35,606 bases of DNA from an uncultured archaeon (GTDB taxonomy: Archaea; Iainarchaeota; Iainarchaeia; Iainarchaeales; UBA10191), in assembly GCA_964535725.1 (NCBI GenBank), contig CAZHUN010000009.1:1-35606 (forward strand), read 5' to 3'. Both the position numbers and the translations under genes were made by a program. Under the pieces are notes generated by a model. The model had not been told where the DNA came from. It saw only the letters and a list, made by a program, of their open reading frames with translations, and did not search any database. This document shows, piece after piece, positions 1 through 35,606 of the stretch. Position 1 is the stretch's first letter; every line of letters starts with the position of its first letter.

Positions 1-919
<919 letters not shown>

Positions 920-1016
920 TCACAATCGCTCCTTCATTAGACGTGTCTTTTCCCACTTCTGTAAAAATGATTTTTGCTTATAAAAACCCGCTTAGCGTAA
1001 TTTTCCGCTGGTGCCT

Positions 1017-1586
1017 TCATGCGAGACTGAGTGCGGCGAACGCGTTATAAGCCATATGTGCGACCCAGTTTTCGGACAAATTTTTCCGCTTTTGAAACCA
1101 GAAAGCGAGTACCAACCCCAAAACAAAAGCGCCCGCAATTTGCACCACACTACCATATCCATAATGCGCGAGTCCGAAAAAAAGCGCCGAAATCGGCACG
1201 CCTGTCAAGGGCACTAAAAATGCGCGGAAAAAAACTTCTTCGGCAAACGGTCGAACGACAATCAAGTATGCGAGTAGCAAGGGAGCCGATTTCCAGCCTT
1301 CCAACGCTTGGGCAACTTTTTCCAAATCGTTTCCCATCCAAAACGAGGCCAAAAAGGCCGTGGCAGTTCCAACGACGATTAATAATACCGCCAATATCAG
1401 CGCGTGCGTAATGGTTTCTTTTGAAAAGTGGAGGGAGAGTTTTTCGCGGACGCTTTCTTTTGTCCATTTCCAAAACAATATCGGCAATCCGATCAATAGA
1501 GCGTCGAGTGCGATGAATTCGAGCGAAAGGCCTTTTGGAAAAAGGTCTGCGAAAAAAACGCTTTGCGAAAGGCCTAGCGCTTCCAT
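1017..1586 (-). CDS. CPBP-family (CAAX-type) intramembrane protease
   Basis: 189-aa multi-pass membrane ORF with [14 protein letters not shown] and HMAYN motifs typical of CPBP/Abi glutamic intramembrane proteases. Confidence 0.75.
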
Positions 1587-1762
1587 TCAGTGTACCCGCA
1601 CTTGCCGCATGAACCACGGTCCGAATGTTCAGCGAGAAAAACTCCGGGCCCGCACTTGGGACAGAATTTTTTCGAACGCGATACTTTGTCGCCTTCGACT
1701 TTGTAATTGGAGGCTTTGTGGATTTTTTTGGCCTTTTGTGCGGCTGGTTTTTTGTCGGCCAT
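1574..1762 (-). CDS. rps27ae: 30S ribosomal protein S27ae (eS31)
   Basis: 62 aa with a CPKCG...CGKCG zinc ribbon and a basic N-terminus. Sits at the canonical position after S24e. Confidence 0.9.
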
Positions 1763-1765
1763 GGA

Positions 1766-2074
1766 TTACGCCTCCGCTTTGGGAGTTTCGCTTTTGACTG
1801 TCTTTGTGTTTTTGGCAATCTTGTGCTTGACTTCCACTTTTTTCAACATTTCTTCGCTATCGTACACGTGGCAAAATCCCGAAACTGTTTTTGCGCCAAA
1901 CCGTTGTCGAATGTGTTTTACAACAACCAATTTTTCGGAAACATTCAATTGTGCGGCAATCTTTCCGCGCACTTCTTCTCGCGAAGGGGTTGTTTCGCAA
2001 CCGTCGATGGAAAAAACGATTTCCGTTCTGTCCAGCAATGGCTGTTTCTGTTTTTGTTCAATGCTCAAGTCCAT
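1766..2074 (-). CDS. rps24e: 30S ribosomal protein S24e
   Basis: 102 aa. NPLLDRTEI-like start (QPLLDRTEIVF) and a FG...G.. core. Canonical Spt4-S24e-S27ae order. Confidence 0.9.
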   Translation of the reverse strand: MDLSIEQKQKQPLLDRTEIVFSIDGCETTPSREEVRGKIAAQLNVSEKLVVVKHIRQRFGAKTVSGFCHVYDSEEMLKKVEVKHKIAKNTKTVKSETPKAEA

Positions 2075-2078
2075 TCTT

Positions 2079-2273
2079 TCACCTGCTCAAACGCAACGCG
2101 TATTTTCCCGGCTTTTCGATTCCCATTTTTTTTGAAATCTCAGACTGTTCGGGGTTGATGATGACCACGTACCCTCGCCAGAAAGTGGTAAACGTGTCGT
2201 TGCCGCAATTGGGGCACTTGCTTCCTTCGTCGATGACTCTCCGACAGTTTCTGCACGCTTTTCCAAAACTCAC
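2079..2273 (-). CDS. spt4: transcription elongation factor Spt4 (RpoE'')
   Basis: CRNC...CPNCG zinc ribbon followed by W.GYVVIINPEQSEI. Start set at GTG 2273, by analogy with the AGGTGTCTAT-NTG spacing in the other leader elements; the ORF-track start at 2282 lies inside the SD. Confidence 0.85.
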   Translation of the reverse strand: MSFGKACRNCRRVIDEGSKCPNCGNDTFTTFWRGYVVIINPEQSEISKKMGIEKPGKYALRLSR

Positions 2274-2342
2274 AATAGACACCTTCGATAGGAAACTGCG
2301 TTTCCTAATCCCTTCCTTTTCCTTTCCAACTTCCCTTCAATT
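2274..2342 (-). promoter_or_regulatory. conserved intergenic leader element, long form (upstream of spt4)
   Basis: Gene-sense: AATTGAAGGGAAGTTGGAAAGGAAAAGGAAGGGATTAGGAAACGCAGTTTCCTATCGAAGGTGTCTATT-GTG. Hairpin TAGGAAAC-GCA-GTTTCCTA followed by SD AGGTG. Confidence 0.8.
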
Positions 2343-2957
2343 TCACTTCTTTTCCTCTTTTCCGCGGCGTTCGATTTTTTGCATTTTTGGCTCTTTCTTT
2401 TTGGCTTCTTTGACGGGTTTGGCTTCGATGGTCTTCCAATCTTCTTTTCCCAGTCCGGGTTGTCTCATCGTCAATCCGATTTTGCTTTCGGCAATGCTTC
2501 CTTTCATGCTGATGGTTACAATTCTGCACAACACGTCGTCTTTGCTGACCAACTTTCTTCCCGACTCTTTTCCGACAAATCCGGGAAGTGCGGGATCGTA
2601 GTTGACAAACTCGTCCATGATTTGGCTCATGTGAATCAATCCTTCCAAAGGTCCTGTTTTGGCGAATGCGCCGAATTCCGTAATTTCCGAAACCGTTCCT
2701 TCCACTAATTCTTGCAATACGGGTTTGAAGGCCAAAAACTCGATGTCGGCGTCGAAATAGGCAGCCCCATCGCCGGGAATGACTTTTCCTTCCGAGGTTT
2801 TTTTCGCACTAATGACGGCCACAACCACTCCCAAGTCTTCGTCGACCAGTCCTTCGTACTGTTCTTGGACAATGGCTTTCAAGGCCTTTTCCAAGTCTTC
2901 GGAAAACTTGTTCGGCGGAACGCGAATCGTGTCGTTGATGGTGTAAATATAGTACAT
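2343..2957 (-). CDS. rpoE: DNA-directed RNA polymerase subunit E' (Rpo7)
   Basis: 204 aa with an N-terminal Rpb7-like fold and an S1 domain (GTVSEITEFGAFAKTGPLEGLIH). K/E-rich C-terminal tail. Confidence 0.9.
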   Translation of the reverse strand: MYYIYTINDTIRVPPNKFSEDLEKALKAIVQEQYEGLVDEDLGVVVAVISAKKTSEGKVIPGDGAAYFDADIEFLAFKPVLQELVEGTVSEITEFGAFAKTGPLEGLIHMSQIMDEFVNYDPALPGFVGKESGRKLVSKDDVLCRIVTISMKGSIAESKIGLTMRQPGLGKEDWKTIEAKPVKEAKKKEPKMQKIERRGKEEKK

Positions 2958-2976
2958 ATGCTCACTTTCACAATAC

Positions 2977-3351
2977 TTAGCACAATCTTATTAACCTTTT
3001 TTGGCGCAAAACCAGGCATTTGCCTTTTATGTGCTTCCGTAGCGCGCGGTCATTCGTTGCAATCAATGCTCCTTGTTTGGCCAGTTTTTTCAATGCCGCA
3101 TCTGCACTATTGGCCTTCACTTGAACGATTTTGGCCTTTTCGTTGGCTTGTTGGAGTGCGATTCGGGCGGCCAACGCAGTCTTTTTCTGTTTTTCCAGCA
3201 GTTGAAGCTCTTCTATCACTTGTCGGGGCGCCACAAATTCAACTTTTCCAACCTGGTCTTCGATTTCCGTCCAAATGTCAATATGAAACTGGGCAATCGC
3301 CATCAGCATGTTCGTATCCAATGCAATTTTAGGCAACGGTTCCATATCCAA
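2977..3351 (-). CDS. PIN-domain protein (conserved archaeal aIF2gamma-neighbour)
   Basis: 124 aa with ALDTNMLM and ATND acidic motifs. Typical position between aIF2gamma and rpoE. The start (3351 or 3345) overlaps the aIF2gamma 3' end. Confidence 0.7.
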   Translation of the reverse strand: MDMEPLPKIALDTNMLMAIAQFHIDIWTEIEDQVGKVEFVAPRQVIEELQLLEKQKKTALAARIALQQANEKAKIVQVKANSADAALKKLAKQGALIATNDRALRKHIKGKCLVLRQKRLIRLC

Positions 3352-4729
3352 CGAGTCTCCAACTGGCGCCGATTTTTTTCGAAAGTGCGGCCTTTTGTCC
3401 CTTGTCTACAATGGCGTTGTTTTTCAACAACACTTCGATCACATTGTTCCGGCTGGAAACAACGTTTCCCACGGCCGTCATGGTTCCCACACTGACCAAC
3501 GCAATCTCGTTCATCTTGTAAGGAGACACTTCCACATTCAACAACCGTTTCAAATATTCCACTTCCAATTTCATGCGTTGGGTCGGCGCAGGCAAAGTTC
3601 CTGGTTTGGCCGCCAATTGCCCTCTGAACTGGTCGTTGCGGCAAATGCTCGGATCCAATTGCGTGCCAATGCCGATCAACCCGCCCGGCTTCGCTTCCTG
3701 TAATTTTCCGAATGACGTGCTCAAACTTTCCACTTTTGTTACTAACTTCTTTCCGTCGAATCCGGGAGAAATTTCAATCGCGTCCCCCACTTTTACAGTC
3801 CCTTGGACAATGCTTCCACCCAAGACCCCGCCTTTGAAATCTTCCACTTTTGTTCCCGGCTTGTTGATGTCGAAACTGCGAGCGACAAACATTTTCAACG
3901 GCTTGTTCAACTCGAATTCGGGAGTCGGAATTTCAGAATTGATGGCTTCCATCAGCAAATCCAAATTCGCGCCGAAATTGGCCGAAACCGGAATGACGTG
4001 CGCATTTTCGAAACCGTATTCTTTCAAAAATGCATTGATTTGTTGAAAATTTTCAAACGCTTTCTCGCGCGAAACCAAATCCACTTTGTTTTGGGCAACG
4101 ACAATGTGCTTGACATTGCTCAACTCCAACGCCATAACGTGTTCTGCCGTGCGCGGTTGCGGAACTGGCTCGTTGGCCGCGATGACCAACACTGCGCCTT
4201 GCATTAATGCGGCTCCGGACAACATGGTTGTCATCAATGTTTCGTGCCCCGGGGCGTCGACGAACGAAACTTTGCGCAATACTTCGGTTTCTTTTCCGCA
4301 CGATGGACACTTGAGTGCGGTCGTAAAACATTCCGGCGCTGAACAAGTTGGACACTTGCGAAAGACAATGTCCGCATATCCGAGTCGGATGGAAATGCCG
4401 CGCTTGATTTCTTCCGAGTGCGTGTCCGTCCATTTTCCCGTCAGTTTTTCGGTAAGTGTTGTTTTTCCATGATCAACATGCCCAATCATTCCGATGTTGA
4501 GCTCGGCCTGTCCCGAGCCGCTTCCAATCGGCTGCTGTGCCAAGCCGCTTTCGCGCGGCTTTGGCGACGTACTACCTGCAGTAGCACTAGCGCTCCGCTT
4601 GGTAGTACTGGCTTGAATACCATCTCTCGGCTTGGTTGCACTGGCTTCGCTTTTTTTAGTAGAAGGGGAAGAAAGTGCAGCACCGTCGCTGACTTTTTTG
4701 GAATCTTTTTTGGGCGCTGCTTTCTTCAT
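3329..4729 (-). CDS. eif2g: translation initiation factor aIF2 gamma subunit, with about 70-aa N-terminal low-complexity extension
   Basis: GHVDHGKTTL P-loop, a CPxC...CPSCG zinc knuckle, DAPGHE and NKVD GTPase motifs. 466 aa. Confidence 0.93.
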   Translation of the reverse strand: MKKAAPKKDSKKVSDGAALSSPSTKKSEASATKPRDGIQASTTKRSASATAGSTSPKPRESGLAQQPIGSGSGQAELNIGMIGHVDHGKTTLTEKLTGKWTDTHSEEIKRGISIRLGYADIVFRKCPTCSAPECFTTALKCPSCGKETEVLRKVSFVDAPGHETLMTTMLSGAALMQGAVLVIAANEPVPQPRTAEHVMALELSNVKHIVVAQNKVDLVSREKAFENFQQINAFLKEYGFENAHVIPVSANFGANLDLLMEAINSEIPTPEFELNKPLKMFVARSFDINKPGTKVEDFKGGVLGGSIVQGTVKVGDAIEISPGFDGKKLVTKVESLSTSFGKLQEAKPGGLIGIGTQLDPSICRNDQFRGQLAAKPGTLPAPTQRMKLEVEYLKRLLNVEVSPYKMNEIALVSVGTMTAVGNVVSSRNNVIEVLLKNNAIVDKGQKAALSKKIGASWRLVGYGTVA

Positions 4730-4733
4730 TAAT

Positions 4734-5210
4734 TCACTTCTTTATTTTTCCCTTGATTTTTTGCGCTTCGTCCGCGCTCATGGTTTCCGCGGCCTTATGA
4801 CTTTCTTCAATCATTTTGTCTTTCAAGCTCTTGGCCTCTTTTTTCTCTTTCGGCAACAGCTCTTCCAACGAAGTCGGGCCGTTTTTAGTAACCACGATAT
4901 TCAATTGGTGGATGTCTTCCGCAATCACGTTTCCGCGCACGGCTTTTTTCACGCGTTGTCCTTTTCGTTCCGGCCGAAATCCTGGCCTGTTGGCGAGAAA
5001 GATTTCCTTTCTCTGAGTTCCTGGCAAGTCAAAACGCATGGGCGTTCCGGTTTTGTCAGAGCCTCCCGAAATTCTGGCCTCGTATCCCTGCAGTCCGAAC
5101 TCGTCCAACGAAATCGTTTGGCCGATTTTTTTTCCGGCCAAAGAACCAATGCCTTCGACTTTCTTGGAATAGGCTTGCTTTTTTTTGGGATCCGATATCA
5201 CGATTTGCAT
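4734..5210 (-). CDS. rps6e: 30S ribosomal protein S6e
   Basis: 158 aa with GGSDKTGTPMR and RKGQRVKKAVRG motifs. SD GAGGTGA lies 5 nt upstream. Confidence 0.9.
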   Translation of the reverse strand: MQIVISDPKKKQAYSKKVEGIGSLAGKKIGQTISLDEFGLQGYEARISGGSDKTGTPMRFDLPGTQRKEIFLANRPGFRPERKGQRVKKAVRGNVIAEDIHQLNIVVTKNGPTSLEELLPKEKKEAKSLKDKMIEESHKAAETMSADEAQKIKGKIKK

Positions 5211-5242
5211 GCTTTCACCTCAACCACTTTCGCAGATCGGGC

Positions 5243-6997
5243 TCACTCGATGCGAAGCTTCGCTTCGAGCGTTCGAATGTCCTCCCATAATGTCTGTTCG
5301 GAAGGACTGAAAAATTCTTTGAATTTTTCGAGCTCTACGAACATCTTCTTGGGAATAACAGTATAAAGGGTTTGCTCTTCGGCCACGTTTCTGCCCAAAA
5401 CTGCGTCGTCCACGCTGATCGCCACTTCGTCTCCGGCCTTTGCCTCTTCGACAGTCTCTCCCTTGTTTTGCATCACATCAACTGTTCCAATGATTCCGGA
5501 ATTGTTGAACAATTTTACCCCTGCCTTCAATCTCCCTTCCAGCACTTTCACTCCAAAAATGGCTGGCTTGCTGTTTCGAAAAACAAAGCCGCGCAACACT
5601 TCCATTCTGCACGGCCAAACCAAGGTGGACAACACTTCTTTCTTCTCTTCTTCCTTCTTTCCTTTCACCCACAAATCATAGGTTTCAATGAGTCGATACA
5701 CGACATTTTCAGAAAAAATCTTCACATTGCGCTTTTCGGCTTCTTGGAGCGCCAGCGCCGGCACTTTGACATTGAATGCAAAAATAACCCCTTTCAACGG
5801 CTCTTTTTCCGAAACCGCGGCCGCTTCCAACACGTCGCGCTTGGACACTTCTCCCACATGCGCGCGTTTCACTTTGACCCCTTTTCCGTCCAATAATTTG
5901 ACCATCGCCTCCAAACCGCCTAACGTGTCTGCTTTGACGATAGGACCGAAAGTATTGCTTTCGATTTCAATGCCTTGCACTTCCGCACGAACCAGTTCTT
6001 CTTCATTTCCTTCCGCCACTTCCAACACCAACGACCCTGCCAGCGCGTTCTCCAATCCCGGTGCCGCGATTTTGATTCCCGCCGCCGCATGCACTTCTTT
6101 CACATTTTGAAATTTTTCTTGCGGGTCGCGAATGTCATCTAATGGTTTCGGCTGTAAGAGTGCGCGAATTTTCGTTCGGATTAAATCGTCCGCTCCCGCA
6201 AGCACGATTTCGTCTCCGACAGAAAACGTTCCATCGTATACAATGACGTCGATGGTTTTTCCGAGCCCTTTTTCGTCTTTCACTTCCAACACGCTGCCTT
6301 TTCCCGGACCCGAAACTTCGATTTTCAACTCGTTTTCCAAATACTTCTGGGAAAGTCCGGCCAAAAACATCAACAATTCCGGCAAGCCCTCTCCCACTTT
6401 CGCGCTGAGGGGAATCACCGGAATCTGTTTCGTGAAATCGCGAATCCGGTCGAAACGCTCGCTTTGAAACCCGTGCTCGTGCAATTTTCCGACCAATTCG
6501 TACAATTTGACGTCCAATGCGCGTTCTCCGTCTCCCTCATTGCGTTTTAATCCATCAGAAACGCTTCCCTCTTTGGATTCCCACTCGCGGATCAAGTCGA
6601 TTTTGGTGGCCGCAACCACAAATGGCGTCTTGTAGGACTTTAGAATTTCAATCGCTTCCACGGTCTGCGGCTGGAACCCTTGTGTGATATCCACCACCAG
6701 CACCGCCAAATCCGCCAAACTCCCCCCGCGCTTTCGGAGATTGGTGAACGCTTCGTGGCCTGGCGTATCAATGAACAACAGTCCGGGAATGGAGATTTTG
6801 AAACCGAACTTTTCGAGCAACGGTCCGGCAATTCGTTTGACGGTTTCGATGGGAACTTCTGTCGCTCCAATGTGTTGGGTGATTCCGCCAACTTCGCGGT
6901 CTACGATGTTTGTGCCGCGAATGCTGTCTAACAATTTCGACTTTCCATGGTCGACATGGCCGAGCACGGTAATGATGGGTTTGCGAATTTCGGCCAT
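5243..6997 (-). CDS. infB: translation initiation factor aIF5B (IF2-type GTPase)
   Basis: 584 aa with GHVDHGKSKLLD, DTPGHEAF and TKIDL G-motifs and aIF5B domain order. Confidence 0.93.
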   Translation of the reverse strand: MAEIRKPIITVLGHVDHGKSKLLDSIRGTNIVDREVGGITQHIGATEVPIETVKRIAGPLLEKFGFKISIPGLLFIDTPGHEAFTNLRKRGGSLADLAVLVVDITQGFQPQTVEAIEILKSYKTPFVVAATKIDLIREWESKEGSVSDGLKRNEGDGERALDVKLYELVGKLHEHGFQSERFDRIRDFTKQIPVIPLSAKVGEGLPELLMFLAGLSQKYLENELKIEVSGPGKGSVLEVKDEKGLGKTIDVIVYDGTFSVGDEIVLAGADDLIRTKIRALLQPKPLDDIRDPQEKFQNVKEVHAAAGIKIAAPGLENALAGSLVLEVAEGNEEELVRAEVQGIEIESNTFGPIVKADTLGGLEAMVKLLDGKGVKVKRAHVGEVSKRDVLEAAAVSEKEPLKGVIFAFNVKVPALALQEAEKRNVKIFSENVVYRLIETYDLWVKGKKEEEKKEVLSTLVWPCRMEVLRGFVFRNSKPAIFGVKVLEGRLKAGVKLFNNSGIIGTVDVMQNKGETVEEAKAGDEVAISVDDAVLGRNVAEEQTLYTVIPKKMFVELEKFKEFFSPSEQTLWEDIRTLEAKLRIE

Positions 6998-7032
6998 ATT
7001 TTTCCCTTCTTCATATTCATCTTTTTTCTGTT

Positions 7033-7563
7033 TTACAACACGTGCACGTCGTGCACGGTCTTGTACGAGTGTAACTCATCCGGCTTGAACCAGAGGGCAA
7101 GCTCTTTTTGGGCTTCTTCCTCGTTTCCCGAAGCATGGATCAAATTTTTCATGTGACCTTCCGCGTTGTCGTGGTCGGCATGATACTGGCTTGTGTGGGC
7201 AAAATCTCCACGAATCGTTCCCGGAGGACACAAGTTCGGATAAGGACTCGGTCCGACCAGTTTTCGAACGTTTTTGACGGCTTCTACGCCTTCAATGCAC
7301 AAGGCAAAGACTGGACCGTCGCACAAATACGTCGTGAGTCTGTCGAGGACGAATTTTCCATACCCTTCGCCTTTGAGCTTTTCATAGCGTTCTTCGACGT
7401 CAAAATAATGGCTTTTGGCAAATTCCTTGTCCGCCCAAACCATTTTGGCGCCCACTACTTTGAGGCCAGTGGTTTCAAAACGGTGCATGATTTCCCCGCT
7501 CAGACTGCGTTGGACCGCATCTGGTTTCAACAGCACGAGCGTTCGTTCAATCATGTCAGGCAC
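7033..7563 (-). CDS. ndk: nucleoside diphosphate kinase (with two short insertions)
   Basis: ERTLVLLKPDAV, PGTIRGDF and NLIHAS (catalytic His) motifs. 176 aa, compared with about 150 usually. Confidence 0.88.
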   Translation of the reverse strand: MPDMIERTLVLLKPDAVQRSLSGEIMHRFETTGLKVVGAKMVWADKEFAKSHYFDVEERYEKLKGEGYGKFVLDRLTTYLCDGPVFALCIEGVEAVKNVRKLVGPSPYPNLCPPGTIRGDFAHTSQYHADHDNAEGHMKNLIHASGNEEEAQKELALWFKPDELHSYKTVHDVHVL

Positions 7564-7765
7564 CTTTTTTTGCCGCAGTCGCCAATCGAGCCACTTTTGC
7601 CTTGCGATACGCTTCCGTCCACTTCACTCGCGTCGGAGAACGGTTTAGTTTGAACAAATTTTTTTCACACTTTTTCGAACACACGTAGAAGACGCTATTG
7701 TCCTTTCGCGCGATAATTTTTCCCGTTCCTTTGGGCATTTCTTCCCCGCAAAAACTGCACTTCAT
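7556..7765 (-). CDS. rpl24e: 50S ribosomal protein L24e
   Basis: MKCSFCGEEMPKGTG...FYVCSKKC zinc-binding N-terminus. Confidence 0.92.
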   Translation of the reverse strand: MKCSFCGEEMPKGTGKIIARKDNSVFYVCSKKCEKNLFKLNRSPTRVKWTEAYRKAKVARLATAAKKGA

Positions 7766-7836
7766 ATGGACACCTTCGATAGGAAACTGCGTTTCCTAAT
7801 CCCTTCCTTTTCCCGTTTTCAACTTCCCTTTACGTT
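7766..7836 (-). promoter_or_regulatory. conserved intergenic leader element, long form (upstream of rpl24e)
   Basis: Gene-sense: AACGTAAAGGGAAGTTGAAAACGGGAAAAGGAAGGGATTAGGAAACGCAGTTTCCTATCGAAGGTGTCCAT-ATG. Shares a 45-nt identical core with the copy at 2274-2342. Confidence 0.8.
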
Positions 7837-8052
7837 TCAGCGTGCGCGAATCTCTTTCGCTTCGCGTTCCGTGTTCAACAAAATCAAAATGTCTCCTTTT
7901 TTCAAATTTCCCTTGACATTGCGCCGTTTAATCCTGCCTTTTTCCATTCCTTCCAAAATGCGGCACAACACTTGCGTGATTTCTCCATTCACTCCAGTTC
8001 GTTTGACAATTTCCACGACTTCGGCCGGGGTTCCGCTCTCATCGTCCGACAT
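7837..8052 (-). CDS. rps28e: 30S ribosomal protein S28e
   Basis: [20 protein letters not shown]...[17 protein letters not shown]. Start moved to ATG 8052 because the track start GTG 8061 is the SD GGTG. Confidence 0.92.
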
Positions 8053-8089
8053 TATAGACACCTACGGTTTCTATTACTTCCCTTCATTT
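8053..8089 (-). promoter_or_regulatory. conserved intergenic leader element, short form (upstream of rps28e)
   Basis: Gene-sense: AAATGAAGGGAAGTAATAGAAACCGTAGGTGTCTATA-ATG. It fills the whole L7Ae-S28e spacer. Confidence 0.75.
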
Positions 8090-8455
8090 TCATTTCGCCG
8101 CGTCTTTCAATTTTTTGGCAATGTCTTCGACTTCTTTCTTCGCATCGCCTTCTTCGATGATGGCTACGGAAGAAGCGCCCACGTCGATTCCGGCTTTTTC
8201 GCCCAATTCTTTTTTCGTGGCAATCCACGCAAACGCAATGTTTTTTTCCTGGCAGAGAATTGGCAAGTGCATGACGACTTCTTTGGGCGAAACGTCTTCG
8301 GCTACAAAAACGAGTTTGGCCACTCCGCGCTCTACTGCTTTCGTAACCTCGTTGGTTCCGATTTTGATTTTTCCGCCTTTGCGCGTTTTTTCCAAAACGC
8401 CCAACGCGTTCTCTTGCAGTTCTTTCGACAATTCTTTCGCCATACTACCCATCAT
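8090..8455 (-). CDS. rpl7ae: 50S ribosomal protein L7Ae (K-turn binding)
   Basis: [36 protein letters not shown] motif. Three candidate ATGs (8455, 8452, 8443). Confidence 0.92.
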
Positions 8456-8471
8456 CTCCTTTTTTCAGGGC
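8447..8471 (-). promoter_or_regulatory. D'/C'-like K-loop candidate overlapping the SD and start codons of rpl7ae
   Basis: Gene-sense: GCCCUGA-AAAAAGGAGAU-GAUGGGU. CUGA and GAUG can form tandem sheared G.A pairs, a U.U pair and a C-G pair, extended by CC/GG. The loop holds the GGAG SD, and the GAUGAUG holds ATG 8455 and ATG 8452. Confidence 0.35.
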
Positions 8472-8540
8472 TTTTCCAAAGCGCATCATCTCGCGCAATC
8501 TATTGAGGGAAAAAGCAATACTAGAATTCCAACAAAAAGG

Positions 8541-8548
8541 CTTTAAAA
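8541..8548 (-). promoter_or_regulatory. TATA-like box for the rpl7ae transcription unit
   Basis: Minus-sense ATTTTAAAG, about 20 nt after the gltX stop and about 90 nt upstream of the rpl7ae ATG. This implies a 5' UTR of about 60 nt. Confidence 0.35.
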
Positions 8549-8566
8549 TGTCACTTTTTAGCGTCT

Positions 8567-10261
8567 TTACGAGTGGGCATACCATAACTGTACGACGCGT
8601 TCTCCCATCCTGTCAATCCTACAATAGCCGAAGTGTTCTAACAATACGGTTTCGCTTTCTTTCAAGGTTTGGACGGCCTTTTCCAAAATTCCCAATTTTT
8701 TGCTACCGTCCGGCATGAAAATTTCGGCATCCAAAAACTCCCCTTCCAACAACCATGGCAGAATTTCTTTGTTGATTTTTCCAATGCCCACATATTCGGC
8801 CAATACGGCTCCTTTTTCTTTTTCGCCTTTTTTCACGTTCCACGCGTGCGAGAGGCGAAACACTTCTCCCTTTTTGACTTTTTTCAGTCCTTCTTCTGGA
8901 ACCAAAAACCGTTGTTGTCCTTCTTGCAACTCGTACGCTTTTTCTCCCTTTTCCGGAAATTCTTCGTTCCACGGAATGCACGCGACAAACTTCTTGCAAA
9001 ATTGGACGTCGAGTTTGGAGGGTTTTTCGAAAAACGTCAGTCTCGGGCTTTTCGAGTCGATGATTTTTCGATTCGCAGCATACAACGCGTCGATGGAAAG
9101 CGTAGCATCGTTCGGGTTGATTCCCAACGCGAGAATGGTTTCCTTAATCGCTTCTGCAGAAATGCCTCTCCGTCGCAAGTTTTCAATGCTTCCGATTCTG
9201 GGATCGTCAAACCCGGAAAACTCGCCCTCTTCCACTTTCTTTTTGATTTTGCTCTTTCCCAATTCCATTCCTTGGAGTTTGATCCTTCCCGTGTGAATTG
9301 CGTGTGGGTATTTCCAACTCATATAATCGTACAAATATTTTTGTTTGGTCGCGTTTTGCGCGTGTTCCTGTCCTCGGATGATCAACGTGATTCCCATTTC
9401 GTGGTCGTCTATTGCAGAAGCGAAATTGTACGAAGGCCAGACGTGCTTGTCTTTCACTTTTGGGTGTTCCACTTTGTCCACCACTTTGGCCATGAACCAG
9501 TCGCGAACCGAAGGGTCTTTGTGGTGCAAGTCGGTTTTCAACACGACAATCGCCTGGCCTTCTTTCAGCTCGTGGTTCAGCATTTTCTGGAACGCTTCCA
9601 ACTGCTTGTCCGCGTCCAATTCGCGGTGAGGGCAGGCTTTTTGTTGCTTTTTGAGTTCCCTCCACACTTCGCCCTTGCACGTACAAACGTACGCGTTTCC
9701 TTGCACGAGCAGTTTTCGAATGTGCGTATAATATACTTCCAAACGCTTGGAAGCGATTTCCACTCCGTCAATCTTGCACCCCAACCAGTGCAAGTCCAGT
9801 TCGAAAATTTCTAACGCGTTTTCCACGGACTTTTTGATCTTGGGATCGGTATCGTCAAGGCGCAGGAAAAATTTTCCCCCGTACAAGCGCGCGTATTCTG
9901 CGCTCAACAATGCGGCGCGCGCATGTCCGAAGTGCATGCTTCCGCTGGGATTGGGGGCAAATCTGGTCACGACCGGCTCTTCCGAAGCCCATCCCAATTC
10001 AGGAAGGCCATCTCGTTGCGGTCGCGCTTTCAACTCGTAAGAGTCTTCCAAGCGCTTGTAATGCTTTTCGAGCTCTTCGAATGGCATGGCGTTGACTTGG
10101 TCGACCATGGCCTTGATTTTTGGAATTTCTTTCACCAAAACAATGTCCTTGTGTAACGCTGCCACTTTGCCGATGACGGCACCCAAATCCGCAATGCCAT
10201 TGTGCACGAACGCGTTTTTCACCGCATAGCGAAAGGCAGTGTCTTCTATTGGAGAAACCAT
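8567..10261 (-). CDS. gltX: glutamyl-tRNA synthetase, archaeal type
   Basis: 564 aa. FAPNPSGSMHFGHARAAL (HIGH-type motif), LGKSKIKK (KMSKS-like), and an archaeal/eukaryal GluRS anticodon-binding C-terminus. Confidence 0.9.
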   Translation of the reverse strand: MVSPIEDTAFRYAVKNAFVHNGIADLGAVIGKVAALHKDIVLVKEIPKIKAMVDQVNAMPFEELEKHYKRLEDSYELKARPQRDGLPELGWASEEPVVTRFAPNPSGSMHFGHARAALLSAEYARLYGGKFFLRLDDTDPKIKKSVENALEIFELDLHWLGCKIDGVEIASKRLEVYYTHIRKLLVQGNAYVCTCKGEVWRELKKQQKACPHRELDADKQLEAFQKMLNHELKEGQAIVVLKTDLHHKDPSVRDWFMAKVVDKVEHPKVKDKHVWPSYNFASAIDDHEMGITLIIRGQEHAQNATKQKYLYDYMSWKYPHAIHTGRIKLQGMELGKSKIKKKVEEGEFSGFDDPRIGSIENLRRRGISAEAIKETILALGINPNDATLSIDALYAANRKIIDSKSPRLTFFEKPSKLDVQFCKKFVACIPWNEEFPEKGEKAYELQEGQQRFLVPEEGLKKVKKGEVFRLSHAWNVKKGEKEKGAVLAEYVGIGKINKEILPWLLEGEFLDAEIFMPDGSKKLGILEKAVQTLKESETVLLEHFGYCRIDRMGERVVQLWYAHS

Positions 10262-10284
10262 GTTCGAGAATTAGGTTGGGGGAG

Positions 10285-10292
10285 TTTTAAAG
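10285..10292 (-). promoter_or_regulatory. TATA-like box for gltX (leaderless geometry)
   Basis: Minus-sense CTTTAAAA, centred about 27 nt upstream of ATG 10261. No SD lies between them. Confidence 0.4.
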
Positions 10293-10496
10293 CGTTGGCC
10301 TCGGCAAGCGTTTTTCGACTTTTGGTTGATATTCTATTTTCCCTTTCTTTTTCATCTCGGCAATCAATCTTCTGAGCTTTATTTTTTGGCTTTTGCTCTT
10401 AAGCTGATTCTCGGTCACTCTTCGTGAAAGCAAATCACGTTGTGCCGCTTCCCTCAATTTCAACCGCATTCCAGCAGTCGTTGGCTTTTTAATCAT
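10287..10496 (-). CDS. hypothetical small basic protein (69 aa)
   Basis: ATG 10496 is preceded by the strong SD AAGGAGGAAAAAA and lies 11 nt after the upstream regulator's stop. K/R-rich, helical-looking sequence (MIKKPTTAGMRLKLREAAQRDLL...). No family recognised. Confidence 0.5.
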   Translation of the reverse strand: MIKKPTTAGMRLKLREAAQRDLLSRRVTENQLKSKSQKIKLRRLIAEMKKKGKIEYQPKVEKRLPRPTL

Positions 10497-10507
10497 TTTT
10501 TTCCTCC

Positions 10508-11281
10508 TTATTTTTGCCCGCTCACGTGGTCGAAGTATTTTTGCAAGGCATTGGCCATGGCTTTGTTGTTGTTCCAAATCGTGAAATGGTATTCGGGGCG
10601 TTGTTTGGAAAAATCCGAAAGTCCGAGAATGACTTTCTTGCCGTCGATAATGTAGGCATTCAACCCGTGGTCGTTTTCTTTCCACAATACTCCGGCATCT
10701 TGCAACATGCGTGCAGCCGGGTGGCTTTTGGACACCATTTTGACGGAAATTTTCTTTTTGATGGCGTTGTGCAAGGCTTCTTTCAACGTGTCGTTCCCCT
10801 CGTCGAGCTTGGAAAACGCAACAACGGTTTCTTTGGCGTTTCCGATTTCTTGGGCGAGAATGCGGTTGAAATCCTGCTTGTCTTTGACTTTCATGACTTT
10901 TTCGCCGTCTTCTTCTTGCAATCCTTCAAACCCTTCCACGAGCGACTTCAATTCCGTGCTCTTTTCTTCCAAGGCTTTTACTTCTTCTTTTTTGCGCTTG
11001 ACCAAAATATCCAATGCTTCTTTGGGCTCTACCACGCGATACTTTTTGGGTCGGCCGAAAATTTCAATCACAAGGCCTTTTTTGGTTAGCCGGTCTAAAA
11101 CATCGTACACGCGGGTTTTGGGAACTTGGGCGATTCGAGAAATTTCGGGAGCTTCGGTTTCTTTTAATTTGAACAAGGTAGAAAGAGTTTTGGCTTCGTA
11201 TTCTGTCAATCCCAAATCTGCCAGAAATTGCACGATTTCGGCGTGAAATTGGGGCACGTTTCCATTACTTTTCGAAGCCAT
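10508..11281 (-). CDS. TrmB-family transcriptional regulator
   Basis: N-terminal winged helix (LGLTEYEAKTLSTLFKL.E.EAPEISRIAQVPKTRVYDVLDRLTKKGLV), then a coiled coil and a C-terminal domain. Start set at ATG 11281; the track start at 11287 is a TTG. Confidence 0.85.
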   Translation of the reverse strand: MASKSNGNVPQFHAEIVQFLADLGLTEYEAKTLSTLFKLKETEAPEISRIAQVPKTRVYDVLDRLTKKGLVIEIFGRPKKYRVVEPKEALDILVKRKKEEVKALEEKSTELKSLVEGFEGLQEEDGEKVMKVKDKQDFNRILAQEIGNAKETVVAFSKLDEGNDTLKEALHNAIKKKISVKMVSKSHPAARMLQDAGVLWKENDHGLNAYIIDGKKVILGLSDFSKQRPEYHFTIWNNNKAMANALQKYFDHVSGQK

Positions 11282-11325
11282 AATCAAAAGCCTTTTTTCC
11301 TTCTCTTCCCCAAATACAATCTTTT

Positions 11326-11355
11326 ACTGTTTACAGTTAAACTGTTTACAGTTAA
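11326..11355. promoter_or_regulatory. tandem duplicated palindromic 15-mer (candidate operator) in the TrmB-family regulator promoter
   Basis: ACTGTTTACAGTTAA repeated twice exactly (11326-11340 and 11341-11355). Each copy contains the palindrome ACTGT-TT-ACAGT. Lies 45-74 nt upstream of ATG 11281 and abuts a TTTTTATTAA TATA-like stretch. Confidence 0.5.
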
Positions 11356-11414
11356 TAAAAAGCTTTCGGTCTTTTTTCGAACGGTTTCGGGTTTAAAATG
11401 CAAGAAAAAGCGGG

Positions 11415-12287
11415 TTATGTTTCACTTTTTTGATCGCTCGCCTTTTTTTCGACAGCAGGCGCGGTTTGGGAAGCAGCAGCAGAAGAAGATAAAGATGAAG
11501 TAGTAGAAGAGGGAGTAGTCGGGTTCGTACTGTCTCCGCGCGGGTTGGAATAACTGGAAAACCGGTCTGTCCTGCCGCCAAAAGACCGAAAGGGTCTATG
11601 GCCAAACCGTCCGCCTTTTCCTTTCAAGCGCCGGCCGGCTTCTTCTTCTTGAATGTCGGCTTCTGTTAGTTTGTATTCAAAATCTTCCACGTTTTCTTTA
11701 AAGTCGTCGTCTTTGGAAATCGTTCCGCGCGCTTTTAACACTTCTCGCGCCAAGAGCCAGTATACGAGTGCGAGGCTTTTTCGTCCCTTGTTGTTGATGG
11801 GAATGACCAAATTCACGTGCTTGGTGGAATTGTTCGTGCTGCACAAGGCAATGACCGTGGCTTTGACCGCTGCAGCTTCGTTGACGGCTTGTCCGTCAGA
11901 ATCCGGTTCGGAAACCACGACGATTTTGGGTTCGACAAAGCGCTTGTTGTTCGAATTGGTGAAAGTTCCGGGAATGAATCTTCCCACAATGCTTTTCGCT
12001 CCAATGGCATCGGCAAACTTTTTGGCCGGAGTTTGACCATACAGTTTTCGCGAAACCACCATAATTCTATCAGCAGGAAGTTCGGCAATCATTTTGGCCG
12101 CGGCGGCAATGCGTTGGTCTGTGATTTGAATGTCCAACACTTTCAAACCGTCCGAACGCTGTTTGTAAATGTACGGTTTCATGTCTCCCGACTTGAAACG
12201 CGTGCCAATGTGGGCTCCAGTTTTCAAATACCGTTCTGTCGGAATGAGAACGGTTTTGGCGATGATTTCTTCTTGTTCGTTTTGCAT
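11415..12287 (-). CDS. rps2: 30S ribosomal protein S2 with RGG/Ser-rich C-terminal tail
   Basis: GAHIGT, VVSR..YGQ and DGQAVNEA..V..TVIALCSTN core. 290 aa, with about 75 extra C-terminal residues. Confidence 0.92.
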   Translation of the reverse strand: MQNEQEEIIAKTVLIPTERYLKTGAHIGTRFKSGDMKPYIYKQRSDGLKVLDIQITDQRIAAAAKMIAELPADRIMVVSRKLYGQTPAKKFADAIGAKSIVGRFIPGTFTNSNNKRFVEPKIVVVSEPDSDGQAVNEAAAVKATVIALCSTNNSTKHVNLVIPINNKGRKSLALVYWLLAREVLKARGTISKDDDFKENVEDFEYKLTEADIQEEEAGRRLKGKGGRFGHRPFRSFGGRTDRFSSYSNPRGDSTNPTTPSSTTSSLSSSAAASQTAPAVEKKASDQKSET

Positions 12288-12292
12288 TTTTT

Positions 12293-12487
12293 TTACACCT
12301 GGTATTTCATGACCAAATCAATGAGTTCGACGTGGGCAAAGAGTGTGCGCCTGCAGCAATACCGCGAAATTCCCAAATTGTCCAGCACTTTTTCCGGATC
12401 CTCTTTTTTTTGAACGCGCTTGACAAACTCTTCATAATGGTCTGCTACTGGCTTCCCGCAACTAAAACATCTCATGGGTACAATCAT
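12293..12487 (-). CDS. rpoN: DNA-directed RNA polymerase subunit N (Rpo10)
   Basis: [14 protein letters not shown]...RYCCRR zinc motif. SD GAGGTGG lies 6 nt upstream of ATG 12487; the track start GTG 12496 lies in the SD. Confidence 0.9.
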
Positions 12488-12497
12488 TTCTTCCACC

Positions 12498-12938
12498 TCA
12501 CCTGTACGACAATTGCCTCTTCTTTCTCGCGCCTCTTCCCAAGGGCTTCTTGGCTTCTTTTCTGCGCGGATCGTCTACCAACAACATTCTATCGTAATGC
12601 ATCATCTTGTCTTTCAGCTTTTTGTCGTTGCTGTATTCGACCAACGCTTTTGCAATGGACGCCCGCGAAGCAACGGCTTGCGCCATGGCTCCGCCGCCCG
12701 AAGCGACGACTTCAATATCCGTTGCCTCGCTGACTTCGGGCGCCAAATGCAAGGGCTCTTCGATGAATGCGCGAACATATTCGGGGGTGAACAATTTCAA
12801 ATTCAATTTGTTAATCGTCACTCTTCCTTTTCCGGCTTTGATTTTGGCACGCGCGACTGCGTTTTTTTTCTTCGCTTTCGTAATGATTCCCTTTGCTTTT
12901 CGGCGCCTTTTTTTCACAACAACAACTTGTTCGGTCAT
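12498..12938 (-). CDS. rps9: 30S ribosomal protein S9
   Basis: C-terminal GGGAMAQA...[12 protein letters not shown] 12938 has SD GGTGGA and abuts the L13 stop; the longer track ORF is out of context. Confidence 0.92.
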
Positions 12939-13369
12939 GCTTCCACCTTCGCGCCCAACAATTTCGAAATTTCGGCAATCTTCCACGTCTTTCCCGAAAC
13001 GCTTTTTCCCGCTTCTGCCAACTTTTTCAACTCTTTTCCTTGAAATTGTACTGGAACTCCCACATAAATGCGCAATCGCTTCAACGCGTCTCTCCCGCGT
13101 TGCCTGTGATATGGCAACATGGTGCGGATCGAATAGCGGACAATCCTGTCCGGCATGCGCGAATACTTTGGCCCTTTTCGCGGGTTTCCCTTTGCATGGC
13201 GGTCCACGCGCACTCGAAAACGGTTCAACACATTTTCTTTGTTTCCCGAAACGACCGCCTTTTCGCAATTGACGATTGCGATGGATTCTCCTTGCAGCAA
13301 GCGTTTGGCCACTTCGCTGCCCATTCTTCCGAGTGTTGCATCGCTCGCGTCAATCATTTCCCACGTCAT
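12935..13369 (-). CDS. rpl13: 50S ribosomal protein L13
   Basis: IDASDATLGRMGSEVAKRLLQGE.I.IVNCEKAVVSG. ATG 13369 forms an ATGA overlap with the L18e stop. Confidence 0.92.
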   Translation of the reverse strand: MTWEMIDASDATLGRMGSEVAKRLLQGESIAIVNCEKAVVSGNKENVLNRFRVRVDRHAKGNPRKGPKYSRMPDRIVRYSIRTMLPYHRQRGRDALKRLRIYVGVPVQFQGKELKKLAEAGKSVSGKTWKIAEISKLLGAKVEA

Positions 13370-13734
13370 GCGCACCACACCATTTCTTTCGGCGATATTT
13401 TTTCTTTCAACGCTTCTTCGATCGTCCACGCTTTTCCTTTTCCCTCTTCAATCGCTTTCTTCGCGCCTTTCGAATATTCAAACGCAACCACTTTTATCGC
13501 TTCTTCGAGTTTTTCATTGCCCAACACTTTTCCGGCAACGAGCACGATTTTTCCCTTGTACAATGCCGACACTTTTTGCACGCGCGACACATTGACAGAG
13601 ACTCGCTTTCGCGTGGGTGCGCGAATTTTTTCGGCCAATTTCGTCCACAGTTTGACTTTTTCCTTGCGGCCTTTGCGCTCGAGCGCATTCGCCAGCACGA
13701 TCGTGCTTTTCTTTCTCGGACCCGTTCGTTTCAT
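13366..13734 (-). CDS. rpl18e: 50S ribosomal protein L18e
   Basis: MKRTGPRKKSTIVLANALERKG... core. Start set at ATG 13734, since the longer track ORF would run through the tRNA gene. Confidence 0.9.
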   Translation of the reverse strand: MKRTGPRKKSTIVLANALERKGRKEKVKLWTKLAEKIRAPTRKRVSVNVSRVQKVSALYKGKIVLVAGKVLGNEKLEEAIKVVAFEYSKGAKKAIEEGKGKAWTIEEALKEKISPKEMVWCA

Positions 13735-13768
13735 CTTTTTCACTTTTTTCAATTTTTCTTTTTTCGCC

Positions 13769-13787
13769 GGCCTTTTCTCAAAAGGCC
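13769..13787 (-). other. 8-bp hairpin immediately 3' of tRNA-Leu
   Basis: GGCCTTTT-GAG-AAAAGGCC, 4 nt after the discriminator base, followed by an A-rich leader to rpl18e. Possible 3' processing or terminator structure. Confidence 0.4.
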
Positions 13788-13791
13788 GAAG

Positions 13792-13935
13792 TGCAGGGGG
13801 AGAGATTCGAACTCTCGAAGGCACTAAGCCGCCAGATCTCTTCAACTTTTTTTCGCCAACTTTTCCGCAAACGCTTTTTGCGCAGCAAAAAGGGTTTCTT
13901 AAGTCTGGTGCGTTTGACCACTCCGCCACCCCTGC
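13792..13935 (-). tRNA. tRNA-Leu (anticodon UAA) with about 60-nt intron at position 37/38
   Basis: Hand fold. Acceptor GCAGGGG/CCCCTGC plus discriminator A; D-arm GCGGAGTGGTCAAACGC; anticodon stem CCAGA/TCTGG with loop CU-UAA-G|intron|A; 15-nt variable arm; T-arm GAGAG-TTCGAAT-CTCTC. No encoded CCA. Intron is about 13838-13897. Both splice sites sit in AG|A bulges separated by a 4-position helix (CUUA/GAAG, 3 Watson-Crick pairs plus one A.G) and flanked by AAC/GUU, i.e. a relaxed BHB. Confidence 0.85.
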
Positions 13936-14040
13936 AACCATTGCGTAGGTTGGGTTCGCGTGCCATTTTCAATGGCACTTGCTTCGCCCGACCGTTGGCC
14001 GGTCGATGACGCATCCGTCACGGGTTCTTCGAACCCGCAT
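13936..14040 (-). ncRNA. structured about 100-nt leader or small RNA between a TATA-like box and tRNA-Leu (four consecutive hairpins)
   Basis: Hairpins at 14021-14037 (CGGGTTC/GAACCCG), 14007-14020 (TGACG/CGTCA), 13989-14005 (CGACCG/CGGTCG) and 13960-13978 (GTGCCATT/AATGGCAC). No ORF. Confidence 0.35.
13987..14017 (+). repeat. copy 1 of a 31-34 nt near-identical direct repeat
   Basis: CCCGACCGTTGGCCGGTCGATGACGCATCCG, compared with copy 2 CCCGCGACCGTTGCGCCGGTCGATGACGCGTCCG at 34923-34956. The differences are two small indels and one substitution. Confidence 0.85.
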
Positions 14041-14061
14041 AAAGATTGCGTGCACGGGATG

Positions 14062-14069
14062 TTTTAAAG
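14062..14069 (-). promoter_or_regulatory. TATA-like box upstream of the structured leader and tRNA-Leu
   Basis: Minus-sense CTTTAAAAC, the same 9-mer as the gltX box, 11 nt after the rpoD stop. Confidence 0.4.
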
Positions 14070-14080
14070 TGTCTAGGCCT

Positions 14081-14833
14081 TCATAACTTGTTCAATGCTT
14101 TTTTGAATTCCTCCATCTTTTCTTGCAAGATTCCAATCGACTTTTGCACGATTTCTTCGTTTTCCAATTGTCCGAAACTTTCCACAACCAACAAAAACTC
14201 GGAATCGCTCACGTGGAGTTGAATGTTTTGCGCTCCGCTTGCGTCTACACAGGCAGCGCATGCGTCGCATGCCAGCGCGTCAATCAACACGACTTTTTTC
14301 CCTTTTTTTTCCAAAATGTGTTTGGGACAGGCTTTGACGGCCTCTTCTCCGACTTGGTCGGAAATCGTCAAGTCTGTTGTAGGACGATAGGATACCAGAG
14401 CGGGCGTCCATTTGGCGTGGGTTTTTCCTTGTCCCATGACGGCTTTCAATTCCAAGCGAACTTTTTGGGTTTTGGTGAGTTTGACCAAGGGAGCGTTTCC
14501 GACCACTTTGACTTTCGGGTCTTTGCTTTTGATGTCGCGCGAGTAAACGACTCCGGGACCTTCTTTTTCCAACGTGAGCGTAATGCTGTCCCCAAGTGCA
14601 TAACTTTTCAAGTCTGTCGTGAGGGGAACCAACGCCAGTCGTTGTCCCAAAAATTCGTCGAACAAGAGAGAGTCGTTTTCCGAAATCGTGATTTCTTCGA
14701 TGGCGAGCGTGGGAACTTGCGAGATGATCGTGCGTCGAATCGAATTCAACAACGGAATGCTGACATTCTTGACCAAATATTTGGTGACATTGTCTTTGCT
14801 TTCCAACACTTTTACGCTAACTTCTTTCGTCAT
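14081..14833 (-). CDS. rpoD: DNA-directed RNA polymerase subunit D (Rpo3)
   Basis: NSIRRTIISQVPTLAIEE..I..N.S.L.DE.L..RL.L.PL, plus a Cys cluster (ACPK...CDACAACV). Start set at ATG 14833. Confidence 0.9.
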   Translation of the reverse strand: MTKEVSVKVLESKDNVTKYLVKNVSIPLLNSIRRTIISQVPTLAIEEITISENDSLLFDEFLGQRLALVPLTTDLKSYALGDSITLTLEKEGPGVVYSRDIKSKDPKVKVVGNAPLVKLTKTQKVRLELKAVMGQGKTHAKWTPALVSYRPTTDLTISDQVGEEAVKACPKHILEKKGKKVVLIDALACDACAACVDASGAQNIQLHVSDSEFLLVVESFGQLENEEIVQKSIGILQEKMEEFKKALNKL

Positions 14834-14903
14834 TATAGACACCTCCGATAGGAACCCAGGTTCCTATTACTTCCTATTTCTTCTTCAACTTCCCTTTTTT
14901 TTC
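14834..14903 (-). promoter_or_regulatory. conserved intergenic leader element, long form, variant hairpin (upstream of rpoD)
   Basis: Gene-sense: GAAAAAAAAGGGAAGTTGAAGAAGAAATAGGAAGTAATAGGAACCTGGGTTCCTATCGGAGGTGTCTATA-ATG. Confidence 0.8.
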
Positions 14904-15290
14904 TCACGTCTTTTTTCCGCGATCTCGTTTTTTTCTCCGCGTTCCGTCGTGTGGAACCGGAGTCACGTTCTCGATATTTCTAATCCGCAGCCCTTGCCGC
15001 GTCAAGCTTCGAATGGCGGCTTCTGCCCCTTGTCCGGGGTTTTTCGAACGAATTCCGCCTTGTCCGCGCACGCGCACTTCGATTTCCGAAATTCCCTTTT
15101 CGCGCGCTTTAACCGCTACGATTTCCGCGACTTTCATGGCCGCGTACGGAGAACCTTCCTTGTGTTGCGACTTGACGACCATTCCGCCCGAACACTTGGC
15201 AATGGTTTCCGCCCCTGTCGGGTCGGTCAAGAGAATAATGGTGTCGTTGTGCGAGGCGTAAATGTGGACGATGCCCAATTTTCCGGTCAT
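14904..15290 (-). CDS. rps11: 30S ribosomal protein S11
   Basis: GIVHIYASHNDTII..TD.TGAE...CSGG...PYAAM. ATGA overlap with S4. Confidence 0.93.
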   Translation of the reverse strand: MTGKLGIVHIYASHNDTIILLTDPTGAETIAKCSGGMVVKSQHKEGSPYAAMKVAEIVAVKAREKGISEIEVRVRGQGGIRSKNPGQGAEAAIRSLTRQGLRIRNIENVTPVPHDGTRRKKRDRGKKT

Positions 15291-15856
15291 TCTTTCGCCT
15301 CGATGGTTTTTTCTTCAGGGTTGACTTCTTCAAACATTTTCTTCTTGTCCTTTTTTTCTGGAACGTGAATGCTCAAATCAATGGGCTTTCCATACATGGC
15401 GATTTCGTTTTCAAATTTTTTGGGAACCAAATATCCGGGAGCGCTGACTTTCTTTCCCGCAATTCCAACGTGGCCGTGCACGACCAATTGCCGTGCTTGG
15501 TTGGCGGTAAACGCCAATCCTTTTCGCAATGCAAGGGTTTGCAACCTTCGTTCCAACAAATCTTTTTCTTTCAGTCCCAGCACATCGTCCAAGGTGGCGT
15601 TTTCGTTCAAAATTCCCAATTGTTGCAGTCCGCCAAGCAATTCTTGCTTGCGCTGTTCGCGGTCTTTCGAACCTTCGGCCAGCAACTTTCGCGCCATTCT
15701 GCGCTTGTCCCTCAAAATGGTTTGCGAGCGCCAGATCTCGCGCATGTTCTTCAACCCGTATTCTTCCAGTGTTTTTCTGTCCCGCGCGATGCGCTCGGCA
15801 TCCCACACTTTTTTCGGCTTTTCAAACTGTTTGTGTTTTTTTCGAGGGTCGCCCAT
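15287..15856 (-). CDS. rps4: 30S ribosomal protein S4
   Basis: MGDPRKKHKQFEKP..W; RRLQTLALRKGLA.T..QARQLVVHGH (S4 domain). Confidence 0.93.
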   Translation of the reverse strand: MGDPRKKHKQFEKPKKVWDAERIARDRKTLEEYGLKNMREIWRSQTILRDKRRMARKLLAEGSKDREQRKQELLGGLQQLGILNENATLDDVLGLKEKDLLERRLQTLALRKGLAFTANQARQLVVHGHVGIAGKKVSAPGYLVPKKFENEIAMYGKPIDLSIHVPEKKDKKKMFEEVNPEEKTIEAKE

Positions 15857-15862
15857 TGTTAT

Positions 15863-16384
15863 TCACTTCTTTTCCTTGGCCGGTTCTGCCTTTTTAGCAG
15901 GAGCAGCGGCTGCCTTGGCATCTTTCTTGACGACTCCGACAATGCTTCCCCTTTTGCGGAAACTGCTTCTCGTGCGCTGTCCGCGGACCGGCAAGCCGTA
16001 CATGTGCCTGACTCCCTTATAGGACTTGATTTTTTTCATGCGCTCCAAGTCTTTGCGCAAGTCGAAATCCAAATCGTTCATGACATGGTGTAGAGAGGTT
16101 CCGCTTTCGACTTCTGCCTTGCGGTTCAACATCCATTGCGGAATGCCGTTCGCTTCCGGGTGCAAAATAATGTCTTCCAATCTTTTGTCCAAATCTTCGG
16201 GCAAGTTTCCGATTTTTTCTTCGTGGGAAAAATTGTACTTTTGTTCGAAACACGTAGAAATGCTTTTGGCCATTCGTTGTCCAACGCCTTTGATGGATTG
16301 CAAGCTTCTTTCCACTGGTAAATTTCCGTCCAAATCTTTGCCCATGATTCTGACAATCAACCGGATTTCTTTTAGTTCCGTCAT
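15863..16384 (-). CDS. rps13: 30S ribosomal protein S13
   Basis: SIKGVGQRMA...YKGVRH..GLPVRGQRTR. Confidence 0.93.
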   Translation of the reverse strand: MTELKEIRLIVRIMGKDLDGNLPVERSLQSIKGVGQRMAKSISTCFEQKYNFSHEEKIGNLPEDLDKRLEDIILHPEANGIPQWMLNRKAEVESGTSLHHVMNDLDFDLRKDLERMKKIKSYKGVRHMYGLPVRGQRTRSSFRKRGSIVGVVKKDAKAAAAPAKKAEPAKEKK

Positions 16385-16608
16385 TCGCTTCCCTTCAATG
16401 CGTTTGCAATATCCTCATGCGACGCGCTCTTCGAAACGTGCACTTTTTGCTCGGTAGGATAGAGATGGTGGATGTTGCATGCTTTGCGTTTTACAAAAAC
16501 GCCTTCTACCACTGCTTTGCCGTCTTTCAATTCCAATACAACGACTTTTTGTCCCGCGTTTCTTCCCTGCATTTTCACACAAACCCTTCCCGTTTCCAGC
16601 AAACTCAT
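16381..16608 (-). CDS. rpl14e: 50S ribosomal protein L14e
   Basis: 75 aa KOW-type protein (GRVCVKMQGRNAGQKVVVLE). ATG 16608 has SD GGGTGGAG and an ATGA overlap with the L34e stop. Confidence 0.85.
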   Translation of the reverse strand: MSLLETGRVCVKMQGRNAGQKVVVLELKDGKAVVEGVFVKRKACNIHHLYPTEQKVHVSKSASHEDIANALKGSE

Positions 16609-16940
16609 GTCTCCACCCTCAACAACTGTTGCACGTACGGTTTCAATTTCAAATCCACTTCGTTCAACGGCTTGGCGTTTGATTGCACTTGCAAACAATC
16701 TTCCAACGCGTTTTTCCTGCACGACTGGCATAATTGTCCGGCAAACAATGCCGTGGGTCGTTTGGAAGTTTTGGACATGCTTCGTTCTTCGAACGCGCGT
16801 TTTCCGTGCGGCATGCCGTGTAGTATCGTCGAGCAAACCGAGCACGTGCGTTTCGAAGACTTTTTTTCTTTTACCGCAATCTTGCTTCCGGAAACGGTTT
16901 TCCGGTGCACTCGTTTCTTCCAACGGTCTTTCGGTTTCAT
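16605..16940 (-). CDS. rpl34e: 50S ribosomal protein L34e
   Basis: RVHRKTVSG......KKSSKRTCSVCSTILHGMPHGK...SKTSKRPTALFAGQLC..C. ATGA overlap with the upstream gene's stop. Confidence 0.85.
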   Translation of the reverse strand: MKPKDRWKKRVHRKTVSGSKIAVKEKKSSKRTCSVCSTILHGMPHGKRAFEERSMSKTSKRPTALFAGQLCQSCRKNALEDCLQVQSNAKPLNEVDLKLKPYVQQLLRVET

Positions 16941-17413
16941 GCTTTTTTCTCCAATTGTCCAATCAACGCGCTCAATATCAGCGCGAATACGAGCGAGCAC
17001 AGCACATACCATCCCACCCAGTTTGTCGTTGTCGCCCAATACAATCCTTGGCCGTCGAACCAAGGAATGGCGAATGGGAGAGAAATGATGGTTTCGCCAT
17101 ACAGATATCCAATCGCTGCAAACGGGGGAAGGAAGATGGCCATGGAAACAATCATTTGTTTGGGCATTCCTTCCATGCTTTTTCCGAGCAATCGCATCAT
17201 TTCTTTTTGGATTTCTTCTGCTTTTTTTTGCGAAGCCGAATCTCCTTTTTTCATCAACTCGTTCAATTCTTTTTGCTTTTCTTTCATTTCTTTCTGGCGA
17301 GCCATTTGTCCCTTTCTGTCAAAGAACTTGTATTGCAGCCATTGTGAAACAAGTGCAAGCACGAACGCGTACAGCGCAATGTCCACGATGGGCGATACGA
17401 TAACAAAACTCAC
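16937..17413 (-). CDS. DUF106/EMC3-like membrane protein (archaeal YidC/Oxa1-type insertase candidate)
   Basis: TM segment, then a K/E-rich coiled coil (QKEMKEKQKELNELMKK...), then two further TM segments. Sits at the conserved position after secY. Start preferred at GTG 17413 (SD AAGGTGA 7 nt upstream); TTG 17446 is the alternative. Confidence 0.75.
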   Translation of the reverse strand: MSFVIVSPIVDIALYAFVLALVSQWLQYKFFDRKGQMARQKEMKEKQKELNELMKKGDSASQKKAEEIQKEMMRLLGKSMEGMPKQMIVSMAIFLPPFAAIGYLYGETIISLPFAIPWFDGQGLYWATTTNWVGWYVLCSLVFALILSALIGQLEKKA

Positions 17414-17534
17414 GATTGGCTCACCTTGTACTGCGCTCCTCTCCAAACGAGAAACGCTTCGGCAACCGGAACTCGAGAAAAAGCTGCCTTTCTACTGGTT
17501 ATTGCGGCAAAACCTTTATATTCCTGCATTTTGG

Positions 17535-18920
17535 TCATCCCAAAAACTTTTTCACCCACGGGTGCATGTCTTCGATTTGCTGGCGCGCCAGCTCTTCGTA
17601 CATTCTATACACGATTCCAACCGTCAGCAACACTCCGGTTCCAGAAACGAGGTTTCCGGCAATCAAGTCGGAAAACCCGGCAAGTAAGCCTACTAACAGC
17701 GAGCCCAAAATCGTGAGCGGAGGAATATACCGTTCCAACACGCTTTCGATGATTCGAGGATCGCGGCGAAAGCCGGGAATGTACATGCCTGCGCGTTGGA
17801 GTTGGTTGGACACGGCTTCCGTTCCTTGGCCGCCCAATTCGACCCAAAATTTTCCAAACACGACACACAATACAACGAGCAGTAGAACGAATACGGCCGC
17901 GTGTCCGAGTTCGAACATGACGGTGTTCGAAAATCCTTGCGAAAAAATGGCTTGCAACAAGGGCTGGCCGGAAACATTGGGAATTTGCGTCGCCCACGCC
18001 ATTCCGCCAATCACTTGGCCAATGTAGGCGGTCTTTCCCGCAATCGCGTTCAAAATTTGAATATTGGCGAATAAGGCAGCAGCTAAAATGACGGGCATGT
18101 TCGAAACGTACAATAGTTTGACGGGAAACCTTCCTCCCATGGCCTTGGTTCCCATGGCCACGGGAATGTTGACGTGGATTCCTTCTGCGTATGTGATGAG
18201 GAGAAAAATCAGCAATACGAACAACAGTGGAATCAAGTTGGCCAAAAATACAATCATTTGTCCGGCACCGATGTTGTTGGCCAGTACAAAAATAAGTCCG
18301 CCTGTGGGGTCCTGGAATCCGAGCGGAGGTCGGAACACTTGCCAGAGAAAACTTCCCGTAACTCCGGCGGCAATAAACAGTCCGATTCCGGAGCCGATTC
18401 CATACCGCGATACCACTTCGTCCAAAAAGATGACAATAATTGCCCCTAAAACGATTTGCAAGATGACCCAAAATGCCATGCCGGGAAGCACGGGCACGAG
18501 CGAGTTGGCGAAAATTCCAAACCCGACATACGCGCCGCCTTCGAAAAATGCGATGACGATGGCGAGCAGTTTTTGCATGCTCGTAAATTTTGCCCTGTCT
18601 TTGGGATTGCTCAAGTCAATGTCGATCAATTTTCCGCCGACGAGCAATTGCAATACAATGGATGCGAGGACGATGGGGCCGATTCCTAACGTAATCAAAG
18701 TTCCCAAGTTCGAGGCGAGAATGTATTGGATGGCCTGCAGTTGGGAAAACGAGGCAGCTGCACTGTTAATGCCAATCAAATTGATTTCGCCGAGGATGAA
18801 GTAGATAATGAGTACGACTGCAGTCCACATCAATCGTGTGCGGAGTACGGGTTTTTGTTCCGGAGTTCTGACTTCGGGAAGCCATTTGAAAGCGGGTTCA
18901 AAATAGTCCAGAAAACTCAT
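17535..18920 (-). CDS. secY: preprotein translocase subunit SecY
   Basis: 461 aa, 10-TM profile, canonical position after L15. Confidence 0.93.
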   Translation of the reverse strand: MSFLDYFEPAFKWLPEVRTPEQKPVLRTRLMWTAVVLIIYFILGEINLIGINSAAASFSQLQAIQYILASNLGTLITLGIGPIVLASIVLQLLVGGKLIDIDLSNPKDRAKFTSMQKLLAIVIAFFEGGAYVGFGIFANSLVPVLPGMAFWVILQIVLGAIIVIFLDEVVSRYGIGSGIGLFIAAGVTGSFLWQVFRPPLGFQDPTGGLIFVLANNIGAGQMIVFLANLIPLLFVLLIFLLITYAEGIHVNIPVAMGTKAMGGRFPVKLLYVSNMPVILAAALFANIQILNAIAGKTAYIGQVIGGMAWATQIPNVSGQPLLQAIFSQGFSNTVMFELGHAAVFVLLLVVLCVVFGKFWVELGGQGTEAVSNQLQRAGMYIPGFRRDPRIIESVLERYIPPLTILGSLLVGLLAGFSDLIAGNLVSGTGVLLTVGIVYRMYEELARQQIEDMHPWVKKFLG

Positions 18921-19342
18921 GTACTGTCCACCACTTCGCCGCCCGCTTCTTCGATTTTTTCCCTTGCTTTCTTGCTCACTTGAATGCCTTTCAACACGAT
19001 TTCGTCTTCGATTTTTCCCGAAGACAAAATTTTTCGGACTCCGATTTTTTCTCCCACCAATTCATAGACTCCGTCTTTTTCGTCGACTTTTTTTTCCGCT
19101 TTCCATCGAGCAAGCATTTTTTGGACAAAAGTCAAATCGACTGCTTTTCCGGCTTGGAATTTCGGCTTCAACCTGATTTTCACTCCAAAATCGGCATAGT
19201 AGAGGCTGAACTTGTGCTTGTGGCTTCCAGCGCGTCCTTTTCCGCCCGAAATTCCCGAACCGCGGCGGTTTTTGGTATTCCCATGACCGTGGGTGCGGTT
19301 TCCGCGCATGCGGTGCTTTTTTCGACGCGTTCTGACTGTCAT
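18917..19342 (-). CDS. rpl15: 50S ribosomal protein L15
   Basis: RRKKHRMRGNRTHGHGNTKNRRGSG..GGKG.AG. Start set at ATG 19342. Confidence 0.92.
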   Translation of the reverse strand: MTVRTRRKKHRMRGNRTHGHGNTKNRRGSGISGGKGRAGSHKHKFSLYYADFGVKIRLKPKFQAGKAVDLTFVQKMLARWKAEKKVDEKDGVYELVGEKIGVRKILSSGKIEDEIVLKGIQVSKKAREKIEEAGGEVVDST

Positions 19343-19413
19343 AATAGACACCTTCTATAGGAAACTACGTTTCCTAATCCCTTCCTTAAATTTTGAACTT
19401 CCCTTTTGCATAA
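19343..19413 (-). promoter_or_regulatory. conserved intergenic leader element, long form (upstream of rpl15)
   Basis: Gene-sense: TTATGCAAAAGGGAAGTTCAAAATTTAAGGAAGGGATTAGGAAACGTAGTTTCCTATAGAAGGTGTCTATT-ATG. Confidence 0.8.
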
Positions 19414-19875
19414 CTACGCCATCTTCCCGATCAATTCATTGATTTTTTCTTTTCTATCGCCCCATACTCCGCCCGCATTGTATCCGGTTTTGATGCCCTT
19501 GCGTTCGAATCCTTTTTTGGGAGGGTGCAAGCGAAACACCGGCTTGACTGCAAAATCTGCCAACTTTTTCTTTCCCGCAAGCACTTCTTTGGCAAGTTCT
19601 TCAACGCCTTTAAGCTTGTGTTGTTTGAAAAATGCTTCGTCCAACTTTTTGTCTCCCGTTGTTTTCCCCCGTTTTTGCAATGCATGCGCAAACATTTCTT
19701 CGCTGATGGTTCCATAGGTAATGTACGGATTGGCCTTGAACAAGCTTCCGCGCACGCTCTCGTTGTCGGCAACGACCACCATTTGGTTGCACGCGCGCAG
19801 TCTCAATCGTTCTAACGTCTCTTGCACGTCGCCGGGCATGCCAATGCTTCCCCGAGTTCGAATCACAGCGAGCAT
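19414..19875 (-). CDS. rpl30: 50S ribosomal protein L30
   Basis: MLAVIRTRGSIGMPGDVQETLERLRL... Confidence 0.9.
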   Translation of the reverse strand: MLAVIRTRGSIGMPGDVQETLERLRLRACNQMVVVADNESVRGSLFKANPYITYGTISEEMFAHALQKRGKTTGDKKLDEAFFKQHKLKGVEELAKEVLAGKKKLADFAVKPVFRLHPPKKGFERKGIKTGYNAGGVWGDRKEKINELIGKMA

Positions 19876-20595
19876 TTACATTTTCTCCATTTTCGCTTTC
19901 AAATCGTCCGACAGTTTGATGTTTTGCGTATTGTGCAATGCATTGATGGTCGCGCGCACGAAATTCAATTTTGTTCCCGTGCTTCCGCTCGTGCGGCTCC
20001 ACACGTCTGTGACTCCGGCCATACGCACTACGTCGCGCACGTTGTGTCCTACAACAAGTCCTACTCCTTTGGGCGCGGGCAAGAGTTCGATTTCAACTGA
20101 AGCACATTTTCCTTTCACTTTGAACGGAACACTGTGTGCGGTTCGGCACATGCATTCCCAACTTCCACACCCTCGTTTGACGGATTTCATGCGCAGTTTC
20201 GCGGCATCAGTCGCTTTGCGAATGGCGGGAAAACGTTCTCGGTCTTTAGCCACGCCAATGCCGATGTGGCCATTGTTGTCTCCCACAACCACCGAGGCGC
20301 GAAAACTAAAGCTTCTTCCTTGTCTTGTTACGCGCGTGGTCTTGGAAAAGTCGACCAATTTTTCTTCCAATTGCGGAAACAGTTTGTTGACGATTTGCGG
20401 TTCGAGCAATGGCATTCCGGATTTCATGGCTTGTTCGAACGTGGTAATTTCTTCAGCAATCACTTTTTTTCCCAATTCCGTCTTTGGAATCCAATCTAAT
20501 TGCGCTTTTTCTCTTCGTTCGGTTTCGCGCGCGTCGTCGCGTCCCCTGCGCTTTCGATCTCCTTTTTTCGGAGTTTTTGCTTTTTTCAAAACCAT
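19876..20595 (-). CDS. rps5: 30S ribosomal protein S5
   Basis: VTRQGRSFSFRASVVVGDNNGHIGIGVAK and LLPAPKGVGLV motifs. Confidence 0.93.
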   Translation of the reverse strand: MVLKKAKTPKKGDRKRRGRDDARETERREKAQLDWIPKTELGKKVIAEEITTFEQAMKSGMPLLEPQIVNKLFPQLEEKLVDFSKTTRVTRQGRSFSFRASVVVGDNNGHIGIGVAKDRERFPAIRKATDAAKLRMKSVKRGCGSWECMCRTAHSVPFKVKGKCASVEIELLPAPKGVGLVVGHNVRDVVRMAGVTDVWSRTSGSTGTKLNFVRATINALHNTQNIKLSDDLKAKMEKM

Positions 20596-20599
20596 ATCA

Positions 20600-21163
20600 T
20601 TACTTCCTTTCCACTGGATTAGCGTCCAATGCCTTTTTCACGTGTTCCATGAGTTCGGAAACATTGGCGCTGCTTTTCGAAAACCGGTTGCTTCCTTTCG
20701 CTTTTTCGGCAAACGCTTCGATGTGCTTTCCGTGCAGTCTCTCATTCGAAGGAAACGCTTTTTCGTTGTGGGGAATTTTCAATCCGCCGTCGACCGCCCC
20801 CTTCAACACTGAAAAAATCCTTCCCCCGTGCACGGGAGTGCGCATACCCATATCCAGAACGGCTTCCGCTTCTCCTTGTTGCAAGGCTTGCTTGGCCAGC
20901 CAATATCCGGTCAAATAGCACGCGGGCAGATTCCTTCCGCTTCCCTTCCATCCAAAGTCTGCCAATTTTTTGGAAAACACGGAAACAATCGCTTCGTCTC
21001 CTTCTGGTTTATACTTCACCAATTGGCAGCGCACGAACTGGTTGGAAAGTCGAACTACCATTCTCGGGCGTTTGGTTTTCAACAATGCCAGGCGTTTTTC
21101 GTAGTCTGTCTTTTGTTCGCGCCTGCGCCTGAACTTCACTTCAAATGTGGACGTGTGGGACAT
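20600..21163 (-). CDS. rpl18: 50S ribosomal protein L18 (L5e family)
   Basis: FRRRREQKTDYEKRL.LL...PRMVVR.SN..V.CQ. Confidence 0.92.
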   Translation of the reverse strand: MSHTSTFEVKFRRRREQKTDYEKRLALLKTKRPRMVVRLSNQFVRCQLVKYKPEGDEAIVSVFSKKLADFGWKGSGRNLPACYLTGYWLAKQALQQGEAEAVLDMGMRTPVHGGRIFSVLKGAVDGGLKIPHNEKAFPSNERLHGKHIEAFAEKAKGSNRFSKSSANVSELMEHVKKALDANPVERK

Positions 21164-21164
21164 G

Positions 21165-21608
21165 TTATTCCTCCAACCCTTTCAAGACAGCAGTCTCCAG
21201 CTGTTTTTTTCCCTTGAAATAATTTCCTTTGATAAGCTTGTAAAACCGCGGGTATTGGTCGACCTTGACTTTTCCTTCTTTTTGCAACCGTTTCAATGTA
21301 CGGCGCAACGCGCGCACGTTTTGAATCCACCGTTTCCGCGTTTCCGCGCGCGCTTTCCAGCTTCCCTTGCGGCTTCCAAAACCCTTTTTTCTGCCTTTGC
21401 GCTTTTGTCCTTTCAACTTTCTCGCGCGTCCGGCACTGACTCCGATTTTGGGCGCTTTTCGGATAACGCCTTCTCCAATGAGTCCGCGAATATCTTCCTT
21501 GGTAATGGCTTCGACTGCCTTGTCAACGCGTTGCGGGTCAATCTTCACGCGCGAAACTCCCACTTTCAAAATTCGTGCCGCGTTTCGTTTTACACTTTCC
21601 AATCTCAT
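21165..21608 (-). CDS. rpl19e: 50S ribosomal protein L19e
   Basis: RILKVGVSRVKIDP and GRKKGFGSRKG motifs. Confidence 0.92.
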   Translation of the reverse strand: MRLESVKRNAARILKVGVSRVKIDPQRVDKAVEAITKEDIRGLIGEGVIRKAPKIGVSAGRARKLKGQKRKGRKKGFGSRKGSWKARAETRKRWIQNVRALRRTLKRLQKEGKVKVDQYPRFYKLIKGNYFKGKKQLETAVLKGLEE

Positions 21609-21612
21609 AATC

Positions 21613-22017
21613 TCAACCGTTCAAAACTTTGATTCCTTTTTCTTCCGCTTTCACGACAATGGCTTCGCGTTTTTTCGCGCCCACGGTTCCGGCAATCAGA
21701 CACGCTTGTCCGTCCGTCAATTCCTGCAATTCGTGCACGTTGTGCACGAGAACGGTTTCAAACCCGGAAGGGTGCAAGTGTTTAACAGCTTTTGGAGTTC
21801 CGTATCCCGGTTTCGGCCAAGCGCCGTCGTTGTTCGTGCGTTGGATATCAATGCCGCGCGGTTTGCGCCACTTTTGCCACTTGGGCTTGGAAATGTTGCG
21901 AATGCTCTTCTTTCCCCATCTTCCGCGAAAGTTCGGCTTGTGCTTTTTCCCTTTCAGCAGCGCCTGCGCTTTCTGCACGCGGGCGGATTTTTTTGGGCGT
22001 TTCGCTTCTGCCATCAT
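21613..22017 (-). CDS. rpl32e: 50S ribosomal protein L32e
   Basis: KPNFRGRWGKK..R...KWQKWRKPRGIDI; HPSGFE.VLVHNV.EL. Confidence 0.92.
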   Translation of the reverse strand: MMAEAKRPKKSARVQKAQALLKGKKHKPNFRGRWGKKSIRNISKPKWQKWRKPRGIDIQRTNNDGAWPKPGYGTPKAVKHLHPSGFETVLVHNVHELQELTDGQACLIAGTVGAKKREAIVVKAEEKGIKVLNG

Positions 22018-22532
22018 GCTTCACCTTTCGAAACAAGATAGATTCCGTCTTGGTAGATGCGGTTGTCCTTGTTCTTCACTTTTGCAACCCGTTCAATGTT
22101 GGCCGTCGTCTGTCCGACCGCTTCCTTGTCGTGTCCTTTCACTGTAATGTCTTTTCCTTTAATGTCCACTTGCGTGCTTCCAACGATTTTGGCAAAACGC
22201 GGTTTTTTGCTTCCCAAAAAATTGTTCACTTCCACGTTGCCTTCTTTCTTGTTCACTGTCATGGGAAAGTGCGAGTAAACGATTTGCATCTTGTATTCGA
22301 AAAATTTTGAACATCCCTTCAACATGTTGCGGCAGTGCGCGGCAAATGTATTCAGTTCTCTCTTCGCAGTCTTCGACTCGTCTTGGGGCGACAGCAACAG
22401 TTTTCCTTCTTTCACTTCGGCTTTCACTTGCACGGGAATCTGTCGTTCAATCTTCGCTCCGCTGCCTTCGGCACAAACTTTTCCGTTCGACACGACGACC
22501 GTCACTTTTTCCGGAATCTCTATTTCTTCCAT
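22014..22532 (-). CDS. rpl6: 50S ribosomal protein L6
   Basis: Two-domain L6 pattern (IEIPEKVTV....GKV...G; YSHFPM). Start set at ATG 22532 after GGTGTCTAT. Confidence 0.9.
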   Translation of the reverse strand: MEEIEIPEKVTVVVSNGKVCAEGSGAKIERQIPVQVKAEVKEGKLLLSPQDESKTAKRELNTFAAHCRNMLKGCSKFFEYKMQIVYSHFPMTVNKKEGNVEVNNFLGSKKPRFAKIVGSTQVDIKGKDITVKGHDKEAVGQTTANIERVAKVKNKDNRIYQDGIYLVSKGEA

Positions 22533-22569
22533 ATAGACACCTGCGGTTTCTATTACTTCCCTTTCAGTC
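22533..22569 (-). promoter_or_regulatory. conserved intergenic leader element, short form (upstream of rpl6)
   Basis: Gene-sense: GACTGAAAGGGAAGTAATAGAAACCGCAGGTGTCTAT-ATG. Confidence 0.75.
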
Positions 22570-22962
22570 TCAGTATACAAATGCGAGCAAGCGTCCTCCA
22601 CTTCCCATTTTTTTCGCCTCGCGATGCGAAACGACTCCTTTGGGAGTGCTGACGATCAAAATTCCCACGTCCATCGAAGGCAAATACCTTTTTTCGAACT
22701 TTTCAAACCCGTCTCGTTTCACGGCATAGCGCGGTTTTACTACTTTACACTCGTTGATTTTTCCCGCCAATGCGATATTGAATACCGCACGCGGGCCGTC
22801 TTGCGCGGCTTCGAACTTTTGAATGTAACCGTTTTCTTGCAATACACGCAAAATTTCTTTCAATAGTTTGGATGCTGGCTTGACCGTGCAGATGTTTTTT
22901 TGCGCGCGTTCGTTGTTTTTCAAGCTCGTCAGCGCGTCCGATACCGGGTCGAATAATGTCAT
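22570..22962 (-). CDS. rps8: 30S ribosomal protein S8
   Basis: DPVSDALTSLKNNERA...; VSTPKGVVSHREA...G.GGRLLAFVY. Confidence 0.93.
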   Translation of the reverse strand: MTLFDPVSDALTSLKNNERAQKNICTVKPASKLLKEILRVLQENGYIQKFEAAQDGPRAVFNIALAGKINECKVVKPRYAVKRDGFEKFEKRYLPSMDVGILIVSTPKGVVSHREAKKMGSGGRLLAFVY

Positions 22963-22973
22963 CTTTTTTTCAC

Positions 22974-23132
22974 CTAACTGAATTTCTTAAACCCCAACTG
23001 TTCTGCAAATTCTTTGAAACAACGCCGGCAAAGGTTGATGCCATACCGGTGCACCATTCCCTTGTTGTTGTGGCAGTTCTTGCAATAGCGTGCCATTTCT
23101 TTCTTCTTTTTTTCCGAAGTCTTGTCTTTCAT
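22974..23132 (-). CDS. rps14: 30S ribosomal protein S14 (zinc type, 52 aa)
   Basis: Not in the ORF track (<60 aa). My translation: MKDKTSEKKKKEMARYCKNCHNNKGMVHRYGINLCRRCFKEFAEQLGFKKFS, with a CxxC...CxxC motif. ATGA overlap with the L5 stop. Confidence 0.88.
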   Translation of the reverse strand: MKDKTSEKKKKEMARYCKNCHNNKGMVHRYGINLCRRCFKEFAEQLGFKKFS

Positions 23133-23626
23133 TGCACTTCCACTCCAAACTGTTGTTGCACAAACGCTGTGGTTTCTTCTTTGGAAATGATGTGTTTTTT
23201 TCCGACCTTGCTTTGTTTGAGCTTGCGCCTTTTCACGCGGTATCCGGGCTTTTCTAGCGTAACCAAAACATCGAATCCTTTGATGCCGAGTTTTGGATCG
23301 TATTTGGCTCCGGGCAAGTCAATGTATTCTTTGATTCCAAAGCCGAAGTTTCCCCACTTGTCGATGCTGCTTGCCTTCAGTTTTTTGTCTTTGGCGTGAA
23401 ACGCTTTTTCCAAAAATTGGATTGCCGGCTTTCCGCGCAGCGTGACTTTCACTCCAATGGGCAATCCTTCTCTCAATCCCCAGGTGGGAATCTTGCTCAC
23501 GCTCACCGTTTGCACGGGCTTTCTGTCCGTCAATCGTTTCAAGATTTCTTCCGCCTTTTTGAGCTCGTCGCCGGCCTGTCCTACCCCCATGTTGATGGTG
23601 ACTTTTTCCACACGCACTTGTTTCAT
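23129..23626 (-). CDS. rpl5: 50S ribosomal protein L5
   Basis: KVTINMGVG..G....KA; GNFGFGIKE.IDLPG.KYDP..GI.G.DV. Confidence 0.93.
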   Translation of the reverse strand: MKQVRVEKVTINMGVGQAGDELKKAEEILKRLTDRKPVQTVSVSKIPTWGLREGLPIGVKVTLRGKPAIQFLEKAFHAKDKKLKASSIDKWGNFGFGIKEYIDLPGAKYDPKLGIKGFDVLVTLEKPGYRVKRRKLKQSKVGKKHIISKEETTAFVQQQFGVEVQ

Positions 23627-24330
23627 GCTTTCACGCTCTTTTCGTCAACGACAAACGCGTTGTCTTTCGTTGTTTGGAAGTCTTTTCCGTTCAACTTTAG
23701 GGTCAACAGCGAAGGCTTTCGAAAGCTGCCAAGAACAATGTCGACAATTTGTGCATACTCTCCCTTGTGCTGTCCGCCTGTGAGCAAAGTGTGCGCTCCT
23801 TTTTCGAGGGGAAGAATTTCCACGATTTTGTGCGCGGGCACTTCCACTTTCAAAGAGTCTCCCACGTTCGCTTTGGTCTTGTCTTGCACATACTGGCTTC
23901 CGTCGTTTGCTGACAGTAAAATTTTTCCGCCTTTGACGGTCTTTTTGGCGACAATCTTGCACAATTTGACGTTTCCTTTTGCTTTCTCTTCTTCTCCAAC
24001 CAATCTTCCTTGCTTGTCCAACACCATCTTGTACTTTTGCGCCGACTTGGGAAACTCGACAATGTCAAACAATCCGATTCCGAACTGCACGCTTTTGCGC
24101 TGTTTTCCATCCACTAAAACATCCCCGTTCCGGCAAATGGCTTTTGCTTCGCGCATGTTTCCTGCCACGTTCAACAAATCCCGCAACACCACTCCCAAGG
24201 AAACGCTTTCCTGCTTGGGGTGCGTGCCTGGCTTCATCGCAACTACAAATACCTTCCGCTTGCGCTGTATCTTTTGAATCGGCGGCGCGCTGATGCGCTT
24301 TTGCGTGGTACGGTTTCCTTTTTTTGTCAT
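23623..24330 (-). CDS. rps4e: 30S ribosomal protein S4e
   Basis: 235 aa with an S4 domain plus KOW (LRD.L..A.N.REAK.I...G.VLVDGK). Confidence 0.92.
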   Translation of the reverse strand: MTKKGNRTTQKRISAPPIQKIQRKRKVFVVAMKPGTHPKQESVSLGVVLRDLLNVAGNMREAKAICRNGDVLVDGKQRKSVQFGIGLFDIVEFPKSAQKYKMVLDKQGRLVGEEEKAKGNVKLCKIVAKKTVKGGKILLSANDGSQYVQDKTKANVGDSLKVEVPAHKIVEILPLEKGAHTLLTGGQHKGEYAQIVDIVLGSFRKPSLLTLKLNGKDFQTTKDNAFVVDEKSVKA

Positions 24331-24334
24331 AATA

Positions 24335-24787
24335 TTACTTCTCCATCACTTGGGCGACGCTTTTCTCAACAGGAGCGTTTGCGACGTGTTTGGCTTTCGG
24401 AGTTTCAACCAATGCTTTTTTTTCCGCCGCGCTCTTTTTGGCTGTTTTTTCCATTTTTCCGCGCTCGGCCATTTCGACAATCAACAAATTGCTCGGCTGC
24501 AACGGAAGCAATTTTTCTTTCCCGTCTCCGGTTTTGACAAAAACGCCTTCCACAAACACTCTTCCTTTTCGGACGTCCACGCGTTTGACTTTTCCTTGGG
24601 TTTTTTTCTTGTCCCCGCGCAACACTTTCACAGTATCTCCCGTGCGGACTCCGATGTTTCTTCCTTTTGCGGTTTTTCGCAATACTCTCGCGACGTGCAC
24701 ACGCACCCACTTTTTGCGCTGGTGCAATTTTGCGTCATAGCGCGCCTTGCGCTGTTTTCTTGGTTTGGAGCTTTTCATAAACTTCAC
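24335..24787 (-). CDS. rpl24: 50S ribosomal protein L24 (KOW), with C-terminal tail
   Basis: SKPRKQRK; GDTVKVLRGDKKKTQGKV..VD...GRVFVEG. Confidence 0.92.
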   Translation of the reverse strand: MKFMKSSKPRKQRKARYDAKLHQRKKWVRVHVARVLRKTAKGRNIGVRTGDTVKVLRGDKKKTQGKVKRVDVRKGRVFVEGVFVKTGDGKEKLLPLQPSNLLIVEMAERGKMEKTAKKSAAEKKALVETPKAKHVANAPVEKSVAQVMEK

Positions 24788-25182
24788 ACGATTGCCGCCG
24801 CCAGCGAGGCGATTTTGGGGTATCGTTCTCCGACTTCTTTCGCGACAAGGCCTTTCACTTCCGACGCTTTCGGCAGTCCTTTTTCGTCAACAAGGACTAC
24901 AGCATTGTCTTCGAACTTGAGCCTTCTTCCGTCCGCTCTACGGTATTCCTTAGTCACGCGCACGACAACAGCGCGTTCGACTTTCTTGCGCATTTCCGGC
25001 TTTCCTTTTTTGATGACCACATTCACCAAGTCTGCGATTCCCGCAGAAGGCTGCATGCGCTTGCGCGTGGTGTGGCCGAACACGGTGATGATTTCCACGA
25101 TTTTGGCTCCGGAATTGTCCGCGCACGTACACTGCGAGTGCTGGTGCAGTCCTTTCACCAAACTGGCGCTAATCGCTTTCAT
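24784..25182 (-). CDS. rpl14: 50S ribosomal protein L14
   Basis: CADNSGAK......V; VVVR.....RR.DG....F.DNA.V. Confidence 0.93.
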   Translation of the reverse strand: MKAISASLVKGLHQHSQCTCADNSGAKIVEIITVFGHTTRKRMQPSAGIADLVNVVIKKGKPEMRKKVERAVVVRVTKEYRRADGRRLKFEDNAVVLVDEKGLPKASEVKGLVAKEVGERYPKIASLAAAIV

Positions 25183-25583
25183 CTTTCTTCACCCTTAGCT
25201 GGTTGCGTCCGGCTTTCACGCGCGCCATCTTCGCTTTTGCTCGATGCCGCTTGCTTCGCCTGAACGTCTTCTTTTTCTTTCAATTCGGCTTTTTCATGCC
25301 CTTCGATGGACAGCACGACAAACGCCTTGGTTTTGGAAAGCTTCCTCGTTTCTCCGATTTTGACAATGTCGCCTTCTTTGGCGTTCATGCAAGGGGGATT
25401 ATGAGCGGCCATGGTGCTTTTGACTTTCTTGTACCGTTCGTATTTTGGCACAAAGTGGACGATTTTCCGCTCTACAATCACTGTCTTTGCCGCCTTGGCG
25501 CTTTTTACAGTTCCAACAAACACGTTGCCGCGCACTTTCACATGGCCGTGTACGGGACACTTTTCATCGTTGCATTCTGTCAT
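25179..25583 (-). CDS. rps17: 30S ribosomal protein S17, with acidic/Lys-rich C-terminal tail
   Basis: CPVHGHVKVRGNVFVGTV.S.K..KTV.VER; GD.V.IGE.R.LSKTK.F.V. Start set at ATG 25583. Confidence 0.92.
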   Translation of the reverse strand: MTECNDEKCPVHGHVKVRGNVFVGTVKSAKAAKTVIVERKIVHFVPKYERYKKVKSTMAAHNPPCMNAKEGDIVKIGETRKLSKTKAFVVLSIEGHEKAELKEKEDVQAKQAASSKSEDGARESRTQPAKGEER

Positions 25584-25614
25584 TATAGACACCTACGGTT
25601 TCCATTCCTTCCCT
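25584..25614 (-). promoter_or_regulatory. conserved intergenic leader element, short form (upstream of rps17)
   Basis: Gene-sense: AGGGAAGGAATGGAAACCGTAGGTGTCTATA-ATG. Confidence 0.7.
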
Positions 25615-25881
25615 TTATTTTCTCGCATATTGTTTCAACCGCTCTTCGGGCCGGAAAGCCAACCGCTTTCCGGAAACGCGATAGCGTTTTCCTTCCGCGA
25701 GCAGTTCGAAATCGCAATTTCTTTTTTGGAATTTTTTCTCTTTTCCCCCGAATTCAAATACGAACATTTCCTTGGTCTCGTCGACCGGTTTTCCTTCGCC
25801 CAAAAGCACGCCTTGTTTGGAAAAAACTTTCACTTTTCTTCCAATCCACTCGTGCGCGAGCACGTTTGTTGAGGAAATCAT
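25615..25881 (-). CDS. rnp1: RNase P protein component 1 (Rpp29/Pop4)
   Basis: HEWIGRKVKVFSK....LGEGKPVDETKEMFVFE.GGKEKKFQK..C.FEL......YRVSGKRL.FRPEERLK. Start preferred at ATG 25881, 5 nt after the aIF1 stop; ATG 25923 would overlap aIF1. Confidence 0.85.
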   Translation of the reverse strand: MISSTNVLAHEWIGRKVKVFSKQGVLLGEGKPVDETKEMFVFEFGGKEKKFQKRNCDFELLAEGKRYRVSGKRLAFRPEERLKQYARK

Positions 25882-25885
25882 TCTT

Positions 25886-26188
25886 TCATCCTTCAATGCT
25901 TTTCTCCTTGTACCCTTCTGCAATCAACAATTCTTTGACTTTTTTTCTGTGATCTCCCTGCAGTTCAATTCGCGTGTTTTTTACCGTTCCCCCGCACGCG
26001 AGCTTTCGTTTGAGCAGTTTGACGAGCTCTTTCGCTTTCGCCCGGTCATCCAAACCTTCAACGACGGTCAGGATTTTCCTGAAACGCGCGTATTCGGTCT
26101 TGATGCGAATCTTTTGCTGCTCTTTTTCGATCTCGCCGCAAACGCACAAGCTCTTGGGAAGGCCGCACGTTTCACAGATTTCATTCAT
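25886..26188 (-). CDS. translation initiation factor aIF1 (SUI1)
   Basis: ICETCGLPKSLCVCG zinc knuckle plus SUI1 fold (RKILTVVEGLD......L.K.LK.KLACGGTVK...IELQGDHR). Confidence 0.9.
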   Translation of the reverse strand: MNEICETCGLPKSLCVCGEIEKEQQKIRIKTEYARFRKILTVVEGLDDRAKAKELVKLLKRKLACGGTVKNTRIELQGDHRKKVKELLIAEGYKEKSIEG

Positions 26189-26403
26189 TTGTGTTTCGCA
26201 TCCCCCTTTGTCTTGTGCGTAATCACTGTCAAATGCCGTGCGATGTTTCTGCGCAAGGTTCGGATATTTCCCGGCTTTTCCGGTCGAGTGCCAGAACTTT
26301 TCAACGCGCGTTCTTTCGCCAGCAAATCTTTGAACTCTGCCACTTTGACTTCCAATTCCGCCACTCCCAAGTCTCGGATTTTCGACATTTCCTTGCGCGT
26401 CAT
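26185..26403 (-). CDS. rpl29: 50S ribosomal protein L29
   Basis: 72 aa with the helical L29 pattern (LE.KV.E.K..L.KER; IR.LRRNIAR..T). Confidence 0.88.
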   Translation of the reverse strand: MTRKEMSKIRDLGVAELEVKVAEFKDLLAKERALKSSGTRPEKPGNIRTLRRNIARHLTVITHKTKGDAKHK

Positions 26404-27242
26404 TTCGTTTCCTCTTTTTTCTCTTTATTCGCGTGCGGTTTTCGTTCAGGCTTTTTTTCCTCTTCGGAGTCTTTCTTCTCTTCTTTTACTTCGGCCTTTT
26501 GAGAAAAGGTCGGCGAAAAAAGCTCCGCAGCGGCTTTTTGGGAAACTGCGGGAGAAACTTTTCCTTCGACTTCAACTTTTTCTTCCGCTTTCGCTTCTTG
26601 CTTTTCTTCTGCCGGGGCTGGTTCGCGCGCTTTCATTTTTTCGTCCACCAATTGTCCGATGTTGATCTTGTCGGGGAATACCGTGTCGGGGTGGACAATG
26701 CGCACTTTGATTCCGATCGCGCCGTATTTGGGATAACAAGTCACTTTAGCGTAATCCACCAACTTGGTCTGGTCGCCTGTTTTTTTCATATACCCTTCCG
26801 CGACTCTCTGTCGCCTCTTTCGTTCTCCCTTTCCGCCCAATGCTCCAGAAAGCACGATTTCGACTCCTTGCGCGCCCTGGCGCATGATGTCGCGCATAAT
26901 CTTGTACACCACGCTTCTCCACGAAAATCCGCGTTCGAGCAGGTTTTTCATCTTGTCAACCACGGCTGCCGCGTCCAAGTCTGGAGTCGTTATCTCTTTG
27001 ATTTCGATTTGCGGGTTTTCGATTTTGAATCGTTCTCCCACTTCGAGCGTGAGCCTGCGAATGTTGGTTCCGCCTTTTCCAATTGCCATTCCCGGGTGTG
27101 TGCAATTGACGATCAACCGCGTGACCATGGGAGTTTTGATGACGTCCAATTTCGTGAATCCCGAACGGGGCATGTTGCCCTTCAAAAAATTCTCTAATTC
27201 AATCTTTTTCCAGTTTTGCTGGATAAACGTTCTTTCAATCAT
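26400..27242 (-). CDS. rps3: 30S ribosomal protein S3 with about 80-aa K/E/A-rich C-terminal tail
   Basis: KH domain (HPGMAIGKGGTNIRRLT) and S3 C-domain (EIVLSG.LGG...RR). Confidence 0.93.
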   Translation of the reverse strand: MIERTFIQQNWKKIELENFLKGNMPRSGFTKLDVIKTPMVTRLIVNCTHPGMAIGKGGTNIRRLTLEVGERFKIENPQIEIKEITTPDLDAAAVVDKMKNLLERGFSWRSVVYKIMRDIMRQGAQGVEIVLSGALGGKGERKRRQRVAEGYMKKTGDQTKLVDYAKVTCYPKYGAIGIKVRIVHPDTVFPDKINIGQLVDEKMKAREPAPAEEKQEAKAEEKVEVEGKVSPAVSQKAAAELFSPTFSQKAEVKEEKKDSEEEKKPERKPHANKEKKEETK

Positions 27243-27712
27243 CAGGCCGCCTCTTTCAAAACGACTTCGATGTGCGTGCTCTTTTTTTTGCGCGACCTTC
27301 CGCCGATGTGCCCTTGGGGTTGGTGGGAAGGGCGTTCGAACCCTTGCGAAGAAAAGGCGTGAAATACGTACAATTTTTTGACATCCATTCCTTGCACGTC
27401 CGCGTTCGACTTTGCGCTTTCCAACAATTCAATCCAATCTTCGCACGCGTTGAACGGATACCGGCCGCTTTTGGTAAAGCTGGTCGGTTTTCCCTTGCGG
27501 TGTCCCATTTCGAGCCTGAACCTGCGCAACGGCAAGTATTCTTTTTTTTCTTTCACTCGGTTCAAAAAAGCCAATGCCTTGTCGATTTTTTTTCCCTTGA
27601 GTTCGCGGCAAATTTCTCTCGAATATTTTTTGGAAATGCGCGCGTTCGGGTGCATGGCCTTGGCTGTCTTTTCGCTCTCGACCAGGAGGATTTGATAGTT
27701 TTTCTTGCTCAT
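27242..27712 (-). CDS. rpl22: 50S ribosomal protein L22
   Basis: ARISKKYSREICRELKGK..DKA..FL; HIEVVL.E. Confidence 0.92.
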   Translation of the reverse strand: MSKKNYQILLVESEKTAKAMHPNARISKKYSREICRELKGKKIDKALAFLNRVKEKKEYLPLRRFRLEMGHRKGKPTSFTKSGRYPFNACEDWIELLESAKSNADVQGMDVKKLYVFHAFSSQGFERPSHQPQGHIGGRSRKKKSTHIEVVLKEAA

Positions 27713-27721
27713 TGATAGACA

Positions 27722-28123
27722 CTATCCGCGCGCCGTAATGGCCGTAGAGCTCTTTGTTGCTCCGATTCCCGCCTTTCCGTGCCGCAATTTTTTTCGTGTA
27801 AGCGAAAATTCTCCCAACGCGTGTCCCATCATGTCGGGCTGGACTTCGAACACTTCCCACGCGTTTCCCTTGTACACGGAAAGCTTGAGTCCGACCATTT
27901 TCGGAAGAATCACAACATCCCGCTTGTGGGTGCGGATGATTTTCGGCTCTTTTCCCTTTGCCTTCTCTTCTAACGCTTTGTCGACTCGCTTCATAAACGG
28001 CTTGTCCGAATAACGCAACAGCGTCCTCCGCTGGCGCGAAGTCACGAGTTTGGCAAACTCTGGCACGCTCAACGCGAGCAATTCTGTCATGGTTTTTCCT
28101 TTGAAAGTATATTCTTTCGCCAT
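27722..28123 (-). CDS. rps19: 30S ribosomal protein S19
   Basis: TH.RD.VILP.MVG....VY.G..........MMGH.LGEF..TRK...HGK.G.GAT. Confidence 0.93.
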   Translation of the reverse strand: MAKEYTFKGKTMTELLALSVPEFAKLVTSRQRRTLLRYSDKPFMKRVDKALEEKAKGKEPKIIRTHKRDVVILPKMVGLKLSVYKGNAWEVFEVQPDMMGHALGEFSLTRKKLRHGKAGIGATKSSTAITARG

Positions 28124-28153
28124 TCTAAATTCCGCCGTTCATTCCTTTCAGTT
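28124..28153 (-). promoter_or_regulatory. degenerate short-form leader element (upstream of rps19)
   Basis: Gene-sense: AACTGAAAGGAATGAACGGCGGAATTTAGA-ATG. Aligns loosely with the 25584-25614 copy (AAGGAATG.AA.C.G..GG). Confidence 0.4.
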
Positions 28154-28858
28154 TCATTTCTTCTTCCTTCCCGTTCGCTTCGAAGCAATGGCTCCGACTT
28201 TTCTTCCAGGAGGCGCGTGTCTTGAGACAGATTTTGATTTTCCGGCATGGTGTGCCGATCCGCCGAACGGATGCGAAACCGGGTTCATCGCGACGCCGCG
28301 CGTGTCCGGGTACGCTTTTCGACGGGAGTGATGCCAATGGTGGTTGGTTCCCGCTTTGACCATGGGCTTTTCGATTCTTCCGCCGCCCGCCGAATTTCCT
28401 ATTGTTGCACGACATCTCGGATTGAGCACCAAACTCTTTCCCGAAGGCAATTTTAATAGCACGCCATTCTGTTCTTTTCCCATCACCAAACCGTACATTC
28501 CAGAGCCTTTGGCAAACACTCCACCGTCTCCCGGAAGCCGTTCGATGGCAAAAACTGGACAACCTTCGACAATGTTCGATAGTGGAAGAATATTTCCGAT
28601 GACGAGCGCGGCGTCTTTTCCCATTTCAATCCACTGTCCGACTCTCAACCCTTCCGCGGCCATGACTTGCATGTCTCTCCCGTCTTCCAATCGGATTTCG
28701 GCAATCGTTCCCGTATGTCCGGGCTCGCTGTACACGTCCAACACTTGTCCTTTCAATGTTTCTTCGCTGGCGGGAACATAGCGTGCTTCTGCCTTTCCAA
28801 ATCCGGCCTTGAAGATAGAGCCTTTTCCCATTCTCCGCGTTTTTGTACGTCTTCCCAT
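28154..28858 (-). CDS. rpl2: 50S ribosomal protein L2
   Basis: GRIEKP..KAG...H.....K.YP..RGVAMNPV.HPFGGS.HH.GK. Confidence 0.94.
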   Translation of the reverse strand: MGRRTKTRRMGKGSIFKAGFGKAEARYVPASEETLKGQVLDVYSEPGHTGTIAEIRLEDGRDMQVMAAEGLRVGQWIEMGKDAALVIGNILPLSNIVEGCPVFAIERLPGDGGVFAKGSGMYGLVMGKEQNGVLLKLPSGKSLVLNPRCRATIGNSAGGGRIEKPMVKAGTNHHWHHSRRKAYPDTRGVAMNPVSHPFGGSAHHAGKSKSVSRHAPPGRKVGAIASKRTGRKKK

Positions 28859-28931
28859 ATGGACACCTACGATAGGAAACTGCGTTTCCTAATCCCTTCC
28901 TTTTCCATTTTCAACTTCCCTTTAAGTTTGA
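28859..28931 (-). promoter_or_regulatory. conserved intergenic leader element, long form (upstream of rpl2)
   Basis: Gene-sense: TCAAACTTAAAGGGAAGTTGAAAATGGAAAAGGAAGGGATTAGGAAACGCAGTTTCCTATCGTAGGTGTCCAT-ATG. Confidence 0.8.
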
Positions 28932-29354
28932 TCATACGATTCCAATCCTTGTTGCAACGTCCCGTGCTTTGAATTCTTTCGAGAGTCGAATAATGGCTTT
29001 CTTTCTGCCTTTCATATCCATCAAAGTTTGGATTCCCTCGACTTTTACCTTGTACGCGTCTTCCATTGCCTTTTTCACGTCTTTCTTCGACGCCTTGGCC
29101 GAAACAATAAACGTGAGTTTATTTTGGCCTTCAATCATGTTCACGGCTTTTTCCGAAACTAACGGATGGATTAGCACGTCGCGCGCGTGCATTTGCACTT
29201 CCGCACTCGCCTCGTCCATTTTTTCGCTTTTGACTATTGTTTTGAACGGCTTGACTTTTTTGGCCGAATGCACGTGCAATGCTTTCGACGGAAGCGCTTT
29301 CTTTACTGTAGACTTTTTCGCGACTGGCATGGTTTTTTGGGTTTTTTTGGTCAT
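28932..29354 (-). CDS. rpl23: 50S ribosomal protein L23 with about 50-aa Lys-rich N-terminal extension
   Basis: C-terminal 85 aa is canonical L23 (LIHPLVSEKAVNMIEGQNKLTFIV...A.K.DVKKA.E..Y.VKV). ATG 29354 abuts the L4 stop, supporting the long form. Confidence 0.88.
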   Translation of the reverse strand: MTKKTQKTMPVAKKSTVKKALPSKALHVHSAKKVKPFKTIVKSEKMDEASAEVQMHARDVLIHPLVSEKAVNMIEGQNKLTFIVSAKASKKDVKKAMEDAYKVKVEGIQTLMDMKGRKKAIIRLSKEFKARDVATRIGIV

Positions 29355-29355
29355 T

Positions 29356-30165
29356 TTATTCGCTCGCTTTTGGCAATTCTTTCAACGAATTTTCTGTATA
29401 AACAGTTAGTCTTCCCGCCACTGCTCCCGGAGCGAGCAATTCCGCGTTCAATTGTCGCGCTTGGCAAACGTCCACGCCTTCCAAGTTCCGGCACGCCTTC
29501 AACGCGTTTGAAGAAGTGTTGGAAGTAACAATCAGCACGCTCTTGGCGCGCTTGTGTTTTCTTCCCCTAGACTTTCCCCTTCCAGCGCGTACTTTCTTTT
29601 TCTCTTTCGCGCGTTCAATGTCAGTATTTAATTTCAGTTTTTCCAGCACGTGCAAAACGTCTTTGGTTTTTTTCAACGCTTCAAAATCGTTCGACACAAT
29701 GATTGGAAGTTGGGAAAATTCCGCGCGGTGTCCGCGCAATTTCACAAGCGCTTTGTCCGCCGTGGCAGCGATTGCGCTCAACAATGCTTTTTTGCGCTCT
29801 TTCACGTTGATTTTTTCGCCCAACACTCTCCACGATTCGGGAGAATGGGCTTTCGGTCCTTTGACAGTTCCCGGAATTCCCTTCACTTGTCCGTACAACA
29901 AATATCGGCGGTTTTTCGTTCGCGGCCTTCGCGCGTGTCCAGTATTGATGGTTTTCAACGGCGCGGGCTTATGGCGCATGCCCACATATTGAACAACAGT
30001 ATTCCTTCCCGCGCGTGGCATTGCCCCATAGGGTTGGCGTGCCATGCTTTGCATGGACAGTACGGAACGTCGAATCAACATTTCGTCTATCGGAGAATCG
30101 AAAACCGCGGGTAGCGTGATTTCTTTTCCTTTCACGCCCTGCAAGTCGTACACGCTTGCTTTCAT
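29356..30165 (-). CDS. rpl4: 50S ribosomal protein L4
   Basis: 269 aa with RQPYGAMPRAGR and RGHR motifs. Confidence 0.92.
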   Translation of the reverse strand: MKASVYDLQGVKGKEITLPAVFDSPIDEMLIRRSVLSMQSMARQPYGAMPRAGRNTVVQYVGMRHKPAPLKTINTGHARRPRTKNRRYLLYGQVKGIPGTVKGPKAHSPESWRVLGEKINVKERKKALLSAIAATADKALVKLRGHRAEFSQLPIIVSNDFEALKKTKDVLHVLEKLKLNTDIERAKEKKKVRAGRGKSRGRKHKRAKSVLIVTSNTSSNALKACRNLEGVDVCQARQLNAELLAPGAVAGRLTVYTENSLKELPKASE

Positions 30166-31139
30166 TCTCTCACCACTTGCACGTCTTGCACTTCAAACCG
30201 TTCATTCGGAGAGCGCATGGGCTGGCGCAAGGCAATCAATCGCTTGACCGGGCCGGGAACCGAACCGGCAATCAACAAATAGGAATTCCGAACATCGCCA
30301 TAGTGTTCGAATCCCCCACTCGGAGTAATTCCTTCCGGAGTTTGGGAAATTTTCAACAATCGCTTGTTGAATTCTGTGCGCGAATGGTATCCCATTTGTC
30401 CCATGCGGCCGACAGTGAACATGATGGTGGCCGGATGCCAAGGGCCGTAGGTTCCTGCCTTTCGATGGTACTTTGCCTTGTTTCCAAAGGTTTTCACTCC
30501 AAAACGCTTGACTTCGCCTTGCGTTCCCTTTCCCAATGTTACGGCTTTTGCATCCAAAAATTGCGAGTCTTTGAACGTTTCTTCCACTTTCAATTCCGAA
30601 CCCAATTTTTGTTTTGCGTAATCCCATTGTTGTTCTGTAGTTCCCGACAATACAATTTCCGACACTTCGGGCTTCTTCTTTCCAATCGAAGTCAAGTAAG
30701 GCTGCAAATGTACGAGCAGACGAATTTGCAAAAATTCTCCCTTTCGTTTTTCCAATTCTTCCATCGAGTGTTTTTTCTTTTGCAAATCAATGTTCAAAAT
30801 CTTTCTCGACAAGTGTTTTTCTTTTTTGTCACTCCACACTTCTCCCAACACGCGCGTTCCGTACGTGGATTTTCCGTACGCGCGCACGCCCATCACTTTG
30901 ACTGGCGGACATTCCAAAACAGTTGCGGGGATAAAAATTTCCTGGTTAAAAGTCGTTGTTTTTTTGCGCACGTTTTTCGCGGAAGCGTGTACCATTCCCG
31001 CCTTGTACCCCCAAAAATTTAACGGCTTGGCCGGACCTTCGAGAATGGGAAACGTGTCGAAGACTGGAGTTTCTTTCTTCGCGCGCTTGCGCGGATAGTA
31101 GGCAATCGAACCTTTTCTGGGCGCGTTCTTTTTGGACAT
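30162..31139 (-). CDS. rpl3: 50S ribosomal protein L3 (first gene of the cluster)
   Basis: PRKGS.AYYPRKRA; GYKAGM.H; GKGTQG..KRFGVK; WHPA. Confidence 0.93.
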   Translation of the reverse strand: MSKKNAPRKGSIAYYPRKRAKKETPVFDTFPILEGPAKPLNFWGYKAGMVHASAKNVRKKTTTFNQEIFIPATVLECPPVKVMGVRAYGKSTYGTRVLGEVWSDKKEKHLSRKILNIDLQKKKHSMEELEKRKGEFLQIRLLVHLQPYLTSIGKKKPEVSEIVLSGTTEQQWDYAKQKLGSELKVEETFKDSQFLDAKAVTLGKGTQGEVKRFGVKTFGNKAKYHRKAGTYGPWHPATIMFTVGRMGQMGYHSRTEFNKRLLKISQTPEGITPSGGFEHYGDVRNSYLLIAGSVPGPVKRLIALRQPMRSPNERFEVQDVQVVRE

Positions 31140-31189
31140 TTTGTTTCCTTTGATTCAATGCCGATGCAAGGGAAATTGCAAACCTGGAC

Positions 31190-31197
31190 AATATTTT
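31190..31197 (-). promoter_or_regulatory. possible TATA-like box for the rpl3-led operon
   Basis: Minus-sense AAAATATT inside GACAAAATATTGTCC, about 54 nt upstream of ATG 31139. Confidence 0.25.
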
Positions 31198-31383
31198 GTC
31201 TTCACAGCAGCGCCGGAAGCCAAAAACATTGCGTGGGAGAATACAACAAAAAGTCCGAAATTTTCCTTGGAGGGAACAGAACTTTTTGAGCACCTCTTGC
31301 TAACGGCAATGGTTTGCTCTTTTCAGAAAATCCCACGAAAAAGGTTAAAAAGAGGTCTATATGCTTTGATTTAGGCAATTTGA

Positions 31384-31680
31384 ATGGAAAATCCAAAACA
31401 GGCATCAAAATCTTCGTTTGCCAAGTACTTGTTTGCGCTCCTCATCATTGTTGCCCTCGAACTTTATCTGGTCGGGAAAACGATTTGGTTTCTCTTGCAA
31501 GGGAAAATCTACCTTTGGACGGGAGTATCAGGAGTGTCGGTCAGCACATATTTGATTAACATTGCAGAAATGACCGCCTTTGATTGGTTTCTATTCATTC
31601 TCTTCGATGTAATTGCCTATCTTATAATGGCTTATCTCATTGTATTGGGTTATACTAAAATCAAGAAAGGAAATTATTAA
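31384..31680 (+). CDS. hypothetical small membrane protein (about 3 TM)
   Basis: 98-aa ORF with three hydrophobic stretches (YLFALLIIVALELYL, VSGVSVSTYLI, FDWFLFILFDVIAYLIMAYLIVLG). One of the few plus-strand ORFs that is not antisense to a strong gene. No family recognised. Confidence 0.5.
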   Translation: MENPKQASKSSFAKYLFALLIIVALELYLVGKTIWFLLQGKIYLWTGVSGVSVSTYLINIAEMTAFDWFLFILFDVIAYLIMAYLIVLGYTKIKKGNY

Positions 31681-31698
31681 TTCATTCCCCGCTAAACT

Positions 31699-32481
31699 CT
31701 ATTTCGATTTTTTCTTCAACAATTTGTTCACACCTTGGAGCATTTCGAGCAAGTCGATGGGAACCGCCATGATGACGGTATTACTTGCGCTGGGCCCCAA
31801 TCCATCAATCGTTTGTAAGGTTCGAAGCTGCATGGCTCCTGGCGTGGCAGTCATGACTTTCGCTGCTTTCGCCAGGTTTTCGGCCGCCATGCGATCGCCT
31901 TCCGCCTTGATGATGGTGGCGCGCTTTTCTCTTTCCGAGCTCGCCTGGCGAGACATCAACCGCTTCAAGTCTTCGGCCATGTCGATGTCTTGCAACTTGA
32001 TGCTTTCGATGGAAATTCCCCAATGAGAGGTTTCAGTTTCGACAATCTTTTCGATTTCTTCTCCGATGGTTTCTCTCTTCGACAACACATCGTCCAACAC
32101 CATGTTTCCCACCACATCCCTCAACGCGGTTTGCGCGTACTGCGAAACCGCATAAATGTAGTCTTGCACTTTAATGATGGCGTCTTCTGCCCGTTCCACT
32201 TTGAAATACACGACTCCGTTAATCATGACCGGAACATTGTCTTTGGTAATCACTTGCTGGTCGGGAATGTCCAACGTCAGAATGCGCATGTCGACTTTGC
32301 GCACGCGGTCAATGATGGGGATGATGATGCGCAATCCAGGTTCCAACGAATCCTTGTAGCGCCCCAACCGAAAGCGCACGCCGCGCTCGTACTGTTGGAT
32401 GATGCGGATGCCGAATGCGGCAATGATAATGGCTACAACAATCAGCCAGAAGAGCACGTTGAGAATGTCGAACCAGGCCAT
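31699..32481 (-). CDS. SPFH/band-7 (stomatin-prohibitin family) membrane protein
   Basis: N-terminal TM, then IIQQYERGV.FRLGR....L.PGL..IIP.ID.V..VD.R........Q.VITKDNV.V..N.VVYF.V.... and a coiled-coil C-terminus. Start preferred at ATG 32481 (TATA-like TTTAAA about 27 nt upstream, so leaderless). Confidence 0.88.
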   Translation of the reverse strand: MAWFDILNVLFWLIVVAIIIAAFGIRIIQQYERGVRFRLGRYKDSLEPGLRIIIPIIDRVRKVDMRILTLDIPDQQVITKDNVPVMINGVVYFKVERAEDAIIKVQDYIYAVSQYAQTALRDVVGNMVLDDVLSKRETIGEEIEKIVETETSHWGISIESIKLQDIDMAEDLKRLMSRQASSEREKRATIIKAEGDRMAAENLAKAAKVMTATPGAMQLRTLQTIDGLGPSASNTVIMAVPIDLLEMLQGVNKLLKKKSK

Positions 32482-32505
32482 GTTCAAATTGGGAAAGAAA
32501 TGGTG

Positions 32506-32511
32506 TTTAAA
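32506..32511 (-). promoter_or_regulatory. TATA-like box for the SPFH gene (leaderless geometry)
   Basis: TTTAAA about 27 nt upstream of ATG 32481. Confidence 0.4.
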
Positions 32512-32520
32512 TGTTTCGCT

Positions 32521-32564
32521 GGCGTTGAAAAATAAGAAAAAGTCCTTGAAGTTAATTCAAGGAC
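32521..32564 (-). terminator. hairpin plus oligo-T terminator after the surface-protein gene
   Basis: Perfect 9-bp stem GTCCTTGAA-TTAAC-TTCAAGGAC (32542-32564), followed in the minus sense by TTTTTCTTATTTTTC. Confidence 0.5.
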
Positions 32565-32683
32565 AGCTTTTTGAAGAATTTCGCGATCGCTTTTCGAACG
32601 TCTTTCAAAAAAACGTTTTTGACAGCGCGCGTTTTGATTTTTGCTTTCATGTTTTCAACCCCCAAAAAATTGTTCCACGAGTT

Positions 32684-34723
32684 TCAGTGCGAAGCCCACT
32701 TGATTTTCAATTCTTGGACCTTGGCCAAGTGTTCTTGGCGGTAACGGTATCCGGCAAATACAATGAGCAATACAACGACCAACACGCCCAGCCAGAACAA
32801 GTTTCCGCCCAACACCGCAAATCCGGCCGCAATCGCTTGCGCGATTCCCGCATTGGGAGCGAACGAAATGGTTTTGGAAACTTTTTCTCCGTTGGAATTC
32901 ACAAATTCAACGATCGCACTGCGGGTTTCGGAATTCGTCTTGTCCGGAATAACATGCAATGCAATGCTCTTGCTTTCTCCGGGAGAAAGCGAAACACTGC
33001 GTTGGCCTTCCGCTTTCCATCCCGAAGGCAAGCGCAAGGAAATTTCTCCATTTTGAAATTCGTTCGTCGCATTCACAAGTGCAACATTCACGTCATAGCT
33101 TCCGTCCAAATTGTTCTTGACTTTCGCATTCATTTGCACGTTCAACGCGCGCGCAATCGGAACCGGAGCCGGAGAAAGTTGCACAACGCGCACGATTTTC
33201 GTCAACGAACTCTGCATTTCTCTTTCCGGAATTTGAACGTCGTAAATAATCCACGCCGCGTCTTGCTGCACGTTGGAAACCGTTACGAGAACGTTTTTCA
33301 CTTCCTTCGCTCCCAACGCGACTGCTTGCGGGTCGACATTAGCTTGGCTTCCCGTCAAGTGCACGGTAACAGGATAGTCGAATTCGTTCACAATCGCAAT
33401 CCAATAACTTCCCGAACTGTTAATGGAAAACTCTTCCGGCGCCAAAATTTTCACGTTCAAACCGCTCGTGTCGGAAATTCCGCTGTCCTTGACTGTTACT
33501 GTAAAACTTTGTGCGGCAATGCGGTTGAACGAACATGCGTTCCCGTCTTGGAAGAATCCGGAAACTTTCAAAGTCGCCGTTCCGTTGCCGGTTTGCTGCA
33601 ACGCGTTCACGGCAGTGTTGAAAGAACCTTGGCTTTGCGCTCCCACGCGGATTGCGGCATTCTGGGCTTGGGCGTTAAAGAGGTCAGAGTCTTCTTGCAC
33701 GATCGCGCTTTGAATGGTGAAAACTTGGGGGCTGTTGTTTTGCACCATCACAGGAACGAAAGCGGTTTCGTTTTCGACCACAGAAACATTGTCAGCGCTC
33801 AGTGAAATATCCGAACAGTACGCGGGGGACAAAGGAGCCGAAAATTGAAGGGAAGGCACGATGATTGTTTTCACAACTTCAACGACTTTTTCAACCGCAA
33901 AGGTTTGGGGCACTTGTACTTTTGCGGCAATAGTGACCGCTTCCGCAGTCTTGGAAGCAATGACGGAAAAGTTTTCGCGCGTGGTCGAAAAAGAACATTG
34001 TTTGCCAGAAGCAAAGTATCCTTTCACGGCCGCGCTTGAAGAATAGTTTCCAGATTGCAAGGCTTCGGCATTGTATTGAATGTTGGCGTTGCCTCCAGAG
34101 TTGATTTTCGAGTCATATCCTGCGCTCCAAATTTGCAGGTTGGAAGACGCCGTCCATTCGGTTTGGGAAATGTAAAAACTTTCAGCACTGTTATTTTCCA
34201 CATCAAACTTTCCCGAAACGGTTTCCGAATCCGACAAATAAACGGTTTGGGTACGAATTTGAATGTCGCCGCACGAAGGGGCTTGAACCACTTGTGTTAC
34301 GTTTGAAGTCGAAACAACAGGCGAGTATGTAGAAGTATAGGGGGAGATGGAATCGTAAAATACCGGGCCGTTGATGACTTGGTTCTGGGGATAGTAGAAG
34401 TATTGGTAAGACGGTTGATACCAATAGGTTCCGTTCCAAACCCAGTCTGTCGCGGCATAGTATTGGTCGGCATAACTGTAATACCATCCTGAAGGATAGT
34501 AGGCATACCATTGGTTGCTGTAATTGAAGCGGAAGTCGGAAGGGAAATAGTAATCATTGGACACGGAATACTGCCAAGGATTGGCGGAATACGCGTAATT
34601 GCTTCCGTTCCACACTTGAAAGTAAACGCTGTCCGAATCCCAAGCCAGCGTGACATTGTCAGCGTGAACGCTAGAACCCAAGGCCAACACAGCAATGGCG
34701 ATGAGTACAAAGGAGAGACGCAT
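32684..34723 (-). CDS. secreted, C-terminally membrane-anchored surface protein (S-layer/adhesin-like), Tyr/Trp-rich N-terminal region plus four beta-sandwich-like modules
   Basis: Signal peptide MRLSFVLIAIAVLALGSSVHA. A 120-aa region with 24 Tyr and 8 Trp (my count). Two about 105-aa modules each with a conserved Cys pair (C[GS]DI ... G..CSF). Two CARDB-like modules. C-terminal TM (FWLGVLVVVLLIVFAGY) and a basic tail. Many N-x-S/T sequons. Start set at ATG 34723; the track start GTG 34732 is the SD. Confidence 0.75.
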   Translation of the reverse strand: MRLSFVLIAIAVLALGSSVHADNVTLAWDSDSVYFQVWNGSNYAYSANPWQYSVSNDYYFPSDFRFNYSNQWYAYYPSGWYYSYADQYYAATDWVWNGTYWYQPSYQYFYYPQNQVINGPVFYDSISPYTSTYSPVVSTSNVTQVVQAPSCGDIQIRTQTVYLSDSETVSGKFDVENNSAESFYISQTEWTASSNLQIWSAGYDSKINSGGNANIQYNAEALQSGNYSSSAAVKGYFASGKQCSFSTTRENFSVIASKTAEAVTIAAKVQVPQTFAVEKVVEVVKTIIVPSLQFSAPLSPAYCSDISLSADNVSVVENETAFVPVMVQNNSPQVFTIQSAIVQEDSDLFNAQAQNAAIRVGAQSQGSFNTAVNALQQTGNGTATLKVSGFFQDGNACSFNRIAAQSFTVTVKDSGISDTSGLNVKILAPEEFSINSSGSYWIAIVNEFDYPVTVHLTGSQANVDPQAVALGAKEVKNVLVTVSNVQQDAAWIIYDVQIPEREMQSSLTKIVRVVQLSPAPVPIARALNVQMNAKVKNNLDGSYDVNVALVNATNEFQNGEISLRLPSGWKAEGQRSVSLSPGESKSIALHVIPDKTNSETRSAIVEFVNSNGEKVSKTISFAPNAGIAQAIAAGFAVLGGNLFWLGVLVVVLLIVFAGYRYRQEHLAKVQELKIKWASH

Positions 34724-34744
34724 AGGAAACACCTATCACCAAGC

Positions 34745-34752
34745 TATTTAAA
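34745..34752. promoter_or_regulatory. TATA-like box TTTAAATA between the surface-protein gene and the structured region
   Basis: Lies about 25 nt upstream of ATG 34723 on the minus strand. It is quasi-symmetric, so it could also drive plus-strand transcription toward archease. Confidence 0.35.
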
Positions 34753-34789
34753 CTTAACCCTTATTCACTGTAAGAAGTTACTGCTCTTC

Positions 34790-35000
34790 GTTGAATGCCG
34801 AAAATCAGGCTTTCGCCCATTCCGTAGGGCGGGTCCGGTGTGCCATCTTCGCCTTCGGCTCGATGCCACTATCTTGCCTTTTATTCCACTTCTTGCCTAT
34901 TTTTTGCATGCCCTATTCGTATCCCGCGACCGTTGCGCCGGTCGATGACGCGTCCGGCTTTCAGCCGGACTTCCTCGCTCCGCTCGGACGGCAAACGATT
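34790..35000. ncRNA. ORF-free hairpin-rich region, candidate structured RNA or long structured archease leader (strand unresolved)
   Basis: Stems at 34814-34831 (CGCCC/GGGCG), 34840-34869 (GTGCCATC/GATGCCAC with nested GCC/GGC), 34927-34944 (CGACCG/CGGTCG) and 34952-34970 (GTCCGGC/GCCGGAC). No convincing ORF on either strand. Confidence 0.3.
34923..34956 (+). repeat. copy 2 of the 31-34 nt direct repeat
   Basis: See copy 1. Lies 58-91 nt upstream of the archease start. Confidence 0.85.
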
Positions 35001-35013
35001 CGAGGTGTTTTTC

Positions 35014-35442
35014 GTGCCGTTTAGTTACCCGGAAGACGAGGCGATTGCCGACATTGCCGTCCAAGCCTCCGCCCCCACGCTCGCCATGTTGTTCGGCGAG
35101 AGTGCGATTGCCTTGGAAAACCAGATGGTCGAACTTTCCCAGCTGAAAAAGGCCAAAAAAGTGACACTTTCGCTCTCCGCGTCCGAAGCCGACAAACTGC
35201 TTTTCGACTTTTTGAACGAATTGCTCTTTTTGAAAGACGCGAAACAGTTGCTGTTTTCGAAAGTAAAAGTCAAAATATCCCAAAAAGGTGGAAAATTCGT
35301 GCTCAAAGCAGAATGTTGGGGAGAAAAGTTGAATGCGAAAAAGCACGAGTTGAGGAATGACGTGAAAGCGTGCACGTTTCACGGTTTGAAAGTCGAAAAA
35401 GCGCGGAAGGGTTGGAAGTGCCACTTCGTGTTGGATGTGTGA
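35014..35442 (+). CDS. archease
   Basis: LLFDFLNELLFLKD...LFSKVKVKI.....KFVLKAECWGEKL...KHELRNDVKACTFHGLKVEK...GWKCHFVLDV matches the archease fold pattern. Length of 142 aa fits when started at GTG 35014 (SD GAGGTG 6 nt upstream). ATG 35086 would truncate the conserved N-terminal ..ADI motif. Confidence 0.8.
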   Translation: MPFSYPEDEAIADIAVQASAPTLAMLFGESAIALENQMVELSQLKKAKKVTLSLSASEADKLLFDFLNELLFLKDAKQLLFSKVKVKISQKGGKFVLKAECWGEKLNAKKHELRNDVKACTFHGLKVEKARKGWKCHFVLDV

Positions 35443-35444
35443 AC

Positions 35445-35606
35445 ATGCCAACGCCGAAGCGAAGAAAATTTCTGACTCGACAAAAGCAGAAGCGGAGGGC
35501 CAAAAGGAAAGTATTGTGGCATGATGTGACCCACAGCCCAGGGAAAGATTCGTTCTCGAGCTTGTTGAATATTTGCAAAGAAGGATTCAAAGGAGGACAG
35601 CGGGGA
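35445..35606 (+). CDS. hypothetical protein, 5' fragment (runs off window)
   Basis: ATG lies 2 nt after the archease stop, with an open frame to the window end (MPTPKRRKFLTRQKQKRRAKRKVLWHDVTHSPGKDSF...). Basic N-terminus, no family recognised. Confidence 0.4.
   Translation, partial: MPTPKRRKFLTRQKQKRRAKRKVLWHDVTHSPGKDSFSSLLNICKEGFKGGQRG

Follow-up and report, generated by a model that had tools for sequence, protein, structure and literature searches.

A probable young family of intercistronic repeats carrying a ribosome-binding site in the ribosomal protein operons of a Diapherotrites-like archaeon

An element of about 70 nt recurs immediately upstream of several start codons in the ribosomal protein (r-protein) super-operon of an uncultured archaeon, which raises the question whether it is a regulatory leader kept in place at these genes or a repeat that has spread among them. 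The stretch of DNA analysed, hereafter called the window, is an entire contig of 35.6 kb. All of its genes lie on the - strand, and gene orientation corresponds to the reverse complement of the + strand. The five long copies described in an earlier note were all present, each of them occupying the whole stop-to-start spacer (Table 1), and the flanking gene pairs, assigned by Pfam, were L23-L2, L30-L15, S11-RpoD, S28e-L24e and RpoE'-Spt4. Three short copies, located before S28e, L6 and S17, were absent from the earlier list. The window contains in total five long copies (approximately 65-70 nt), three short copies (approximately 31-37 nt) and one possible remnant.

Table 1 Copies of the element in the window, parts of the L2 copy, and length of the corresponding spacer in the nearest available relative
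Feature	Position	Strand	Evidence or remark	Spacer in GCA_043797285.1
Long copy, L23-L2 spacer (73 nt)	28859-28931	-	Covariance model, 97.3 bits	
L2 copy, purine block AAGGGAAGT	28914-28922			
L2 copy, hairpin arms and loop	28873-28891			
L2 copy, Shine-Dalgarno sequence AGGTG	28864-28868			
L2 start codon	28856-28858			
Long copy, L30-L15 spacer (71 nt)	19343-19413	-	Covariance model, 89.1 bits; loop GUA	1 nt
Long copy, S11-RpoD spacer (70 nt)	14834-14903	-	Covariance model, 59.3 bits	8 nt
Long copy, S28e-L24e spacer (71 nt)	7766-7836	-	Covariance model, 93.6 bits	5 nt
Long copy, RpoE'-Spt4 spacer (69 nt)	2274-2342	-	Covariance model, 92.1 bits	
Short copy AAGGGAAGTAATAGAAACCGTAGGTGTCTATA, L7Ae-S28e spacer	8053-8089	-	Repeat family and pattern match	6 nt
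Short copy, S8-L6 spacer	22533-22569	-	Repeat family and pattern match	12 nt
Short copy, Rpp29-S17 spacer	25584-25614	-	5' end overlaps the Rpp29 stop codon (TAAAGGGAAGG)	
Possible remnant or micro-copy, S19-L22 spacer tgtctatca (9 nt)	27713-27722	-	Contains GTGTCTAT	

The recurrence of the element and its restriction to one position relative to genes were evident from motif counts, and a repeat finder recovered the long and the short copies as two families. The purine block AAGGGAAGT occurred seven times in the window against 0.25 expected, with all seven occurrences on the - strand, and AGGTGTCYAT had eight exact matches, all on the gene strand and all adjoining a start codon (the expectation of 1.2 for this motif applies to a search tolerating one mismatch). 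The short-form pattern AAGGGAAG-TAATAGAAACC-GTA-GGTGTCTAT had three matches in the window against 0 expected. A covariance model was built from the long copies, a check that had been proposed in the earlier note, and was run with filters off. It recovered the family in the window, with 59-97 bits for the five long copies and 14-19 bits for the short copies, and on both window strands it gave no further match above noise and none inside a gene. A generic MITE would be scattered, with copies in either orientation and also within genes; this pattern was looked for in the window and was not seen.

The long spacers had been said to stand out in this operon, and they do: the other junctions in the two r-protein clusters overlap or measure at most 11 nt, with five exceptions. 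Longer spacers without the element were those of L2-S19 (30 nt), SecY-EMC3 (88 nt), NDK-aIF5B (35 nt), aIF5B-S6e (32 nt) and PIN-RpoE' (19 nt). Outside the elements approximately 2,000 nt of non-coding DNA lies in the larger gaps, a part of which is an uncalled L18e gene. Spacers of at most 16 nt total approximately 54 nt, and the occupied sites add approximately 50-60 nt to this, as judged from relatives. All eight window copies, and the one copy found in a relative (see below), sit in this class of tight junctions, which comprises approximately 50-110 nt in total. The 3' end of a copy is 0-1 nt from the start codon, while the distance between the 5' end and the preceding stop codon varies from 0 to 11 nt. 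Either start codons are targeted by insertion, or only insertions in such register survive.

The 5' part of the long form consists of an invariant block AAGGGAAGTT(G/C)RAA, a variable A-rich linker with indels, and AAGGAAG with a few variable bases. It is followed by an 8-bp hairpin, UAGGAAAC-(GCA/GUA)-GUUUCCUA, 4-5 nt, the Shine-Dalgarno sequence (SD) G-N-AGGUG, and UCYAU with 0-1 nt before AUG or GUG. The ends of the element are AAGGGAAG and GGTGTCYAT, and all eight window copies terminate in AGGTGTCYAT, 0-1 nt and the start codon. The earlier description of one element in gene orientation, with a hairpin followed by an SD at a fixed distance from the start codon, agrees with the copies, and two of its details needed correction. 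The hairpin, described as having 8-9 bp and abutting the SD, has 8 bp (7 bp in the RpoD copy), and in each of the six long copies (the five in the window and that of the relative) it is separated from the downstream SD by 4-5 nt. The start codon after each copy, given as ATG, is so for most copies, but that of Spt4 is GTG, at position 2273.

The 45-nt core GGAAAAGGAAGGGATTAGGAAACGCAGTTTCCTATCGAAGGTGTC is, as reported before, the same in the L24e and Spt4 copies and differs at one base in the L2 copy, and these three copies are 94-95 % identical to each other. The most diverged copy is that before RpoD (77-80 % identity with the other window copies, 81 % with the relative's copy). Its hairpin consists of 7 bp with a tetraloop, its stem carries a double change from A-U to C-G, and its SD is a perfect GGAGGTG. 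The symmetric stem change could also come from hairpin-templated mutation. The short form is without the first block and without the perfect 3' arm. Its 5' arm AUAGAAACC pairs weakly with the SD region GGUGUCUAU (-5 to -6.5 kcal/mol), and in the S28e copy the weak hairpin AUAGAAACC-GUA-GGUGUCUAU takes in the SD. From the arrangement of these parts, the long form resembles a unit of the short type in which the 5' purine module and the 3' arm have been partly duplicated.

In the S19-L22 spacer (TAG-tgtctatca-ATG) the 3'-terminal octamer of the element stands 2 nt before the start codon, and position 27722 is the G of the TAG that ends S19. The corresponding spacer in relatives is ttat or tgaa, that is, unrelated and 4 nt long. 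By its letters, the S19-L22 spacer is a possible remnant of the 3' end of the element. The 30-nt L2-S19 spacer was considered as a decayed copy and rejected, its similarity not being convincing.

The six long copies, which come from two genomes, have three invariant sequence blocks separated by variable linkers. Stem pairing is preserved in 48 of 48 cells of these six copies, with the single double change in the RpoD copy. Stem covariation was not significant, one double change being equalled in 89 of 500 shuffles, and the folding energy of the whole element was no better than that of shuffles (z = -1.8 to +0.4). An exceptional RNA structure was rejected on the basis of these values and of the one non-significant covarying pair. 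The hairpin and the AAGGGAAGUU block appear to be the constrained features of the family. AGGTG is present in every copy, and the distance from GGTG to the start codon is 6-7 nt. GGTG was found upstream of the start codon at eight of eight element junctions versus seven of the 29 other genes examined, and the other genes of the window use GGTGA-type SDs. The element positions a predicted consensus SD (G-N-AGGUG) at a fixed distance from the start codon. The predicted probability that the SD is unpaired ranged from 0.02 to 0.89 at element junctions, no better than at other junctions, and the idea of an insulated, open SD was rejected because the computed accessibility was not consistently high.

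Comparison with relatives addressed the question of conservation in place. Searches with L7Ae, L18 and S3 assigned the contig to the Diapherotrites-like DPANN archaea, and the nearest available relative was the MAG GCA_043797285.1 (amino acid identity 82 % for L7Ae and 73 % for L18). Two of its contigs, covering five of the eight occupied junctions, were compared, and the element was absent from all five (Table 1), the start codons and N-termini at the compared junctions being orthologous. The L18-S5 spacer of this relative is a 68-nt long copy (83 bits), at a junction where the window has 4 nt. No occupied junction is common to both genomes: five sites that hold a copy in the window have none in the relative, and for one the converse holds. 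Five more distant relatives (L005, L008, L009/L010, L011 and L018-L022) have compact junctions and gave no match with the covariance model. The element-bearing genomes found were two, each seen through 19-36 kb that are almost entirely r-protein operon. Pattern scans of GTDB genomes, JGI metagenomes and IMG/VR gave chance matches only. One match with the same 8-bp stem and SD, L002, was rejected as a further copy, as it belongs to a low-GC bacterial conjugative element.

The earlier note had named the orthologous spacers of close relatives as a check on its proposal, and this check went against it, since the element is missing at the five examinable junctions and a copy is found elsewhere, between L18 and S5. 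Members of the family lie at different junctions in two sister lineages, which argues that the element is not an ancestral leader conserved in place, and a conserved r-protein operator or regulatory leader, as originally stated, found no support, because the element is not kept at orthologous junctions. The related argument, that conservation of nucleotides in non-coding DNA implies selection, held in one respect. At 4-fold sites the window and GCA_043797285.1 are 49 % identical (n = 743), close to saturation, and identity between the relative's copy and those in the window is 81-87 %, far above that of the neutral sites; as a marker of a regulatory leader the conservation failed, since the sites are not kept. 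Similarity of the family beyond the neutral level could reflect constraint on function or spread, or recent transfer. The identical or nearly identical 45-nt core in three copies suggests that several of the copies in the window arose after the two genomes had diverged.

These observations are best explained, with a probability that we put at roughly 0.6, by a young, lineage-restricted and proliferating family of intercistronic repeats that carries its own ribosome-binding site. On the best reading the family multiplies by duplication and is probably mobile, and its copies colonise tight stop-to-start junctions in the r-protein and transcription/translation operons of a single lineage of Diapherotrites-like DPANN archaea; the presence or absence of copies differs by junction between the two related genomes. 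Spacers of approximately 20 nt nearly abolish termination-reinitiation coupling in Haloferax volcanii and Escherichia coli (PMC10666635), and an insert of 30-70 nt between essential cistrons would be expected to end such coupling. The element may be tolerated by supplying a complete replacement translation-initiation region, with the coupled junction turned into an independently initiated one. As an insert would be harmful unless it were competent for initiation, the element is read as a portable ribosome-binding site.

For the hairpin, the preferred suggestion is that it acts in the mRNA by locking up the sole pyrimidine-rich stretch of the element, and it could be a decay barrier or a landmark for processing immediately upstream of the ribosome-binding site. 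Equally, it could be a DNA or single-stranded DNA structure recognised by the copying machinery. The simplest form of the mRNA suggestion is weakened by the computed SD accessibility, which is not consistently raised, and a role at the DNA level would fit with the lack of terminal inverted repeats, the lack of consistent target-site duplications and the scar-free empty sites. A bolder version of the same reading is put forward tentatively, with well under even odds: the element might be an archaeal counterpart of the mycobacterial-type repeats known as MIRUs, a self-propagating portable ribosome-binding site that targets the start codons of packed essential operons, replaces coupling by independent initiation, and is being domesticated to re-partition the expression of the super-operon, and possibly also its mRNA processing, in a genome-reduced DPANN lineage. 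If start codons are indeed targeted, some new mechanism of insertion or spacer replacement would be implied.

Traces of how the copies moved were sought at their ends. No terminal inverted repeats were found in any copy, the sole inverted repeat being the internal 8-bp hairpin, and there is no transposase or other mobilising gene in the window. Direct repeats of 4-5 nt that contain a start-like codon flank three of the nine copies (L15, TTATG; S28e, AATG; Spt4, ATTG), and the remaining six, including two of the three youngest, are without a flanking direct repeat. In the L15 copy an ATG lies 2 nt past the L30 stop codon, almost at the position of the relative's L15 start, which hints at insertion just after the old start codon or at a duplication of it. 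The L24e copy and the relative's S5 copy both open with AAC(G/A)TA right after the stop codon, at junctions that are unrelated, and from this pattern the whole spacer may have been replaced and not merely interrupted. Pieces resembling the element occur in native spacers of relatives, namely AAAGGGAAAAAC in S8-L6 of L007 and AAAAGGTGTCATGA in S28e-L24e of L005, so that an origin from ordinary SD spacers, or spacer replacement guided by microhomology, is conceivable. No conserved internal ORF was found across the copies; the S28e copy alone has an ATG-initiated ORF of 11 codons, ending in TAATG. A coupling ORF of the MIRU type was rejected because the ORF is not conserved across copies.

Another explanation, to which we give a minor but appreciable probability, is that the element serves RNA processing or stability, the hairpin being an endonuclease landmark or exonuclease barrier that segments the polycistron and activates downstream cistrons, possibly as a co-opted function of a mobile repeat. 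The intergenic regions of r-protein operons in a methanogen are enriched in processing sites, most of which lie just upstream of ribosome-binding sites, and the processed transcripts are more stable and better translated (PMC5499594). The element has a stable hairpin at this same position, which in each of the six long copies precedes the SD by 4-5 nt. However, the short copies have the SD inside a weak hairpin instead, and the nearest relative does without the element at the same junctions. A role in processing or stability, or in enhancing initiation, may exist as a co-opted function.

It is unlikely that the family is a purely selfish repeat acting at the DNA level, in which the palindrome would be a single-stranded DNA hairpin for an HUH/Y1 transposase encoded elsewhere (an IS200/IS605-type PATE, or REP/RAYT-like), with insertion beside CAT on one strand and the SD kept because copies without it are lethal. 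Such an element would account for the orientation, which is strictly confined to one strand, the + strand flank that is always CAT or CAC (followed by A or T), the scar-free filled and empty sites, and the lack of terminal inverted repeats and of a consistent target-site duplication; active transposons are known in a Diapherotrite (PMC5905446). Against it, there is a single hairpin and not a pair for the left and right ends, the short forms of 31-37 nt are very small for such elements, and no TnpA or RAYT gene was found in the DNA examined. A 3-nt target alone cannot account for the exclusive placement at start codons, and strand and gene orientation are inseparable here, as all genes are on one strand.

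A cis-regulatory operator is rather improbable. In this explanation the hairpin and purine blocks would bind one trans-acting factor (an r-protein, an L7Ae-like protein or another RNA-binding protein) that co-regulates translation of L2, L15, RpoD, L24e and Spt4, the spread of the repeat having wired a new regulon. The three blocks that stay invariant in six long copies, including that from the second genome, while the linkers vary speak for an operator, as do the conservation of the copies, much higher than that of neutral sites, and their location directly at the ribosome-binding site. Orthologous sites are nevertheless without the element even in the nearest relative, and the short copies do not have the hairpin in that form. 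The structure is a plain 8-bp stem with a triloop in which no K-turn was noticed on inspection of the sequence and folds, it matches no Rfam rRNA family, and it shows just one compensatory change. The specific suggestion of the earlier note, an operator for an autoregulatory r-protein, found no support in the Rfam search (no match to the element at E <= 1), in the non-significant stem covariation or in the unexceptional folding energy.

Differential loss of an ancestral leader, the ancestor having been filled at all nine junctions and each lineage having precisely deleted some copies, is quite improbable. The family is present in both genomes despite neutral divergence near saturation, and the RpoD copy matches the inter-genome copy in its degree of divergence, both of which would suit an old origin. 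At least six precise deletions would be needed, however, each restoring a spacer of 1-12 nt; no junction is common to both genomes, all five more distant relatives are compact, and the three copies that share the 45-nt core are younger than the split unless they have been homogenised. Least probable is an internal archaeal promoter cassette adding transcription starts in the 30-kb gene array, since, although the upstream purine-rich stretch could pass for a BRE and the L15 copy contains AAATTTAAGG, eight of nine copies have no TATA box at about -26, the short copies are too small for a promoter plus leader, and the genuine TTTAAA-type TATA boxes lie not in the element but ahead of other genes (for example upstream of L7Ae, upstream of the 682-aa ORF and past rpoD), on which ground it was rejected. 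A terminator was rejected as well, the sense strand having no T-tract.

If the preferred reading of a spreading repeat with its own ribosome-binding site is correct, several consequences follow. Insertions into the r-protein operons of a minimal genome are expected to be among the most strongly counter-selected events, and the element is present at eight of approximately 19 non-overlapping junctions in 35 kb, which would make it a case of mobile DNA tolerated by bringing an in-register initiation signal with it. The filled and empty junctions would be a natural experiment in which coupled and independent translation can be compared in archaeal operons, the element is a possible source of compact ribosome-binding site or insulator parts, and its pattern of occupancy may be useful as a strain-level marker for DPANN populations. 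The family also calls for caution, as nucleotide-identical 'leaders' at several genes can mean recent spread and not necessarily ancient regulatory constraint.

The earlier note recognised no named leader, riboswitch or repeat family in the element, and in agreement with this an Rfam search at E <= 1 found only an intron-containing tRNA in the window. The family has the general marks of mobile repeats, being multi-copy and polymorphic for presence and absence between related genomes; unlike MITEs, it has no terminal inverted repeats. REP/BIME, ERIC and Correia/NEMIS are small multi-copy palindromic repeats located in transcription units, and their hairpins in mRNA act as stability barriers or as RNase targets that alter the expression of neighbouring cistrons. 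They differ from the element in occurring in both orientations and at variable distances from genes, and ERIC and Correia have terminal inverted repeats and target-site duplications, of which the element has none and no consistent ones, respectively. To our knowledge, an SD in register with the start codon is not a defining feature of REP/BIME, ERIC or Correia/NEMIS. The PATEs, derived from IS200/IS605 and found in Haloquadratum and cyanobacteria, resemble the element in being hairpin-bearing, strand-specific, scar-free and known in archaea, in their lack of terminal inverted repeats, and in that they are without target-site duplications and the element is without consistent ones. In contrast, PATEs carry a hairpin at each end, use a target of 4-5 nt, usually exceed 100 nt in length and have no link to start codons, and unlike both PATEs and REPs the long copies have one internal hairpin, with GTAG present only in some loops or linkers. 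Archaeal MITEs have been reviewed from Sulfolobus, Halobacterium, Haloquadratum and a few others, with no mention of repeats carrying a ribosome-binding site (PMC10969869).

Two further comparisons concern function. The processing sites of r-protein operons (Qi et al. 2017, PMC5499594) are, like the element, intergenic in polycistrons and just upstream of the ribosome-binding site, and they have been proposed to tune translation and stoichiometry. They are, however, short cleavage sites marked by uridine in native sequence, and the element is a repeated 70-nt cassette. Synthetic insulated ribosome-binding site and bicistronic-design cassettes are similar in being self-contained modules that free downstream initiation from the upstream context; they are an engineering analogue only, the predicted accessibility of the SD in the element not being consistently improved.

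The closest working analogue would be the MIRUs (Supply et al. 1997, summarised in PMC12548453), mobile repeats that insert at start codons, with a further resemblance to REP, ERIC and Correia repeats. As far as the MIRUs are described in that summary, both they and the element are short, apparently mobile, intercistronic, oriented with the genes and located at start codons with downstream expression preserved. Such placement was found for nine of nine copies (eight in the window and one in the relative), which fill stop-to-start spacers in gene orientation. The same summary points to differences: MIRUs contain an internal small ORF coupled by a -4 overlap, where the element has an SD at fixed spacing, and MIRUs are bacterial and often arranged in tandem arrays, where the copies of the element are archaeal single units with a hairpin. 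Small intergenic repeats in operons are already known, and what sets this element apart is the SD in register with the start codon and the niche in DPANN r-protein operons.

In the spacer between the L30 and L15 genes, an ATG lies 2 nt past the L30 stop codon (19411-19409, minus strand), in near-exact match to the L15 start position of the nearest relative, GCA_043797285.1 (contig L007, 4488-4492). The TTATG at this site is found again at the 3' end of the L15 copy of the element, the repeat that fills stop-to-start spacers in this gene cluster. The S28e copy is flanked by a comparable pair of AATG and the Spt4 copy by a pair of ATTG, whereas start-codon-type flanking pairs are absent from six other copies of the element. 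The TTATG, AATG and ATTG pairs may be the footprint of insertion at a start codon.

The terminal octamer of the element, GTGTCTAT, is also present in the S19-L22 spacer, 2 nt upstream of the start codon. This spacer is 4 nt long in relatives (ttat, tgaa); the window version could represent a minimal copy of the element, or else what a deletion has left of one.

One candidate from elsewhere, at 7861-7897 of L002, a low-GC bacterial contig, has an 8-bp stem (TAGGAAAC/GTTTCCTA) identical to that of the element, followed by AAGGAGGTG and ATG. It was rejected as a copy on its unrelated context, a conjugative-element contig, and its hairpin-then-SD arrangement is a chance resemblance.

Coordinates of features in the window and in L004, a contig of the nearest relative
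Feature	Location	Strand	Remarks
S27ae gene	1574-1762	-	3 nt after S24e
aIF2-gamma gene	3329-4729	-	466 aa, without intein
ORF with apparent L18e in C-terminal part	13366-13941	-	weak Ribosomal_L27A-family match
tRNA between rpoD and L18e	13792-13935	-	Rfam 48 bits
S19-L22 spacer	27713-27722	-	TAG-tgtctatca-ATG; element-like 3' end
L23 gene	28932-29354	-	140 aa
aIF2-gamma gene of nearest relative, with intein	L004 5930-9009		Intein_splicing / LAGLIDADG matches

Directly after the rpoD stop codon there is a canonical TATA box, TTTAAAA (about 14062-14068). The tRNA further downstream, which was not called by ARAGORN, has an intron of roughly 60-70 nt, and its anticodon loop, CTTAAGA, suggests tRNA-Leu(UAA). 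The ORF containing the apparent L18e overlaps it. L18e and S27ae are small genes, easily overlooked in spacer counts. The L23 domain is restricted to residues 59-120 of its protein, which carries an N-terminal extension of about 58 amino acids rich in lysine and alanine; the L23 proteins of relatives are likewise 139-168 amino acids long.

The aIF2-gamma product encoded in L004 exceeds 1,027 amino acids and runs past the contig end. Its intein is a further mobile-element polymorphism between the window genome and its nearest relative.
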